Shown here piece by piece: positions 1 through 64,000 of a stretch of DNA of 64,000 bases (position 1 is the stretch's first letter; each line of letters starts with the position of its first letter). The position numbers and the translations under genes are program-made. The stretch covers positions 55,347 through 119,346 of the forward strand of contig NZ_DATCTO010000012.1 in the NCBI RefSeq assembly GCF_036567905.1, given 5' to 3'. This DNA comes from Candidatus Binatus sp. Its GTDB lineage: Bacteria > Desulfobacterota > Binatia > Binatales > Binataceae. The notes under the pieces are model-generated. The model was given only the letters and a program-made list of their open reading frames with translations. It did not search any database and was not told the origin of the DNA.

Positions 1-1971
1 GGCAAGCGTGCGATAAGCTTCGTTGGATGTGGTGTCGTCATCGCGGCGTTCATCCTTGCGCTGCGCGCGTTTCTCGTGATGATCGCGATCCCGCCGGAAA
101 ACCGCTTCATGCTCGACGACCTGTGGAAGTGGTTCGATGTCGGCGGACTGAACCTGGACATCGCGTTCTGGCTCGATCCGTTGTCGATGGTGATGACGCT
201 GGTAGTCACTGGCGTGGGCGGCCTGATCCACATCTACTCGATTGGCTACATGCACGACGACGACGGCTACTGGCGTTTTTTCGGATGGCTCAACCTGTTC
301 ACGTTCGCGATGCTGGTGCTGGTGTTGGGCGACAACTTGTGGCTGATGTTCGTGGGCTGGGAGGGCGTGGGGCTGTGCTCGTTCGCGCTGATCGGGTTCT
401 GGTACAAGGTGACGGCGAACACGACGGCGGGCAACAAGGCGTTCATCGTCAACCGGATCGGCGATCTTGCGTTCGTGATCGCGCTGTACAGTTTGTTCGC
501 GGGACTGCAGTCGATCGGGCACGCGACGCTGGTGACGCGCGAGATCGCGAGATACGCGCCGGCGCTTGCCGGGATGCCGATAAATTTTGCCGGCTATCAG
601 TCGGCGTATCCCCTGGTCGGCTTCGTGACGCTGTTGATGTTCATCGGGGCGACGGGAAAGTCGGCGCAGATTCCGCTGTACGTGTGGCTGCCGGACGCGA
701 TGGCGGGACCGACGCCGGTCAGCGCGCTGATCCATGCGGCGACGATGGTGACGGCGGGCGTGTACATGGTGGCGCGGCTGAACTTTTTGTTTTCGATGTC
801 GCCGTTCACGATGGGCGTGATCGCGGTGGTGGGCGGACTGACGGCGCTGTTGGCGGCGACGATTGGCGTGGCGCAAAACGACATCAAAAAAGTGCTCGCG
901 TACTCGACGGTGAGCCAGCTCGGATACATGTTCGCGGCGCTGGGCGTCGGCGCATACGCGGCGGGCGTGTTCCATCTAATGACGCATGCGTTCTTCAAGG
1001 CGTGCCTGTTCCTGGGAGCGGGGTCGGTGATCCACGCGATGGGTGGAGAGCAGGACATGCGCAAGATGGGTGCGCTGCGGCACAAGATGCCGATCACGTT
1101 CGTGACGTTCATGGCGGCGACGCTGGCGATATCGGGGGTGCCGCCGTTCGCGGGATTCATGTCGAAGGACGAGATCATCTGGCAGGCAATATCGCATGGG
1201 CACCCGGTGGTGTGGGCGATGCTGCTGATTGGCGCGGGAATCACGGTGTTCTACATGTTTCGCCAGGTGTACATGACCTTCTTCGGCGAATTTCGCGGCA
1301 CCCACGAGCAGGAGCATCATGTGCACGAATCGCCGGCGTCGATGGCGTACGTGCTGATCGTGCTGGGCGCGCTGTCGGTAGTCGGCGGACTCGTGAAGAT
1401 TCCGGCTTTCATCGCGAGTTTCAAGCCATTCGAGGACTTTCTCGATCCCGTATTCAGCTCCGAGGCGACGCGCCGGATAACCGAAGCGGGAATACATAGT
1501 CGTGCGACGGAAGGTGCGTTCGGACTTATCACATTCACGATAGTAGTAATCGGATGGCTAATTGCGGATCTTATGTATCGGCAGCAAAAGCTGGAGCCCG
1601 CGCGCTTTAGTCAGATGTTCGGCGGAGTGCCATACGAATGGGTATACAACAAATACTATGTCGATGAATTCTACAATCGAGTGATTATAGAGCCATATAT
1701 GTTCGCGACGCGGGTGCTGGCATGGTTCGACTCCAACATCATCGACGGCGTCGTGAACCTGGCGGCACGCATCATAGTATTTCTTTCGTGGCTGTCGGGA
1801 CTATTCGACCATTACGTAGTCGATGGGCTGGTGAATTTCGCCTCGAACCTGACGCTCGACGTGGGCGGCAGGCTGCGACGGCTGCAGACCGGCTCGATCA
1901 ATGGATACTTATACGGAATTCTGGCCGCGGTGATGCTGATATTGCTGGTGCGCGCGGTGGCAAGGACATGA
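1..1971 (+). CDS. nuoL: NADH-quinone oxidoreductase subunit L (5' end outside window)
   Basis: Frame is open from base 1. Motifs FVGWEGVG, GKSAQIPLYVWLPDAMAGPTPVSALIHAATMV, AYSTVSQLGYM, HAFFKACLFL. Confidence 0.97.
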   Translation, partial: GKRAISFVGCGVVIAAFILALRAFLVMIAIPPENRFMLDDLWKWFDVGGLNLDIAFWLDPLSMVMTLVVTGVGGLIHIYSIGYMHDDDGYWRFFGWLNLFTFAMLVLVLGDNLWLMFVGWEGVGLCSFALIGFWYKVTANTTAGNKAFIVNRIGDLAFVIALYSLFAGLQSIGHATLVTREIARYAPALAGMPINFAGYQSAYPLVGFVTLLMFIGATGKSAQIPLYVWLPDAMAGPTPVSALIHAATMVTAGVYMVARLNFLFSMSPFTMGVIAVVGGLTALLAATIGVAQNDIKKVLAYSTVSQLGYMFAALGVGAYAAGVFHLMTHAFFKACLFLGAGSVIHAMGGEQDMRKMGALRHKMPITFVTFMAATLAISGVPPFAGFMSKDEIIWQAISHGHPVVWAMLLIGAGITVFYMFRQVYMTFFGEFRGTHEQEHHVHESPASMAYVLIVLGALSVVGGLVKIPAFIASFKPFEDFLDPVFSSEATRRITEAGIHSRATEGAFGLITFTIVVIGWLIADLMYRQQKLEPARFSQMFGGVPYEWVYNKYYVDEFYNRVIIEPYMFATRVLAWFDSNIIDGVVNLAARIIVFLSWLSGLFDHYVVDGLVNFASNLTLDVGGRLRRLQTGSINGYLYGILAAVMLILLVRAVART

Positions 1972-2022
1972 CAAATACCGCGGCGGCGCCGCTGCAAGTC
2001 AAACGGGAAGAGCGAAACTGAA

Positions 2023-3522
2023 ATGAGTCACGCGCTTACGCTGATAACCTTTGTTCCGATCGTCGGAATGGTGTTGATTCTCGCGCTGCCCGGCGCGATG
2101 AAGAACGCATTCAAGTGGATCGCGGCGGCGGCGACGGTGCCGCAACTGTTGATCGCGATTTACCTGTACGAGCACTTCGACACGACGACCAGCGCGGTTC
2201 AGTTCGCCGAGAAGGCGTCGTGGATGCCCTCGTACCACATTACTTACTTCGTGGGCGTGGACGGAATCAGCATCTCGATGGTGCTGCTGACGGCGCTCAT
2301 CATGTTCATCTCGACGTTCGCGAGCTTCGGAATAAATCGCGCGGAGAAGGGCTACTACGCGATGCTGCTGATGCTCGACACGGGAATGATGGGCGTGTTC
2401 GTGTCGCTCGATTTCTTCCTGTTTTATATTTTTTGGGAAGTGATGCTGCTGCCGATGTATTTTCTCATCGGCATCTGGGGCGGTCCGCGACGCGAGTACG
2501 CGGCGATCAAATTCTTTCTCTACACTCTGCTGGGTTCGGTGCTGATTCTGCTGGCGATGCTCGGACTTTATTACTACAGCGCGACTCCGACCTTTGACTT
2601 GACTCAGCTGGCGGCGAATTCGAGTCATTACTCAATCGGGTTCCAGCGAATAGTATGGATCGCGCTGTTCATCGGTTTCGCAATCAAGATTCCGGCGTTC
2701 CCGTTCCATACCTGGCTGCCCGACGCGCACGTGGAAGCGCCCACGGCGATTTCGGTGATTCTTGCGGGTGTGCTACTGAAAATGGGCACCTACGGCATTC
2801 TGCGCGTCAATTTCGCGGTGCTGCCTGCCGCCAGCTACCAGCTCGCGTGGCTGTTCCTTGGCGTGATCGGCACTATCAACATCGTCTACGGCGCGATGTG
2901 CGCGATGGCGCAGACTGACTATAAGAAACTGATTGCCTATTCGTCGATTAGCCACATGGGCTACGTGATGCTGGGGATGGCGGCGTTCACCGCGGCGGGA
3001 ATCAACGGCGCGGTGCTGCAGATGTTCAATCACGGAACGATCACGGCGATGCTTTTTATCCTGGTCGGCGTGATCTACGATCGCGCGCATCATCGCGAGA
3101 TAAACGGCTTCGGCGGTCTGGCGCAGCAGATGCCGATATATACGGCGATTACGGGCTTCGCGTTTTTCGCCGGGATGGGACTGCCGGGGATGTCGGCATT
3201 TATTTCGGAAGTGCTGGTGCTGCTCGGCGCGTGGCAGACGCATCCGTTTATGGTGGTATTCGGCGCGGCGACGGCGGTACTGACCGCGGGCTATCTGCTG
3301 TGGACCTTCCAGCGGATCTACCTCGGGCCGTTGAACGAAAAATACAAGGACTTTCCCGATTTGTCGTTTCGCGAGGCGTTCACGCTGGTGCCGCTCGGGA
3401 TCATCGTGCTGATACTCGGCGTCTATCCGCAGGCGATTCTCGGCCTGCTCAACACCTCGCTGGTTCATCTGAACCAGGTTGTGCTGTCGACTTCGGGCGC
3501 CGCCGTCGCGATGGTTCGCTGA
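2023..3522 (+). CDS. nuoM: NADH-quinone oxidoreductase subunit M
   Basis: Motifs FWEVMLLPMY, PFHTWLPDAHVEAPT, KLIAYSSISHMG; follows nuoL. Confidence 0.97.
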   Translation: MSHALTLITFVPIVGMVLILALPGAMKNAFKWIAAAATVPQLLIAIYLYEHFDTTTSAVQFAEKASWMPSYHITYFVGVDGISISMVLLTALIMFISTFASFGINRAEKGYYAMLLMLDTGMMGVFVSLDFFLFYIFWEVMLLPMYFLIGIWGGPRREYAAIKFFLYTLLGSVLILLAMLGLYYYSATPTFDLTQLAANSSHYSIGFQRIVWIALFIGFAIKIPAFPFHTWLPDAHVEAPTAISVILAGVLLKMGTYGILRVNFAVLPAASYQLAWLFLGVIGTINIVYGAMCAMAQTDYKKLIAYSSISHMGYVMLGMAAFTAAGINGAVLQMFNHGTITAMLFILVGVIYDRAHHREINGFGGLAQQMPIYTAITGFAFFAGMGLPGMSAFISEVLVLLGAWQTHPFMVVFGAATAVLTAGYLLWTFQRIYLGPLNEKYKDFPDLSFREAFTLVPLGIIVLILGVYPQAILGLLNTSLVHLNQVVLSTSGAAVAMVR

Positions 3523-3549
3523 GACTCAGGGCAGATCGGACGCAAGCAG

Positions 3550-5037
3550 ATGGATCTCGGAAATCTCGCGAGCCTGAAACATTTCATCCCGGAAATGATC
3601 CTGGTCGCCGGCGTGCTGGCGATCGTGATCATCGACCTGGCGGTACGCAACAAGTCGCGTCTCGGCGTACTGGCTCTGATAGCGGCTGCGGCGTCATTGC
3701 TGGCGATCGGGCTGGAGCCGGCGCTGTCGGGCGCGTGGCTGTTTCATCGGATGTTGGTATTCGATTCGTTTGCGATTTACTTCCGCACGCTGATCGCGCT
3801 GGCCGCGGTGGTGGCCATCTGGATGTCGATTGGCTCGGAGGAAGTGAAGAGCTGCGACCAGGGCGAGTATTACGCGATCTTGCTGGCGAGCACGTTTGCG
3901 ATGTTTCTGATGGCGGAGTCGGCGAACCTGCTGATGGCGTACCTGGCGCTGGAGTTCGTCAGCCTGACGTCGTACATCCTGACGGGTTTTTTGCGGCATA
4001 ACCGGCGCTCGCTGGAAGCCGCGCTTAAGTACTTGATCTACGGGGGCGTCGCGTCGGGGACGATGATTTACGGCATGAGCTGGATTTTCGGCATCACCGG
4101 CTCGCTCGACTTCAACGTGATCAACAAAGCGCTCTCGACGCCCGCGCATCTGCCGGTGCTCGCGGTATTTATCGCGCTGGTGTTGATCCTGACCGGGATG
4201 GGCTACAAGGTGGCGTCGGTGCCGTTTCATATGTGGGCGCCGGACGTTTATACGGGCGCGCCGATTCCGATCACAACTTTTCTGGCGGTCGGCTCGAAGG
4301 CGGCGGGCTTTGCACTGCTGACGCGCTTTTTCTTCCCGGCGATTTCGCATCTGGCGGCGGGCGGAAGCTGGACGGCGCTGGCGGGCGTCGATTGGCCGCA
4401 ACTGCTGCTCTTCGTTTGCATCATCACGATGACGCTGGGCAACCTGGCCGCGCTTCAGCAGACCAACATGAAGCGGCTGCTGGCGTACTCGAGTATCGCG
4501 CAGGCGGGATACGCACTGATGGGATTCGTCGTGCTGTCGAACGACGGAATTCGGGCGATGCTGTTCTACCTGTTTGCCTACTACGTAATGGATGCGGGCG
4601 CATTCGTGGTGGTGATGATGGTGGCAAACTCGACGGGGCGCGAGGACGTGGACGCGTACCGCGGGCTGGCCTGGCGCGGCGGAATCGTTCCGGCGCTCGC
4701 ACTGACTATCTTCCTTTTCTCACTGACCGGGATCCCGCTGACGATTGGATTCATCGGGAAGTTCTACCTATTCGCCGCAGTGATACGCGGCCAATTCTAT
4801 ATACTGGCTATTGTTGGAATACTCAATTCAGTAGTGTCTCTGTATTACTATCTGAAGCCGGTTCAGATGATGTTCTTCGAACAGCCGCGCGGCGACGAAG
4901 GCTCGCTGCGCTTCCAGGCGTGGAATTACGGGCTGATGGGAGTGCTGGCCTGCGCGACAATCGCGTTTGGGCTGTACTGGTCGCCGATCATCTCCTTTGC
5001 GAACCGCTCGCTGAGTTTCTTCACCGGCCCCACCTGA
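3550..5037 (+). CDS. nuoN: NADH-quinone oxidoreductase subunit N
   Basis: Motifs EAALKYLIYG, GYKVASVPFHMWAPDVYTGAP, KRLLAYSSIAQAGY; last gene of nuoLMN. Confidence 0.96.
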   Translation: MDLGNLASLKHFIPEMILVAGVLAIVIIDLAVRNKSRLGVLALIAAAASLLAIGLEPALSGAWLFHRMLVFDSFAIYFRTLIALAAVVAIWMSIGSEEVKSCDQGEYYAILLASTFAMFLMAESANLLMAYLALEFVSLTSYILTGFLRHNRRSLEAALKYLIYGGVASGTMIYGMSWIFGITGSLDFNVINKALSTPAHLPVLAVFIALVLILTGMGYKVASVPFHMWAPDVYTGAPIPITTFLAVGSKAAGFALLTRFFFPAISHLAAGGSWTALAGVDWPQLLLFVCIITMTLGNLAALQQTNMKRLLAYSSIAQAGYALMGFVVLSNDGIRAMLFYLFAYYVMDAGAFVVVMMVANSTGREDVDAYRGLAWRGGIVPALALTIFLFSLTGIPLTIGFIGKFYLFAAVIRGQFYILAIVGILNSVVSLYYYLKPVQMMFFEQPRGDEGSLRFQAWNYGLMGVLACATIAFGLYWSPIISFANRSLSFFTGPT

Positions 5038-5058
5038 GCAGGGGCCGGGAATTACCCG

Positions 5059-5922
5059 TTATTCGAAAACGATCGTGCGGTTGTGGTGGAGCAGCACCTG
5101 CTTTTTGAGGTGGGCGCGCACGGCCTTCGCCAACACCATCACTTCGAGATCCTTGCCCTTGCGCGCCAGGTCGGCGACGGTGTCGCGATGCGTCATCGGC
5201 GCGGTGGCCTGGGCGATTATCGGGCCGGCGTCGAGCTGTTCGGTCACGTAGTGCGCGGTCGCGCCGATTAGCTTGACGCCGCGGTCGTGCGCCTGCTTGT
5301 GCGGCCGCTGGCCGGCGAACGCGGGCAGGAGGCTGTGGTGGATGTTGACGATCGGCTTGTTCCAGGCGCGAAGAAATTCGTCCGACAGCACTTGCATGTA
5401 GCGCGCGAGCACGACGGTGTCCGCGCGCAGCCCGGTGAGATGATTCAAGAGCGCGGCTTCAGACTCCGATTTGCGGTCTTTCGCGACCGGAATCACCGTG
5501 AACGGCGCCTCGAACGGGCGCGCGAGCGGTTCCAGGTCGGTATGATTGCTGACCACGCCGACCACGTCGCCGTCGAGCTCGCCGAAACGATGCCGGCTCA
5601 ACAGATCCATCATGCAGTGCGGCAGGCGCGAAACCATGATGACAATCCGGTCCCGCTTGGCGGCGTCGAAGAGCTGCCACTTGAGGTGCTTCCACGGCAG
5701 CAGCGACGGCATCGACGCATCGAGTTCTTTGGACAGCTCGCTGATGGGGAGCCGCAGGCTTTCGAAGTGGATGCGCCAGAAGAAGTGGCTATCCTCGTCG
5801 TCGGAGTACTGGTCGGAAGTGATAATATTGCATCCGAGAGTGAACAGGTGGCCGGCGACGCGGGCTATGATACCGGGGCGGTCGATGCATGAGATGAGGA
5901 GAGTAGCTTTGCCTTCGGCCAC
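5059..5922 (-). CDS. purU: Formyltetrahydrofolate deformylase
   Basis: N-terminal ACT domain (CIDRPGIIA), VLARYMQVLS, NIHHSLLPAF, GVKLIGATAHYVT. Confidence 0.95.
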   Translation of the reverse strand: MAEGKATLLISCIDRPGIIARVAGHLFTLGCNIITSDQYSDDEDSHFFWRIHFESLRLPISELSKELDASMPSLLPWKHLKWQLFDAAKRDRIVIMVSRLPHCMMDLLSRHRFGELDGDVVGVVSNHTDLEPLARPFEAPFTVIPVAKDRKSESEAALLNHLTGLRADTVVLARYMQVLSDEFLRAWNKPIVNIHHSLLPAFAGQRPHKQAHDRGVKLIGATAHYVTEQLDAGPIIAQATAPMTHRDTVADLARKGKDLEVMVLAKAVRAHLKKQVLLHHNRTIVFE

Positions 5923-5961
5923 GCTGATTACTCCGGGGGCGAATAGTAATTTTGAATTCTA

Positions 5962-6861
5962 ATGTCTGGGCGCGCAAATAAACAAACCGGCGCTGGCGGA
6001 ATTTTGTACGTAGTCGCGACGCCGATCGGCAATCCGGGCGACATTTCCGCCCGCGCAATTCGCACCCTCGAGCAGGTCAGTCTGATCGCATGCGAGGACA
6101 CGCGGCGAACCGGGCAGATGCTCGCGCGTCATCAGATTCACACGCCCACCGTCAGCCACTTCGAGCACAACGAGGAGCGGCGCGTGCCGGAGCTGATCGC
6201 GAGGCTGAAGGCGGGAGAAAAAATCGCGCTGGTTACCGACGCGGGCACGCCTGCCATTTCCGATCCGGGCTTTCGACTGGTGCGGGCGGCGTGGGAGGCA
6301 AACCTGCGCGTGATGGCGGTGCCGGGAGCGTCGGCGGCAATCGCGGCACTGTCGATTGCCGGAATCCCCACCGACAGGTTCACGTTCGAGGGATTTATCC
6401 CGCCGCGCGACGCGGCGCGGCGCAGCCGGCTGGAAGAACTCCGCCGCGAGCCGCGCACGATGGTCTTCTACGAGGCGGCGCGCCGGCTGGCCGATACGCT
6501 GGCCGAGATGGCGGCCGCATTCGGACAGTCGCGCGATGCGGCGGTGGTGAGCGAGATCACCAAGACTTACGAGGCGACGCTGCGTGGGACGCTGGCTGAG
6601 CTGGAACGCCGCTTTCGCGCGACGCCCGCGCTCGGAGAGATCACGATCATCGTCGCAGGCGCGCCGGATGCGCCGAGCATCGGCGGCGCAGACGCGGGGT
6701 TGGTCACCGTTGACGTGGGCGATGCGCTCGAAGTTCTCCGTGAGGCGGGACTTGGGCTCAAGCAGGCGAGCGCTGTGGTCGCGCGGCTGACGGGTAGAGG
6801 CCGTCGCGAAGTGTACCAGAATGCGCTCAAATCGCGCTCTGATGACGCCAGTGATGACTGA
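5962..6861 (+). CDS. rsmI: 16S rRNA (cytidine1402-2'-O)-methyltransferase
   Basis: [36 protein letters not shown]. Confidence 0.95.
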
Positions 6862-6938
6862 CCGGTGGACAGCACCCGGCCCCCGCGCTTGCAGTCGCAT
6901 CGAGGGTGCGGTTCAATGAACCGAGGAGTGGAGCGGGG

Positions 6939-7457
6939 ATGGCGATGAGGGCTAAAGCCCGGAATATGGCTGGCCAGGCCGCATCAGGCGGCGCGAGCGG
7001 TCCAATTGCGGTGCTGGTGATCCATGGACCCAATCTCAATCTGCTCGGCGAACGCGAGCCGGAAATTTACGGCCGAACCCGCCTCGCTGATATCGACAAG
7101 GAACTCAAGCAACTGGGACGCGAACTCGAGATGAAGGTTGAGACGTTTCAGTCGAACAGCGAAGGCGCGATCGTCGATCGAATTCAGCAGGCGCGCGGCA
7201 GGTGCGACGTGCTAATCCTCAATCCCGGCGCATACACGCACACCAGCGTTGCCATTCGCGACGCGATACAGGCCGTGAGTATTCCGGTAATCGAAGTGCA
7301 TCTGTCCAACGTGTATCGGCGCGAGGCGTTTCGGCATCATTCGACCATTGCGGACATCGCGCACGGTCGAATCATGGGATTTGGCGCCGAGAGCTATAGC
7401 CTGGCTCTCAGAGCCGCGCGCACGATGGCCGAGGAGTCGCGCCGACGGAGCGGATGA
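6939..7457 (+). CDS. aroQ: Type II 3-dehydroquinate dehydratase (start could be 6939, 6945 or 6966)
   Basis: [33 protein letters not shown]; canonical aroQ-accB-accC order. Confidence 0.95.
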
Positions 7458-7522
7458 GCGCGATGCCGGGCAACGATCAAGCGCGCAGGCGAGTCGCCGT
7501 TGCGGGAAGACACGGAGAGCAG

Positions 7523-8020
7523 ATGGAAGTACGCGAGCTAAAAACCCTGCTGGTCCTGATGCGGGACTACGGGCTGGTTGAACTCGAGATCGAAGACAAG
7601 AAGGGCAAGGTGCGGCTGGTCCGCGCCGGCGCGCGCGCGCCGGTGGACGCGGCCGAGGCGGGTTCGCAGCCGCATCTGGCGGTGCGCGTGGCCGCGCCGC
7701 TCAAGATGGCGATGAGGCACGTTGAGGCGACCGAAGAGGAAGGCTCGAAGGCGGCGGGCAGAATCGAGCTGGCGCCGAATCAGAAGCTGATCGAAAGCCC
7801 GATGGTGGGTACGTTTTACCGGGCCGGCTCGCCGGACGCGGCGCCGTTCGTCGAGGAAGGATCGTCGGTGCGCAAGGGCCAGCCGTTGTGCATAATCGAG
7901 GCGATGAAGATGATGAACGAGATCGAATCGCCGGCCGCAGGGCGGGTGATAAGAATCATCGCCGAGAATGGAAATCCTATCGAGTACGGTCAACCGCTGA
8001 TGATCATCGAAGTGACTTGA
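7523..8020 (+). CDS. accB: Acetyl-CoA carboxylase biotin carboxyl carrier protein
   Basis: [10 protein letters not shown] and biotinylation motif [10 protein letters not shown]; GGAG Shine-Dalgarno before the ATG at 7523. Confidence 0.94.
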
Positions 8021-8039
8021 GAAGCCGGAGCGCTCATCG

Positions 8040-9425
8040 ATGTTCAAAAAAATGCTGATCGCAAATCGCGGGACAATCGCAATCCGGATAATCCGCGCCT
8101 GCCGCGAGCTGGGGATTTCGACGGTGGCGGTTTACTCGACCGCGGACAAGAACGCGCTGCACGTGCGGATGGCGGACGAGTCGGTATGCATCGGGCCGCC
8201 GGCGGCTGAAGACAGCTATATGAACATCCCGGCGATCCTGAGCGCGGCCACGACCTTCGGCGCCGACGCGGTGCATCCAGGCTACGGCTTTCTCTCTGAG
8301 AACGGCGACTTCGCCGAGGCATGCCAGCGCTCGGGACTCAACTTCGTGGGTCCGCGGGCGCGTCATATCAGGTTGATGGGCGACAAGCCGCGCGCGCGGC
8401 GAATCATGAAGCGCGCGGGCGTGCCTGTCCTGCCGGGCAGCGAGGGCACCGGCGTTACCGAGCTGCGCGAGGCGCAAGCGGACGCGAAGCGGCTGGGCTA
8501 CCCGGTGCTGATCAAGGCGGCAGCGGGCGGCGGCGGCAAGGGGATGCGAGTCGTTCGCGACGCGGCGGAGCTGACGCGGCTGTTTCCGCAAGCGCAGGGG
8601 GAATCCGAGTTGTCGTTCAACTCGCGCAAGATGTACCTGGAGAAATACCTCAAGCACGCGCGTCACGTCGAGTTTCAGATTCTTGCCGACTTGCACCGCA
8701 ACGCGATTCATCTCGGCGAGCGCGACTGCTCGATTCAGCGCCGTCATCAGAAGCTGATCGAGGAATCGCCGTGCCCGATTCTGACCGCGCGGCTGCGCGA
8801 AAAGATGGGCAAGGCGGCGGTGCGCGCGGCCGAGGTGGTCGGCTATTCGAACGTCGGCACGGTGGAATTTCTGCTGGCGGACAGCGGCGTGTTTTATTTC
8901 ATCGAGATGAACACCCGGATCCAGGTCGAGCACGGCGTGACCGAGATGGTCACCGGCGTTGACCTGGTGAAGGAGAGCATCCGGATGGCGATGGGCGAGC
9001 GGCTTGGGCTCAAGCAGCGGCAGGTGAAGTTCGATGGCGCGTCGATGGAGTTTCGCATCTACGCCGAGGATCCGGAGCGTCATATCCCGTCGCCGGGCGT
9101 CGTCACTAATCACCATACGCCGGGCGGACTGGGCGTGCGCGTCGAGACCGCCCTGTACGACGGCTATCGCGTGCCGGTGCAGTACGATCCGCTGATCGCA
9201 AAGCTGATAGTGCATGCCGAGGCGCGCGCCGAAGTGATCGCGCGGGCCAAGGCGGCGCTGCGCGAGTATGTCATCGACGGCATCAAGACCAACATCCCGC
9301 TGCATCTGAAGATCCTGCACGATCCGGATTTTAATCGCGGCGAATTCTCCACCGATTTTCTAAGCCGCTACGAACCGGCCCAGCCCGAAGCTGCGCACCA
9401 CGCGCCGGTAAGCAAGGCCTCTTGA
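8040..9425 (+). CDS. accC: Biotin carboxylase
   Basis: KMLIANRG, HPGYGFLSEN, KAAAGGGGKGM, ERDCSIQRRHQKLIEE, EMNTRIQVEH. Confidence 0.97.
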   Translation: MFKKMLIANRGTIAIRIIRACRELGISTVAVYSTADKNALHVRMADESVCIGPPAAEDSYMNIPAILSAATTFGADAVHPGYGFLSENGDFAEACQRSGLNFVGPRARHIRLMGDKPRARRIMKRAGVPVLPGSEGTGVTELREAQADAKRLGYPVLIKAAAGGGGKGMRVVRDAAELTRLFPQAQGESELSFNSRKMYLEKYLKHARHVEFQILADLHRNAIHLGERDCSIQRRHQKLIEESPCPILTARLREKMGKAAVRAAEVVGYSNVGTVEFLLADSGVFYFIEMNTRIQVEHGVTEMVTGVDLVKESIRMAMGERLGLKQRQVKFDGASMEFRIYAEDPERHIPSPGVVTNHHTPGGLGVRVETALYDGYRVPVQYDPLIAKLIVHAEARAEVIARAKAALREYVIDGIKTNIPLHLKILHDPDFNRGEFSTDFLSRYEPAQPEAAHHAPVSKAS

Positions 9426-9484
9426 CCGCAACGCTCCGCGCCATGCTTGATAGAGTCCAATGCAGGGGCGCCGCGCCTCGGCCC

Positions 9485-10549
9485 ATGAGTAAAATGACGA
9501 ACTTGAAAAAAATCTTGCCCGCGTTCCTTGCACTGATAATCGCCTTGATTGCCAGCCTCCCGGCGGCCGCGCAGGAGGGCATGAATCCGATGATTCCCGG
9601 CGGCAACAGCGCGCCCCCGGGCCGCGCGCCGAAGGCGGTCGCCGCCAATCCGCTGTACGATTTCGGCACCGCGCTCGAAGGCACGATGGTCAGTCATACC
9701 TTCACCATCAAGAACATCGGCCAGGGCTATCTGGATATTCGCGGCGTGAAGACCTCATGCGGATGCACCACGGGCAATCCCTCGAAGGTGCATGTCGCGC
9801 CGGGCGACCAGAGCGAAATCGCCGTCGGGTTCGACACGCACTTTCAGAAGGGCCACCAGGTGCGCACCATCACCGCGTTCACCAACGATCCCGACAATCC
9901 GCAGGTCGCGATGACGATGCAGGGGATCGTCAAGCAGCAGGTCGAGGCGCAACCGGGTGAAATCTCATTTGGCAACGTGAAGAAGGGGACCGAAGACACC
10001 AGGGAGGTGGTGGTCAACGATCTCAATCCGGGGCGCGGGCCGTTCCAGGTCGGTCCGGTGAGCAACTCGAATTCTTCGATCAGGGTGGTGCAGCAAAAGC
10101 GTCCCGACGGCAAGCCGGGCGCGCTGCTCAAAGTCTCGCTGCTCAAGACGATGCCGGTGGGACAGTTCGACGACTCGATCAAGATCACGACCAATCGCGT
10201 GCCGTTGCAGGTTGACGTGTTCGGCACCGTGACCGGAGATTTGAATGTCGATCCCGCGCAGGTTTCGTTCGGTCTCGTTCCGCGCGGCCAGGACGTCGTG
10301 AGAATCTTCAAGCTGAGCAATCAGGGTCCCCATCCGGTAAAGGTACTCGAGGTGGCCAGCACCAGCCCTGCCGTCGCCGCAACCGCGGAGCCGGTCACGC
10401 CGGGCAAGGAATACAAGGTGACGGTTACGCTCAAGCATGGCACACCCGACGGCCAGTTGCGGGGGAATTTGACGATCAAGACCGACGACCCGGAGCAGGC
10501 GACGCTGAAGGTGCCGTTCTACGCAATCGTGGGCCAGTTCAAGACCTGA
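9485..10549 (+). CDS. Secreted DUF1573 (tandem Ig-like domain) protein
   Basis: Signal-peptide-like N-terminus, TSCGCT motif, three repeated DFG/SFG-starting beta-sandwich units. Confidence 0.75.
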   Translation: MSKMTNLKKILPAFLALIIALIASLPAAAQEGMNPMIPGGNSAPPGRAPKAVAANPLYDFGTALEGTMVSHTFTIKNIGQGYLDIRGVKTSCGCTTGNPSKVHVAPGDQSEIAVGFDTHFQKGHQVRTITAFTNDPDNPQVAMTMQGIVKQQVEAQPGEISFGNVKKGTEDTREVVVNDLNPGRGPFQVGPVSNSNSSIRVVQQKRPDGKPGALLKVSLLKTMPVGQFDDSIKITTNRVPLQVDVFGTVTGDLNVDPAQVSFGLVPRGQDVVRIFKLSNQGPHPVKVLEVASTSPAVAATAEPVTPGKEYKVTVTLKHGTPDGQLRGNLTIKTDDPEQATLKVPFYAIVGQFKT

Positions 10550-10585
10550 TCGAGGTTCGGCGCGAGCGGGGGGAACTGAGCTGAA

Positions 10586-11482
10586 ATGGCTCGCCGCGAG
10601 AAATCGGGGATCATCGCCTGGCTGCTGGACCGGATGAGCGACTGGGCCATCGGTCTGCTCACCAAGCCCATCAAGAGTTACGCCCTCCACATCCCCAACG
10701 ACATTGCCGCGCTCAAGCGTCACATTCGCAAGGGCGACGTCATATTGGTGGAAGGCAACGAGCGAGTCAGCGAATGCATCAAGTACCTGACCCAAAGCTC
10801 GTGGTCGCACTCGGCGTTGTACGTCGGTGACGAGCCGATTCGGCGCAATCCCGAGATGAGGGCGCCGCTGGTGGCGCAATTCGGCGAGGAAGCGAACTTC
10901 CTGATGGTCGAGGCGATCGTGGAGGCGGGCGTGGTGCTTACGCCGCTGGCCAAGTATCGCGACTTCAACATCCGCGTGTGCCGGCCGTTCAACCTGTCGG
11001 CGGCGGATCTGGCCGAGGTGATGGACGAGGCGATTCGCAGCGTGGGCGATACCTACGATCTGCGCAACGTGATCGATCTGGCGCGCTACTTCCTGCCGGT
11101 GAGCCTGGTGCCGCCGCGCTTTCGCCGCCAGGCGCTGCAGTTTGGAAGCGGCGAGCCGACGCGAGTCATCTGTTCGAGCGTGATCGCGTCGTCGTTTAAT
11201 CGGGTGAAGTTCCCGATCGTGCCCAACTACCAGCAGTTGCCGCCGCCGGCCGCGGCGTCGCCCAAGCGCAAGCTATGGCCGATAGGCTCGAAGACGACCG
11301 GCGCGCTGCAATACGGCACGCTCAGGATGGTCTCGCCGACGCTGATCACGCCGCGCGATTTCGATCTGTCGCCCTATTTCGAGATCATCAAATTCAATAT
11401 CATCGAGAATATGCGTTTCGACTATCACAAGATTTTGTGGGCCGACGCCGCACCGCCCGCGCCGGTGAAGAAGGGCGCCTGA
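10586..11482 (+). CDS. Permuted papain-like (YiiX/YaeF, NlpC/P60 superfamily) cysteine hydrolase
   Basis: GDVILVEG ... TQSSWSHSALYVG (His) precedes VICSSVIA (Cys), the permuted order. Confidence 0.75.
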   Translation: MARREKSGIIAWLLDRMSDWAIGLLTKPIKSYALHIPNDIAALKRHIRKGDVILVEGNERVSECIKYLTQSSWSHSALYVGDEPIRRNPEMRAPLVAQFGEEANFLMVEAIVEAGVVLTPLAKYRDFNIRVCRPFNLSAADLAEVMDEAIRSVGDTYDLRNVIDLARYFLPVSLVPPRFRRQALQFGSGEPTRVICSSVIASSFNRVKFPIVPNYQQLPPPAAASPKRKLWPIGSKTTGALQYGTLRMVSPTLITPRDFDLSPYFEIIKFNIIENMRFDYHKILWADAAPPAPVKKGA

Positions 11483-11525
11483 GACGGCGGATACTTCGGG
11501 GCCATCGCAAGCAGGAGAGGATTCA

Positions 11526-11807
11526 TTGAACGACGAACAAGGGCACGCAGGCGGCCGGCGCGAACTGCTCGAGAAGACAATCGCGAAGATTCTGCATCGC
11601 CATTGCAATTTCGGATGGGCGAACTACTACGTCCCGAGCGAGAAGTTTCCCAGCCTCATCGAGGAGCTGGTCGAGGTGATGAGCCCGGGCGGGCAGGCCG
11701 GTCACGACGAGCTGGTGCAATTTTTTCTTGGGCTTCAACGCATGTCGTCGATTCAGGAGCGGGTGGCGAAACTCGAGCAGGGATTTTCGGTTTATAAGCG
11801 CGGCTGA
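11526..11807 (+). CDS. Hypothetical 93-aa protein
   Basis: Fills the gap between two same-strand genes; GGAG upstream of a TTG start; no recognised motif. Confidence 0.55.
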   Translation: MNDEQGHAGGRRELLEKTIAKILHRHCNFGWANYYVPSEKFPSLIEELVEVMSPGGQAGHDELVQFFLGLQRMSSIQERVAKLEQGFSVYKRG

Positions 11808-11928
11808 GCCGCGTCCTCACAGCGATTGGTGCAGTTCGGCTTTTAGCGCCGTCAGTTCGGCGGCGCCGGCGGCGGCCGCTTCGACTGGCAGCCGCCCCGA
11901 TTCGAAATTTCAGATGGAGGCGCCATCC

Positions 11929-12441
11929 ATGGACGCTCTTGAAGCGATTCTCTCCCGCCGGGTGCAGCGCGCGTTCTCGGACGAGCCGGTGGCGCGCGAA
12001 AAACTCTCGAAGATCGTCGAGGCCGGACGCCACGCGATGAGCGCGCGCAACCTGCAGCCGTGGCAGTTTGTCGTGATTCAAAATCGCGACACGTTGAAGG
12101 AGATTGGCGCGCTATGCTCGACCGGCCGCTTCGTTGCCGAGTCGCCGTCGGCGATCGTGGTGCTCAAGGACGTCGCCAACGCGCGGTGGGCCGACGTGGA
12201 TTGCGCGCAAGCGGTGCAGAACATGGCTAACGCGGGATGGGCGCTGGGCCTGGGCACCTGTTGGGTCGGCAACTTCGACGGGGCCAGGATTGGCGCGTTA
12301 CTCGGGGTCAAGGACGGATGGGCAATTTTCACGGTTCTGCCGTTCGGCTACGCCGACCCGAAGAATCCGCCGCAGGCGAAGCAACTCAAACCGCGCGGTG
12401 AGATAGTGCATTATGAACGCGTAGGAAATGCCAAGCCGTGA
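11929..12441 (+). CDS. Nitroreductase family protein
   Basis: MDALEAILSRRVQRAF, SARNLQPWQFVV, LGLGTCWVG. Confidence 0.88.
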   Translation: MDALEAILSRRVQRAFSDEPVAREKLSKIVEAGRHAMSARNLQPWQFVVIQNRDTLKEIGALCSTGRFVAESPSAIVVLKDVANARWADVDCAQAVQNMANAGWALGLGTCWVGNFDGARIGALLGVKDGWAIFTVLPFGYADPKNPPQAKQLKPRGEIVHYERVGNAKP

Positions 12442-12479
12442 CGATCTGGTAAAGTCTTAACGCTGAAAAGAGGTTTGCG

Positions 12480-12920
12480 ATGGCGATAAAACACCAAATT
12501 CCACCCGAAGCGCACGCAACGCTGCAGGATAATCCCGACGCGCTCTATCTCGACGTTCGCACCGAAGTAGAATTCGCCGCCGGACACGCGCCACGCGCGA
12601 TCAATATCCCGGTCATGGTGGCCAAGGGTCCGGGCCAGATGCAGTTGAATCTCGACTTTGTCGAGATCGTCGTGAAGGTAATTCCCCTCGACAAGAAACT
12701 CATCGTCGGATGCATGGTGGGCGGACGTTCGCAGCGCGCGTGCGAGATGCTCGAAGAGGCGGGTTTCATCGATCTGATCAACGTGGTCGGCGGCTTTGGC
12801 GGCCAGCGCGACGCGTCGGGGCAGGTGGTCGTCGTGGGATGGAAGGACGCGGGACTGCCGGTGACGACCGAGCTGGGCGACGCCACCTACGCGGCGCTGC
12901 GGAGCAAGGCGGGCGTCTAA
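12480..12920 (+). CDS. Rhodanese-like domain protein
   Basis: LDVRTEVEFAAGHAPRAINIP, active-site loop GCMVGGRS. Confidence 0.88.
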   Translation: MAIKHQIPPEAHATLQDNPDALYLDVRTEVEFAAGHAPRAINIPVMVAKGPGQMQLNLDFVEIVVKVIPLDKKLIVGCMVGGRSQRACEMLEEAGFIDLINVVGGFGGQRDASGQVVVVGWKDAGLPVTTELGDATYAALRSKAGV

Positions 12921-13579
12921 TGGCGATACGCCTGAGCCGGATTTACACGCGCACGGGCGACAAGGGGAATACCGCGCTGGTCGGCGGCAGGCGCGTGCCA
13001 AAGGACAGCGCGCGGCTGGAGGCCTACGGAACAACCGATGAGCTGAATTCGATCATCGGAATCGTTCGCACCTACCTTACCCAATATCGCGACGGGTTCG
13101 GCGCCGATTTCGAGCCGTATGCGGAGACCCTGCGGCGGATACAAAACGAATTGTTCGACCTGGGCAGCGAACTCGCCACGCCGCCCGACGGCGAATATCC
13201 GCAGATGCACAAGATGGGCGCCGGCGAGATCAAGCGGCTCGAAGAAGAGATGGACGCGATGGAGAAGGAGCTCGAGCCGCTGAAATCCTTCACCCTGCCC
13301 GGCGGCGGCGTGCTCAACGCGTTTCTGCATCAGGCGCGCACGGTGTGCAGGCGTGCGGAGCGCGAATGCTGGCGGCTGAAGCGCGAAGAGGACATCAACG
13401 ACAATCTCATCATCTATGTGAACCGGCTGAGCGATCATCTGTTCGTGCAGTCGCGATGGGTTGCGCAGCGGCTAGGGGAGCCCGAATTTCTGTGGGACCG
13501 GGCGCTGCGGATCGAAGCGGATAAGAAGACCGCGCGCGCGGCGAAGAGCAAGCCGGGCCGCGGCGGCGTGAAATCCTGA
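12920..13579 (+). CDS. PduO-type ATP:cob(I)alamin adenosyltransferase
   Basis: RIYTRTGDKGNT, EAYGTTDELNS, RTVCRRAER, YVNRLSDHLF; TAATG overlap with the rhodanese stop. Confidence 0.92.
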   Translation: MAIRLSRIYTRTGDKGNTALVGGRRVPKDSARLEAYGTTDELNSIIGIVRTYLTQYRDGFGADFEPYAETLRRIQNELFDLGSELATPPDGEYPQMHKMGAGEIKRLEEEMDAMEKELEPLKSFTLPGGGVLNAFLHQARTVCRRAERECWRLKREEDINDNLIIYVNRLSDHLFVQSRWVAQRLGEPEFLWDRALRIEADKKTARAAKSKPGRGGVKS

Positions 13580-13596
13580 GCAGGGGAAATTTGACG

Positions 13597-16361
<2,765 letters not shown>

Positions 16362-16382
16362 CCACTGGGAGACCCGGCTTTC

Positions 16383-16676
16383 ATGACGACGCAAAAGCAA
16401 TCGGGCCGCGCGAGGCTGCATCTGATAATCAGCGGGCGGGTGCAGGGAGTCGGCTTTCGATTCTCGGCTTGCGACGAGGCGAAAGATCTCGCACTCGCCG
16501 GATGGGTGCGCAATATCCCGGCCGGCGAGGTCGAAATCGTCGCGGAAGGCAGCAGGGAGAATTTGCAGATGCTGGCGGCGTGGGCACATCTGGGCACGCC
16601 GTCGGCGCACGTAACTGAGGTACGCGAAGACTGGCTGGATTTTACCGGTGAGTTCACCGAGTTTCGAATTCGCTGA
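16383..16676 (+). CDS. acyP: Acylphosphatase
   Basis: GRVQGVGFR, GWVRN, VEIVAEG. Confidence 0.92.
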   Translation: MTTQKQSGRARLHLIISGRVQGVGFRFSACDEAKDLALAGWVRNIPAGEVEIVAEGSRENLQMLAAWAHLGTPSAHVTEVREDWLDFTGEFTEFRIR

Positions 16677-16817
16677 TCGGGCGGGTAAAAAAAATGGGTC
16701 TTTTATGGCTCGGTTAGATTAGCTATGCTTTAAATCCGCGTATTGGAATATTTGCCGGGCTTCGAGAGATCGGAGTAGTTTTCAATCAGGCTCTAACCAC
16801 AAGGAGATTGGACTGAG

Positions 16818-18713
16818 ATGGCTGTACCACCTGAGGCGGCTGGACAAGCTGCCGAGTCGCATGAATCCGCCGCGCCCGCGCCCAAACCGCATCTGAAGCG
16901 CGATCATGTCGTCATCCGGTTTGCGGGCGACTCGGGCGATGGAATGCAGTTGACGGGGATGCAATTCACGTCCGAATCGGCGCTGGCTGGCAACGATATC
17001 GCCACACTGCCCGACTATCCCGCTGAAATCCGCGCGCCGCAGGGAACGCTGGCCGGGGTCAGCGGCTTTCAGCTGAATTTTTCAAGCAGCGAGGTCTTTA
17101 CCCCCGGCGATGAGCCCAACGTGCTGGTCGCGATGAATCCCGCGGCGCTGCGGACCAACATCGAGGATCTTCAGCCCAACGCCGTAATAATCGTGGACCG
17201 CGAGGCGTTCAACGATTCCAACATCAAGCGCGCCGGATACACGACCAATCCGCTGACGGATCATTCGCTCGACAAATTCCAGCTGATCGAAGTCGATGTG
17301 AGCAAGCTCACGTCGCTGGCGGTGCACGGGCTGGGGCTCAACAATCGCGCGGCGTTCCGATGCCGCAACATGTTCGTGCTCGGGATGCTGTCGTGGCTGT
17401 TTCAGCGGCCGATCGACAACACGATCACCTCCCTCAAGAACCGCTTCAAGAAGACGCCCGAGCTGATCGAGGCCAATATTCGCGTGCTCACGGCCGGGTA
17501 CAATTACGGCGAGACGACCGAGATGTTCGCCAGTTCGTACGAGGTGCCTGCGGCGCAAATCGCCCCCGGCCTCTATCGCAATATCACCGGCAATAGCGCG
17601 ACCGCGCTGGGTTTCGTGGCGGCCGCGGTAAAGGCGGGCCGTCCGCTGTTTCTGGGCTCGTATCCGATTACGCCCGCCAGCGACATTCTGCACGACCTCT
17701 CAGGCTACAAAAATTTTCCCGTATATACTTTCCAGGCCGAGGACGAGATTGCCGGCGTCTGCTCGGCCATTGGCGCGTCATTCGGTGGAGCGATCGCAAT
17801 CACCACGACTTCGGGGCCCGGCCTGGACTTGAAGTCCGAGGCGATCGGGCTGGCGATGAAGGTTGAGCTGCCGCTGGTGATTACCGACGTGCAGCGCGCG
17901 GGACCGTCCACCGGGATGCCGACCAAGCCCGAGCAGGCCGATTTGATGCTGGCGATGTACGGACGGCATGGCGAGGCGCCAGTTCCGATCATCGCGGCCT
18001 CGACCCCGGCCGACTGCTTCGATTGCGCCTACGAGGCGGTGCGAATCGCGGTCAAGTACATGACGCCGGTGATCCTGCTCACCGACGGCCAGTTGGCCAA
18101 CGGTGCGGAGCCGTGGCTGCTGCCCGACCCGGACAAGCTTGCGCCGATCAAAGTTGAATTCGCCACCAACCCAGAGGGTTTCCTGCCCTACGCTCGCGAC
18201 GCCGAAACGCTGTCGCGTCCGTGGGCGGTGCCGGGGACCAAGGGCCTCGAGCATCGCATCGGAGGACTGTCGGGCGAAAACCTGACCGGCAACGTGAGCC
18301 ATTCGCCGGCCAACAACGAGCTGATGGTGCGGACGCGGGCGCGCAAGATTGCGGGTATCACGCGCGAGATTCCGCCGATCGAAGTGTTCGGCGATGCCGG
18401 CGGCGGCGACCTGGTCGTGCTCGGATGGGGCTCGAGCTTCGGTCCGATTCGCGAAGCCGTCAAGCGGGTGCGCGCCAAGGGCAAGAAAGTCTCGCACGTG
18501 CATCTGCGCTATCTCAATCCTCTGCCCGGCGACTTGAGCGAAGCGCTCAAGCGTTTCAAGCAGGTGATGGTCGCGGAAATGAACATGGGACAACTGCTCA
18601 AGCTGGTGCGCGCCGAATACCTGATCGACGCCTTCGGATTCAACAAGATCCAGGGCCGTCCGTTCAAAGTCAGCGAGATCGAAAACCGCATCAACCGGGT
18701 CCTGGAGGGCTGA
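16818..18713 (+). CDS. korA: 2-oxoacid:acceptor (ferredoxin) oxidoreductase alpha subunit
   Basis: RFAGDSGDGMQL, YPAEIRAP, YPITPASD, QAEDEIAG, QRAGPSTGMPT. Confidence 0.93.
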   Translation: MAVPPEAAGQAAESHESAAPAPKPHLKRDHVVIRFAGDSGDGMQLTGMQFTSESALAGNDIATLPDYPAEIRAPQGTLAGVSGFQLNFSSSEVFTPGDEPNVLVAMNPAALRTNIEDLQPNAVIIVDREAFNDSNIKRAGYTTNPLTDHSLDKFQLIEVDVSKLTSLAVHGLGLNNRAAFRCRNMFVLGMLSWLFQRPIDNTITSLKNRFKKTPELIEANIRVLTAGYNYGETTEMFASSYEVPAAQIAPGLYRNITGNSATALGFVAAAVKAGRPLFLGSYPITPASDILHDLSGYKNFPVYTFQAEDEIAGVCSAIGASFGGAIAITTTSGPGLDLKSEAIGLAMKVELPLVITDVQRAGPSTGMPTKPEQADLMLAMYGRHGEAPVPIIAASTPADCFDCAYEAVRIAVKYMTPVILLTDGQLANGAEPWLLPDPDKLAPIKVEFATNPEGFLPYARDAETLSRPWAVPGTKGLEHRIGGLSGENLTGNVSHSPANNELMVRTRARKIAGITREIPPIEVFGDAGGGDLVVLGWGSSFGPIREAVKRVRAKGKKVSHVHLRYLNPLPGDLSEALKRFKQVMVAEMNMGQLLKLVRAEYLIDAFGFNKIQGRPFKVSEIENRINRVLEG

Positions 18714-18719
18714 TCGAAA

Positions 18720-19718
18720 ATGGCAACCGTTCTTAACCGCAAGGATTTCGTCTCCGACCAGGAAGTACGCTGGTGCCCCGGATGCGGCGACTACGCGATT
18801 CTGGCCGCAGTGCAAAAAACCATGCCCGAGTTCGGCATCGCTCCCGAGAACACGGTCTTCATCTCGGGAATCGGATGCTCGAGCCGGTTTCCCTACTACA
18901 TGAACACCTACGGCTTCCACACCATTCACGGCCGCGCGCCGGCGATCGCCACCGGGCTTAAGATTTCACGGCCCGATCTCGACGTGTGGGTGGTGACCGG
19001 CGACGGCGACGGGCTCTCGATCGGCGGCAATCATCTGATCCACGTGCTCAGGCGCAACGTCGATATCAATATTCTGCTCTTCAACAATCGAATCTACGGG
19101 CTCACCAAGGGTCAATATTCGCCGACCTCGGAAGTGGGCAAAATCACCAAGTCCACGCCGGCTGGTTCGGTTGATTTTCCCTTCAATCCGATCACGGTGG
19201 CGCTCGGCACGCACGGGACCTTCGTTGCGCGCTCGATCGACATCGAGCAGAAGCTCCTCGGCGAGGTGCTCAAGCGCGCGCACGCGCATCGCGGCACGTC
19301 GTTCATCGAGATTCTGCAGAACTGCAGCATCTTCAACGACGGCGCTTTCAACGATGTCACCGACAAGGCGCTCAAGCCGGACCATCAGCTGGTTCTCGAG
19401 CACGGGAAACCGCTCATCTTCGGCAAGGATCGCGACAAGGGAATCAGGATGAACGGAATGCGGCCCGAGGTAGTACAGCTCAGCGCAACCGTCACGGAGA
19501 AGGACCTCGTCGTGCACGACGAGACCAATCTCTCGCTGGCGTTCATGCTGGGACACTTCGAGTCTCCGCTGCCGACCCCGGTGGGAGTGTTCTACGCGGT
19601 GTCGCAGCCGACTTACGACGGAGCTGTCAACCAGCAGCTCGCCGACGCCAAGGCCAAGCAGGGCGCGGGCGACTTGAGGGCGCTGCTGGGCAAGGGCGAT
19701 ACCTGGACGGTGAACTGA
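18720..19718 (+). CDS. korB: 2-oxoacid:acceptor oxidoreductase beta subunit
   Basis: WCPGCGDY, SGIGCSSRFP, TPP-binding GDGDG motif, YGLTKGQYSPT. Confidence 0.93.
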   Translation: MATVLNRKDFVSDQEVRWCPGCGDYAILAAVQKTMPEFGIAPENTVFISGIGCSSRFPYYMNTYGFHTIHGRAPAIATGLKISRPDLDVWVVTGDGDGLSIGGNHLIHVLRRNVDINILLFNNRIYGLTKGQYSPTSEVGKITKSTPAGSVDFPFNPITVALGTHGTFVARSIDIEQKLLGEVLKRAHAHRGTSFIEILQNCSIFNDGAFNDVTDKALKPDHQLVLEHGKPLIFGKDRDKGIRMNGMRPEVVQLSATVTEKDLVVHDETNLSLAFMLGHFESPLPTPVGVFYAVSQPTYDGAVNQQLADAKAKQGAGDLRALLGKGDTWTVN

Positions 19719-19744
19719 TCCGCGAACATTTGGATCGAATGTAC

Positions 19745-19780
19745 AAAGGCCCGCGAGCGCATCTCGCGGGCCTTTTGTTT
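19745..19780. terminator. Rho-independent (likely bidirectional) terminator
   Basis: AAAGGCCCGCGAG-cgcat-CTCGCGGGCCTTT perfect stem followed by a T-rich tail, between convergent korB and the SDR gene. Confidence 0.85.
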
Positions 19781-19817
19781 GAGTATCGAGTCCGCCCGGC
19801 CGGTAATCGGAGAATCT

Positions 19818-20555
19818 TCAGAAGCTGAGGCGTTTGAAGCGGCTTTCGGGGATCAGCCGGACCGCCGCCATGATGAAGCGCCAGAACCACGGCGTGTACA
19901 CCACTTCGGCGCGCCTGCGATAGGCCGCGTAGATCAGATCGGCGGCTTTGGCGGGTGAAATCGTGAGGATAGCGCCCTCGCGTCCCCAGGTCATCCGGGT
20001 ATCCACCGTGCCGAGCTTCACCGTCATCACATGCACTCCGCTGGCGGCCAGCCGCCCGCGCAGGCCTTGCGCAAAGATCGCGAGCGCGCCCTTGGCCGAG
20101 CCGTACACATAATTGCGTGCGCGGCCGCGCTCGCCGGCGACCGATCCGATCACGATGATGAAGCCGGAGCGTTGCTGTTCGAGATGACGGGCGGCCAGCG
20201 TAATCAAGGACACGGCGCCGGTGAAGTTCTGATGAATCGTGGCGAGCGCGGCGCCGGGATCGGTCTGGGCCGCGTCTTCGTCGCCGAGCGTGCCGAAGCA
20301 TGCGACGACCCCGTCGAGTCCGCCGAGCGCGCCCGCGGCGCGGCGGATGAACTCGTCGTGCGAGGCGAAATCCGACGCGTCGAAGGTTCCGGAAAGAGCG
20401 GTCACGCCTGCGCGAACGCTGACATCTTCCGCAACGCGGCGAGCCTCATCGGGGTCGCGGGCGGCCAGGTACAACCGCGCTCCGTCGGATGCGAAGCGGA
20501 GCGCGAGTGCGCGCGCGATCGGGCTGGTGGCGCCAAGAATGAGAACTTTGGTCAT
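19818..20555 (-). CDS. SDR oxidoreductase, DprE2-like (decaprenylphospho-2-keto-pentose reductase family)
   Basis: ILGATSPIA, GSVAGERGRARNYVYGSAKGAL, adjacent to a DprE1-like gene; start is the ATG at 20555. Confidence 0.8.
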   Translation of the reverse strand: MTKVLILGATSPIARALALRFASDGARLYLAARDPDEARRVAEDVSVRAGVTALSGTFDASDFASHDEFIRRAAGALGGLDGVVACFGTLGDEDAAQTDPGAALATIHQNFTGAVSLITLAARHLEQQRSGFIIVIGSVAGERGRARNYVYGSAKGALAIFAQGLRGRLAASGVHVMTVKLGTVDTRMTWGREGAILTISPAKAADLIYAAYRRRAEVVYTPWFWRFIMAAVRLIPESRFKRLSF

Positions 20556-20580
20556 CGTGCGATAGCGCTTGCGCCGTCTT

Positions 20581-21942
20581 TCAGGCGGGACACATCCCAA
20601 GCCTGCGCGACAGGCTCGACGAGAAGCGGTTGTCGGGATCGGCGACGGCCTTCGCCGCCTGCCACTGGGCGAGATTCGGATACATCGCGCGAAACGTCTC
20701 CGCACGGAGGCGCGCATCCTTGGCCAGGTACACGCGGCCGCCGCGCTTGAGCACCATCGCGTCGATCGAGTCGAGAAATTCCAGCAGTCCGTCGGTCATC
20801 GGGAAGTCCAGTGCGAGCGTATAACCGGGCATCGGGAAGGAAAGCAGGCCGTCCTGCGCACCGAACTTTTTGAGCACGGCGAGAAACGATCCGCGTTGGC
20901 TGCGGCTCGTCGCCTCGAGCACTTCGACCAGGCCCGCGCGGCTCTCGCCCGGCGGCCACACGCATTGATACTGGATGAAGCCGCGTTTGCCATAGATTCG
21001 ATTCCAGTTCCGGATCGAATCGAGCGGGTAGAAAAAGCTGTCATAGTCGAAGATAGTGTGCGCCGCGGTCTGGCGATGAAGGGCGTAATAGACCGCGTTG
21101 AACGCCTTGACGGTCAGTGAATTAAGCGCAAATCCAGGCAGGTCGATTGGAACGATTGGGCTCGGCCGCGCCGTCGCGTGGAGCGGATTCTGCGCCAGGT
21201 TCCGGGGCAGCCGATCCAGCGTCGCAAAGTTGCCGAGGTTGAGCACCGAGCGGCCCAGCGCGCCCAGCCGGCTGGCGCAATCGATCCACGCGACCGAATA
21301 GCCGTACTCGGAATCAGTGCGCTCGAAGGCCTCGATCGCGGCGTCGATATTGCCCGCGCGGATCAACTCGCCATCGAGATAAGCGCTCTCGACCCGCCGC
21401 ATCCTCAGTTCAAGCTCGAGGATCACGCCGGTCAGACCCATCCCGCCGACCGTCGCCCGGAACAGTTCGGCGTTTTCCTCGCGCGAGCATCGAAGCACCT
21501 TGCCTGACGCGATCATCAGGTCGAAGCTGGTCACGTGCGCGGCCAATGAGGAATCGCGATGGTGATTCTTGCCGTGCACGTCGGCGGCGATCGATCCGCC
21601 AAGCGTGACGAAGCGGGTGCCCGGCGTGACCGGCGGAAAGAAACCGCGCGGCAAAAAGACGTCGATCAACTCCGCGATCGTGACGCCGGCCTCGCAGCGC
21701 AGGATTCCGGTGGCGGGGTCGAAGGCGAGCATCCGATTCAGCCGCGTCAGATCGACGACGCGATTCTGATCGTTCAGCGCCGCATCGCCGTAGGCGCGGC
21801 CGGCGCCGCGTGCGATTAGCGAAGTCGCGTCGGCGGTTACGACCGCTTGCAGCTCGGCGATTTTCTCGGGCCGGTAGATGTCGCTCTCTGAGAGCGGATA
21901 GCGGCCCCATCCGGTGAGTAGCGCATGGCGCGGTTTCGGCAT
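20581..21942 (-). CDS. FAD-binding oxidoreductase, DprE1-like
   Basis: LTGWGR, RGAGRAYGDAA, PVTPGTRFVTLGGSIAADVHGKNHH, GGRVYLAKD; start 21942 or 21975. Confidence 0.85.
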   Translation of the reverse strand: MPKPRHALLTGWGRYPLSESDIYRPEKIAELQAVVTADATSLIARGAGRAYGDAALNDQNRVVDLTRLNRMLAFDPATGILRCEAGVTIAELIDVFLPRGFFPPVTPGTRFVTLGGSIAADVHGKNHHRDSSLAAHVTSFDLMIASGKVLRCSREENAELFRATVGGMGLTGVILELELRMRRVESAYLDGELIRAGNIDAAIEAFERTDSEYGYSVAWIDCASRLGALGRSVLNLGNFATLDRLPRNLAQNPLHATARPSPIVPIDLPGFALNSLTVKAFNAVYYALHRQTAAHTIFDYDSFFYPLDSIRNWNRIYGKRGFIQYQCVWPPGESRAGLVEVLEATSRSQRGSFLAVLKKFGAQDGLLSFPMPGYTLALDFPMTDGLLEFLDSIDAMVLKRGGRVYLAKDARLRAETFRAMYPNLAQWQAAKAVADPDNRFSSSLSRRLGMCPA

Positions 21943-22336
21943 CGCGCTCGATTCGCGTCGCTCAGTGGTCGTCATCGAGTCTGTGCGCACGGCCGTCATC
22001 GTGAGAAGAGAAGCTAACAGGAAGAAGGCGAACGAGAAACGCCCGCGCGCGCTTGGGCACTGGTTCAGTTGGCCAATCTGACAAGCGATCGAATGGCGCC
22101 GGAAGGAGCAATTCATACCATTCGTGGTGGTTTTGGGACGGCTGCGCTCTAGCGCTAGCTTTGTTCCGTCAGAAATTATTTCTGCCGCGAGCAGGAGTCG
22201 TCCGACTTTGGGCGAGCCGGGCGAGTACGGGACATCCTGGCGGTTGACCATAGCGCAGACGTAGCACGCCAAGTCCGCCGGGGTCAGGCTGAATTAGTTC
22301 ATCCGCAAACGAAGGAAGAATCACCTGCGCGGTGGG

Positions 22337-22410
22337 CGGCAGGGGCTGCGGCCCCTGCACCCGCAGTGAGAAGACGCGAAAATCTGCGCAACGCATCTTT
22401 TCACGACTAC
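22337..22410. repeat. 74-bp dispersed repeat containing a GCAGGGG/CCCCTGC hairpin
   Basis: Reverse complement of 63819-63892 with about 3 mismatches. Confidence 0.9.
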
Positions 22411-22446
22411 ACCAACGGCCAGGGGTCAGCCCTGCAGGAGAATCGC

Positions 22447-24003
22447 ATGTCCTGGGAAAAGGAAGTCGAAGAAATCCGCCGCCGCGTCGAGATCGCCAAA
22501 GGGATGGGCGGACCCGACAACGTCAAGCGCCAGCACGACGGCGGCAAGCTCACGGTGCGCGAGCGGATCGAAAGGCTGCTCGACGCGGGAACCTTTCACG
22601 AGTATGGAGCGCTGGCCGGCGCGCCGAAATACGAGGGGCAGACGCTCGCGTCGATCATGCCGGCGAACTTCGTCGGCGGCACCGGGCGAATCAACGGACG
22701 GCGGGTGGTGGTCGGCGGCGACGACTTCACGGTGCGCGGCGGTGCGGCGGACGCGTCGATCGGCAATAAGCAGGGCTACGCGGAACTGCTCGCGCATGAA
22801 CTGCATCTGCCGATCGTGCGGCTGGTGGACGGAACCGGCGGCGGCGGCAGCGTGCGCTCGCTCGACACGATGAAACGGACCTACATCCCGGCCAATCCCG
22901 CGTTCGACGTGCTGGTGAAATTGATGGGCGAGGTGCCCGTGGTCGCGGGATGCATGGGCTCGGTGGCGGGGCTTGGCGCTGCGCGCGTGGCGGCGTCGCA
23001 TTTCTCGGTGATGGTTCGCGGGTCGAGCCAGTTGTTTATAGCGGGCCCTCCAGTGGTCAAATGGGGCGTGGGCGAGGAGCTGACCAAGGAAGAACTCGGC
23101 GGCTCCGAAATCCACGCGCACATCAGCGGCGCGGTGGACAACGAGGCCGAGAGCGAGGACGACGCGTTCGCGCAGATTCGGCGCTTCCTGTCGTACTTGC
23201 CGCAAAGCGTGTGGAATGTGCCGCCGCGGGTGACGCCCGACGACGACCCCGCCCGGCGCGAGGATGAATTGATCGGCATCGTGCCGCGCAATCGGCGCCA
23301 CGGTTACGACGTGCGGCGAATCCTGGAACTGGTGATGGACCGGGAGTCCTGTTTCGAGATGACGCCGTTCTTCGGGCCGTCGCTGGTTACGGGATTTGCG
23401 CGGCTCGACGGATTCCCGGTCGGGGTGATGGCGAGCGATCCGTTCTCGATTGGCGGATCGCTGGACGGACCGGCGTCGGACAAGATGGTCAAGTTCCTCG
23501 ATCTTTGCGACACGTTTCACCTGCCGGTGGTGAACTTCGTCGATCAGCCGGGATTCCTGATCGGACGCGAGGCCGAGATGGCGGGAACGATTCGGCGCGG
23601 GGTGCGCGCGCTGTATGCGCTGTTCCAGACGACGACGCCGCTGGTTGCGATCATCGTGCGCAAGGCGTTCGGAGTGGCGGGCGCGGGCCATGGGATCACG
23701 ACCGGGCTGAATCTGCGCTACGCGTGGCCGTCGGCGGATTGGGGCTCGCTGCCGATCGAGGGAGGGATCGAAGCGGCATACAAGCGGGACCTGGCGGCGT
23801 CGAGCGACCCCGAAAAATTGCGAAAAGAGTTAGAGGAGAAATTCAACGCCGTGCGCTCGCCGATTCGCACCGCGGAAGCGTTTGGAATCGAGGAAATAAT
23901 CGATCCGCGCGATACGCGGCCGATCCTCGTCGACTGGGTGCATCAGGCGTACGAGATAGTTCCCACGCTGCTGGGAATCAGAACGCGGACGATGCGCCCG
24001 TAA
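22447..24003 (+). CDS. Acyl-CoA carboxylase, carboxyltransferase subunit
   Basis: GKLTVRERIERLLD, GGDDFTVRGGA, AGPPVV, VDQPGF, EEIIDPRDTR. Confidence 0.9.
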   Translation: MSWEKEVEEIRRRVEIAKGMGGPDNVKRQHDGGKLTVRERIERLLDAGTFHEYGALAGAPKYEGQTLASIMPANFVGGTGRINGRRVVVGGDDFTVRGGAADASIGNKQGYAELLAHELHLPIVRLVDGTGGGGSVRSLDTMKRTYIPANPAFDVLVKLMGEVPVVAGCMGSVAGLGAARVAASHFSVMVRGSSQLFIAGPPVVKWGVGEELTKEELGGSEIHAHISGAVDNEAESEDDAFAQIRRFLSYLPQSVWNVPPRVTPDDDPARREDELIGIVPRNRRHGYDVRRILELVMDRESCFEMTPFFGPSLVTGFARLDGFPVGVMASDPFSIGGSLDGPASDKMVKFLDLCDTFHLPVVNFVDQPGFLIGREAEMAGTIRRGVRALYALFQTTTPLVAIIVRKAFGVAGAGHGITTGLNLRYAWPSADWGSLPIEGGIEAAYKRDLAASSDPEKLRKELEEKFNAVRSPIRTAEAFGIEEIIDPRDTRPILVDWVHQAYEIVPTLLGIRTRTMRP

Positions 24004-24012
24004 GCAGGGAAA

Positions 24013-25374
24013 TCAGCCGCCGGCGCCTGCGGGATCGGCCGCCGGGGCGGGTTGAGCTTGCTTTTCAACCGCCGAATGGCCGCGAGTGAACGACATCGCG
24101 ATGATGTAGATTATCATTCCGCCCAGCGCGACTTTGACCCACTCACCCCATCCGTAATGGACCGCGACGTAGAGAGACAACGGCGCTGAGATCGCGACCC
24201 ATCCGCGCGCAATCAGCCCGAAGAAGGCCCATCCGGTCGCTTGCAGAGCGGGGGAGACGTCCTCGAGCGCCTCGGAGAACTGGGCCGCCCACGGCACGTA
24301 GCCGATCGCCAGGAAGCATCCCATCAGCGACGCGACCATCGCCATCGTGGCGTGTGGCAGCGCGTGACCGAAGGTTGGAATCCACCAGGCCATCAGAATC
24401 GAGGCGAGCACCGCGCCGAAGATCGCGATCGGTTTGCGGGTTTGCAGGCGATCGGAGACTATCCCCGTCAGCACCAGGGCGGCGAGGTTCGCCAGCCAGA
24501 AGTATCCATTCATCTTCGCCGCTTCGGCCGGCGTGTAATGAAACGCCTCGGTGAACATCAACGGCCCGAAGCCCTGGATCGCAAAATACAGCGTCAGGTT
24601 CGCGCTTACCCCGATGACGAGCAGCCAGACCTCGAAATGACCGAGCAGGCGCCTGAAGGCGTCGCGGGTGCCGGAAGGAAGTTCGGAGGCCGACGGCAGG
24701 CGTCCCTCGGCGGCGAGCGCCTGGATTTCAGTCTTCATAATCTGCATGCGCAGTTCGGGGCTCAGATCGCATAGCCACAGCACAATCGGGACGTACATCG
24801 CGACCGCGAAGAATCCCATTATCCAAATCTGCGATTGCCAGGTGTGATAAATCGGCAGCGTCGTTCCCGCTACGTAGTTGGCGAGGAAGGCGGCGCCGAC
24901 CGGACCGATCGTCAGCAGTCCGAAGGCCAGCGCACGGCTGAGCCGCGGCGACATATCCCGCACCAGCGCCGCCAGGGCGCCGGCCGTCAGACCGGCCACG
25001 ATTCCCATCGAGGTGCGCAGAATCACAAATGAGACGATGCCCGTGATCAACACGTTCAGGAACAACAGGCCGGTGACCAGGCCAAGACATATGTCGATGA
25101 TGAGGACGCGGCCGTAGCGGTCTGCCAGCGGACCGCCGAAAAACGCGGAGATTCCGGAAATCAGCACGGCAAACGTTATGAATGCGCCGTACGCGACGTG
25201 GCTCAGATGCAGGTATGGGAGCAGGATTGGCAGCAAGGGAGCCAGCTGGAAGTCGTATGCGCCCAGAATCGAGGCGAGCACCGTCAGGATCAGCAGGGAC
25301 CACCGATGGGCGCCGCGCGGATATTCAGTGAGCGTTCGACTCGCCACGAAACCGTTCATGCCGTCTCTCCCCAT
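24013..25374 (-). CDS. MFS transporter
   Basis: About 12 hydrophobic segments, motif A GPLADRYGR and repeat GIVSDRLQTRK. Confidence 0.88.
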   Translation of the reverse strand: MGRDGMNGFVASRTLTEYPRGAHRWSLLILTVLASILGAYDFQLAPLLPILLPYLHLSHVAYGAFITFAVLISGISAFFGGPLADRYGRVLIIDICLGLVTGLLFLNVLITGIVSFVILRTSMGIVAGLTAGALAALVRDMSPRLSRALAFGLLTIGPVGAAFLANYVAGTTLPIYHTWQSQIWIMGFFAVAMYVPIVLWLCDLSPELRMQIMKTEIQALAAEGRLPSASELPSGTRDAFRRLLGHFEVWLLVIGVSANLTLYFAIQGFGPLMFTEAFHYTPAEAAKMNGYFWLANLAALVLTGIVSDRLQTRKPIAIFGAVLASILMAWWIPTFGHALPHATMAMVASLMGCFLAIGYVPWAAQFSEALEDVSPALQATGWAFFGLIARGWVAISAPLSLYVAVHYGWGEWVKVALGGMIIYIIAMSFTRGHSAVEKQAQPAPAADPAGAGG

Positions 25375-25515
25375 AAGCCCGACGAACGTTGACCTAGTTT
25401 CTCTACAACCAGACGACCCGAAAATACAAGGCGCATCCCTTCGAGCACTGGTGCGCGCGCGTCGTGCCTGCTAAAGGGCTGGAAGCCGAACAGCCTGGAA
25501 AAGGACCGCTGAGCG

Positions 25516-25728
25516 ATGGATATAAAGAGCCCCGCCGTGGGCAAGGTGCTGAGACTCTCGGTCGAGAGCGGGGCGCAAGTCGCGCGTGGCGACGAAGTGA
25601 TGGTGATCGAATCGATGAAGGTCGAGATACCGGTCAAGGCCCCGGCCAATGGGCGCATCATGGAGTTTCGGGTCAAGCCCGGCGATCAGATTCAGCGCAA
25701 TTTCGTTCTCGCCGTGATCGAAGCGTGA
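25516..25728 (+). CDS. Stand-alone biotin/lipoyl attachment domain protein
   Basis: IESMKVEIPVKAPANG biotinylation motif in a 70-aa protein. Confidence 0.85.
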   Translation: MDIKSPAVGKVLRLSVESGAQVARGDEVMVIESMKVEIPVKAPANGRIMEFRVKPGDQIQRNFVLAVIEA

Positions 25729-25888
25729 GGTGCAGGGCCAAGTGCTGCCTGTCATGGGCGAAGGAATACTCAGATAGACCGGCGCAATACTAAATAGGTA
25801 ATCGACTAAATACTCATTATATAGTTGGTTCGTATATACTGTGAGAGTAGAGTGACTACTGGACGCAGGCCGAAGGGGGGTCTTCGCT

Positions 25889-28800
25889 TTGTCCAGACGT
25901 TTTTCGCCGTGGCTTCTCGCCGTCGCGGGGGGCCTGCTGCTCGCATCCGGTCTCGGGGTAATTCTGTCTCTGCCGCAGAGCGCAACGCCGCTATCGGCAC
26001 GCGCTAATCGCAACGCGTCCGGATCAATGCACGCGCGCGACCGGGTGGCGCGCGAGGCATTCTTTCTCAGCCGGCGTGGACTGAGCTTTGGAGTGCCGCC
26101 GGGCGCGTATGGCGTGGCGATCGGCCAGATGCGCCGGCAGGAGCGCAAAGCAGTCGCAAGCGCCACGCTGGACGCGACGGACTCGACGCAAGCGGCTGCT
26201 TCTTTCGCGTGGAGCGCGCTTGGTCCGCTGCCATTGAATAACGAGGTTCCGGCCTTTGGCGGAATTTCATTGGGGGGCGCACTGACCGGCGCGACCGGAC
26301 GGGTTACCGCGCTGGTCGCAGACCCGACCGTGAGCGGACGGATGTTCGTCGGCACCGGCGACGGGGGAGTGTGGATGCGCGCCAATGCAAGCGCGGCATT
26401 CGTACCGATATTCGATCTCGAGCCCACGCTGTCGGTCGGCGCGCTCGCGCTCGACGCCAGCACCAGTCCAAATCCAACGCTGTACGTTGGCAGTGGAGAA
26501 GGCAACGGCTCGGCCGATTCATACTATGGCGAGGGAGTGTTCGTCTCGAGCGATCTCGGCAATACTTGGGCGCAACTCGGCGCAAGCAACTTCGCGCACG
26601 CGTCGATCGCCTCAATCGCGGTCGATACCACGCGGACGCCGCGAACAATCTATGCGGCAGTAACCTACGGCTCGAGCGCGAACCGGGCGGACGCGTCGTG
26701 GGTCGAGGGCGATTTCAGTCAAAACGGCCTATGGCGTTCAGCCGACGGCGGCGAGTCCTGGATTCCTTATCCCGCGGGGACCTTCGGCGCATGTCCGTAC
26801 TTCACCAGCGATCCATGTCCGGCAGAGTCCGTGGTGATCGATCCCGCGTCACCGACCGCCGTTCTGGTATCGATCCTCGGAGTCGGGGTGTTCCGCTCGT
26901 CGAATTCCGGATTCAGCTGGACTCCGGCCCGCCTGCCCAACTTGAGCGGCGGCGTCGGCCGGGCGAGCGTCGCCGCCGCCGATGGCGTTGCGTATGCGAT
27001 GATCGGCGCGGCTGACGGTATCGAGTTCGCGGGATTCTACAAATCCGCCAACGACGGAGTCAGCTGGACCAAGGCGTCGGTGCCGAGCGCGACGGTCGGC
27101 GCCGCGACTATCGACGGGTCCAACTCGAGCAACTTTTCCGAGTCGTTCTTCGACCAGGCGCTGGCGATCGATCCCGCCGACACGACCGGCGCAACTATCG
27201 TGTTCGGCGGCGTCGGAATCTACCGCTCGATCAACGCCGGGAGCAATTGGACTTCGCTCGCGCCGAGCGGCGGAACGCATTCGGATCAACACGCGATCGC
27301 GTTCGATCCCGCAAGCGCGCACAGCTTCTATCTCGGCAACGACGGCGGGCTTTATCGCTTCGACGCCGGCACTCTGAACTGGGCCGCCCTCAACGCGAGT
27401 ATCAGCGCCGCGCAAGCGGACTCGGTCGGTCCTCATCCAACGAACAGCGCAGTGGCGATTGCGGGATTTCAGGACAACGGCACCGCGCGCTTCGCGGCGG
27501 CGCAGCCGCCGGCGTCGAGCTGGACGGAGGTGGATAATCTCGACGGCGGACTGGCGCTCTTCGACACGGTCAACCCGCTGTTTGCCTATCATACGTTCGC
27601 GACCACCTCGGTCGGACCATGGGTTTCGCGCTCGACCGATGGCGGAGTCACTTTCAATTCTGCCGCTTCGAGCGCGGCACTGCAGACTGCGATGGCGACG
27701 GCGGGCGACGGCGGCGCCGCCTACTATCCGCCGCTGGCGAGCGATCCGGCCGTGGCCGAGCGCGTATTGTTCGGCGCGCATTCGGTGTACGTGTCGAATG
27801 ACGCGATGGCGACATGGGCGCGGCAAACGACTCAGGATTTGACCGGCGGATGCAACAGCGGCGCGTGCGCGCTCGAGGATCTCGAGATCGCGCCTTCCGA
27901 CCATACCAAGGCGTACGCGCTCTCGATGGAGACCAGCACGACCTTTCGTCCCACGCCGTTCAAAATCTTCACCACCGACCAGGCCGACCTCCAGGTCAGC
28001 GCGGGCCAGCCCGAAGGCGCGCAATGGACCGACAAGACCTCGCAACTGCCGCCAATCGTGTTCCCGACTTCCACGCAGGCGACCGGAATTGCGGTTGACC
28101 CGTTCGATTACAGCGTCGCCTACCTGAGCCTTTCGGGGTTCACCTCGGCTACCGGCATCGGTCACATTTTCGTGACGACTGACTTCGGCGGTTCATGGAC
28201 GCAGGCCGACGGCAATCCGAACCTCCAGAGTCCGCCGCCCGCCAACGCGCTGCCCGACGTTCCGGTGTTGCGATTGCTGGTCGATCGCAATGACCCCACG
28301 GCGAACACCGTGCTGGCCGCGACCGACATTGGTATTTTCAGAACGACCGACGCAGGAGCGACTTGGGCGCCGTTCAACCTCGGGGTGATTCCTGCAGTCG
28401 CAGTTTTCGATATCGAGCAGAATTTGAGCGGCGTGGTCTTCGCCGCAACCCACGGGCGCGGGATATTTGAGCTCGCCGGCGAGGGATCGCCCGGCACGAC
28501 GCCGTCGCCAACGCCTGCCGCCACGCCTTCCGCAACCCCGACTCCGACAGCATCCGTGACGGCAACTTCGACGCGCACCGCGACCGCTACGCCGACCGCG
28601 TCGCCGACCGCATCCGCGACGCATACCGCGTCGCCGACCGCGTCGCCGACCGCATCCGCGACTGCGACGGCAACTTCGACGCATACCGCGACCGCCACCG
28701 GCACCGCGACGCCCACTGCAACAGCGACGTTCACGCCGACGCCGATGCCGACCGTAGCCGCGGCGCTGGCTGTCTCGCCAAGCTCCGCGACTTTTGCCGC

Positions 28801-29062
28801 GAAGATGGGCAAGAAGAGCAACGCAAAAAAAATAACCGCGCACAACGCCGGTAAAGTGTCGATACTGCTGATCGGTGCGCAGGTGACTGGCGATTTTGCG
28901 CTCTCGAAGCTCTGCGGCGGGGCGCTGAAGCCAAAAAAGAAATGCACCTATGCGGTGGTCTTCACTCCGACCGCAAAGGGATTGCGCGCTGGTCTCCTCA
29001 CGGTCAACAACAACGGCTCGAGCGGGCCGCGAACGGTGAACCTGTCAGGAACCGGGCAGTAG
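25889..29062 (+). CDS. Large secreted Asp-box (BNR) beta-propeller protein with Thr/Pro/Ala linker and C-terminal Ig-like (choice-of-anchor D/ASH-type) domain
   Basis: Signal peptide; repeated S/T-x-D/N-x-G-x-T/S-W boxes ([40 protein letters not shown]); TPTA linker; [10 protein letters not shown]...CTYAVVFTP...GLLTV...RTVNLSGTG. Confidence 0.8.
28495..28755 (+). repeat. Low-complexity coding repeats (TASP/TAT linker)
   Basis: Repeated ACCGCGTCGCCGACCGCATCCGCGAC units encoding the Thr/Ala/Ser/Pro linker. Confidence 0.8.
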
Positions 29063-29174
29063 CCGCGCGTGCACTCCTTGCTCGAAACAATTCCACTGCT
29101 TTCCATTCCCAAAAGAAGAAGGGCGACCCGCCGCCGGGCCGCCCTTGTTCGATTACCGCTCGGTTGGAAAGCGG

Positions 29175-30380
29175 CTAGCCCTTGGGCAATCCGAGCACGC
29201 GCTCGCCGATGATGTTGTGCTGGATTTCGCTGGTGCCGCCGGCGATCGTCAGCGCCCGCGATGCCAGCATCCGATACGACCACCTGCCTTTGTCCATCGC
29301 ATACGGCGCGTTGAATTCCATCTGGCTGTACGGCCCCAGTATCTCCATCGCGAAATTGTTGATGCGCACGTTAAGTTCGCTGTTGCACAGCTTGAGCAGC
29401 GAGCCCTCGGGCCCCGGCGGCAGACCCTTGAGCCGGCGCGTCAGTTGCCGAAAGCCGGTGTAGCGCAGCGCGGCCGCCTCGCACGCGAAACCGCTCAGCC
29501 GCTGGCGCACGCTGGTATCTTCCCACGCCGTGTGTCCGTTGCTGCGGATCGTCTTGGCCAGCTCGACCAGCTCCTTGACCTGGGCCATCAGGTCGCGGCC
29601 GCCGCCGATTCCCGACCGTTCGAACATCAGCGTGGTGATTGCGACCTGCCATCCCTGGTTTTTCTCGCCGATAAGATTCTTCTTCGGCACCTTCACGTCC
29701 TCGAAGAAGACTTCGTTGAAATTCGCGTCGCCCGTGATCTGCACCAGCGGGCGCACGACCACGCCGGGACTGTGCATGTCAACCAGGATGTAGCTGATCC
29801 CCTTATGCTTGGGCGCGTCGGGATCGGTGCGGACCAGCAGGAGACACATGTCCGCGTGATGCGCGTCGGAGGTCCAGACCTTCTGGCCGTTGACGATAAA
29901 GTAGTCGCCTTCCTCGATGGCGCGCGTCTTCAGGCTGGCCACGTCGGAGCCGGCGTCGGGCTCGGAATATCCCTGGCACCAGAGCTCGTCGGCCGAAAGA
30001 ATTTTCGGAACGTGGCGCTGCTTCTGCTCCTCGGTGCCCCAATGAATGATCGTCGGACCGGCCAGCATGATGCCCAGTCCGTTGACCAGCACCGGCGAGT
30101 CAACTTTCGCGAGCTCCTCGTTGTAAATGATTTGCTGGGTGAGCGTCGCGCCGCGTCCGCCGTACTCCTTGGGCCAGCTGATTCCGACCCATCCGCCGGC
30201 GTGCATCTTCTTGTGCCACTCGACCCGTCGCTTCCAGTCGTCCGGGCTGTCTTCGCGGGTTTCTTCGCGCATGGAGTCGCCGCCGTCTCCGGCCTTGGCC
30301 GCCTTGGGCAGGTTGGCATGGAGCCAGCTGCGAAACTCCTGGCGAAACGCCTCGTCTTCGGCGCTGAAATTGAAATCCAT
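29175..30380 (-). CDS. Acyl-CoA dehydrogenase
   Basis: MDFNFSAEDEAFR, WCQGYSEPDAGSD, NGQKVWTS, FNEVFFEDV, TIAGGTSEIQHNIIGERVLGLP. Confidence 0.93.
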   Translation of the reverse strand: MDFNFSAEDEAFRQEFRSWLHANLPKAAKAGDGGDSMREETREDSPDDWKRRVEWHKKMHAGGWVGISWPKEYGGRGATLTQQIIYNEELAKVDSPVLVNGLGIMLAGPTIIHWGTEEQKQRHVPKILSADELWCQGYSEPDAGSDVASLKTRAIEEGDYFIVNGQKVWTSDAHHADMCLLLVRTDPDAPKHKGISYILVDMHSPGVVVRPLVQITGDANFNEVFFEDVKVPKKNLIGEKNQGWQVAITTLMFERSGIGGGRDLMAQVKELVELAKTIRSNGHTAWEDTSVRQRLSGFACEAAALRYTGFRQLTRRLKGLPPGPEGSLLKLCNSELNVRINNFAMEILGPYSQMEFNAPYAMDKGRWSYRMLASRALTIAGGTSEIQHNIIGERVLGLPKG

Positions 30381-30567
30381 TGGTGCCTCCGATGGGGACC
30401 GCGCGATGCGCGCCTGGCCGCGTCCACGACGAGCGTCAGCCGGCGGCTGCGATCCCCAACACTTGTCATATAGAACAGCCGGAGCCGCCCATTCAAGCAG
30501 ATTTTCGCATCCGGCTCGCGCGGCCGAGCCGTGAACATAAAGCCGGTCGGCGCGGTCGTTCTTTTTT

Positions 30568-30641
30568 TGTGTCATTCTAAGCGAAAGCTGCGGTAGCGAA
30601 GAATTCCGGATCCGGGATTCTTTACTGCGTTCAGAACGACA
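30568..30641. repeat. REP-like element (TGTCATTCT...GCGAAGAAT family)
   Basis: GCGAAAGCTGCGGTAGCGAAGAAT matches the reverse complement of 56579-56603; TGTGTCATTCT is shared with 56635 and 62567. Confidence 0.7.
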
Positions 30642-30685
30642 GATGGAAAGAGGCGCCTCAGTTATTCGTCTGCGGAGCGTCACGC

Positions 30686-31552
30686 ATGGAAATCGGATGG
30701 ATCGGAACCGGAATAATGGGCGCGCCGATGGCGCGACGATTGATCGGCGCGGGCAATCGCGTCCGCGTCTTCAATCGCTCAGCCGACAAGGCGCGAGCGC
30801 TCGCCCCTGACGGCGCGATCGTCGCCGCGGACGCGCCTGCGTGCGTCGCGGGCGCGGAAGCGGTGTTCATCATGGTGCCCGACACGCCCGACGTAGAGGC
30901 GACGGTCGCGAAGATCGAACCCGCGCTGGCCGCCGGGCAACTGGTCGTCGATATGAGCACTATTTCGCCGATGGCGGAGCGCGCGATCGCGTCGCGGCTG
31001 AAGCGGGCCGGCGTCGATTACCTGGATGCGCCGGTGTCGGGCGGCGACGTCGGCGCCCGCGACGGCACGCTCGCGATCATGGTTGGCGGGGAAGCGCTGG
31101 CGTTCGGGCGTGCCCGTGGGCTGTTCGAGCTGCTTGGGCGGCGGGTAACGCACATGGGCGCGTCGGGCGCGGGCCAGATGACCAAGCTTGCCAATCAAAT
31201 CGCGGTCGCGCTCGCGCTGGAGGCGGCGGCCGAGGCGATCAAGTTCGGGCAAGCGGGCGGTCTGGATGCGTCGCGGGTGGTCGAGGCGATAGGCGCGGGC
31301 GCGGCCGGGTCGTGGCAGTTGTCGAATCTCGGTCCCAAAATAATCGCCGGCGATTATCGGCCCGGGTTCTTTATCAAGCTGATTCGCAAGGACCTGCGCC
31401 TGGTGGTCGAGGCGGCGCGCGAATCGGGCCTGGCGCTGCCCGGACTTTCGCTGATGGCCTCGATGTTCAACGCGGCCGCCGCGCTCGGCCACGATCTCGA
31501 CGGCACGCAGGCGGTCGCGGCGGCGCTCGACAGATTGGCGGACGTGAAGTAG
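30686..31552 (+). CDS. NAD(P)-dependent beta-hydroxyacid dehydrogenase (3-hydroxyisobutyrate/tartronate-semialdehyde reductase family)
   Basis: IGTGIMGAPMA, VDMSTISP, LDAPVSGG, GQMTKLANQ. Confidence 0.9.
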   Translation: MEIGWIGTGIMGAPMARRLIGAGNRVRVFNRSADKARALAPDGAIVAADAPACVAGAEAVFIMVPDTPDVEATVAKIEPALAAGQLVVDMSTISPMAERAIASRLKRAGVDYLDAPVSGGDVGARDGTLAIMVGGEALAFGRARGLFELLGRRVTHMGASGAGQMTKLANQIAVALALEAAAEAIKFGQAGGLDASRVVEAIGAGAAGSWQLSNLGPKIIAGDYRPGFFIKLIRKDLRLVVEAARESGLALPGLSLMASMFNAAAALGHDLDGTQAVAAALDRLADVK

Positions 31553-31588
31553 TACCAGAGTCGAACCTGGATTTTTGGAGGCCAAAAA

Positions 31589-32398
31589 ATGGCAGACCAT
31601 CTGCTCACGGAACTGAAAGACCGCGTCCTTTACCTCACGATGAATCGGCCCGACAAGCTCAACGCCCTGAGCGCCGAGATGATGGGCGGGCTGGTGGACA
31701 ACCTGAGGCGCGCCGCGACCAATCGCGAGATAGGCGCCGTCGTGCTGACCGGCGCCGGGCGCGGATTCTGCTCCGGCGGAGATATCGGCGGGATGCGCGA
31801 ACGCAACGAGGGCGCCGGCGCAGCGGGCGCGGCGCAGACGATAGAGGATCTGGTGGCGGGACTGCGGCGCGGCGAAGAAGCGTCGCAGATGCTGCACGAG
31901 ATGGCGAAGGTGACGATCGCAGCGGTCAACGGACCGGCGGCCGGCGCGGGACTGAGCCTGGCGATGGCGTGCGACATCAGGATCGCGTCCGACACGGCGC
32001 GTTTCGCCACGGCGTTCGCCAAGGTCGGTTTCTCGGGTGATTACGGCGGCACCTGGTCGCTGACGCAATTGGTCGGGTCGGCCAAGGCGCGCGAATTATA
32101 TTTTCTGGCCGACGTGATCGGCGCCGACGAGGCATTGCGAATCGGATTGGCAAATCGCGTGGTGCCGTCGGCGTCGTACCGCGACGAGGTGCATGCGATA
32201 GCGTCGAGGATCGCCAACGGTCCGTCGATTGCCTATTCATATATGAAGGCGAATCTCAACGCGGCGATCAATCACGAGTTCAACGAGCTGCTCGATCGCG
32301 AGGCGTGGGGGCAAATTATGACCGGCCTGACCCAGGACCATCGCGAGGCCGTCAAAGCGTTTCTCGAGAAGCGCCCGCCGACCTTCAAGGGCAGATAG
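31589..32398 (+). CDS. Enoyl-CoA hydratase/isomerase
   Basis: MNRPDKLNAL, GRGFCSGGD, AAVNGPAAGAG, AFLEKRPPTF. Confidence 0.92.
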   Translation: MADHLLTELKDRVLYLTMNRPDKLNALSAEMMGGLVDNLRRAATNREIGAVVLTGAGRGFCSGGDIGGMRERNEGAGAAGAAQTIEDLVAGLRRGEEASQMLHEMAKVTIAAVNGPAAGAGLSLAMACDIRIASDTARFATAFAKVGFSGDYGGTWSLTQLVGSAKARELYFLADVIGADEALRIGLANRVVPSASYRDEVHAIASRIANGPSIAYSYMKANLNAAINHEFNELLDREAWGQIMTGLTQDHREAVKAFLEKRPPTFKGR

Positions 32399-32530
32399 CG
32401 CTCTCGCCCCCTCTGCTTGTTCGAGGAGGAGAATCCTTGTAAGCGGACCCTCACCCGCGCCGGAGGCTCGGCCGTATGTCTGTGACACCTTCCTGTCAGA
32501 GAGAGGCTAATTACGGAGGTCATTTCCCCG

Positions 32531-33331
32531 ATGGACTTCAAGACGATCATCTACGATGCGCGCGACCACGTCGCGAAAATCACCATCAACCGCGCCGAGC
32601 GGATGAACGGGTACAACGAGACGATGGTCAAGGAAATGTGCGCGGCGATCGATCTCGCGCGCCAGGACGACGAGGTCCGCGTGTTGATCATCACGGGCAG
32701 CGGACGCGCGTTCTGCGCCGGCGGCGATATCAGCGGCGCGCCCGAGAGCCATTCGCGATTCCACGGGCATCCGATGGGCCACATGCTCGAGATGCGCGAA
32801 GGGTTCCATCAGCTGGTGCTGTCGTTGCATCGCTTCGACAAACCCGTGATCGCGGCGATTAACGGCGCGGCGGTGGCAGGCGGCCTGACGCTCGCGCTTT
32901 CGTGCGATTTCAGAATCGCGTCGGACCAGGCGCGGCTGGGGGACACCGCGCTCAAGTTCGCGCTGCTGTGCGACGAAGGCGGAGCGTACCTTTTCCCGCG
33001 CTTCATGGGACTGGATCGCGCACTCAAGATGACGCTGCTGTCTGAAGTTTACGACGCCAAGACGGCGCTCGAACTCGGGCTGGTTACCGAAGTGGTGCCG
33101 CACGCGGAACTGGAGGCGCGAGTGAACGATTTCGCGCGGCGGCTCGCGGAAGGACCGCCCTTGGCAATAAGATTGGCCAAACGCATGATGTACAAGCAGC
33201 GCGAGATGACGCTCGAGAATGCGCTCGAGGACGCCGCGCTCAACGTGATGATCACGAATCCGTCCGAGGACGTGCGCGAGGGCATCCGCGCCTTTCGCGA
33301 GAAGCGCAAGCCGAATTTCAAGGGCAAATGA
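32531..33331 (+). CDS. Enoyl-CoA hydratase/isomerase
   Basis: GRAFCAGGD, KPVIAAINGAAVAGG, AFREKRKPNFKG. Confidence 0.92.
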   Translation: MDFKTIIYDARDHVAKITINRAERMNGYNETMVKEMCAAIDLARQDDEVRVLIITGSGRAFCAGGDISGAPESHSRFHGHPMGHMLEMREGFHQLVLSLHRFDKPVIAAINGAAVAGGLTLALSCDFRIASDQARLGDTALKFALLCDEGGAYLFPRFMGLDRALKMTLLSEVYDAKTALELGLVTEVVPHAELEARVNDFARRLAEGPPLAIRLAKRMMYKQREMTLENALEDAALNVMITNPSEDVREGIRAFREKRKPNFKGK

Positions 33332-33401
33332 GTTCTCACTTTTTCACTGTTTAACTTTTCGCTCACTTCCAAGCCGCGCCGCCACAGGAGACCTCGTCCC
33401 C

Positions 33402-33821
33402 ATGCCGATGAAGAAAAAAGATATCGAGAAGCTGCTCAAGAAACCGATCGTCGCGGTGGTTGCGGTTACCGCGCCCGACGGCGGGCCGCACGCGGTGCCG
33501 ACCTGGTTCGAGTACGCCGGCGGGCAAATCGTTTTCCACACCGCAGCGCAGTCGTTCAAATACAAATGCCTGGTGCGCGATCCGCGCGTGACGCTGGTGG
33601 TCGATACCAAGAAGGCGCCCTACAAGACGGTGGTGCTGAAGGGACGCGCCACGCTCGAGGAAAAGATCGACGACAAACGCACGGAGCGGATGGCGGTCGA
33701 GTACCTGGGCAAGAAACTCGGCAAGGCGTACGCGAAGTCGCTCAAGGGCAACAAGGTCGTGGTGGTGAGCTTCAAGCCGGCGCGGACGATCTCGTGGGAC
33801 TACGGGCAGGAGCGGCCATAG
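33402..33821 (+). CDS. Pyridoxamine-5'-phosphate oxidase-like (split-barrel, putative F420/FMN-binding) protein
   Basis: DGGPHAVPTWF, KYKCLVRDPRVTLVVD, V..G.A. Confidence 0.8.
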   Translation: MPMKKKDIEKLLKKPIVAVVAVTAPDGGPHAVPTWFEYAGGQIVFHTAAQSFKYKCLVRDPRVTLVVDTKKAPYKTVVLKGRATLEEKIDDKRTERMAVEYLGKKLGKAYAKSLKGNKVVVVSFKPARTISWDYGQERP

Positions 33822-33890
33822 CGCACAAGGTACGGCGGCGCCGTCGCGCGCTGCTTTCGACGGGCTAATGCATCTGCGATAATTTTATTA

Positions 33891-34940
33891 GTGGCACGAC
33901 AGGTACCAGACGATGCGGTTATCGAGGCGCTCGGACACGTAAAGTATCCCGGTTACGCCGCCGACATCGTTGCGCTTGGAATCGTCGAGGATGTCCGGCC
34001 CGCGCAAAGCGGCGGCTGCGCGATCACGATTCGACAGGTCACCGAGCGCGACGAGGTGATCCGCGAGCTGGCCGGAAGAATCCATCACGCGCTCACGCAC
34101 GACCTAGGGGTGCCCAGCGTCGAGCTCAGGGTGCATCGAATCGAAGCCGAGCTGGGCGAAAAAACCGGCCGGGTGCGGCTGGAAGGCACCAAGCACATAA
34201 TCGCGGTGGGAAGCGGCAAGGGCGGAGTCGGCAAATCCACCGTCGCGGCGAACCTTGCGGTGGCGCTGGCGCGATTGGGGCTCAGCGTCGGTCTGCTGGA
34301 CGCCGACATGTACGGGCCGTCGGTACCGATGATGTTCAAGGCTGGCGACGAGCGGCCCAAGCCGGCGGGCGGACAGAATTTCTTTCCGATCGAAAAGTAC
34401 GGGGTGAAGCTGATCTCGATCGGATTTTTCATGGGCGAGAAGGCACCGGTTATCTGGCGCGGACCGATGGTGATGGGGGCGGTGCGCCAATTTCTCAAGG
34501 ACACGCTGTGGGGCAGCCAGGATTTTCTGGTGGTAGATCTTCCGCCCGGCACCGGCGACGCGCAGTTGACGCTCGCGCAGCAAGTCTCGCTCGACGGCGC
34601 CGTGATCGTGACGACGCCCCAGGACGTTGCGCTGCTCGACGCGACGCGCGCGATCAAGATGTTTCGGCAGGTGCATTGTCCGATTCTCGGCGTGGTCGAG
34701 AACATGAGCTATTTCGTCTGTCCGGATTGCGGCGAGCGCGACGAACTCTTTGGCCACGGCGGCGGCGAGCGGATGGCCGCCGAGGAAGGGATCCCGCTGC
34801 TCGCGAGGATCCCGATCTATCCCGAGGTGCGCCAGGCCGGCGACGACGGCATGCCGATAACGATCGCCAAACCCGAGCATCCTGCGAGCGTGGCGTTCAT
34901 GGAACTCGCACGGCGGATTGCAAACGCCGCGGACGGTTGA
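33891..34940 (+). CDS. mrp: Mrp/NBP35 Fe-S cluster carrier ATPase
   Basis: GSGKGGVGKST, DADMYGPS, WRGPM, DLPPGTGD, ENMSYFVCPDC. Confidence 0.94.
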   Translation: MARQVPDDAVIEALGHVKYPGYAADIVALGIVEDVRPAQSGGCAITIRQVTERDEVIRELAGRIHHALTHDLGVPSVELRVHRIEAELGEKTGRVRLEGTKHIIAVGSGKGGVGKSTVAANLAVALARLGLSVGLLDADMYGPSVPMMFKAGDERPKPAGGQNFFPIEKYGVKLISIGFFMGEKAPVIWRGPMVMGAVRQFLKDTLWGSQDFLVVDLPPGTGDAQLTLAQQVSLDGAVIVTTPQDVALLDATRAIKMFRQVHCPILGVVENMSYFVCPDCGERDELFGHGGGERMAAEEGIPLLARIPIYPEVRQAGDDGMPITIAKPEHPASVAFMELARRIANAADG

Positions 34941-35067
34941 CAACCAACAGCATGAAATACTTGCTCGGCCTGCCGCGCGCCGATATTGTTGCGGTTTGGT
35001 CCTGTCGTCTCGTCGCCGCCCAGGCGCGGCAAGCTAGATCAACAATGACCGGATTTGGAGCTCGAAA

Positions 35068-35403
35068 ATGGCCACGGTAATAACAGAAGAATGCATTAAC
35101 TGCGGTGCGTGCGAGCCGGAATGCCCCAACACCGCGATTTACGAAGGCGGCGCGCAATGGGAGCTTAACGGCGCGACCACGCCCGCGATCAAGGACGACC
35201 TCTACTATATCGTCCCCGACAAATGCACCGAATGCGTCGGCTTCTTCGACCAGGAGCAGTGCGCGGCGGTTTGCCCGGTCGATTGCTGCATCCCGGACCC
35301 CAAGATTCCCGAGACCGAAGAGGTCCTGATCGAGCGCGCTCGCGTGCTCCATCCCGAGCAAACCTTCGGCGCCGAATACCCCTCGCGGTTTCGAAAGGGC
35401 TGA
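35068..35403 (+). CDS. YfhL-family 4Fe-4S dicluster ferredoxin
   Basis: [12 protein letters not shown] and CTECVG...[10 protein letters not shown]. Confidence 0.92.
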
Positions 35404-35421
35404 CGCCGAGGAGCCTGAAGT

Positions 35422-36741
35422 TTGACGACAAAAGATACCGTCCGAATCGCGCCCGCGGACGGCAAGCTCGGCGTGCTGCTGCCCGGCATCGGCGCAGTCA
35501 GCACGACCTTCATCGCCGGAGTCGAGGCGGTTAAGCGCGGTCTGGGCGCGCCGATCGGATCTCTGACCCAGCTCGCCACCGTTCGCCTGGGCAAGCGCAC
35601 CGAGGGACGCACGCCGCTGATCAAGGACTTCGTGCCGCTCGCCAAGCTGGAAGATCTCGAATTCGGCGGATGGGACATTTACGAAGACAGCGCCTACGAA
35701 GCGGCGCGCAACGCGGCGGTCCTCGACCCCGCGCTGCTGGAGCAGGTGCGCGCGCCGCTGGAAAAAATTCATCCGATGGAGGCGGTGTTCGACCAGGACT
35801 ACGTGCGCAACATCCGCGGCCCCAATCTGAAGGAAGCGCGCACCAAGATGGACAAGGCTGTGATGCTGATGGATGACATCCGGCAGTTCCAGAAACGCAC
35901 CGGCGTCGCGCGCACGGTGATGGTCTGGTGCGGCTCGACCGAGGTGTTCCATCTCCCGTCGGCGGTCCATGAGACGCTCAAAGCCTTCGAGGCCGGGCTC
36001 GCCAACAATGATCCCGAAATCGCGCCAAGCCAGATCTATGCCTACGCCGCGCTCAAGATGGGAATCCCATACGCAAACGGCGCGCCCAACCTGACCACCG
36101 ACACGCCCGCGCTGCTGGAACTCGCGCGCGAGACCAACCTCCCCGTCTGCGGCAAGGACTTCAAGACCGGGCAGACGTTTATGAAGACGCTGATCGCGCC
36201 CGGGCTGAAGGCTCGCATGCTGGGGATGTCGGGATGGTTCTCGACCAACATCCTGGGTAATCGCGACGGCGAGGTGCTGGAGGATCCCGGCTCGTTCAAG
36301 TCCAAGGAAGAGACCAAGCTGTCGGTGCTGGACCAGATCCTTCAGCCCGAGCTGCATCCGCAGCTTTACAGCGACGTGTTCCACTCGGTGAAAATCAACT
36401 ACTACCCGCCGCGCGGCGACTCCAAAGAGGGCTGGGACAATATCGATATCTTCGGATGGCTCGGCTATCCGATGCAGATCAAGATCAACTTCCTGTGCCG
36501 CGATTCGATCCTGGCGGCGCCGCTGGTGCTCGACCTCGTGTTGTTTCTCGATTTGGCCCGTCGCGCCGGCATGCGCGGGATTCAGGAATGGCTGTCATTC
36601 TACTTCAAGGCGCCGATGCACGCGCCGAACATCTATCCCGAACACGACATCTTCATCCAGCTGATGAAGCTCAAGAACACGCTGCGCTGGATGCGCGGCG
36701 AGGACCTCATCACGCATCTCGGGCTTGAATACTACGATTGA
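35422..36741 (+). CDS. ino1: myo-inositol-1-phosphate synthase
   Basis: GGWDI, WCGSTE, ANGAPN, GKDFKTGQT, NILGNRDG, DSILAAPLVLDL, WLSFYFKAP. Confidence 0.92.
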   Translation: MTTKDTVRIAPADGKLGVLLPGIGAVSTTFIAGVEAVKRGLGAPIGSLTQLATVRLGKRTEGRTPLIKDFVPLAKLEDLEFGGWDIYEDSAYEAARNAAVLDPALLEQVRAPLEKIHPMEAVFDQDYVRNIRGPNLKEARTKMDKAVMLMDDIRQFQKRTGVARTVMVWCGSTEVFHLPSAVHETLKAFEAGLANNDPEIAPSQIYAYAALKMGIPYANGAPNLTTDTPALLELARETNLPVCGKDFKTGQTFMKTLIAPGLKARMLGMSGWFSTNILGNRDGEVLEDPGSFKSKEETKLSVLDQILQPELHPQLYSDVFHSVKINYYPPRGDSKEGWDNIDIFGWLGYPMQIKINFLCRDSILAAPLVLDLVLFLDLARRAGMRGIQEWLSFYFKAPMHAPNIYPEHDIFIQLMKLKNTLRWMRGEDLITHLGLEYYD

Positions 36742-36797
36742 CGGCCGCGGCGCAGGCCGTTTCGCTCACGCGCGCGCCGCACTAGAATCAAGGCTCG

Positions 36798-38048
36798 ATG
36801 GGCGTGCTTAGCGGCAAAACGATCGTTGTCGGCGTGAGTGGCGGAATCGCCGCGTACAAATCTGCGGAACTCGTCCGCCTGCTGGTCAACGCCGGCGCAG
36901 TCGTCCGGGTGATGATGACGCGTAACGCAACCGAGTTCATCACGCCGCTCACGCTCCAGACGCTCAGCTCGAATCCTGTCGCCACCGACACGTTCTCGCT
37001 GACGCAGGAATCTGAAATCGGCCACATTAGACTCGCCGACAGCGCCGACGCGATCGTGATCGCGCCCGCGACCGCCGACGTGATCGCCAAGGCCGCGGTC
37101 GGTATCGCCGACAACATAGTGACCACCGTGTTGCTTGCCACGCGGGCGAAAGTCGCGTTCGCACCCGCGATGAACGTGCACATGTACGAGCATCCGACGG
37201 TCGCCGAGAACCTCGCCAGGCTGCGGTCGCGCGGTGCGGTGATCGTCGATCCCGGCGAGGGCGCACTGGCATGCGGCTACGAGGGCAAGGGCCGTTTGGC
37301 GGACCCGGCGATCATCGTCGCGGAAATCGAAAAGATGCTCTCCGCGCAGGACGTTGCGGGCGAAAACATTCTGGTAACGGCAGGACCGACCCAGGAACCG
37401 ATCGATGCGGTGCGATTCGTCTCCAACCGTTCGTCGGGCAAGATGGGATTTGCGATCGCGCGCGCGGCGCGGCGCCGCGGCGCGGCCGTGCGAATCATCG
37501 CGGGGCCGTCCGCGCTGGCGACGCCCTGCGGCGTCGAACGAATCGACACGGTGACTGCGGCCGGGATGCTCAGTCAAACGTCCAGCAATTTTCCGTGGTC
37601 CACGGCGCTGGTGATGGCGGCGGCGGTTGCCGATTTCCGCCCGGCGAATTTGGCGCGCGGCAAGATCAAGAAAGATGCGCGCGGGCTTCGACTCGAGATG
37701 GAGCCGATCGCGGACGAGATGCCGCGCCTGGCGGCGAAGAAGGGCGCGCGCCTGCTGGTCGGGTTCGCCGCCGAGACCGACGACCTGGAAGCCAACGCGC
37801 GCGCCAAGCTTAAACGCAAGGGACTCGACCTTATCGTCGCCAACGACGTGACGCGGGAGGGCGCCGGCTTTGAAGTCGATACCAATATCGTCACGCTAAT
37901 CGGCTCCGACGGTCGCTCCCAGAGCCATCCGCAGATGTCCAAGGACGCGGTCGCGGACCTGATCCTCGATCGAATCGTCGCAATCCGCGCCGCCAAACCG
38001 AAGTCCGCCCGCCCAGGTAAATCCTCGCGCCTGCGCGCCGTCAGATAG
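36798..38048 (+). CDS. coaBC: Bifunctional phosphopantothenoylcysteine decarboxylase/ligase
   Basis: GVSGGIAAYK, APATA, PAMN, ACG..GKGR, TAGPTQEPIDAVRFVSNRSSGKMG, GFAAET. Confidence 0.96.
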   Translation: MGVLSGKTIVVGVSGGIAAYKSAELVRLLVNAGAVVRVMMTRNATEFITPLTLQTLSSNPVATDTFSLTQESEIGHIRLADSADAIVIAPATADVIAKAAVGIADNIVTTVLLATRAKVAFAPAMNVHMYEHPTVAENLARLRSRGAVIVDPGEGALACGYEGKGRLADPAIIVAEIEKMLSAQDVAGENILVTAGPTQEPIDAVRFVSNRSSGKMGFAIARAARRRGAAVRIIAGPSALATPCGVERIDTVTAAGMLSQTSSNFPWSTALVMAAAVADFRPANLARGKIKKDARGLRLEMEPIADEMPRLAAKKGARLLVGFAAETDDLEANARAKLKRKGLDLIVANDVTREGAGFEVDTNIVTLIGSDGRSQSHPQMSKDAVADLILDRIVAIRAAKPKSARPGKSSRLRAVR

Positions 38049-38055
38049 CTTTCGA

Positions 38056-38868
38056 ATGGACGCGTCGTCGCCGCCGGATCGTCGCACGCTGGTCGCCACG
38101 ATCCGCGACTACGTCGAGCAGTTGCGCGAGGAGGGGATGGAAGGACTTCCCGCGCCGGCGCCCGGGGCCGCGCGCCACGCGCTCACCGCGCCGGCGCCTG
38201 CAGCCGATTCGGTGCCCGAAGCCGGCAGGACCGACGACGCACTCGTGCCCGCCGAACTGTTCTCGAAATATCCCGGACTCGAAAAATCCACGACGCTCGA
38301 CGAGCTGCGCCAGTTCATCGGAGATTGCCAACGATGCAAGCTGGCGCCGCGCCGTATCAATCTCGTCTTCGGGGTCGGCGATCCCAACGCGCAGTTGATG
38401 TTCGTCGGCGAGGCGCCCGGCGCCGACGAGGACGCCCGCGGCGAGCCGTTCGTCGGCCGCGCCGGTCAATTGCTGACCGACATCATCGAGCGCGGCATGG
38501 GCATCCGCCGCGCCGAGGTGTACATCTGCAACGTGATCAAGTGCCGGCCGCCCGACAATCGAAATCCCGAACCCGACGAAGTCGCCGCGTGCGAGCCGTT
38601 TCTTTTTCGCCAGATTGAGCTCGTGCGTCCGCGCGCGATCATCGGGCTGGGCGCCTTCGCCGTGCAGGCCGTGCTGAAAGTGAAGACGCCCATCAGCAAG
38701 CTGCGCGGCAACTGGCACGATTTCCGCGGCATTCGATTCATGCCCACGTTTCATCCCGCCTACCTGCTGCGCAACCCGAGCGACAAACGGCTGGTGTGGG
38801 CCGATATTCAGGAAGTGATGAAATTTCTCGGGATGCCGATTCCGCGCCGCGCGGGTTCCGGCTCGTGA
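38056..38868 (+). CDS. Uracil-DNA glycosylase, family 4 (Fe-S)
   Basis: [35 protein letters not shown]. Confidence 0.93.
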
Positions 38869-40196
38869 GCCTGCGCTTAAGCTTCGTCGCCATCGCGGCA
38901 TTAACGATCGCGATCGGATCGCTCGCATCGGATCGAATACTTGCCGCCGCCGCGCCCGCGAAATCGGCTGCGCATCCGCCGTGGGTTCAACTGATCACGA
39001 TTGACGGCTCGATCAATCCCGCCACCGCGTCCTACATCGAGGATTCGCTCGCGTCCGCAAACGCGGGAGGGGCAAGCGCCCTGGTGATCGAGCTCGACAC
39101 GCCGGGCGGCCTTCTCACTTCCGCCGAAAAGATCGTCAAGGACATCCTGGCCGCTCCCGTACCCGTAATCGTGTACGTCGCGCCGTCAGGCGCCAGCGCC
39201 GCGTCCGCCGGCACCTTCATCACCGAAGCTGCGAACGTAGCCGCGATGGCGCCTGGAACTACAATCGGTGCGGCTCATCCGATCGAAGAGGGCGGAGAGG
39301 ACATCAAGGGCGTGATGGGTCAGAAGATCGAGAATTTCACGGCGACCTTTGCACGCACGATCGCTGAGCAGCGCGGGCGCAACCAGGATTGGATCGAGCA
39401 GGCCGTCCGCCGCAGCGTTGCGATCGGCGAGCGCGAGGCGCTGGCCAAGAACGTCGTCGATATCGTCGCGCCCGACCTGCGCAGCCTGCTGACGCAAGCC
39501 ACCGGGCGCAAGGTCCAGGTCGCAGGCCACACCGTGACGCTCGCGCTGGCCGATGCCACCGTGCGCCGCGTGCGAATGACGCCCGGCCAGCAACTGCTCA
39601 ACACCCTGGCCGATCCCAACATCGTCTATCTGCTGCTGATGGCGGGACTGATCGGCCTGTACTTCGAGTTCGCGCATCCGGGAGTCATCTTTCCCGGCGT
39701 TGCCGGCGCGATTTGCCTGCTGCTCGCGCTGGCGTCGTTCCAGGTCCTGCCGGTAAATCTCACCGGCTTGCTGTTGATTTTTCTCGGCGTTGGATTGCTG
39801 ATCTCCGAAGCCTTCGTCACCAGCTATGGAATCCTCGGCTTGGGCGGCGTTGCGGCGTTCGTCATAGGCTCGCTGTTTTTGATTGACACTTCGAAGACCA
39901 ACCTGGTGGTCGATCGCGACATTATATATGGCGCGGCCGCGGCGCTGACGCTGATCATCCTCGGCATCGGATACATCGTGGCCCGCGAGCGCCGCCGCCG
40001 CTCGACCACCGGCGCGGAAGGCCTGGTCGGCGAGGTCGGCGAGGTGCGCGAGGCGATCGCTCCCGGCGCGCCGGGCAAAGTGTTTGTTCATGGCGAGATT
40101 TGGCGCGCGGTCAGCACCGACGCGCTCAGCCCCGGCGCGCGCGCTCGCGTCAAGTCGATCGACGGTTTGGAATTGCAAGTGCAGAAGTTGCCGTGA
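38865..40196 (+). CDS. nfeD: NfeD-family membrane-bound serine protease (long form)
   Basis: [25 protein letters not shown] region, C-terminal OB fold ([10 protein letters not shown]); GTG start overlaps the UDG stop. Confidence 0.9.
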
Positions 40197-40278
40197 AGTT
40201 TGGAAAATTCCGGAGGGTTCGGAGGACAACGTAGAACATCAACCAGCCTCGCGCGCTTGGGGGCGAAGGAGAATCGTG

Positions 40279-41058
40279 ATGGCGAGCGGAATAGGCGTAG
40301 TCGTCTTCATCGTTGCAATTTTCATTTTGAGCGGGCTCAAAATCCTCAACGAGTACGAGCGCGGCGTAGTCTTTCGTCTCGGCCGGCTCACTCCTTATCG
40401 CGGGCCGGGCGTGATCTTCGTGATCCCCGTGATCGAGCGGATGATGCGAATCGATCTGCGGACCGTTACGCTGGACATCCCGCCGCAGGACGTGATCACC
40501 AAGGACAACGTGACCGTCAAGGTCAGCGCGGTCCTGTACTTTCGGGTCGTGGATCCCTCGCGCGCGGTCACCGAGGTCGAAAATTTCCTGTTCGCCACGA
40601 TGCAACTGGCGCAGACCACGTTGCGCTCCGTCGGCGGCCAGACCGAACTCGACGAGTTGCTCAGCCAGCGCGACAAGCTCAACGCGCGCATCCAGGAAAT
40701 CGTCGATTCGCAAACCGAGCCGTGGGGCGTGAAGGTCACGCTCGTCGAGTTGAAAAATATCGATCTCCCGCAGGATATGCAGCGCGCGATCGCGGCGCAG
40801 GCCGAGGCCGAGCGCGAGCGCCGCGCCAAGGTGATCGCGGCGGAAGGTGAATTCCAAGCCGCGCAGCGGCTCTCGGAGGCGGCGGAGATCATGAGCAAGA
40901 GTCCCGTCACGCTCCAGCTTCGCTACCTGCAGACGCTCAAGGAGATCGCGGGCGAGCACAATTCCACCATCGTCTTTCCGTTGCCGATCGATCTGCTCGA
41001 ACCGTTCCGCGCGTTTGCCAAAGCTGTCGGCGGCGGCGGCGACAAGCCCACGACCTGA
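40279..41058 (+). CDS. SPFH/stomatin-like (slipin) protein
   Basis: [45 protein letters not shown]; paired with nfeD. Confidence 0.92.
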
Positions 41059-41114
41059 GCAACCGTATCGTTTCGTTGGCGCCAAACTGAATTTTCGGAG
41101 AGACTTTCGACCCT

Positions 41115-41717
41115 ATGGGCAAGCTGATAATGGTTCGTCATGGCGAGAGCGAAGGCAACGCGATTCGGCGCTTCACCACCTCCGCCGACACGAAAATCAC
41201 CGAGCTTGGCCGCCGCCAGGCGCGCGAGGCCGCGCTCAGAATCAAGCTGAAGTTTCAGCCGACGCTGGTGATTGCGAGCACGTTCGCGCGCGCCCGCGAG
41301 ACCGGCCTCATCATCGCCGGGGAACTGCGCATCCCGATCGAATACGAGGCGGAGTTCCGCGAGCAGAGTCTTGGCGAGCTCGCCGGACAGCCGTACGAGT
41401 CGGTCGCCAACGATCCCAGCTTCGATCCGAAGCGCTCATGGGTGTGGCGCGCGCCGGGCGGCGAGAGTCATGAAGACGTGCTCAGGCGCGTCGCTCCGGT
41501 TCTCGATCGCGTAGCCCGGCAATATCCCAGCGAGGAGATCGTAATCGTCAGTCATGGCGGCGTGATGCGATCGGTGTGGGCGCACGTGACCGGCAAGTGG
41601 GAAAACGCTCACGTGCCGCCCAACTGCGGTATCGTTGTGATCGAGCATGAAAGCGGCCGCTACCGCGATCCCGAAGTGGTGTACGGAGAATCTCCGGCGC
41701 GCGAAACCGGCGGATAA
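41115..41717 (+). CDS. Histidine phosphatase family protein
   Basis: VRHGESEGN, RARET, SHGG. Confidence 0.9.
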   Translation: MGKLIMVRHGESEGNAIRRFTTSADTKITELGRRQAREAALRIKLKFQPTLVIASTFARARETGLIIAGELRIPIEYEAEFREQSLGELAGQPYESVANDPSFDPKRSWVWRAPGGESHEDVLRRVAPVLDRVARQYPSEEIVIVSHGGVMRSVWAHVTGKWENAHVPPNCGIVVIEHESGRYRDPEVVYGESPARETGG

Positions 41718-41727
41718 TTTCAGTTTT

Positions 41728-42501
41728 TCACTCTTTGCCCGCGCCCGACAAAACTGAATCGAGAAATTCCTGGCTGCGCAGCCGCCGATCCACGATCGAT
41801 CCGATGAACCGCGCCAGCGCGAGCGCACCGTCCGGTCCCGCCGCCTCCGAGCCGGGCGAATCGTCCATCGGCGCCGTCCCCAGGCGCGCGAGAATTGCGG
41901 CGGCGCCGCTCGACAGCTTGATCGCGCCCTCCGCCACCGAAGGCCGGCATTTTGCGCACACGACCCCGCCGCGCGACACCACGAAATAAACCGCCGCGCC
42001 GTTGACGCCGTTGGCGCTCGCGCATATGCGGCAGCGCGTAAACTCGAGTCCGAAGCCGGCCCATCCCAGCAGCCGCAGCTCGAAAGCCTGGCGCAGCGCC
42101 GCGTCTGCAAACCGGTGGCTCAGCGCGCCGAGTCCTTCCGACAACACCCGATACGCATCCGCCGCTTCGCCCTCCTCGGTCGTCAGCGCGTCGGTGAGGT
42201 CGAGCATGTAGCTGCCCAGCGCGATCTTGGCGAGGTCGTCGTCGAGCACGTGTTGAGGCAGGTCGGCCGCTTCGGCGCGCGTGATAAACACCAACTGCCC
42301 GTGTGGCCGCCGGCGGTAGTGCAGGACGACGTGCGTAAATGGTTCGAGCTTGCGCTCGAAGCGATGCCGCGACGCCTTGGCGCCCTTCGCGATGCCGCTG
42401 AGCTTGCCGGCGTGCAGCGTCAGCAGCGTGACGATTCGATCCGACTCGGCGTAGTCGCGCGCGCGAAGCACGATCGCCGGCGTTGATTCTTCGACCGGCA
42501 T
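41728..42501 (-). CDS. recO: DNA repair protein RecO
   Basis: AIVLRARDYAESDRIVTLLT, AKGAK, zinc site CRIC...CAKC. Confidence 0.93.
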   Translation of the reverse strand: MPVEESTPAIVLRARDYAESDRIVTLLTLHAGKLSGIAKGAKASRHRFERKLEPFTHVVLHYRRRPHGQLVFITRAEAADLPQHVLDDDLAKIALGSYMLDLTDALTTEEGEAADAYRVLSEGLGALSHRFADAALRQAFELRLLGWAGFGLEFTRCRICASANGVNGAAVYFVVSRGGVVCAKCRPSVAEGAIKLSSGAAAILARLGTAPMDDSPGSEAAGPDGALALARFIGSIVDRRLRSQEFLDSVLSGAGKE

Positions 42502-42507
42502 GAATTT

Positions 42508-43641
42508 CTAATCGCCGACGCTTCTGCGGAACACGGCTTGCTGAATGTCCTTGACCTCGAGGCGCATCCGCTCCGCGTTGGCGACCGCCCGGCCGGAGTC
42601 CGACGCCTCCTTCAGCAGCACGTCGAAACGCGCCGCGATGCTGGCGAGTTTCGCATTCGCCTCGGTCAGCGCGCGCCGCCGCAGCTCCTCGCTCTCCCAC
42701 GCGCCGTCGGCGTATTCGCGCAGCTCGCGGCTCTCGAACACCAGTTCCTGCAGCTTGTCTTCGTATCCCCTGACGATTCGGCGCAGCGTCTCGGCCACCT
42801 TGGGCCGCTCTTCGGGGTCTTTCCACAGGACGTGCGCGAGGAACATAAGATCGTCTTCAACCACCGCGGTGCGTCCGGCGACGATTGCGTGCGCGCGCAA
42901 AATGCCGAGCGAGTTTTTCCAGCGCCGGTCCGAAACGACGATTTGCTCGCGCGCGAGTTCGCGCCTGATTTGCGCAATCGCCTCGAGGATCGCGCCCGGC
43001 ACCTTGACCGCCGCCGCCGCCGCGCGCAGCTCGTCGAGCTCCGCAAATTTAAGCGTCGTCCGCGCCGGCTGCGGACCGCCCGCCATCATGCGGATGAAGC
43101 CGTGCTCCTCGGTGATGTAATCGGCCATGAAGCGCAGCATGAAGCGATCGTAAAGCGCGGTCAGTTCGTCCTCGTCGGGCAGTTCGTTCGACGCGCCGAA
43201 CATCGTAATCAGCGGCACCGCGACGCGCTCGCGCCCGTTGTGGAAAATACGCTCGTTGATGATCGTCAACAGTGCGTTGAGGATCGAGGAGTTGGCTTTG
43301 AAGATTTCGTCGAGGAACGCGATGTGCGCCTCGGGCAGTTTGTGCGTGGTGACGCGGCGGTAATCGTCTTCTTCGAGTCCCTTCAAACTCACGGCGCCGA
43401 AAATTTCCTCCGGCGTGCTGAACTTCGTCAGCAGCCACTGAAAATAGTTCGCCCCTTCGATTCGCCGGCACAGTTCGTCGGCCAGCATCGATTTCGCCGT
43501 TCCCGGCGGCCCGATTATCAGAACGTGATTCGCCGACAGCATCGCGACGATTGCGCCGTCGATCAAATCGATTCGTTCGAGGAACATCCGGTTCAGTTCC
43601 TCGCGGATTCGCGCGAGCTTCGATAGTGCGGTGTCTGCCAT
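42508..43641 (-). CDS. MoxR/RavA-type AAA+ ATPase
   Basis: GPPGTAKS (Walker A), FLDEIFKANSSILNALL, ASNELP, LYDRF, VSDRRW. Confidence 0.88.
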   Translation of the reverse strand: MADTALSKLARIREELNRMFLERIDLIDGAIVAMLSANHVLIIGPPGTAKSMLADELCRRIEGANYFQWLLTKFSTPEEIFGAVSLKGLEEDDYRRVTTHKLPEAHIAFLDEIFKANSSILNALLTIINERIFHNGRERVAVPLITMFGASNELPDEDELTALYDRFMLRFMADYITEEHGFIRMMAGGPQPARTTLKFAELDELRAAAAAVKVPGAILEAIAQIRRELAREQIVVSDRRWKNSLGILRAHAIVAGRTAVVEDDLMFLAHVLWKDPEERPKVAETLRRIVRGYEDKLQELVFESRELREYADGAWESEELRRRALTEANAKLASIAARFDVLLKEASDSGRAVANAERMRLEVKDIQQAVFRRSVGD

Positions 43642-43715
43642 TGCGTGCGAGCCGACGCTTCGATCGCTGATCATGACTTCTACCAGACCGGAGCCGAAGA
43701 TTTAACCCCACCCGC

Positions 43716-43812
43716 GGCCGTGGCGACGGCACCGCGGTATTAAGCCGTTTGCAGTCGCCGCGCGCGACAACGGAGCGCGGCCTTAACGGTGGGTGCAGGG
43801 GTCACCCCTGCC
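43716..43812. repeat. 97-bp dispersed repeat (TTAA-N4-hairpin family)
   Basis: Reverse complement aligns without gaps to 58527-58623 (about 14 mismatches by eye) and partly to 63750-63805. Confidence 0.88.
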
Positions 43813-43913
43813 CAAGCTTGCCGCGGCGCCGCTGCTGGCGCTAGATCAGGTAACGGCGCGCGGCTTGGACGATCCTCGTCGTCGCCGGGCGTGCGCGCGG
43901 CAGGAGGGCGGTA

Positions 43914-45110
43914 ATGGAAAAGGCGCTGACCGGGGTCAAAGTTCTGGACCTGACGCAATTCGAGGCCGGCACCTCGTGCACCGAGATGCTCGCGTGGCTC
44001 GGTGCGGACGTGATCAAAGTCGAGTCGCCAAAGATGGGCGAGCAGGGCCGCTGGCTGCTCACCGAAAAGCCGGGGGTCGATTCGTACTACTTCATCCTGC
44101 TCAACGCCAACAAACGCGGCATCACGCTCAACCTCAAGAGCGAGAAGGGCCGCGCGATGTTCATCGACCTGGTCAAGCAAGTCGATATGCTGGCCGAAAA
44201 TTTTTCGCTGGGCACGCTCGAAGGCCTCGGCCTTGGCTACGATCGCCTGCGCGAAATAAATCCGCGCCTCATCTACCTGACCATCAAGGGCTTTGGCACG
44301 CACGGCCCTTACAGCAAGTACAAAAGCTTCGACATGATTGCGCAGGCTGCCGGCGGCGCGATGGCGCTTACCGGCTTTCCCGGTTCGCCCCCGCTCAAGC
44401 CCGGACCCACCATCGGCGACACCGGCACCGGCATGCATGCGGCCATCGGCGTGCTTGCCGCGTACATCCAGCGCGAACGCACCGGCAAGGGACAGAAAGT
44501 CGAAGTCTCGATGCAGGACGCGGTGCTGAACTTCGTGCGCGTTCCCATGATGGGTACCTACGTCACCCACAAACCCGCGCCGCGCGTCGGCAACCGCATT
44601 GGCGGCGGTGGTCCCGGCGACATCTATAAATGCGCGCCCGGCGGCGACAACGACTATTGCTACATCCTGTGCACGTCGCCCGAGATGTTCGAGAGCCTGT
44701 TGAAGGTGATCGGCCGCCCGGAAGTCGCGAGCGACGAGCGTTTCGCGGGACGAAACCGCGCCAAAAACGTCGACACGCTGGCCGAGATGATTAACGAGTG
44801 GACCGGCCGTCACACCAAGTTCGAGGTGATGCGCATCCTCGGCGAGGCTGGCGTCCCATGCGGCGCCGTGCTCGACAGCGTCGAGTTGCTCAACGATCCC
44901 CATCTCAAGCAGCGCGGCATGATCGTCACGATCAAGCATCCCGTGCGCGGCGACTTCACGATGCCGGGATGCCCGGTGCGCCTCGAAGATTCACCCGTCG
45001 AAGTGACAGCCGCGCCCCTGCTGGGTCAGCACAACGCCGACGTCTATGGCGATTTGCTCGGACTCGGCGCCGGCCAGCTCGAAGACCTCAAGCGCGAAGG
45101 CATCATCTGA
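43914..45110 (+). CDS. CaiB/BaiF class III CoA-transferase (formyl-CoA transferase-like)
   Basis: KVLDLTQFEAG, LGADVIKVE, NANKRGITLNLK, SFDMIAQA, APLLGQHN. Confidence 0.92.
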   Translation: MEKALTGVKVLDLTQFEAGTSCTEMLAWLGADVIKVESPKMGEQGRWLLTEKPGVDSYYFILLNANKRGITLNLKSEKGRAMFIDLVKQVDMLAENFSLGTLEGLGLGYDRLREINPRLIYLTIKGFGTHGPYSKYKSFDMIAQAAGGAMALTGFPGSPPLKPGPTIGDTGTGMHAAIGVLAAYIQRERTGKGQKVEVSMQDAVLNFVRVPMMGTYVTHKPAPRVGNRIGGGGPGDIYKCAPGGDNDYCYILCTSPEMFESLLKVIGRPEVASDERFAGRNRAKNVDTLAEMINEWTGRHTKFEVMRILGEAGVPCGAVLDSVELLNDPHLKQRGMIVTIKHPVRGDFTMPGCPVRLEDSPVEVTAAPLLGQHNADVYGDLLGLGAGQLEDLKREGII

Positions 45111-45123
45111 GGCTGCGGCTGCC

Positions 45124-46704
45124 TTGATCGGGCGCGGCGATTTGTTCGAAGCGATCGAATACCTGCGCCGCGAGGGCGAGAGCATCCTCGCGCGCTTCGC
45201 ACGCTCAAAGCGCGGCGTCGCGTACGCCGATCTGCGCCTCGAAGTCGTCTTCAATCGCGCCGGCGCTGCTGTGGGCGGTGAACCCCGCGACGGCTCTGAG
45301 AGCGAGAGCGCTGCGTACGCAGTCTCGGTTCATGTCGCCGACGGGGCGGGCCCTGTCGGTCACGGTCAGACCGGTGCCGAGATTGGCGCGCTGGCGCGCC
45401 GGCCGGCCAAACTTGTCGCCGAACTCCGGCGCGGGCTGGGCGAGGCCTTCGATCGCGCGCGCTTCAGCGCCCGCCAAAAAGCCGATCTCATCGCACATTG
45501 CGGCGACGCGGCGAAGGGCCTCCTCGTTGCGCAAATTCCACCCCGCGAAAAAGTTCGCGACGACATCGACGCGAGCTTTCGCCAGGATCCGCGCTTGCTC
45601 TCGACCGACGCGCTCAAGAAAATTTCGCTGGACGCATCGCGCGAAGTCGCCGCACTTGGCGACGCGATCGCCTACCAGGTCGTCGCCGCGATGACCGAGT
45701 TGCGCCGCGAAATATTCATCGATACCGCCGGCACCGTCGTGTCCCAGGCGTACGCGTTTTCGCAGGGCGACTGCTACGTCGTCGCCCAAATCGGCGGCGG
45801 CCACCAGGAAAGCTACGACTCGATCGGCCAGCAGCGCGGGCTCGAGTGCTTAAGCGAGGGATGGCGCGGCGAGTTGATGCCGAATCCGGACCTCGCGCGG
45901 TTTTGCGTCAACCTTGCCTCCGAAGCGCGCGAGCTTGCCGCCGCACCGATCCTGAAGCCTCCCGATGGCGAAGTCGTGGTCGTTACCGACCCGCATTTCA
46001 ACGCGCTCGTCTCGCACGAGGTCATCGGCCATCCATGCGAAGCCGATCGCGCGCTTAAGATGGAAGCCGCTTACGCCGGGCGCAGCTGGTTCCTGCGCTC
46101 GCTCGCCGACAACCAGTTGGGCAAGGCCGTCGCATCGCCACTGCTCTCCGCCTGCTCCGATCCGAGCCTCGACGGTTACGGCCACTACCGCTACGACCAC
46201 GAAGGCACGCGCGGGCGGCGCGTGATGCACATCGATCGCGGCATCTTCAGCGGCTTTCTCAATTCGCGCGCGACCGCCGCCGTGCTTGGCGCGGAGCCCA
46301 ACGGCGCGGCGCGTGCGAGCGAAGGATGGCACGTGCCGCTGATCAGAATGTCCAACACCTTCTTCCTTCCCGGGGAAACGCCACCCGAAAAAATCATCGC
46401 CGAGGTCGAGCACGGCTACTACGTCTGCGGCCATCAGATTCCCTCGATCTCCGAATCGCGCGAGAACTTCCGAATCTCCGCACGCCGCATTTATGAAATC
46501 GATCACGGGCGAATCGGGCGCCTCTATCGCTCCGGCAGCGTGATCGCCGACTCGAAAAGCTTCTTCACCAGGGTGGACGCGGTCGGCAACGATCTGCGGC
46601 TCATCGCGATCCCCAACTGCGGCAAGGGACAGCCGATGCAGGTCAAGCGCATGTCCAACGGCGGGCCGACGCTGCGCTCGCGCGCACGGCTGGCGGGCAA
46701 CTGA
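45124..46704 (+). CDS. tldD: TldD-family metalloprotease subunit (start uncertain, TTG at 45124)
   Basis: HEVIGH (HExxGH) metal site, IRMSNTF, C-terminal NCGKGQP. Confidence 0.85.
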   Translation: MIGRGDLFEAIEYLRREGESILARFARSKRGVAYADLRLEVVFNRAGAAVGGEPRDGSESESAAYAVSVHVADGAGPVGHGQTGAEIGALARRPAKLVAELRRGLGEAFDRARFSARQKADLIAHCGDAAKGLLVAQIPPREKVRDDIDASFRQDPRLLSTDALKKISLDASREVAALGDAIAYQVVAAMTELRREIFIDTAGTVVSQAYAFSQGDCYVVAQIGGGHQESYDSIGQQRGLECLSEGWRGELMPNPDLARFCVNLASEARELAAAPILKPPDGEVVVVTDPHFNALVSHEVIGHPCEADRALKMEAAYAGRSWFLRSLADNQLGKAVASPLLSACSDPSLDGYGHYRYDHEGTRGRRVMHIDRGIFSGFLNSRATAAVLGAEPNGAARASEGWHVPLIRMSNTFFLPGETPPEKIIAEVEHGYYVCGHQIPSISESRENFRISARRIYEIDHGRIGRLYRSGSVIADSKSFFTRVDAVGNDLRLIAIPNCGKGQPMQVKRMSNGGPTLRSRARLAGN

Positions 46705-48242
46705 TGCGCACGCTCGCCGAGCTCAAGTCCTTCACCCGCGAAGCTGCGCGGATTCTCGCGCGCGAGAAGGACCTCGCTAGCTACGAGATCTATTGCGCCA
46801 GCGCCGAGCATCGAATCGCCCGCCTCAACTACACCTCCGACATCCCGAGCCGCGGCCTCGAGGAGTTCAAGTCGCTTCATGCCGACGGATTCCAGTTGCG
46901 GATCGCGATGCGCCGTGATCCGCACGAAGTCGGCGCGGCATTTGAAGCCGGCGATTTCAGCTCCGACTCGGTCCGCGACGCGCTCCGCCGCGCACGCAGC
47001 GCCGCCGTCATCGATCCGCATTTCCCCGGCTTCCCGTCCGGCGCGCTCGGCCGCAAGCCCGGGTTGTCCGAAAAAAGCGATTTGGTGAGAGTGGGGGACG
47101 GCGCGATCGCTGCTGCCGCGTGGGAGGTGCTGGACGGCGCGCTGGCTGCATTCGCGAAGCGGTCCGCGAACGATCGCTTTGGCGCGTCTCGAATCGAGCA
47201 CCCCGGTCTCATCATCGGCGGCGACATATCCGTGATTCGCGATCGAATCGCGATCTTCAATTCGAATTTCGCTGAAGTCCGGCTCGACGAGAGCGCGCAT
47301 TTCAACGCCTCGGTCACGTCGATAATCGAATCGCTCGACGCCAAGGGTACCGCCGGCGCGCTCGGCGATTGCGCCGCTGCGATGCGCCGCGCCGCCCGCG
47401 TGCTGGGCCGCGACGCCGTCCGCCGCGCGCTTGCCCTCTCCCACGGCGTTCGGCCCGCGTCGGGAAAATTTCGCGTCGTGCTTGGACCGCAGCCGGTCGC
47501 CGAGATTCTCAACTACATGGTGATGGGCTCGCTCACCACCGGTGCATTTCACGCCGCCAGTTCCGCCTATCACGGAAAATTTGGCGCGCCCGTGATGGAT
47601 TCACGCTTGAGCGTTGCCGACGACCCGGCCTTTAGCGCCGGCGCGATTCGCCGCCGAATCACCTGCGAAGGAATACCCACGGGCCGTGTCGAATTGATCC
47701 GCGACGGCAGGCTCGTCGGCCTGCTCTCGAACTTCTACGATACTCACCGCCTGCTCACCGACGAGCATCGCGCCGAAAAGCTCGGCGCAGGGGCGCCCGC
47801 GAGACTCGACTTCGCTGCGCTGAGCGGTTACCGGCTCGGCGAAGGCGGCGGCCGGCGCTTCGACGCAAGTCCCGGCGCGGCGGGCACCAACGTCGTGATG
47901 CGCGCGCGCGGCGGAGTCACGGATCGTGAACTCGTGCGCGCCGTCGGCGACGGAATTTACGTCGGACGCATCTGGTACACCTATCCAATCAACGGCCAGC
48001 GCGCCGGCGACTTCACCTGCACCGTCAGCGGCGACTCCTACATTGTTCGCGACGGCGAAATCGCCGAGCCGCTCGCCCCCAACTGTCTGCGCATCAACGC
48101 GAACATCGCCGAGGTGTTCGAGCATCCACTCGCGGTCAGTATGCGGCCGCATCCGGCCACCGTGTGGGGCTCGCCCGAGGCCTACTACGTTCCCGCGATC
48201 GCGGCCGGCTCGATCGCACTGGCCGAAGTCGCCGCCACCTGA
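46704..48242 (+). CDS. pmbA: TldE/PmbA-family subunit
   Basis: Start overlaps the tldD stop; no HExxH; VADDP, EG.PT...LIRDG.L, GDFT..VSG. Confidence 0.8.
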   Translation: MRTLAELKSFTREAARILAREKDLASYEIYCASAEHRIARLNYTSDIPSRGLEEFKSLHADGFQLRIAMRRDPHEVGAAFEAGDFSSDSVRDALRRARSAAVIDPHFPGFPSGALGRKPGLSEKSDLVRVGDGAIAAAAWEVLDGALAAFAKRSANDRFGASRIEHPGLIIGGDISVIRDRIAIFNSNFAEVRLDESAHFNASVTSIIESLDAKGTAGALGDCAAAMRRAARVLGRDAVRRALALSHGVRPASGKFRVVLGPQPVAEILNYMVMGSLTTGAFHAASSAYHGKFGAPVMDSRLSVADDPAFSAGAIRRRITCEGIPTGRVELIRDGRLVGLLSNFYDTHRLLTDEHRAEKLGAGAPARLDFAALSGYRLGEGGGRRFDASPGAAGTNVVMRARGGVTDRELVRAVGDGIYVGRIWYTYPINGQRAGDFTCTVSGDSYIVRDGEIAEPLAPNCLRINANIAEVFEHPLAVSMRPHPATVWGSPEAYYVPAIAAGSIALAEVAAT

Positions 48243-48273
48243 CTGCCTGCGATGCTCACTCACATCCGCGCGA

Positions 48274-48486
48274 TCACGTCGCGCGAAAAATTGTCGATGC
48301 AATCATCGGTGCGACGCCAATAGCCGCGAACACGCGATGCATCACGCGCATCGGATCGTCGGGATAGCGCTCCGCCAGCATCGCGCGCAGCTCGTCGTCG
48401 AATGCCGCAACTCCTTCTGGCGCAAGGCTTGCCCCGACCCCGGCGCTGGCGCGAATCCGCCCGCGCCACGCCGCCGCCGAGCTCAT
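48274..48486 (-). pseudogene. C-terminal remnant of a class I SAM-dependent methyltransferase
   Basis: AWRGRIRASAGVGASLAPEGVAAFDDELRAML...PMRVMHRVFA resembles the tail of small Methyltransf_11-type proteins; no SAM-binding GxGxG upstream. Confidence 0.6.
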
Positions 48487-48636
48487 GCGCCGTTCCTCCC
48501 GTGAACTTGACTGTATATAACCACCGCCATCGAGTGCAGCGTTCAAGAAAATGCGTTAGAGGTGAGCTGGCTGCGTATTCATCGCGACGCGTTTGCTCCG
48601 GTGCCCCACATGGGAAGGGCTTAGGGGGTTGGGTAA

Positions 48637-49827
48637 ATGGATTTTCAATTTAGTCCTGAACAGGAATCGTTCCGCCACAAGGTCCGCGCCTGGCTCGAGG
48701 CGAATCTGCCCAAGGACCTGTGCGTTGACGACGCCCAGGATGAACGGGTCGCGCCCAATCGCGAGATCTTCGAACGCCGCCGCGCGTGGCAGGCGAAGCT
48801 CCACAGCGCCGGATACGCCGGCCTCTCGTGGCCCAAAGAGTACGGCGGGCACGCCGCCAGCCTGATCGAGCAGGTCATTTGGGACGAGGAATATTCCCGC
48901 GCCCGCGCGCCCGTGCTGCCCGGATATTTCGGGCTGGGACTGTGCGGTCCCACGCTGATGAATTGGGGGACCGAGGCGCAGAAGAAACGCTTCATCCCGC
49001 GAATCCTCGGCGCCGACGACATCTGGTGCCAGGGCTACTCGGAGCCGGGCGCCGGTTCCGATCTCGCCGGCCTATCCACCCGCGCCGCCGACAGGGGCGA
49101 CTACTTTCTCGTCAACGGCCAGAAAGTCTGGACCTCGGCCGCGCAATACGCGGACTGGATGTTCATGCTCGCGCGCACCGACCCCGACGCGCCCAAGCAT
49201 CGCGGCATCAGCTACTTGCTGCTCGACATGAAAAGCCCGGGCATCAGCGTGCGGCCGCTGGTCCTGATGAACGGGCACTCGCATTTCAACGAAGTTTTCT
49301 TCGACAACACGCAGGTGCCGAAGGAAAACCTGGTCGGCCCGCTCAACGAAGGATGGAAAGTCGCGATGACGACGCTCAGCTACGAGCGCGCATCCGCCGG
49401 CGGTGGCGGACACGGCTCCCAGGTCCGTCGGCTCGCGGAACTCGCGAAGATCGTGTGCATCGGCGGCAAGCCCGCGTGGGAACAGGAATGGGTGCGCCAG
49501 CAGCTTGCGCAATTCATCATCGAATGCGAGGCCGCGCGCTACACGCGCCTGCGCTCGCTCACGCGCCTGCTGCGCGGATTGCCGCCGGGACCCGAGGGCT
49601 CGATGCTCAAATTGTTCGGCTCCGAACTTGGCGTGCGCATCGCGCGCTTCTCGACCGAGCTGCTCGGCGCCTACGGCCTGGTCGGCGAGCCCACCGGCGT
49701 CGTCGCCGATTCTCCGCGATGGCTCAACCGCGTGCTCAGCTCGCGCCAATACACCATCGCCGGCGGCACCAGCGAAATCCAGCGCAACATTATCGGCGAG
49801 CGCACGCTCGGTCTCCCCAAGGGATAA
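48637..49827 (+). CDS. Acyl-CoA dehydrogenase
   Basis: MDFQFSPEQESFR, WCQGYSEPGAGSD, NGQKVWTS, TIAGGTSEIQRNIIGER. Confidence 0.93.
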   Translation: MDFQFSPEQESFRHKVRAWLEANLPKDLCVDDAQDERVAPNREIFERRRAWQAKLHSAGYAGLSWPKEYGGHAASLIEQVIWDEEYSRARAPVLPGYFGLGLCGPTLMNWGTEAQKKRFIPRILGADDIWCQGYSEPGAGSDLAGLSTRAADRGDYFLVNGQKVWTSAAQYADWMFMLARTDPDAPKHRGISYLLLDMKSPGISVRPLVLMNGHSHFNEVFFDNTQVPKENLVGPLNEGWKVAMTTLSYERASAGGGGHGSQVRRLAELAKIVCIGGKPAWEQEWVRQQLAQFIIECEAARYTRLRSLTRLLRGLPPGPEGSMLKLFGSELGVRIARFSTELLGAYGLVGEPTGVVADSPRWLNRVLSSRQYTIAGGTSEIQRNIIGERTLGLPKG

Positions 49828-49868
49828 GCCTCGAATTCGACACTCCAACGATCGACGGGGGACTTAAC

Positions 49869-50285
49869 ATGGAATTCGAACTGCTCTGCGAGATTGAAAT
49901 CGAGCTTGCGCCGCCGCCAATAGTAATTCCGGATACGCCTGAGGGAACGCGCGTAGTCATTCACGTGAGCGGTGGCAGATTCGAAGGCCCGCGCTTCAAT
50001 GGCAAGGTGCTTGCCAGCGGCGCCGATTGGTTCCTGATGCGCCCCGACGGCATCGGTGTCATCGACGTGCGCCTGGTGCTGAGGACGCACGACCGTGAAA
50101 ATATCTATATGACCTACAGCGGACGCGCGCAGTTGGATGTCGGTGGCCCGACTGCGTTGGTTACTGCAGCGACCTTTGCCGCCTCGACCAATGGCAAATA
50201 CGCCTGGCTTAACGCCGTGCAGGCGATCGGCGTCGGCGAGCCGAGCCCCGTCGGCGTGAAGTACAAAGTATATTTGCCGAAGTAG
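49869..50285 (+). CDS. DUF3237-family protein
   Basis: GTRVVIHVSGGRFEGPRFNGKVL..GADW...DVR...T.D...IY..Y.G; KYAWLN.V.AIGVG. Confidence 0.8.
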   Translation: MEFELLCEIEIELAPPPIVIPDTPEGTRVVIHVSGGRFEGPRFNGKVLASGADWFLMRPDGIGVIDVRLVLRTHDRENIYMTYSGRAQLDVGGPTALVTAATFAASTNGKYAWLNAVQAIGVGEPSPVGVKYKVYLPK

Positions 50286-50295
50286 TCTGCGATCG

Positions 50296-51735
50296 TCACC
50301 CGGCGAGCCTTGCGCGCAGGATATCGTTGATCACTTTCGGATTTGCCTTCCCGCCCATCGCCTTCATCACCGCGCCGACGAAAAATCCGAACAGCTTGTC
50401 GCGTCCCGCGCGATACTCGGCGACTTTTTCCGGCTCCGCCGCCAGCACCTTGTCGCAGGCCGCCGCGATCGCGCTCTCATCCGATACTTGCGCGAGTCCC
50501 AGCTCGGCGATTGTCGCCTCCGCCCCTTCCCCGGATTTCACCATCGCGGCAAACGCGGTCTTCGCGGCATTCAGGCTTATCTTCTGCTCTTCGACCATCC
50601 GCAGCAGCGCGCCGACCTCGCGCGCCGGCGGCGCCGCTTCGACGAACGACTTGCCTGAGTCGCGCGCGACGCGCAGCACTTCGCTCATCACCCAGTTCGC
50701 CGCGCTCTTGCGATTCTTGAGTCCGGGCAGCGTTGCTTCGAAGTAGTCGGCGACGTCGCGGTCGGCGATCAGCACGCCCGCCTCGTATTCCGTCAGGCCC
50801 AGTTCGCGCACGTAGCGCGCCTTCCGGTCAGCCGGCAGTTCGGGCATCGAAACGCGCACCTTTTCCACCATTTCGGCCGGAACAATCAGCGGCGGCAGGT
50901 CCGGCTCGGGGAAATAGCGATAGTCATTCGCATACTCTTTCGAGCGCATCGGGCGCGTTTCCTTGCGCGCGGGATCCCACAGATGAGTCTCCTGCGCGAT
51001 TTTGCCGCCCGATTCGACAATAGCTATTTGGCGTCCGACCTCATAGTCAATTGCGTCTTCGACGAAGCGGAAGGAGTTGAGATTCTTAATCTCAGTTCTG
51101 ATGCCATACTCCTTCGCGCCGCGCTTGCGGATCGACACGTTGCAATCGCAGCGGAAGCTGCCTTCCTCCATCTTACCGTCGGACGCATCGACGTATCGAA
51201 GTATCGCGCGCAGTTGGCGCAAGTACGCGCCTGCGTCCTCGGCCGAGCGCAGGTCGGGCTCGCTGACGATCTCGATCAGCGGCACCCCCGAGCGATTGAA
51301 ATCGACCAGGCTGGCGTTTTCGCCGTGGATGTTCTTGCCCGCATCTTCCTCGATATGAATTCGGGTGAGCCCGATTCGGCGCGGCTCGCCATTGTCAGCC
51401 GGCGGCAAATCGATATAGCCACCTTTGCAGATGGGAGTTTCGTACTGACTAATCTGGTAGCCCTTGGGCAGATCGGGATAGAAGTAGCTCTTTCGATCGA
51501 AAATAGAATAGGGCGCGATCGCGCAATGCGCCGCCAGCCCGGTTCGAATCGCGAGCTCCACCACGCGGCGGTTGAGGACCGGCAGCACGCCGGGCATCCC
51601 CATGCACACCGGGCAGACGTTTTCATTGGGTCCCGCGCCGAAAGTCGTCGAGCATCCGCAGAACAGTTTCGAGCGGGTGAGAAGATGGGTGTGGACTTCG
51701 AGTCCGATCACCGCCTCGTATGCTTCCCGATTCAT
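50296..51735 (-). CDS. gatB: Asp/Glu-tRNA(Asn/Gln) amidotransferase subunit B
   Basis: VIGLEVH, FDRKSYFYPDLPKGYQISQ, HIEEDAGK, DYRYFPEPDLPP. Confidence 0.98.
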   Translation of the reverse strand: MNREAYEAVIGLEVHTHLLTRSKLFCGCSTTFGAGPNENVCPVCMGMPGVLPVLNRRVVELAIRTGLAAHCAIAPYSIFDRKSYFYPDLPKGYQISQYETPICKGGYIDLPPADNGEPRRIGLTRIHIEEDAGKNIHGENASLVDFNRSGVPLIEIVSEPDLRSAEDAGAYLRQLRAILRYVDASDGKMEEGSFRCDCNVSIRKRGAKEYGIRTEIKNLNSFRFVEDAIDYEVGRQIAIVESGGKIAQETHLWDPARKETRPMRSKEYANDYRYFPEPDLPPLIVPAEMVEKVRVSMPELPADRKARYVRELGLTEYEAGVLIADRDVADYFEATLPGLKNRKSAANWVMSEVLRVARDSGKSFVEAAPPAREVGALLRMVEEQKISLNAAKTAFAAMVKSGEGAEATIAELGLAQVSDESAIAAACDKVLAAEPEKVAEYRAGRDKLFGFFVGAVMKAMGGKANPKVINDILRARLAG

Positions 51736-51797
51736 CGCAATTATCCGTCAGAGCGCGCGTGTGACGCTAACACACAGCGGATAGCGAAGGCGACTGT
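51736..51797. repeat. Cassette-junction repeat, copy A (52-bp core 51746-51797)
   Basis: CGTCAGAGCGCG(c)GTGTGACGCTAACACACAGCGGATAGCGAAGGCGACTGT matches 53522-53573 at 51 of 52 positions. Confidence 0.95.
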
Positions 51798-51799
51798 CT

Positions 51800-52912
51800 C
51801 TACGATCCCGCCGAGGTCCGATGTTTTATCGGTGGACGATTTAGCTCGACTGGCTCCTCGTTTACTTGACGATAATACTCATCGGGTTCCTGCCCATACG
51901 AAAGCCGCGCTTTTGCAAGTTTCGCCACGACCGGATCCGAATCGGCGGCGAGATCCTTGAGATCCGCCATCGCCTCGGGCGTGCCTATATAGGAGAGAAT
52001 GACCGCTGCCCTCACCCGCTCGTTGGGATCGCTGTTCTCTGAAGCCTTGATGGCGTCGCTCATGGTGGCGTCTGAGTGTATGCCAAGAAACGCTTCGGTT
52101 TTTGCGGCTTCCACTCGCTCACAGTCATAATCCGAATCAGGTGTGGGGGCAGGGGCTGCGGCTGGCGATGAAGATGCGGCGGGAGCGGGAAACAATGCCC
52201 CTCCCCCCATCGAATGATCGTTCGAAGAATTGGCGAAAGACCCAGCCGGGGGAACCGGAACCATCGCCGGCTGAGGCGCTGGCGTCTGGCCAGCCGCCGG
52301 CGCTTGCGCCTCTTCAGCGCCGGAGGAACTAGCGGCGATCTGCTTTTTCAGAGACTTGAGATGCTGCTCGTAATATCCTTTGTACTGGCTGCTTACCTCG
52401 GTATAGCCGCCGCCCCTCCAGGCGAAGATCATAGGCCATTCGGCGTCGCATCCAAGGCGCCGGCTTTCAGAGGGCGCCAGCGGACCATATAGGACCAGCT
52501 CGAGATTGCCGTCGTGCTTGATATCCTGGATGCTGTCGCGAAGATTTTCCGTTGAATTGGCGAAGGTTGAGTAATGTTCGAAACCGGATGACGTCTTATC
52601 GAAAATTTCGGTCCCCTCGCACCCTGCCGTAGCGCCAACATCGATCACAACAACTAAGGAAAGGTTGCCGGAGTGGCGCAAATCCGCGAAGCGAAAGTCG
52701 CATACGTGGCCGAAGCCATTGCGAAACGGGCCGCTCACGAATGCCCATACAGCATCTGCCGGGGGTGAATTCGACGCCAGATTGTGAGCGCTTTTAACCG
52801 ACCAATCGGCCGTCGCCAGGTTAGGCTTAGCAGCCGAGGTTTGGGCCCATCCGGCTAAGGATAGTAGGCACGCCGAGCAAAACGCGACAACAACGGCTGC
52901 TATCTTGTTCAT
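51800..52912 (-). CDS. Secreted hypothetical protein (FG-GAP/VCBS-like motifs, Pro/Ala linker, C-terminal HEAT-like repeat); paralog of 53611-54693
   Basis: Signal peptide MNKIAAVVVAFC...GWA-Q; FADLRHSGNLSLVV, IQDIKHDGNLELVL; RVRAAVILSYIG...LKDLAADSDPVVAKLA. Confidence 0.8.
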   Translation of the reverse strand: MNKIAAVVVAFCSACLLSLAGWAQTSAAKPNLATADWSVKSAHNLASNSPPADAVWAFVSGPFRNGFGHVCDFRFADLRHSGNLSLVVVIDVGATAGCEGTEIFDKTSSGFEHYSTFANSTENLRDSIQDIKHDGNLELVLYGPLAPSESRRLGCDAEWPMIFAWRGGGYTEVSSQYKGYYEQHLKSLKKQIAASSSGAEEAQAPAAGQTPAPQPAMVPVPPAGSFANSSNDHSMGGGALFPAPAASSSPAAAPAPTPDSDYDCERVEAAKTEAFLGIHSDATMSDAIKASENSDPNERVRAAVILSYIGTPEAMADLKDLAADSDPVVAKLAKARLSYGQEPDEYYRQVNEEPVELNRPPIKHRTSAGS

Positions 52913-52929
52913 GGAGTGTTTCATTATTG

Positions 52930-53511
52930 CTAGCATTTCTTCTTCTGGCATTGTTTAAGGTTAATGGGAGGATCTGGTGATGGTGGCGTTCCAGTGCACG
53001 TAGAGGTGGACCCGCCAGGCGGAGCAGTATTACGGACGCCTGCTACATAGCAGACACCGCAGTAATTCTTGGCCGTATTAATTTCCCATTGCCACTGTAC
53101 TGAGCACGTGGTCTTATCCGTCACCTTCCCAGAGCATTGGGGGGCGTAGTATTGCGCAGATTCTACTTTTCCTGGATGAGGACCGTATAATTCCAGCGCC
53201 ATCTCTTCCAACTGACATCTAGTCAGGTCTGGTGGCATTGGAGCGTAACTAGTTTGCATACCGACAGCAAAGGCATCCGCCGTGTTCAATGCGTTCTGAA
53301 ACACGCCTTGAACACCGTCCTGCGTATTTTGCAGCCAATTCCAGGCATCTGGTTGAGAGACCGGAACCTGCATTAGGCCGATGTGCGATCCCGCGGCTGA
53401 TTTAGGTTTTTTGGTCGGCAAGCTCTCGTTAGGCCAAGAATCAATTATGCCGTACGGTGCCCTAGGCGATTTTGCAGGCATAAAGAACTGTTCATAGGTG
53501 CTTTCCTTCAT
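52930..53511 (-). CDS. N-terminally truncated, Cys-rich, lysozyme/lytic-transglycosylase-like domain (putative orphan effector)
   Basis: ES motifs (residues 3-4 and 29-30), GLMQV, 8 Cys, no signal peptide, in-frame TGA four codons upstream of the ATG, lower GC than the flanks. Confidence 0.55.
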   Translation of the reverse strand: MKESTYEQFFMPAKSPRAPYGIIDSWPNESLPTKKPKSAAGSHIGLMQVPVSQPDAWNWLQNTQDGVQGVFQNALNTADAFAVGMQTSYAPMPPDLTRCQLEEMALELYGPHPGKVESAQYYAPQCSGKVTDKTTCSVQWQWEINTAKNYCGVCYVAGVRNTAPPGGSTSTCTGTPPSPDPPINLKQCQKKKC

Positions 53512-53573
53512 CGCAAACGCGCGTCAGAGCGCGAGTGTGACGCTAACACACAGCGGATAGCGAAGGCGACTGT
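53512..53573. repeat. Cassette-junction repeat, copy B (52-bp core 53522-53573)
   Basis: Near-identical to 51746-51797. Confidence 0.95.
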
Positions 53574-53610
53574 GCTTGCGATACCGCCGCTGACCCCGCG
53601 CGAACCCAGA

Positions 53611-54693
53611 CTACTTCGGCGGCGAGCCGGCAGGCGGCGGCTCAGCCTCCTCCCGCTCGATCATGTTCAGACGCGGCCCTCGCCCGGCGAATCCAAGATA
53701 GACATTTGCGCCAGCTGCAACAACTCGATTCGGATCGCGGCTCAAGGTCCGCAACTGTTCGACTGCATCTGGTGTCCCTATATCTCCCAGCACGCTGGCG
53801 GCAAACTCTCGCTGGTATGGGTTGTCGCTGTCCGCCCACTTTATCGCATCGGCCATCCCAGCATCCTTATCGATGCCTAGAAAGCGTTCGATCTTCGCGG
53901 CTTCCGCCTTGGCGCAGTCCAGGCTTCCGGTGAGTGTGACGGCTGGTGAGGCCGCTGGCGACGGAGAAGGCGGAGGTGCGGGGACGACTTGTGCGGCCCC
54001 AACCCCGTTCGAAGAAGCTGGCGAAGACTCCGTGGTAGACATTCGAGTTATCAGAACCGGAATCCTGTGCGCCACAGACCCCGGCGTTTGACTAGCCGCC
54101 GGCGCTTGCGCCTCTTCAGAATGAGCGGCGATCTGTTCCTTCAGCGCGGCCAGCTCCTGCTCGTAATAGCTTGTGTACTGGCTGCTCACGTCGGTGTAAC
54201 CCTTGCCGGTCCAGGCATAGATTACGGGCCAAATGGCTACGCAGTGCATGGCTCCCAAGTAGGAAGTGAACTCCGTGGCCACTACCAGCTGGAACTGGCC
54301 GTTTCCCGCCAAATCTCTGACTTCCCAAGAACCCGGACGCGCAGGGGCAGCATAGCTCTCGAACCCGGACGGCGTTTTGTCAATTACCGATAGCTGGCAG
54401 TTCCTACCGTCTGAATAGGAAACAACTAATGACAGATTGCCGGAGTGGCGCAGGTCAGCAAACTGAGACGAGCATATGCCGAGTTGAAAAAGCTCGCCAC
54501 CGTCGGTGATCTCGTGAAGAAAGGCCAGCACCGCGTCATCGGACGGAGGATTGCTCGCCAAGCTATGCGGCGAGTTGACTGACCAATCGGCCGAGCCCAA
54601 GTCGGGTGGCGGAGAAGCCGTCTGGGCCCATCCGGATGACGATGATAGGCAGGCCAAGCAAAACGCTAGAACAACGGCTGTTATCTTGTTCAT
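53611..54693 (-). CDS. Secreted hypothetical protein (FG-GAP/VCBS-like motifs, linker, HEAT-like repeat); paralog of 51800-52912
   Basis: Signal peptide MNKITAVVLAFC...GWA-Q; FADLRHSGNLSLVV, VRDLAGNGQFQLVV; REFAASVLGDIG...LRTLSRDPNRVVAAGA. Confidence 0.8.
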   Translation of the reverse strand: MNKITAVVLAFCLACLSSSSGWAQTASPPPDLGSADWSVNSPHSLASNPPSDDAVLAFLHEITDGGELFQLGICSSQFADLRHSGNLSLVVSYSDGRNCQLSVIDKTPSGFESYAAPARPGSWEVRDLAGNGQFQLVVATEFTSYLGAMHCVAIWPVIYAWTGKGYTDVSSQYTSYYEQELAALKEQIAAHSEEAQAPAASQTPGSVAHRIPVLITRMSTTESSPASSNGVGAAQVVPAPPPSPSPAASPAVTLTGSLDCAKAEAAKIERFLGIDKDAGMADAIKWADSDNPYQREFAASVLGDIGTPDAVEQLRTLSRDPNRVVAAGANVYLGFAGRGPRLNMIEREEAEPPPAGSPPK

Positions 54694-54700
54694 TGGTTGC

Positions 54701-54722
54701 CGCAAATGTCGGTCAGAGCGCG
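54701..54722. repeat. Junction motif CGCAA-N6-GTCAGAGCGCG containing the gatA stop codon
   Basis: Same 16 fixed bases and the same spacing at 51736-51757 and 53512-53533. Confidence 0.85.
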
Positions 54723-56173
54723 GGGGTGCGCGGCTTGAATGCTCCCGTGCGCTCGAAGGCGTCGCCCGCGCGCAGGAGTGTTTCCTCGGCGAACGGCGGC
54801 GCGATCAATTGCATCCCAATCGGCAGATTATTCGAATCGTGGCCGCACGGAATCGACATCCCCGGCAGACCGGCCAGGTTGACCGAAATCGTAAAGATGT
54901 CCGACAGGTACATCGTCAGCGGATCGTTCATCTTCTCGCCGATCTTGAACGCGGTGGTCGGCGCAACCGGCGTGACGATCAAATCGCACTGCTCGAACGC
55001 GCGCTCGAAGTCGTTGCGAATCAGCGTGCGCACCTTTTGCGCCTTCAGATAGTAGGCGTCGTAGTAGCCCGCCGAGAGTGCGAAGGTGCCGAGCATAATG
55101 CGGCGCTTGACCTCGGCGCCGAAGCCGTGCGCCCGCGTGGTTTCGTACAGCGCGATATTATCCTCGGCGTTGACGCGCAGGCCGAAGCGGATACCGTCGT
55201 AGCGGGCGAGATTGGCGCTCGCCTCGGCGGTCGCGACCAGGTAATACGCCGCGATCGCGTAGCCGGTGTGCGGCAGCGAGATTTCGACGGTCGAGGCGCC
55301 CAGAGATTCGTAGCTCTTGAGCGCGGAGCGCACCGACTGTTCGACTTCGGGCTGCATCCCTTCGACGAAATATTCCCGGGGCACGCCGATTCGGAGTCCC
55401 TTGACGCTGCCCGTCAGCGCGCGTTCGTAGTCGGGCACCGGACGCGCCGAGCAAGTCGAATCGCGAGCGTCCTTGCCGGCCAGGGTGCGGAGGATTATCG
55501 CGGCGTCGCGCACCGATCGCGCAAACGGCCCGACCTGATCGAGCGACGACGCGTATGCGATCACGCCGTAGCGGCTGACGCGGCTGTAAGTCGGCTTGAT
55601 CCCGACCACGCCGCAGAACGACGCCGGCTCGCGAATCGATCCGCCGGTGTCGGTGCCGAGCGCACCCAGGCATTCGTGCGCCGCGACCGCGGCGGCGGAT
55701 CCGCCCGACGATCCGCCGGCGACGCGCGCGGTATCATGCGGATTCATCGTCGGCCCGAACGCGGAGTTCTCGGTCGAGGAGCCCATCGCGAATTCATCCA
55801 TGTTCGTCTTGCCGACGAAAACCGCGCCGTCGGCGCGCAGGCGCTCGATCACGGTCGCGTCAAACGGCGGCACGAACGTCTCGAGGATTCGCGACGCGCA
55901 GGTCGTGCGAATGCCTTTGGTCGCGTAAATATCCTTGATGCCGAGCGGAATCCCGCATATCGCCGGCGCGTTGCCCGCGCCGAGGCGAGCGTCGGCCGCG
56001 CGCGCCTGCTCGAGCGCCTCCTGCTCGCATACCGTGATGAACGCGTGGAGCCGGGGCTCGGCGGCGGCGATGCGGTCGAGGCAATCGCGCGTCAACTGCG
56101 TCGCGGTGATTTCGCGCGCGCGGAGCTTCGACGATGCGTCGGCGATTGTAAGTTTGTTCAGTTCCGATGCCAT
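54713..56173 (-). CDS. gatA: Asp/Glu-tRNA(Asn/Gln) amidotransferase subunit A
   Basis: [68 protein letters not shown]. Confidence 0.98.
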
Positions 56174-56196
56174 GCAGGGGATTGTCAGCTAAGTTT

Positions 56197-56493
56197 CTAC
56201 TCGATTATTTTCGGCACTTTGAAGTAACCGCGCTCGCGCGAAGGCGCGTTCGCGAGCATCGCGTCCGCGTCGGGCCGGTTGGTCACCTCGTCGTCGCGCA
56301 TGGGCGTGCCGGCCTCGCCGACCTGCGTGGTCGGCGCGACATCTTTGGTGTCGAGTTCGTTCAATTTATCAACGTAGGCAAGCATTTCGTCCATGTCGGC
56401 GCGCAGGCGCTCTTCCTCTTCCGGCGACCATTTCAGGCGCGCCAGACGCGCGACGTGGCGCACCTGCTCGAGGGTTATTTTTGTTCCAGCCAT
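56197..56493 (-). CDS. gatC: Asp/Glu-tRNA(Asn/Gln) amidotransferase subunit C
   Basis: ITLEQVRHVARLARL, MRDDEV, NAP...GYFKVPKIIE. Confidence 0.95.
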   Translation of the reverse strand: MAGTKITLEQVRHVARLARLKWSPEEEERLRADMDEMLAYVDKLNELDTKDVAPTTQVGEAGTPMRDDEVTNRPDADAMLANAPSRERGYFKVPKIIE

Positions 56494-56576
56494 CGCGATT
56501 GCGGGCAAATGGTAACATTCCGCGCGTTCCATGTCAGGGCCGCACATAACTAACGCCGGACGCCGGAGCGTCCGTC

Positions 56577-56664
56577 GAGATTCTTCGCTACAGCAGCTTT
56601 CGCTCAGAATGACCCGAGTGGCCGCTCGCTTCTTTGTGTCATCCTGAGCAAGGCGAAGGATCTC
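56577..56664. repeat. REP-like element pair (GCTCAGAATGAC / GTCATCCTGAGC)
   Basis: Inverted GCTCAGrATGAC...GTCATyCTGAGC arms; same family as 30568, 61396 and 62510-62680. Confidence 0.75.
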
Positions 56665-56749
56665 GCGCGCCAGCGCGTCTTGCTCCAGCATCAACATCCG
56701 GTTATGCAAAGTTCTCCTTACAGGGAGAGGAAAATAAACAGGACAGCTT

Positions 56750-57193
56750 TTGCGCGGGGTGTTGACGCGCTTGAAATCGAAATCGAAAATTGGCGCGATT
56801 TTTCAACATCCTGCCCGGGCGGTGGCGTGGCTGGCTGCGCTGCGCGGAGCGGGCGCGCTGGGGCGGCGCGGCGAGCACGCTGCTGAAAAGCATCTGCGGC
56901 GCAATGGGTACCGGATCGTCGCGAGGAATTTTCGCGCCGCCGGAGCGGAAATAGATCTGGTCGCGATCGACGGCGAGACGCTGGTCTTCGTCGAGGTGAA
57001 GACGCGGCGCTCGCGTGCGGCGGGCGCGCCCGAAGAGGCCGTCGATGAGCGCAAGCAAAAGCGGATGCGGCGCGCGGCGGAAGCGTTTGCGACGCGTTAT
57101 CGCGCCGACGAAATCGAGATGCGCTTCGACATTATCGCGGTTGACGCGTCGGGCAAGCGGCTGGAAATTGAACTGCTGAGGAACGCATTCTGA
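56750..57193 (+). CDS. yraN: YraN-family (UPF0102) protein
   Basis: GRRGEHAA..HL...GYRIVARNFR...EIDLVA, LVFVEVKTR, RFDIIAV. Confidence 0.9.
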   Translation: MRGVLTRLKSKSKIGAIFQHPARAVAWLAALRGAGALGRRGEHAAEKHLRRNGYRIVARNFRAAGAEIDLVAIDGETLVFVEVKTRRSRAAGAPEEAVDERKQKRMRRAAEAFATRYRADEIEMRFDIIAVDASGKRLEIELLRNAF

Positions 57194-58684
57194 ATGCTGG
57201 ATATCAAGCTGATTCGTGAACGGCCCGATTTCGTAAAGGGCGAACTGGCCAAGCGCGGGATCGATCCCGCTGAAGTCGATCGACTGCTCGAGGCCGACCA
57301 GAAGCGCCGAAAGCTTCAAGGCGAACTCGACCAAATCCGAGCCAACCGCAAGCGGCGGGCAAGAGAGGTCGGCAAGCTGCCGCCGGCCGAGCGCGCGGCC
57401 GAGATCGCCAAGATTCGCGCCGAGGAAGCCGACGAAGAGAAGTTGACCAAGCTTTCCACCGGCTCATCGTCGGCAGGTGAAGCGGCAGATGCCGGCAGCC
57501 CATTGCTGGAATTGGGCGCTCAACTCGGTCTCGCAGAGCGCAAGGTCGAGGAGCTGGCGCTTACTCTCCCCAACATCCCGCGGCCGTACGTCGTCGCCGG
57601 CGCGAGCGAGGCCGACAACCGCGTGATCAAAACCGAGGGGACGGCGCGGGAGTTCACCGCGTTCAAGCCGCTCCCGCATTGGGAAATCGGCGAGAATCTC
57701 GGAATCATCGATTTCGATCGCGGAGTAAAACTCTCGGGCACGCGTTTCTACGTGCTGAGCGGCGCGGGCGCGAGGCTCGAGCGCGCGCTGATCGCGTGGA
57801 TGCTCGACGTCAAGACGCAGGAGCAGGGATACCTCGAAATAATCCCGCCGTTGATGGTGAATACTGAGACTGTCACGAGCACGGGGCATTTTCCAAAGAA
57901 CGCTGACACGATGTACCGCGATATAGAAGATGACTTCTGGTTTATCCCGACCGCCGAGGTTCCGCTGACCAGCCTCCATCGCGACGAAACCCTCGACGAA
58001 AGCGTCCTGCCGATTTACCTGACCGCCTACACGCCGTGCTTCAGGCGCGAGAAGATGTCGGCCGGGCGCGACGTGCGCGGTATCAAGCGAGGGCATCAGT
58101 TCGACAAAGTCGAGATGGTCAAGCTGGTCCGCCCGGAAACGTCGGACGACGAATTTCACAAGATGGTGAACGATGCCTCGGAGATCTGCCGGCGGCTGAA
58201 AATTCCGTTTCGCGTGGTCGAGCTATGCACGGCGGATCTGAGTTTCGCCAGCGCGGTGACTTACGATCTGGAGCTGTGGGCGCCGGGATGCGGCGAATGG
58301 CTCGAGGTCAGCTCCATTTCGAACTGCACGGACTTCCAGGCGCGCCGCGCGAAGATTCGCTTCAAGACCAAGGGCGGCAAGCCCGAGCTGGTGCATACAT
58401 TAAATGGTTCAGGGCTGGCGTTGCCGCGGACTCTGATCGCGGTGCTGGAGAACTACCAGAACGAGGACGGCAGCGTGACGATTCCCGAGGTCTTGCGGCC
58501 GTACATGGGCGGAGTGGACAGGATACGGCAGGGGGGACCCCTGCACCCGGTATTAAGGCCGCCCGCCGTTGGCGGGCGCGGCCCCTGCCAACGGCTTAAT
58601 ACTGCGCTGCCGTCGCCACGGCCAGGGGCCAGTCCCTGCACCCTGGCCAGGATTTCTTCTCTCCTCATTCATACCGTTGATTGA
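57194..58684 (+). CDS. serS: Seryl-tRNA synthetase with atypical C-terminal extension of about 50 aa
   Basis: LIPTAEVP-like FIPTAEVPL, FRREKMSAGRD, RGHQFDKVEMV, EVSSISNCTDFQARR, HTLNGSGLALPRT, IPEVLRPYMGG. Confidence 0.97.
   Translation: MLDIKLIRERPDFVKGELAKRGIDPAEVDRLLEADQKRRKLQGELDQIRANRKRRAREVGKLPPAERAAEIAKIRAEEADEEKLTKLSTGSSSAGEAADAGSPLLELGAQLGLAERKVEELALTLPNIPRPYVVAGASEADNRVIKTEGTAREFTAFKPLPHWEIGENLGIIDFDRGVKLSGTRFYVLSGAGARLERALIAWMLDVKTQEQGYLEIIPPLMVNTETVTSTGHFPKNADTMYRDIEDDFWFIPTAEVPLTSLHRDETLDESVLPIYLTAYTPCFRREKMSAGRDVRGIKRGHQFDKVEMVKLVRPETSDDEFHKMVNDASEICRRLKIPFRVVELCTADLSFASAVTYDLELWAPGCGEWLEVSSISNCTDFQARRAKIRFKTKGGKPELVHTLNGSGLALPRTLIAVLENYQNEDGSVTIPEVLRPYMGGVDRIRQGGPLHPVLRPPAVGGRGPCQRLNTALPSPRPGASPCTLARISSLLIHTVD
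58527..58646. repeat. 97-bp TTAA-hairpin repeat plus a second partial hairpin, overlapping the serS 3' end
   Basis: Aligns with the reverse complement of 43716-43812. Confidence 0.88.
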
Positions 58685-58743
58685 CGCTCTATTGTCCTCG
58701 CCCTGCGAAGGAGAAAGCGAAGGTGACCGAGAGCGACGCGACC

Positions 58744-61161
58744 TCAGGGAGTAGAAATTTCGTATACATGAGCCCCATAAGGATCAAATGTATCGGTGAA
58801 GCTACTGCCGGAAAGGGTTACGCTGCGGGACTCATTATAGACATTGACCAAGCTGGGAGCTTGGCTCCAGGTGAAAGCGGCGGTGGTAGTGGCATTGGTG
58901 TAGTTGGAGGCGATGAGGTAACCCTTGCCGTTCGCATATTTGACCCTGGTACGGATGCCGGAGTTTGAATTGCCGGCCAATAAATCGTTCCTGTCGACGG
59001 AAGACAGGGCCGGCTGCAGCGAGTCAAGCTCCGTGATCACGGCCTGGAGATTGTCGAAGTTGTCTGTCTTGGCCTGGCACCACGTAGGATTGGCGACAGC
59101 AGCACTGCTGGTTGGCGAGTGGTATGCATCAATGCCACTGCAAATAGTGGCCAACGCATTGTTGCCCATGCTCCAATACATCACGCCGTTAGACCCTTCG
59201 GCAATGCCCATATATGACATGTCCCGCAACTCGGTTCGGGTAGGCCAGCGGCCCTTATACGTGTCCTGGAAAAACTGGATAACCGTAACAATAGGCCGGG
59301 AGCTTCGCATCGTGGCTTTGACGGCAGCGGTAGCATCAGCTACCTCGTACAATGGGTATCCGCCAACTGGCTCGGTGCTATAGAGGGGATACACGTCCGT
59401 AGCTACGACATCCAGAACATCCCGCCAATAGTACATCCTGTTTTGGGTATCACCCCCGGTGCCCCAATTAATACCATCTGGCTTAAAGCTCTTGAATCTG
59501 TTGGCTCTGATTAAAGACGGCGCTGCTAGAGCAGGTGCGCATTCATCCATAATATACGTTCCTCCCAGATGACTTATTCCAGCCAAGGCCGAAAGGTATG
59601 CGTCGTCGGTGTCGGCCGGGTAAGCCGCCGGAGAAAGATTGGCAGAGAAGCAGTTATTGCTATGACTATAATAAATGCCGTGAGCCCGCAAAGCGGTCAC
59701 TAACGCTCGCACGGAACGCGGCGATGCGCCCCAATACCATTCATTCAAGTAAAAATTAATAGGCAATTCATACAAGCGGTCAGTGGTGATTAAATAATTA
59801 TCCCAGTCGGAAACATTGCCATTCGCATTGATGTTTGCATCGTAGCTCGCGTCATACACGCCGAGCAAAAACTTGGATTGGCCGTTAAAAAGAATCTGGT
59901 TTTCGTCATTCACTGAAATAGCCATGCTGGCGCGGCGAGTGGGGCCAGCGACTTTGAAAACGCGATAGGGCGGATACTCGTAAACCGCGCTGCCATCGGT
60001 TGCCCGCACCAACTGAAATCTGACTAGGTACGTTCTGCCGTGAACCAAATCGCTGCCATCCAGCGCGGCTGTGAAGTCCACTGCTGAAGAAAACACTTGA
60101 TGGAGCACGACATTTTGATTGGTTTCATCGATGACGCTCGCATCCACGCTCCAATCGGAAAGTACGGTGCCCGCGGGAGGATTGACCTGTACGTCAAAGC
60201 TCATGGTTTGGGACTGGTCGTCAAACAAATAACCGCGGTAGTTGGGATAGCGCATAAAGGCGCTTATGGCTGGCGGGAGCTCTTCATGAACCTCGAGGTC
60301 GTCGAACCAGGCAGTCCCGTCCGGCTCGCCATACGCCTGAAGCAAAAGCCTGGCGGTGGTAGCCCCCGTGATAGGAATCGTAGCAACTTCAACCTGTTGC
60401 CAATCGCTGGTGCCTTTCAGGATGCCACTGCAAGCGGAGCCTAGGGAAGAATTTAAACAAATGCGCACGCCAGCGCCTTTCGTGGCAGCCATATTATTCA
60501 ATTTTATCCAGCCGCTGAACCGGTACGCACCCGCGCCTACGGGAATCTTTTGGTTGAAAGCATCGGAGATCGGCGTGAGGTTGGCATTATCGAGGCGCAA
60601 ACTGTTGGTACCGGAATGGGAAACGGTGGAGTCAATGCTAAAACCCGGCGTGCCCCACGTACCGCCAGTCCAGCCTATGGGCTTCCCGCCGGTACCCAGT
60701 TGTTCGAAACCAGGATTGGTTAAAAGGTTTGGTCCGAGCGAAACCGCGGGGTACCAGAGAAGCCCCCCGGCTACCAAGCCTTTCACGGAAGCAGGAGGCG
60801 CGGTTGGCGTCGCGGTCGCTGTCGGCGTTGCCGCGCCGGTTGGCGTGGCCGTTGCGGTCGATGTCGCCGTAGCCGTCGCGGTCGGCGTAAGCGTCACTTT
60901 GGCCAACGTCGAACCGCGGCCGTTCGTAATTGTGAACTCGCTGGAGTCAGCGCCATTGAGTTGAATAGTCAGTCCGGTAACCGGCTGATCGGTGACGCCG
61001 AAGACCAGATTGCCGAACGCGACGATGGCGGGAGCGACCGTCAGTCCTGCCGCCGAAGCGGGCGCCGGATAGGCTGCGCTCGTGGCGAGCAGCATCACCA
61101 ATGCCGCCGCGAGGGCATTCGCTCTGTACGAAACTATCTCGCCGTAACGCGCCTGAGACAT
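58744..61161 (-). CDS. Secreted modular protein: degenerate Ig-like domain, Thr/Ala linker, CBM4/9-like domain, putative glycoside-hydrolase-like TIM barrel
   Basis: Signal-like N-terminus; TPTATAT linker; NLLTNPGFE...SHSGTNSLRL...AWFDDLEV; DVVATDVYP, PTRTELRDMSYMGIAEGSNGVMYWS. Confidence 0.7.
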   Translation of the reverse strand: MSQARYGEIVSYRANALAAALVMLLATSAAYPAPASAAGLTVAPAIVAFGNLVFGVTDQPVTGLTIQLNGADSSEFTITNGRGSTLAKVTLTPTATATATSTATATPTGAATPTATATPTAPPASVKGLVAGGLLWYPAVSLGPNLLTNPGFEQLGTGGKPIGWTGGTWGTPGFSIDSTVSHSGTNSLRLDNANLTPISDAFNQKIPVGAGAYRFSGWIKLNNMAATKGAGVRICLNSSLGSACSGILKGTSDWQQVEVATIPITGATTARLLLQAYGEPDGTAWFDDLEVHEELPPAISAFMRYPNYRGYLFDDQSQTMSFDVQVNPPAGTVLSDWSVDASVIDETNQNVVLHQVFSSAVDFTAALDGSDLVHGRTYLVRFQLVRATDGSAVYEYPPYRVFKVAGPTRRASMAISVNDENQILFNGQSKFLLGVYDASYDANINANGNVSDWDNYLITTDRLYELPINFYLNEWYWGASPRSVRALVTALRAHGIYYSHSNNCFSANLSPAAYPADTDDAYLSALAGISHLGGTYIMDECAPALAAPSLIRANRFKSFKPDGINWGTGGDTQNRMYYWRDVLDVVATDVYPLYSTEPVGGYPLYEVADATAAVKATMRSSRPIVTVIQFFQDTYKGRWPTRTELRDMSYMGIAEGSNGVMYWSMGNNALATICSGIDAYHSPTSSAAVANPTWCQAKTDNFDNLQAVITELDSLQPALSSVDRNDLLAGNSNSGIRTRVKYANGKGYLIASNYTNATTTAAFTWSQAPSLVNVYNESRSVTLSGSSFTDTFDPYGAHVYEISTP

Positions 61162-61395
61162 TCGCCACCCACGACGAAGCGAAATCAGCGGTCGCTACAC
61201 TCTCACTTGAATTATAGCGCGTCAAGTACAATTAAAGCTGAAGCGTAAACTGCGAGTTGTGCTTGAGGTCGCCCGATGCTCGTCGCCGCCGGCAGGGGCC
61301 GCTCCCGTGCAATCATCACCCTCACCCGCGCCGCAGGCGCGGCCGTGTGTCGGTGACACCTTCCGCAACAAAGCGGACGAGGCAGGGCCCCTCGA

Positions 61396-61513
61396 CTTCG
61401 CTCAGGATGACACAAAAAACAGACACCACTCGCACATCCTCCCCTTAACCAGTTCTAACAGGGACGAAGTCCCGCATCTGTTCTTAACCCTGGGTGCAGG
61501 GGTCACCCCCTGC
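61396..61513 (+). repeat. 118-bp direct repeat, copy 1 (downstream of parB)
   Basis: About 90% identical by eye to 62659-62776. Confidence 0.92.
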
Positions 61514-61514
61514 C

Positions 61515-62456
61515 CTATGCGCGCAATGAGGCCCGCGAATTCCCCAGCAGCATCTCGGCGACCGCGGTCAGATCGTTATCGTCGTAGTAATCGATTTCGA
61601 TCCTTCCCGGACTTCGCCCGCGCCGCTTGAAAATTCTGACCTTGCGCTTGAGCGCGCGTTGCAGGCCCTCGGCCAGCGCGTTCAGATTGGCATCGGCCGC
61701 GGATCGCGCGGCTGCCGTTTTCGACGTGCGGGGGCGATGCGCCGTGGCCATCTCTTCGGCGCCGCGCGCCGAAATTCCGACCGCCGCGATCCGCCGCGCC
61801 GCCGACAGCTGCGCGTCGGGCGATTCGATCGCCAGCAGCGGCCGCGCCTGCCCCGCGCTGAGCTCCCCCTTGGCGATCATGTTCAGGATTGGCTGCGGCA
61901 GTTCCAGCAATCGAATCGTGTTGCCGACGTAAGGGCGGCTCTTGCCGACGCGCGCCGCGATTTCGTCGTGGGTCAGCGCGAAATGCTCGACCAGCCGGAA
62001 AAACGCGAGCCCTTCTTCGACCGCGTTCAGATCCTCGCGCACGATATTCTCGACCAGCGACATCTCCAGCGCCGCGCGATCGTCAAGCTCCCGCACCACC
62101 ACCGGAACCGCTTCCAGACCCGCCGCGCGCGCCGCACGCAGCCGCCGCTCGCCCGCGATCAGCTCGTAGCGCGGCCCCTCGATTTCCCCCGCCGCCGATT
62201 CGCCGGCGATCCGCCGCACGATCAGCGGCTCGATAATTCCCTGGCTCTGGATCGCGCGCGTAAGTTCGGCCAGCCGCTCCTTGTCGAAATTTATCCGCGG
62301 CTGAAACGGACCCGCCGTGATACTCGCGACCGGCGCCAGCTTGAATTGCGCTCCGCCGCCGCCGCTGTCATTCGCGTTGTCCGCGCCAGTTTCAATTCCC
62401 GCCGCCGCCGTGCCGATCAGCGCATCGAGCCCGCGTCCCAATGGTTTCCGCATCAT
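61515..62456 (-). CDS. parB: Chromosome partitioning protein ParB
   Basis: RKPLGRGLDALI, QPR..F, YELIAGERRLRAA, SLVENIVREDL, HTH GKSRPYVGNTIRLL. Confidence 0.96.
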   Translation of the reverse strand: MMRKPLGRGLDALIGTAAAGIETGADNANDSGGGGAQFKLAPVASITAGPFQPRINFDKERLAELTRAIQSQGIIEPLIVRRIAGESAAGEIEGPRYELIAGERRLRAARAAGLEAVPVVVRELDDRAALEMSLVENIVREDLNAVEEGLAFFRLVEHFALTHDEIAARVGKSRPYVGNTIRLLELPQPILNMIAKGELSAGQARPLLAIESPDAQLSAARRIAAVGISARGAEEMATAHRPRTSKTAAARSAADANLNALAEGLQRALKRKVRIFKRRGRSPGRIEIDYYDDNDLTAVAEMLLGNSRASLRA

Positions 62457-62494
62457 TCTCTTCGTCCTTTGTTATTCGCGATCGTGATCGCTTC

Positions 62495-62658
62495 CAGATT
62501 CCTCTCGGCGCCGCATCCGGAGTCCCTCGGCTCCGCTCGAGATGACACAAAGAGCGGACACCGCTTGTGTCATTCTGAGCCGTTGCGGCGAAGAATCTCG
62601 ACGGACACTCCGGCGTCCGGCGTCGGCGGACACGCGCTTACGCGCGCGAGTTCCTTCG
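62495..62658. repeat. REP-like cluster between parA and parB
   Basis: GCTCGAGATGACACA...TGTGTCATTCTGAGC...GCGAAGAATCTC arms. Confidence 0.7.
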
Positions 62659-62776
62659 CTTCGCTCAGGACGACACAAAAAACAGATACCACTCGCACAT
62701 CTTCCCCTTAACCAGTTCTAACAGGGACGACGTCCCGCATCTTTGTTTTAATACTGGGTGCAGGGGTCACCCCTGC
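62659..62776 (+). repeat. 118-bp direct repeat, copy 2 (upstream of parB, abutting the parA stop)
   Basis: Matches 61396-61513. Confidence 0.92.
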
Positions 62777-63565
62777 TCACCCCTGCTCAGCCCTGCCCCT
62801 GCCGATAATTTCCGCGGCCAGCGCGCGATAGCCTTCGGCGCCGGCCGACTTCGACTCGTATTCGAGCACGGACAGTCCATGACTGGGGCTTTCCGACATC
62901 CGCACGCTGCGTGGAATCACGCTGCGAAAAACTTTCTCCGGAAAATGCTTTCTGACTTCCGCCGAGATCTCGTGACTGAGGCGATTTCGCGTGTCGAACA
63001 TCGTCAGCACCAGGCCCTCGAGTTCGAGTCCCGGTCTCAGCGCCGCCTTGACCTTGTTGATAGTGCCGAGCAACGCGCTCAATCCCTCGAGCGCGTAGTA
63101 TTCGCACTGCATCGGCACCAGCACCGAATCCGCCGCGACCAATGCGTTGAGCGTGAGAATTCCAAGCGAAGGCGGCGTGTCTATTAGAACATAGTTATAT
63201 TGTTCGCGCAGCGGCTCCAGGAGCGCTCGCAAGCGCCGCTCGCGACCCTCCATCGTCACCAGCTCGATCTCGGCGCCCACCAGGTCGTCGCCCGCCGGCG
63301 CCAGCGACAGCGTCGGGCGCACCTGGCGCAGGATTTCCGCCATCGCCAAGCCGCCGACCAGCGCCTGGTAGATAGTCTTGCCCCCGCCGCGCGCCGCGCT
63401 CACATCCTCGGCCGTGCTGATACCGGAGGTGGCGTTGCCCTGCGGATCGAGGTCGATCAGCAGGACGCGCCGACCCGTGTCAGCCAGCGCAACCGCTAGG
63501 TTGATCGCAGTCGTGGTCTTGCCGACGCCGCCTTTCTGATTGGCTATTGCGATTACCCGCCCCAC
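62777..63565 (-). CDS. parA: Chromosome partitioning ATPase ParA/Soj
   Basis: IANQKGGVGKTTTAINLA, DLDPQGNAT, IDTPPSLG, QCEYYALEGL, IPRSVRMSESPSHG; GTG start at 63565. Confidence 0.96.
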   Translation of the reverse strand: MGRVIAIANQKGGVGKTTTAINLAVALADTGRRVLLIDLDPQGNATSGISTAEDVSAARGGGKTIYQALVGGLAMAEILRQVRPTLSLAPAGDDLVGAEIELVTMEGRERRLRALLEPLREQYNYVLIDTPPSLGILTLNALVAADSVLVPMQCEYYALEGLSALLGTINKVKAALRPGLELEGLVLTMFDTRNRLSHEISAEVRKHFPEKVFRSVIPRSVRMSESPSHGLSVLEYESKSAGAEGYRALAAEIIGRGRAEQG

Positions 63566-63619
63566 GGCCTGCCCCCTGCACCCTCGCAAAGAAGAAGAAC
63601 TAGATCCGAACCGCGCTAA

Positions 63620-63635
63620 CGTTTCACGTGAAACA
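63620..63635. promoter_or_regulatory. parS: parS centromere-like site 1
   Basis: CGTTTCACGTGAAACA matches the tGTTtCACGTGAAACa consensus, immediately upstream of parA. Confidence 0.9.
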
Positions 63636-63734
63636 TCGAGCTCGCAAATAATTAAATCCCCGCGTTCGCGCAAAATCAAATCGCGCGATCACATTCGCGC
63701 AAGCACTTGAATTAACGAGGTTTTTTAGATCGAA

Positions 63735-63750
63735 TGTTTCACGTGAAACG
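63735..63750. promoter_or_regulatory. parS: parS centromere-like site 2
   Basis: TGTTTCACGTGAAACG, 115 bp from site 1. Confidence 0.9.
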
Positions 63751-63805
63751 TGCAGGGGTGACCCCTGCACTCAGTGTTAAGGCCGCCCGCCGTTGTCGCG
63801 CGCGG
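63750..63805. repeat. Partial copy of the 97-bp TTAA-hairpin repeat
   Basis: GTGCAGGGGTGACCCCTGCACTCAGTGTTAAGGCCGCCCGCCGTTGTCGCGCGCGG shares segments with the 58527 and 43716 copies. Confidence 0.85.
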
Positions 63806-63818
63806 GCTCTTCCATCGC

Positions 63819-63892
63819 GTAGTCGCGAAAAGATGCGCTGCGCAGATTTTCGCGTCTTCTCAATGCGGGTGCAGGGGCCGCAGCCCCTGCCG
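63819..63892. repeat. 74-bp dispersed repeat
   Basis: Reverse complement of 22337-22410. Confidence 0.9.
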
Positions 63893-64000
63893 CGCGCCGC
63901 GCAGGCGATTAAGTTTTATTCCTGACTCGGGTGTAGGCGCTGGCCCCTGCACCAGGTCGCGACGACGCGGTTCATCATCTGGCGGCCGTGGCGCAAATCG

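Follow-up and report, generated by a model that had tools for sequence, protein, structure and literature searches.

A probable hypervariable islet of inserted genes between gatA and gatB in the gatCAB operon of Candidatus Binatus

Orphan toxin/immunity arrays, such as those of CdiA-CT/CdiI and the Rhs orphans, consist of a truncated C-terminal fragment followed by a variable gene and are displaced by recombination. Integron cassettes, which depend on IntI and attC x attI recombination, carry diverse and unrelated ORFs. In tRNA islands and tycheposons, successive integrations displace the earlier elements towards the interior, with partial copies of the tRNA left behind (bioRxiv 10.1101/2020.12.28.424599), and hotspots that are bounded by core genes and turn over by homologous recombination have been documented (Oliveira et al. 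2017, PMC5635113). The locus described here, between gatA and gatB of a Candidatus Binatus genome, shares with these recombination hotspots conserved core flanks, content that differs in close relatives, an absence of mobile-element hallmark genes, and mosaic alleles. By contrast with them, it lies inside an essential operon between genes normally 14–23 nt apart, each of its units ends in a junction copy that restores the start of the gene downstream, and its cargo comes from one paralog family. We consider it probable, at roughly 65%, that this part of the gatCAB operon is an insertion hotspot occupied by a hypervariable gene islet and not by the product of a dedicated cassette recombinase.

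The source genome is a 3.4-Mb metagenome-assembled genome (MAG) of 103 contigs, and the locus lies inside a 125-kb contig, of which the window is the 64,000-nt stretch that was analyzed. The coding strand is the minus strand (Table 1). The gatA stop and gatB start are 2,977 nt apart, in agreement with an earlier sequence-only reading that had described a split of about 2.9 kb holding three co-oriented ORFs. The gatA gene is 84–97% identical to the hits taken as its orthologues, a single one from each genome of the genus, and comparison of 3' ends showed that its product terminates in ...PAL* here versus ...PAV* in empty-site species. ORF1–ORF3 are co-oriented with the operon and no terminator was predicted, so the inserted genes are probably carried on the operon transcript; a terminator scan of the insert returned a single weak site, within ORF1, at chance level.

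Table 1. Genes, junction copies and tail copies at the gat locus (window positions).
Feature	Coordinates	Strand	Description
gatC	56197..56493	-	Opens the operon; ORF and translation MAGTKITLEQV...; orthologue in G005-type contigs matches Pfam GatC
gatA	54713..56173	-	486 aa, amidase subunit; C-terminus ...KPRTPAL*
J1, left junction copy	54701..54728	-	Last 17 nt of gatA including TGA, spacer cgacat, TTGCG
ORF1	53611..54693	-	360 aa; signal peptide; A-type secreted HEAT-repeat protein
Tail copy 1	53540..53589	-	Conserved non-coding end element, CGGCGGKATCG...GCTGTGTGTTAGCGT
J2, middle junction copy	53507..53539	-	CACACT, CGCGCTCTGAC, gcgcgt, TTGCG, then ATGAA
ORF2	52930..53511	-	193 aa; C-terminal domain of the partner, 5'-truncated; in-frame fusion to the copy of the gatB start
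ORF3	51800..52912	-	370 aa; B-type secreted HEAT-repeat protein
Tail copy 2	51764..51813	-	From repeat analysis and sequence comparison
J3, right junction copy	51736..51763	-	CACACG, CGCGCTCTGAC, ggataa, TTGCG; gatB ATG directly after
gatB	50296..51735	-	479 aa, intact; 82–97% identity across the genus

The motif CGCGCTCTGAC-N6-TTGCG, which the sequence-only reading had placed at all three junctions with constant spacing, matched exactly at 54722–54701, 53533–53512 and 51757–51736, with N6 equal to cgacat, gcgcgt and ggataa, respectively. No additional match occurred in the window even when up to two mismatches were allowed, and the whole 3.4-Mb genome has no exact copy besides these three. 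Shuffling the window gave an expectation of 0.31 matches, and three were reached in 1 of 100 shuffles. The first copy includes the gatA TGA; the second and third are followed directly by the ATG of ORF2 and gatB, respectively. Each junction copy comprises 28 nt. At J1, seven nucleotides (GCAACCA) separate TTGCG from the ORF1 ATG and the duplicated gatB start is absent, an architecture found identically in metagenome contig L078. At J2, ORF2 starts at the duplicated gatB ATG, only ATGAA is derived from gatB, and N6 is the same as in the right junction of G005. The two internal junctions (51746–51797 and 53522–53573) match at 51 of 52 nt within an 83-nt repeat of 87% identity, although the proteins of the flanking paralogs, ORF1 and ORF3, are only 45% identical, much as the earlier figures of 51/52 and about one half had indicated. 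The small hairpins pointed out there are present but carry no significance, as their folding energy equals that of shuffled sequences.

These junctions have a simple native counterpart. The gatA–gatB spacing is 14–23 nt in 33 of the 38 Candidatus Binatus species in which both genes were located, and the genus-typical junction reads ...CCCGCGGTCTGAC-GGACAY-TTGCG-ATG. Empty sites, which the sequence-only reading had suggested seeking, are present in close relatives; in G013 and G002 they read ...cccgcggtctgac-ggac(g/a)c-t(g/t)gcg-ATGaatcgg. The junction layout is constant throughout the genus and the spacer differs between species, at empty sites as well. Judged by these alignments, the motif is no recombination core but simply the way in which the gatA stop and gatB start natively adjoin in this genus, and N6 is the free part of the native spacer, which varies at empty sites too. 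What had been taken for fixed arms around a variable 6-bp core are the gatA-stop and gatB-start regions around an unconstrained spacer. The comparison with Tn916-type coupling logic likewise had to be abandoned: N6 differs at empty sites between species, no Int or Xis was found among the window ORFs, and no tyrosine recombinase was found on the contig.

Inserts occupy the junction in three species and two metagenome contigs. The number of units is zero in 33 species, one in G035 and contig L078, decayed in G005, and two in the genome studied here, bearing out the expectation that unit number and content would vary in relatives when gatA–gatB intervals were compared. Despite this range of content, the gat flanks are 91–100% identical at the nucleotide level. 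All inserts share a terminal ~50-nt non-coding tail followed by a second junction copy, and the earlier description of a unit as cargo, end element and regenerated junction thus holds. The simplest allele is that of G035, in which one ORF and the tail lie between 52/53-nt direct repeats of 92% identity that take in 24 nt of gatB. The left end of the duplicated target falls after gatB nt 24–26 in G035 and after gatB nt 5 at J2, and is degraded in G005 and at J1; this variation between alleles is a poor fit to a fixed crossover point. The left end of G005 aligns with that of G035 at 77%, with the junction lost and the gatA C-terminus altered. From their alignment, the left junctions are heterogeneous and appear to have decayed from one ancestor. 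The gat flanks of L078 are 94.7–100% identical (mostly 97–100%) to those of the genome studied here and its cargo differs, a combination that indicates fast turnover. Remnants of other occupants are also present: L078 retains an ORF3-type 3' end behind a different gene, and in G005 the 5' end of a B-type gene and the 3' end of a partner gene persist.

All cargo in the five alleles belongs to the HEAT-repeat family or to its ~500-aa partner. In Binataceae, these proteins form a module with the order [NHL protein]-[~500-aa partner]-[HEAT-A]-[HEAT-B], in which the HEAT-repeat proteins are secreted and the partner, A-type and B-type genes are adjacent at non-gat loci. ORF1 matched Pfam HEAT_2 at 8.6e-6, which is under the family cut-off, and grouped in the tree with P0006, P0003 and P0004, all from non-gat loci; over the first ~25 nt its 3' flank matches that of P0005 in its native setting. 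ORF3 and the P0055 locus are 78% identical at the nucleotide level between the ATG and a point ~50 nt short of the stop, and the final ~16 codons of ORF3 belong to an extended tail common to L078, G005 and G035. The five gat-locus proteins are polyphyletic in the tree, with their closest relatives at other loci, and windowed identities among ORF3 and the G005 and L078 proteins are 83–86% in the central linker and 42–69% in the flanking domains. Taken together, the windowed identities, the remnants and the polyphyly of the cargo show that the alleles are mosaic and indicate recombination. Duplication in situ followed by divergence of ORF1 and ORF3 was ruled out, because the A-type and B-type genes are old paralogs that are adjacent in native modules. 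A general mechanism of 50-nt duplication for the HEAT family was also rejected, as a G029 paralog located between an aminotransferase gene and hom shows no clear duplication when compared with the empty site in the genome studied here.

ORF2 corresponds to the last 180 residues of the partner, with a BLASTP match (2e-11) to residues 317–493 of the 499-aa protein encoded upstream of P0003. The partner family was collected by a full HMMER scan, as a word-index search gave only two proteins; there are 257 matching clusters, and in matches of at least 400 aa the aligned part lies at or near the C-terminus. ORF2-type sequence is single-copy in this genome, and neither ORF1, ORF2 nor ORF3 has another copy elsewhere in it. 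The ORF2 N-terminus, MKESTYEQ, is not a relic of the gatB N-terminus (MNREAYEA) and instead matches an ES.Y.QF motif of the partner family. An ES...GLMQ motif is present, and its glutamate (E3) is invariant in the family alignment. A lytic transglycosylase (SLT/lysozyme-like) identity received no support from the fold search, and ORF2 had no Pfam match and no PDB sequence match. A 5'-truncated ORF2 followed by a variable secreted-protein gene, and alternating conserved and hypervariable blocks in a mosaic, recall polymorphic toxin loci. The gat islet differs from these in that the full-length partner carries a Sec-type signal peptide and the ORF2 model (pLDDT 78.7) has no PDB fold match (best E = 2.5); a toxin/immunity role is putative.

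The tail is shared by G005, G035, L078 and the genome studied here, where it occurs twice. A search of 47 genomes of the genus found none away from this locus, and the tail plus junction was absent from other loci in one genome per GTDB species and in the metagenome contigs searched, the last two scans being for exact 20-mers, which would miss diverged arms. Only two copies occur in this genome, and across the genus no locus other than gat holds one; the tail is thus not a generic REP, and the scattered repeat that would have told against the sequence-only reading did not appear, as searches of the genome, the genus and wider collections led only to the gat locus. Other origins were tried and discarded. 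Local alignment of the tail to the gatA 3' end was no better than to shuffles (p = 0.16–0.25), and the tail did not match the 3' flanks at six non-gat paralog loci, as it might if it were the flank of a source gene. Nor did it look like a structured RNA or terminator: there was no Rfam match, no terminator-like site at either junction or tail, and no fold signal for tail plus junction relative to shuffles (RNA z = 0.36; DNA, both strands, z = -0.2 to 0.8). The two tail cores of the genome match at 51/52 positions and the adjacent bases differ, which under the reading preferred below requires either short-tract gene conversion or some constraint.

In our best reading, one ancestral insertion with target duplication was later reshaped by homologous and illegitimate recombination. 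An ancestral gene of the genus-specific secreted HEAT-repeat family would have inserted ~24 nt into gatB and duplicated a target of ~52 nt, composed of the final 17 nt of gatA, the spacer of 11 nt and the initial 24 nt of gatB. Ahead of gatB, the right-hand target copy and the ~50-nt tail would then restore its start and upstream context; either illegitimate recombination or an integrase event could have caused this step. Comparison of the alleles shows the later reshaping, by recombination for which no dedicated enzyme would be needed. Exchange between direct repeats would yield zero, one or two units, and gene conversion or replacement from native-module paralogs would overwrite the interior, leaving mosaic genes, traces of previous occupants, and a truncated partner (ORF2) on a copied gatB ATG. 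On the left, the duplicated gatB start is useless and would decay differently in each lineage. Finally, whole alleles may move between strains and species by homologous recombination because the gatA and gatB flanks are highly conserved. Repeats of ~50 nt are near the lower limit for RecA-dependent exchange, which weighs against this history, as does the near-identity of the two tail cores. The presence of two tails, each with a regenerated junction, is also expected from successive site-specific integration, and the history offers no account of how the first insertion arose or where the tail came from.

The sequence-only reading had instead proposed that an undescribed, trans-acting cassette-acquisition system adds units successively and site-specifically at the gatA stop. 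The unit architecture is real, the unit number varies, empty sites exist, and the end element is always terminal in a unit and better conserved than the cargo. The proposed core, however, is native spacer, the left boundaries are not fixed, the duplication is long (52/53 nt), and the cargo is confined to a single module and includes truncated and mosaic genes and remnants. No attC-like folded site, attC core, linked recombinase or second site was found, and the element is present at a single site only in the genomes and contigs searched. Like integron cassettes, the islet is a promoterless array of co-oriented ORFs with a repeat at each unit end and putative expression from an upstream promoter, but it has no attC, IntI or attI, its repeat is host coding and spacer sequence, and its cargo is one family plus the partner. 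Neither RYYYAAC nor GTTRRRY occurs in J1, J2 or J3, confirming that the repeat is not attC. No intI or attI accompanies the array, the upstream sequence being gatC–gatA, and the earlier failure to see a recombinase nearby extends to the whole 125-kb contig, which has no tyrosine recombinase (PF00589). We regard such a system as very unlikely, and ordinary recombination as a better explanation of the locus than a new cassette-capture system. A related possibility, in which recombination truly takes place at the tail plus junction and populations exchange small promoterless secreted-module units at gatA/gatB, seems quite unlikely. If it were true, excised circles would re-enter through a trans-acting recombinase or through RecA acting on the 52-nt repeat, and the locus would be a cassette system that relies on an essential operon both for expression and as a safe harbor.

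The units could also be decayed successive integrations of an integrase-carrying element that used the gatA/gatB junction as att, with the 52-nt repeat as att core, the tail as an element-side arm, and the integrase and most of the element lost or acting in trans. As in tRNA islands and tycheposons, each unit end has a repeat of the target, the units follow one another in tandem, and a copy at the element end rebuilds the interrupted gene. Direct target repeats at both unit ends, expected of an integrative element, are present (52/53 nt in G035, flanking its unit), a conserved non-coding arm adjoins the right repeat in all alleles, and a partial target copy lies between tandem units as after successive integrations (bioRxiv 10.1101/2020.12.28.424599). 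Phage-type tyrosine recombinases are present elsewhere in the genome, but integrase number does not follow cassette presence. The ORF lists of all alleles contain only HEAT-family or partner genes and no integrase or integrase fragment, the G035 insert being one ORF plus tail. Neither a conserved left arm or other second arm nor a replication module is present; the target is the junction of two protein genes, not a tRNA; units are only 1.2–1.8 kb; and the cargo always comes from one chromosomal paralog family. No tail-bearing element turned up in the 47 genus genomes, nor did the exact 20-mer scans of a single genome for each GTDB species and of the metagenome contigs yield one. We hold this account to be unlikely. 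Transposon or IS insertion would be expected to duplicate 2–14 bp of target, versus 52 nt in G035, and neither inverted repeat pairs at unit ends nor a transposase ORF was found. An assembly artefact, in which strain variants were chimerically joined at the repeated junction, is scarcely credible. The MAG is fragmented into 103 contigs, the 83 nt shared by the internal junctions could mislead an assembler, and the very close relative L078 is a one-unit allele with the same outer junctions; against this, the contig extends to 125 kb with the region in its interior, independent assemblies and many samples repeat the design in one-unit and decayed form, and the genome has no other copies of ORF1, ORF2 or ORF3 from which to build a chimera.

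If circles or a fixed crossover point existed, the locus would be a new cassette system. As read here, the locus carries a caution, namely that fixed arms around a variable core, repeated at unit ends, can be no more than a native junction duplicated at insertion. It is also a clean natural case in which insertion between two normally adjacent essential genes is tolerated, apparently because each unit brings a fresh copy of the start region of the downstream gene. Finally, the comparisons define a Binataceae-specific, fast-evolving secreted-protein module composed of an NHL protein, a ~500-aa protein and paired HEAT-repeat proteins, whose pattern of turnover resembles that of toxin/immunity or surface-variation loci.

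The gatA stop and the gatB start were separated by 2,977 nt in the window, and the insert had a lower GC content (52–62%) than the gat genes (60–70%). Exact copies of CGCGCTCTGAC-N6-TTGCG occurred three times, once per junction; allowing up to two mismatches revealed no additional copies in the window, shuffles gave a chance expectation of 0.31, and the 3.4-Mb genome contained just these three exact copies. Both internal junctions shared 51 of 52 nt within an 83-nt repeat of 87% identity, and ORF1 and ORF3 were paralogs (45% identity). The motif count, the 51/52-nt repeat, and this paralogy thus bear out every detail observed in the sequence-only reading.

Genes of the gat locus and its insert in the window
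Feature	Coordinates	Strand
gatC	56493-56197	minus
gatA	56173-54713	minus
ORF1	54693-53611	minus
ORF2	53511-52930	minus
ORF3	52912-51800	minus
gatB	51735-50296	minus

A search for gatA and gatB across the genus located them in 41 genomes (9 genus genomes did not resolve at this locus), and junctions were read; both genes were found in 38, with a spacing of 14–23 nt in 33. The junction in most of these genomes, closest relatives included, was ...AAGCCGCGGACACCCGCGGTCTGAC-GGACAY-TTGCG-ATGAATCGGGAAGC, and about one-third had another spacer and gatB start. Empty sites, which the sequence-only reading had sought, were present in the closest relatives (gatB 94–97% identical). On this comparison, the repeated motif is the native gatA/gatB junction of Candidatus Binatus. 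The proposal of fixed arms around a variable 6-bp core does not survive, as the left arm is the final gatA codons plus stop, the right arm the bases preceding the gatB ATG, and N6 the unconstrained middle of a spacer that differs by species at empty sites (ggacac, ggacgc, ggacat, ggaaat, ggatac, and others).

Apart from this genome, HEAT-family units lay between gatA and gatB in genomes G005 (NZ_JBEKFG010000032, with the same allele in many peatland metagenomes) and G035 (CAWDLC010000015) and in two metagenome contigs. In G035, the simplest occupied allele, gatA ran into ...CACACCCGCGCTCTGAC-GGACAT-TTGCA-ATGAATCGGCAAGCATACGAGGCG, followed by a 363-aa ORF, a non-coding tail, and then CACACCCGCGGTCTGAC-GGACAT-TTGCAA-ATGAACCGGGAAGCATACGAGGCG..., which continued as gatB. 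The G035 unit was thereby bounded by a 52/53-nt direct repeat (92% identity) spanning the final 17 nt of gatA, the spacer, and gatB nt 1–24. Because the repeat includes the gatB start, insertion would have hit the first gatB codons, with the right-hand copy restoring gatB. All alleles had in common the tail adjoining the right junction copy, CGGCGGKATCG...ACAGTCGCC...GCTGTGTGTTAGCGT. Local alignment did not support derivation of the tail from the gatA 3' end, and none of the paralogs examined had the tail as flanking sequence. Thirty-one nt of the tail (51774-51804) matched, antisense and at 91%, a Slt70-like lytic transglycosylase gene of the same genome (C23:17946-17976), and six close relatives had the match at the orthologous position. 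An old fragment could account for it, as could coincidence (E about 7e-4 per genome).

Left ends were more varied. The left copy in G035 extended to gatB nt 24, the gatB part of the middle junction in the window was reduced to ATGAA in an in-frame fusion with ORF2, and the left junction lacked the copied ATG (TTGCG-GCAACCA-ATG of ORF1), identically in metagenome contig L078. This left junction is ambiguous; in one reading, the copied start was lost through an 8-nt deletion. In G005, the left copy had decayed and the gatA C-terminus was altered to ...TAAGTL*, and this end still aligned to that of G035 at 77%. The left ends look like a single old junction that decayed along different routes, not like the product of recurrent cutting at a single point. 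In both G035 (L048 4089-4342) and G002 (G002:C5:161775-163230), gatA, an essential gene, was read in two overlapping frames, so that it has a frameshift there or was misassembled. G009 carried an unrelated 4.8-kb block between gatA and gatB with no junction duplication; an SDR gene and a pair of small lipoprotein-like genes came before its gatB (L064 1212-6001). In G018, gatA and gatB were on separate contigs (L096 208-2881). These two genomes belong to a more distant lineage, in which a convergent NHL-repeat gene (873–881 aa) follows gatA and the operon is split without any junction duplication.

Homology indicates that the gat-locus cargo is pieces of a single module. At non-gat loci the order was an NHL-repeat protein (~930 aa), a secreted partner (~500 aa), an A-type HEAT-repeat protein, and a B-type HEAT-repeat protein. 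This module recurred at L087, L095, and L090 (Binataceae metagenomes), where the partner was Cys-rich; at L095 an additional 133-aa truncated partner preceded the A gene, and 'orphan' partner fragments therefore occur beyond the gat locus too. ORF1 is A-type and ORF3 B-type, and divergence of the two in place was rejected, their identity reflecting old A-type/B-type paralogy. ORF1 had 115 homologous clusters, with nearly all source-named ones labelled Binataceae, and within sampled relatives its family was confined to this genus. ORF2 aligned to residues 317–493 of the 499-aa partner; a full HMMER scan gave 257 clusters (at 50% identity), and in matches of at least 400 aa (mostly 400–610 aa) the matching region was C-terminal or close to it. 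This makes ORF2 a 5'-truncated gene whose start is the copied one of gatB. No further copies of the HEAT or partner families were found elsewhere in this genome, and we therefore regard the units as imported. The nearest relative of ORF3, P0055 (78% nt identity; L094, contig JBLFKX010220431.1), neighboured toxin-antitoxin-like genes (one ORF PIN-like, another Gp49/HigB-like), and the surrounding region looks flexible. In G029, a HEAT-repeat paralog was tightly flanked by an aminotransferase gene and hom (L011 1402-2592), with no clear target duplication relative to the adjacent aminotransferase/hom pair of this genome (C20).

Signal peptides were present in the HEAT-repeat proteins, which matched HEAT_2 weakly. 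The partner C-terminal domain contained an invariant Glu within ES.Y.QF and a GLMQ motif; invariant residues of the ORF2 family (window 52930-53511) were E3, F9, W26, P27, G45, E102, W142, and Y155. Assignment as a lytic transglycosylase is a lead only: the domain matched nothing in Pfam or among PDB sequences, and its model (pLDDT 78.7) matched no PDB fold (best E = 2.5), so it may be an undescribed domain. The cargo could hypothetically be a toxin/immunity or enzyme/inhibitor pair.

How did the islet arise? Folding of the tail plus junction, as RNA and as DNA (both strands), was no better than shuffles, Rfam contained no matching family, the junctions held no attC core motifs, and unit ends had no inverted repeats. 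The tail plus junction was absent away from the gat locus in 47 genus genomes, and an exact 20-mer of the tail, sought in one genome per GTDB species and in metagenome contigs, occurred in gat-locus alleles only. We consider the trans-acting cassette system of the sequence-only reading improbable. Tyrosine recombinases occurred in genomes with and without units and none was on the window's contig; decayed remains of successive integrase-element integrations, comparable to tRNA islands and tycheposons (10.1101/2020.12.28.424599), are an unlikely source. With units also found in other genomes and metagenomes, an assembly artefact is highly improbable.

We favour, with a probability of roughly 0.65, a single ancestral insertion later reshaped by repeat recombination, conversion, and homologous exchange. 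The insertion step, whose mechanism we infer, would duplicate ~52 nt of target; exchange between repeats would alter unit number, conversion from paralogs would overwrite interiors, and alleles would move by homologous exchange via the conserved gat flanks. Such a course is already known from hotspots that lie between core genes (PMC5635113). A maximum-likelihood tree placed the five proteins of the gat locus in three different parts of the family, all well supported, each neighbouring proteins from other loci; the G005 protein, for example, paired with P0010 of G062 (75% identity, support 97). The central linker was 83–86% identical among ORF3, G005, and L078, and the domains flanking it were 42–69% identical and tracked other paralogs. 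L078 joined a 5' end like that of ORF1 to a gene body of its own and a ~110-nt ORF3-type 3' remnant before the tail, and B-type 5' and partner 3' remnants preceded the G005 gene. The gat flanks of L078 were 94.7–100% identical to those of this genome (mostly 97–100%), generally nearer than those of any species representative, but its cargo was different; content at this locus thus turns over quickly compared with the divergence of the flanks.

Follow-up and report, generated by a model that had tools for sequence, protein, structure and literature searches.

A truncated relic of a lysozyme/SLT-like gene in the gatCAB operon of a Candidatus Binatus genome and its putative immunity-type partner genes

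ORF193 and the family to which it belongs

ORF193, an open reading frame lying between gatA and gatB in the 64,000-nucleotide stretch of Candidatus Binatus DNA analyzed here (the window), is truncated relative to its full-length homologues and is a gene relic. It is probably what remains, at the 3' end, of a gene that encoded a secreted lysozyme/SLT-like protein of about 550 aa; the fragment lies within the essential gatCAB operon of this soil genome beside an intact partner gene, and is itself likely to be inert. The region comprises the following features:

gatA: 54713-56173, minus strand; upstream flank of the putative insertion hot spot
Original gatA stop and spacer (CGCGCTCTGAC-N6-TTGCG): 54701-54728, no strand assigned; 28-nt partial third copy of the junction
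P364: 53611-54693, minus strand; paralogue of P383 (about 43% identity)
repB1: 53507-53589, no strand assigned; degenerate duplicate of the 3' end of gatA, the spacer to gatB and gatB nt 1-5
Microhomology GCGATGAA: 53507-53514, minus strand; 8 nt at the recombination joint
ORF193: 52930-53511, minus strand; 193 aa, ATG start, 5'-truncated relic of an SLT/GH23-like-domain gene
P383: 51800-52912, minus strand; signal peptide, FG-GAP-like block (D-x-x-x-D-G-x-x-E-L), Pro/Ala-rich linker and HEAT-like C-terminus
repB2: 51731-51813, no strand assigned; second copy of the junction sequence, directly before the true gatB start
gatB: 50296-51735, minus strand; downstream flank, whose start region is the duplicated part

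The initial annotation had described a minus-strand ORF of 193 aa that begins right after a junction repeat and cannot be extended, with a TGA four codons upstream. Reading the flank bears this out: the minus strand of 53512-53526 is TGA-CGC-GCG-TTT-GCG, followed by ATG-AAG-GAA-AGC (stop-R-A-F-A-M-K-E-S), and because the four codons between TGA and ATG include no start codon, the frame is closed upstream; the repeat is a copy of an 83-nt direct repeat (53507-53589). The composition is also as described, with eight Cys and a GC content (GC3 in brackets) of 0.509 (0.515), against 0.657 (0.84) for gatA and 0.615 (0.76) for gatB. The maximum 12-residue hydropathy within the first 60 aa is 0.88, so that ORF193 has no signal-like segment, in agreement with the reported lack of a signal peptide. 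The two ES pairs (E3-S4, and E29-S30 within WPNES) and the GLMQ-type motif (residues 45-48, within KSAAGSHIGLMQV at residues 37-49) are found where they had been placed, and a spacer of 17 nt separates the stop codon (52930-52932) from the ATG (52912) of P383 (MNKIAAVV...), the signal-peptide gene that had been noted as a periplasm-targeted neighbor at this distance. A second, independent gene call puts the start of ORF193 at M11, which leaves out the ES motif, and residues 1-57 are predicted to be disordered in the AlphaFold model. The frame is open throughout its 193 codons, and every invariant residue of the retained part is still there. Such an open frame with its kept residues might point to selection instead of a recent event.

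ORF193 matches 257 cluster representatives at E<=1e-3, the best intact protein with E=6e-46, which indicates a genuine coding sequence rather than a chance frame. The domain ends at most 40 aa from the C-terminus in 154 of 155 representatives; 62 representatives, mostly of 400-600 aa, carry a complete domain with at least 200 aa ahead of it, and 39 of these have a signal-like hydrophobic segment at the N-terminus. These counts uphold the view that ORF193 corresponds to the C-terminal domain of a secreted protein that was once larger and has lost its N-terminus. In alignments with homologues, its residue 1 corresponds approximately to positions 310-350 of proteins of 480-610 aa. Two positions of the family, L52 and E60, are invariant in all 116 sequences, and ORF193 begins six residues past L52. 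Its first residues correspond to the family's modal A-M-K-E-S motif, and it keeps everything from this motif through the Cys-rich tail; what it has lost is the N-terminal region, about 300 aa in intact homologues, together with the signal peptide and the L-M-T-x-I-A helix ahead of ES. Since it has neither the signal peptide nor the helix presenting the catalytic-type Glu, ORF193 would be unable to reach or cleave peptidoglycan, and the loss of this invariant helix makes E3 unlikely to work as had been proposed. The fragment, first taken for a stored orphan toxin tip, is better described as a dead remnant. It is the sole copy of the domain in this 97%-complete genome, in which no full-length gene was found, and searches of Pfam, NCBIfam, PHROGs and PDB sequences with ORF193, intact homologues and the family profile returned nothing meaningful.

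We compared the family with true SLT domains by aligning profiles of 116 family domains and of 27 SLT domains from Binatus and related genomes. The hhalign score of 25.4 (P=0.006) was reached by none of 150 column shuffles (maximum 22.4), and the alignment pairs ES, GLMQ and W..N...G of the family colinearly with ES, GLMQ and dP..N...G of SLT. The Glu set on the SLT ES is present in all 116 family members and the Ser in 112; in the stretch aligned to the SLT GLMQ, conservation is G 116, L 106, M 95 and Q 92 (n=116). The A-Y-N-x-G motif is absent, the colinear position reading M-A-L-x-L-Y-G-P, with no Asn, and the family has in addition a Cys-rich beta-hairpin and a tail that reads C-x-G-T-x-P-x-P-D-P-P. 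These data suggest that the domain is a remote relative of the SLT/GH23 (goose-lysozyme type) peptidoglycan glycosidases and, by its motifs, a putative enzyme.

The SLT likeness that had been noted for ORF193 accordingly finds backing in the motifs and the profile comparison, but not in domain or structure searches. Pfam SLT (PF01464) matched neither ORF193, nor ten long homologues, nor 19 domain sequences, the last of these even at E<=1. The AlphaFold models have a pLDDT of 72 for the relic and 62 for the intact domain, and both fall below 50 over the ES-to-GLMQ region. Foldseek against the PDB found no match for the ORF193 model; with the low-confidence model of the intact domain, 7 of 12 matches were g-type lysozymes, all of them non-significant, the best being ostrich g-type lysozyme (E=3.2, TM-score 0.34, target-length normalized). 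A search of the same model against a viral structure library returned only noise.

Partner genes and the gatA-gatB junction

A P383-like gene stands directly 3' of the SLT-like gene in all nine loci that were retrieved with their downstream DNA (L004, L006, L007, L008, L009, L010, L011, L065 and L071), at spacings that range, where they could be read, from an overlap to about 25 nt. The two genes co-diverge across loci, with paired identities from 51%/63% down to 31%/24%, and the toxin-immunity layout previously proposed is thereby confirmed as far as synteny goes. All aligned P-like proteins start with a Sec-type signal sequence. A gene for a large NHL-repeat protein usually lies upstream of the enzyme-partner pair, and P-like genes occur in tandem at two loci (L008, L006). 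In 24 same-genus genomes, excluding that of the window, P-like genes are present in 12 and the SLT-like domain in 3, and the enzyme gene has decayed recurrently, remnants of it lying beside intact P-like genes in L064, L106, L006 and G005/L067. Both the excess of P-like over SLT-like genes and the remnants beside intact partners fit a predicted system of secreted peptidoglycan-degrading toxins and periplasmic immunity proteins, in which P383 is a candidate periplasmic immunity or inhibitor protein cognate to ORF193, and P364 a candidate orphan immunity gene. The loci examined showed no gene dedicated to secretion or lysis, T6SS and T4SS included. Genes for an RHS-repeat protein and for a HEPN/ApeA protein are among the neighbors of SLT-like loci; with the tandem P-like genes and the lower GC of the insert, they add to the signature of a conflict system.

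Most same-genus genomes have gatA and gatB separated by 12 nt, with no insert, and the nearest relatives, whose gatB is 96-99% identical, also lack one. In many Binatus contigs a P364-type gene is alone between gatA and gatB, while contigs of G005 and L067-L070 read gatA, SLT-tail remnant, P-like gene, repeat and gatB. A stand-alone form like ORF193 was found at this site in none of the relatives examined, and no terminator-like site is present in the intergenic sequences from gatA to gatB. We did not find a donor locus with a full-length SLT-like gene at gatA-gatB, the nearest P383 homologues being located elsewhere, and a metagenome scan for the repeat core returned just two contigs; each of them has P-like genes, and neither has a full-length enzyme gene.

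The two junction copies, repB1 and repB2, form an 83-nt direct repeat (87% identical, with a 39-nt exact core), which occurs in the 3.4-Mb genome at these two sites only, in addition to the 28-nt partial copy at the gatA stop. The repeat contains TTGCG-ATGAA, and the ATG of ORF193 sits inside repB1. At the joint, GCGATGAA reads GCG-ATG-AA both in the gatB start (TTGCG ATG AAT) and in the A-M-K codons of the SLT-like gene; in the family, A occupies this position in 108 of 116 sequences, and M and K are the most frequent at theirs. From CACAC to ATGAA, repB1 has exactly the sequence of the repeat ahead of gatB in the relative G005 and in the L067-L070 contigs, and the repB2 variant is that of the close relative L108. 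Searches of Rfam over the repeats found nothing, and there is no excess of terminators. A known RNA element was ruled out on these results, and a genome-wide REP element because the genome holds only two full copies.

Alternative readings and proposed origin

That the headless ORF193 is an assembly artefact, in which two strain variants were joined at the repeat, could be imagined for a metagenome-assembled genome in 103 contigs with an 83-nt repeat and a 39-nt exact core. However, an independent Logan contig of 1797 nt (run SRR2029816; recorded in 3 samples) is 100% identical to window positions 51768-53564 and runs from repB1-specific bases across the joint to ORF193, P383 and repB2. The junction between repeat and ORF193 is therefore not an artefact of this assembly, and the 8 nt that the joint has in common with gatB are too few to mislead a k-mer assembler; we reject this explanation, whose probability is now minimal. 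Hardly more probable is that ORF193 is kept in reserve as the orphan C-terminal module of a polymorphic toxin system (Rhs, CDI or VgrG type) and, together with its immunity gene, could be rejoined by recombination to a full-length delivery gene. The headless C-terminal domain directly followed by a conserved partner gene would fit such a module, as would an RHS-repeat gene that lies downstream of a full-length module at one locus (L065), at a distance of about 4.8 kb. Against it, the initial annotation's orphan module, modeled on Rhs/CDI loci, would have no main gene with which to recombine, as the 97%-complete genome carries neither a second copy of the domain nor a full-length gene. Nor were the expected full-length homologues linked to Rhs or VgrG found: among ten long homologues scanned with Pfam, nine had no domain at all, and hence no Rhs, VgrG or delivery match, while the tenth had TSP3 and LTD. 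Several full-length homologues start with a Sec signal, and the cut in ORF193 falls within the catalytic domain instead of at a module boundary. In addition, when residues 40-330 of the L071 protein served as query, at a sensitivity limited to relatives sharing exact 5-residue words, only four proteins were retrieved, all of 547-575 aa; the two whose C-terminus was checked (P0018, P0222) have the same C-terminal domain, and this search found no N-terminal region joined to another C-terminal domain.

The intact frame and kept invariant residues, in an operon whose transcription has to continue as far as gatB, might instead suggest that ORF193 is a functional cytoplasmic protein, selected after acquiring the gatB start, for example in binding muropeptides or precursors or in translational coupling to P383/gatB. 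We regard this as improbable. A protein with eight Cys and a Pro-rich tail is typically extracytoplasmic, the disorder predicted for the first 57 residues and the independent gene call at M11, which drops ES, speak against this reading, and nothing comparable stands alone at the site in any relative. If the event is recent, chance would also leave the frame open, and relatives with a 96-99% identical gatB lack the insert. A more serious contender, though still an unlikely one, would keep ORF193 as a relic and hold that the full-length proteins belong to a system of envelope remodeling rather than antagonism, made up of an enzyme and a periplasmic regulator or scaffold (two genes, or three with the NHL-repeat protein), P383 and P364 being partnerless regulators. 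Sec-type signals in several full-length homologues and in all aligned P-like proteins mean that the two would meet in the periplasm of the producer, the loci showed no dedicated secretion or lysis gene, and housekeeping SLT enzymes that have partner proteins are widespread. On the other hand, the distribution is patchy within one genus, partner genes persist where the enzyme gene is decayed or missing, partner paralogues stand in tandem, the composition of the insert is foreign, and three ordinary SLT genes are already present in the genome.

We return to ORF193 as the probable leftover of a secreted lysozyme/SLT-like protein gene, for which the following origin may be proposed. The gatA-gatB junction of Candidatus Binatus would be a hot spot at which strains exchange cassettes of the partner family. 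Recombination would have been anchored by homology on one side and resolved on the other at the 8-nt microhomology, giving a joint in which a copy of the gatB start region is fused to the middle of an SLT-like gene, in what we infer to be the direction of the event. ORF193 would in this way have borrowed its start codon from gatB and, located inside the gatCAB operon, would be expected to be transcribed and would probably be translated. The elements under selection would be the intact P383 and P364 and not ORF193, and gatCAB, as an essential operon, would ensure their constant expression. As to their role, we lean slightly towards P383 and P364 being periplasm-targeted inhibitors, that is, immunity proteins, directed against secreted SLT-like enzymes of rival strains. 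A broader scenario is tentative, and we would sooner doubt than accept it: a hitherto undescribed three-part antagonism module of soil Binatia, composed of the NHL-repeat protein, a Sec-exported GH23-like toxin with the novel W-P-x-E insert and an FG-GAP/HEAT immunity protein, for which gatCAB would act as a constitutive "immunity-gene trap" where immunity genes are taken up one after another and swapped by microhomology-assisted recombination, ORF193 being a capture scar.

Taken alone, ORF193 would be a dead fragment of little importance. It points, however, to an unannotated family (257 representatives at E<=1e-3) whose invariant residues suggest a divergent lysozyme/SLT-type glycosidase, and to a conserved, co-diverging partner family whose genomic behavior resembles that of immunity genes. 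It also presents an essential operon, gatCAB, as a probable insertion hot spot, with one joint resolved to an 8-nt microhomology that would have donated a start codon to a foreign fragment. Should the toxin/immunity reading be true, the pair would be a new enzyme and inhibitor for peptidoglycan biology and would mark strain-level warfare in metagenomes from soil. We found no description in the literature of the ORF193 family or of such a system in Binatia, and we know of no cultured representative of the phylum Binatota.

Comparison with known systems

The family appears to share with the family-1 lytic transglycosylases/GH23 (SLT PF01464; the C-domain of E. coli Slt70; goose-type lysozyme) a conserved helix, missing from ORF193, that ends in an invariant Glu-Ser; G-L-M-Q and then a W/D-x-x-N-x-x-x-G helix follow, and a permissive alignment adds A-x-x-Y-x-G-like and Y-V-x-x-V motifs in the same order. 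It differs in an insert of about 30 residues with an invariant W-P-x-E between ES and GLMQ, in A-L-x-L-Y-G in place of AYNxG, and in the additional Cys-rich beta-hairpin and tail, and none of the family members scanned reaches any Pfam threshold.

Pesticin with Pim, and other secreted muramidase bacteriocins, combine a C-terminal lysozyme-like domain with a periplasmic immunity protein. The pairs described here are similar in their N-terminal non-catalytic part, putative lysozyme-like C-terminal domain, adjoining gene for a periplasm-targeted protein and strain variability, but have no sequence relationship to pesticin/Pim. Pesticin, encoded on a plasmid, has a domain of the T4-lysozyme type, whereas here the partner, of about 280-390 aa, is FG-GAP-like and HEAT-like and an NHL-repeat gene is usually present upstream. 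Glycoside-hydrolase effector-immunity pairs of T6SS and T4SS (Tge/Tgi, Tse3/Tsi3, VgrG3/TsiV3, Xanthomonas X-Tfe/X-Tfi) unite a cell-wall glycosidase with periplasmic immunity, as is predicted here, and their immunity genes similarly outnumber and outlive the effectors and are arrayed. Effectors of this kind have no Sec signal and show linkage to secretion-system genes, whereas several full-length proteins described here are of Sec type and have no T6SS or T4SS gene nearby. The junction itself is closest to homology-facilitated illegitimate recombination, which occurs in naturally transformable bacteria and relies on one homologous anchor together with 3-10 nt of microhomology. The event at gatA-gatB, as read from the sequence alone, resembles it in the long homologous flank (gatA or gatB), the 8-nt joint and an insertion with a duplicated piece of the anchor.

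ORF193 and the enzyme family to which it belongs

On the minus strand, the order is gatC, gatA, P364, repB1, ORF193, P383, repB2, and gatB, where P364 and P383 encode paralogous P-like proteins (candidate periplasmic partners) and repB1 (53507-53589) and repB2 (51731-51813) are two copies of an 83-nt repeat:

56173-54713, minus strand, gatA
54693-53611, minus strand, P364
52930-53511, minus strand, ORF193, 193 aa
52912-51800, minus strand, P383
51735-50296, minus strand, gatB

The initial annotation of ORF193 was accurate in every detail rechecked (reading frame, upstream stop, cysteines, motifs, base composition, and spacer). The minus strand at its 5' end reads TGA CGC GCG TTT GCG ATG AAG GAA AGC, with a stop four codons ahead of the ATG and no other start codon in between. 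The product has eight Cys, the motifs E3-S4, W26-P27-N28-E29-S30, and G45-L46-M47-Q48, and an N-terminus devoid of a hydrophobic segment (top 12-residue hydropathy in the first 60 aa, 0.88). Its GC content is 0.509, versus 0.657 for gatA and 0.615 for gatB, and 17 nt separate its stop from the ATG of P383, whose product begins MNKIAAVVVAFCSACLLSLAGWAQ. An independent gene call places the start at M11, with which the ES motif would be lost. At the 3' end of ORF193, just ahead of the P383 start, lies a sigma-70-like promoter match, by consensus only (ATGCCA-17-AATAAT, window 52923-52951, minus strand).

Searches of Pfam, NCBIfam, and PDB sequences with ORF193 gave no match. An exhaustive HMMER search with a cutoff of E<=1e-3 returned 257 cluster representatives. 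The best intact homologs are 529, 548, 419, and 608 aa long (E down to 6e-46), and ORF193 residues 1-186 align to their positions 310-590: ORF193 is a truncated member of a real, unannotated family. Among the 155 homologs listed, from which ORF193's own gene call was left out, the domain ends at most 40 aa from the C-terminus in 154, and 62 carry at least 200 residues ahead of a complete domain, with a signal-like hydrophobic start in 39 of these 62 (e.g., MIKNWLKPWLRACAVVCAIASAVFNLFFLAPNVYA); short metagenome contigs may account for part of the many shorter entries. In the alignment, about 45 conserved residues of the intact proteins precede the starting point of ORF193, with the pattern T-G-I...I-x-x-Q-L-x-x-L-Y...T-x-x-L-M-T-Q-I/V-A-M-K-E-S-x-Y-x-Q-F. 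L52 and E60 (numbering of the domain from homologous locus L007) are invariant in 116/116 sequences, A57 is found in 108/116, and M and K are most frequent at positions 58 and 59. ORF193 begins exactly at the M of A-M-K-E-S, and the preceding Ala codon is also present (...F-A-M-K-E-S). Two other loci, L008 (5779-8421, genome G007) and L010 (1452-3193), contain ORFs of 257-268 aa with a complete catalytic-type domain, lacking the N-terminal half and signal peptide and followed by two tandem P-like genes in L008 and one in L010; these are either relics or a natural short form.

No family member scanned reaches Pfam SLT. We used the Pfam model to collect 27 genuine SLT domains from this genome and related ones, and compared them with 116 complete family domains using hhalign, which gave a score of 25.4 (P=0.006). 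None of 150 column-shuffled SLT alignments reached this value (mean 12.1, SD 2.5, maximum 22.4), and the reversed alignment scored 12.7. The comparison pairs L-M-T-x-I-A-x-x-E-S with SLT L-v-x-a-L-x-x-x-E-S, G-L-M-Q-V with G-L-M-Q-L, and A-W-d-W-x-x-N-x-x-d-G with d-P-x-x-N-x-x-x-G; under permissive settings it extends colinearly, with M-A-L-x-L-Y-G over A-A-Y-N-A-G and G-V-x-Y-V-x-x-V over E-T-R-x-Y-V-k-k-V. AlphaFold models of ORF193 (mean pLDDT 72, residues 1-57 below 50) and of an intact domain (mean 62) were both weak across the ES-to-GLMQ region. Foldseek found no match with the former and, with the latter, 12 nonsignificant matches, 7 of them goose-type lysozymes (GH23). The family domain probably adopts a GH23-like fold. 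It differs from SLT by an insert of about 30 residues between ES and GLMQ, in which W-P is invariant and E near-invariant (112/116), by the absence of the Asn of AYNxG, and by a Cys-rich C-terminal extension. The W-P-x-E of the insert, which ordinary SLT domains lack, occupies L007-domain positions 87-90 and ORF193 residues 26-29; by analogy with hydrolytic lysozymes, its Glu could act as a second carboxylate.

Loss of the N-terminal part at the gatA-gatB junction

A spacer of 12 nt separates gatA from gatB in most same-genus genomes (...GGTCTGAC-GGACGCTGGCG-ATGAATCGG). The 83-nt repeat is a degenerate copy of about the last 55 nt of gatA plus this spacer, and its only other trace in the genome is a partial copy of 28 nt where gatA stops. 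The repeat includes TTGCG-ATGAA, in which the five bases that precede the start codon are followed by the five with which gatB and ORF193 both begin. The junction is an insertion hot spot in this Binatus genus (window 50296-56173; L021-L034, L067-L070, L108), and every insert there ends in a degenerate version of the 3' end of gatA. The window insert comprises two P-like genes and ORF193. In L022 (genome G002), gatA matches as two pieces abutting with a one-base offset (27-680 and 682-1488), which suggests a frameshift or sequencing error in an essential gene.

Genome G005 and widespread Candidatus Binatus contigs (those encoding protein P0186, indexed in 55 collection blocks, of which 24 contigs were read) have a single P-like gene between gatA and gatB, and 5' of it about 35 codons left over from the tail of an SLT-like gene (...GTSPLPDPPTTLVCSGC; true tails read ...CSGTSPLPDPPTGLSCKGC). 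The repeat 3' of the P-like gene matches repB1 identically from CACAC to ATGAA. L108, from a very close relative (gatA 98% identical), shares the left junction of the window, and on its right side has what is left of a P383-like 3' end (about 180 nt), then a repB2-type repeat; its insert is a mosaic P-like gene plus this remnant. From these junction structures, the window carries a G005-type unit (P364, repB1, ATGAA) fused to one of the resident type (SLT-like gene, P383, repB2, gatB). An 8-nt string, GCGATGAA, common to the gatB start and the A-M-K codons, forms the joint, a hallmark of recombination anchored by homology at one end and resolved by microhomology at the other. Either the truncated unit would have arrived with gatB as anchor, or the P364 unit would have arrived with gatA as anchor, removing the head of the resident enzyme gene. 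L108 points mildly to the latter, because a newer cassette there has eroded an older one from its 5' side. An independent, 100% identical Logan contig runs from repB1 across the joint, ORF193, and P383 into the first part of repB2, so the structure did not arise as an artefact of the present assembly.

We found no terminator-like intergenic site between gatA and gatB, and ORF193 owns a copy of the gatB initiation region; it is therefore probably transcribed and possibly translated. Because it lacks a signal peptide, the product would be cytoplasmic, away from peptidoglycan, with its eight Cys reduced. ORF193 also lacks the invariant helix bearing the catalytic-type Glu, and we regard it as quite likely an inert relic. 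That its frame is intact and its residues conserved can be reconciled with a recent event; the gatA-gatB site is empty in relatives whose gatB is 96-99% identical.

Partner gene and possible role of the module

A P383/P364 homolog lies directly 3' of the SLT-like gene in every fetched locus with downstream DNA (L004, L006, L007, L008, L009, L010, L011, L065, and L071), at a spacing that ranges, where read, from overlap to about 25 nt; tandem pairs occur in L008 and L006. The P-like family combines a signal peptide, D-L-R-H-S-G-N-L-S-L-V, an FG-GAP-like D-L-N-G-D-G-x-x-E-L-I, W-P-x-I-Y-x-W-x-G-x-x-Y-x-D-V-S, a variable Pro/Ala linker, and a HEAT-like C-terminus; one source annotates a P383 homolog as [quoted passage not shown].

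Percent identity by locus: enzyme domain against ORF193, then partner against P383
L071: 51%, 63%
L064: 53%, 58%
L065: 48%, 56%
L007: 43%, 45%
L006: 46%, 41%
L009: 36%, 30%
L008: 38%, 33%
L011: 37%, 28%
L004: 31%, 24%

The two identities drop together across the nine loci, whereas P364 tracks far less well; ORF193 and P383 thus form one inherited unit. The predicted protein P0032 (375 aa, from a Logan contig of 1472 nt) has matches to ORF193 (residues 81-184) as well as to P383 (50% coverage), perhaps because the gene call reads through, or is fused across, the short spacer.

Among 24 same-genus genomes, the window's own left out, P-like genes occur in 12 and the enzyme domain in 3, and decayed enzyme genes beside intact partner genes recur across loci:

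L064: enzyme fragment with an open frame of 206 aa (148 aa when counted from its first Met)
L106: 35-aa enzyme fragment
L006: split enzyme gene
G005 and L067: enzyme tail of about 35 aa
L008 and L010: enzyme gene without its N-terminal half

This distribution fits a toxin and its immunity protein, as immunity genes are expected to outlive and outnumber toxin genes, and from these gene patterns we lean toward such a module. The main alternative, in which a periplasmic regulator would accompany an accessory cell-wall enzyme, seems to us rather unlikely. The strict "polymorphic toxin" model of the initial annotation, in which ORF193 would be an orphan toxin module of Rhs or CDI type, fails: Pfam scans of ten long homologs reveal no delivery domains, the N-terminal region was not found joined to any other C-terminus, and a full-length gene is missing from the genome. 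A gene for a large secreted NHL/SBBP-repeat (beta-propeller-like) protein lies directly 5' of the full-length SLT-like genes in L007 (1844-4891), L065 (1306-3294), and L071 (459-3287), and is fragmented in L006 (5192-7150), which suggests a module of three genes; the window lacks the NHL/SBBP-repeat gene. Conflict-type genes lie near full-length modules in L065 (7862-11071, TIG-domain and RHS/YD-repeat proteins) and L071 (6883-8376, an ApeA_NTD1-HEPN protein).

Our literature search returned no description of this enzyme family. The enzyme and partner families would be new forms of a known theme, in which a periplasmic protein accompanies a cell-wall glycosidase; as for the relic, it is ordinary.
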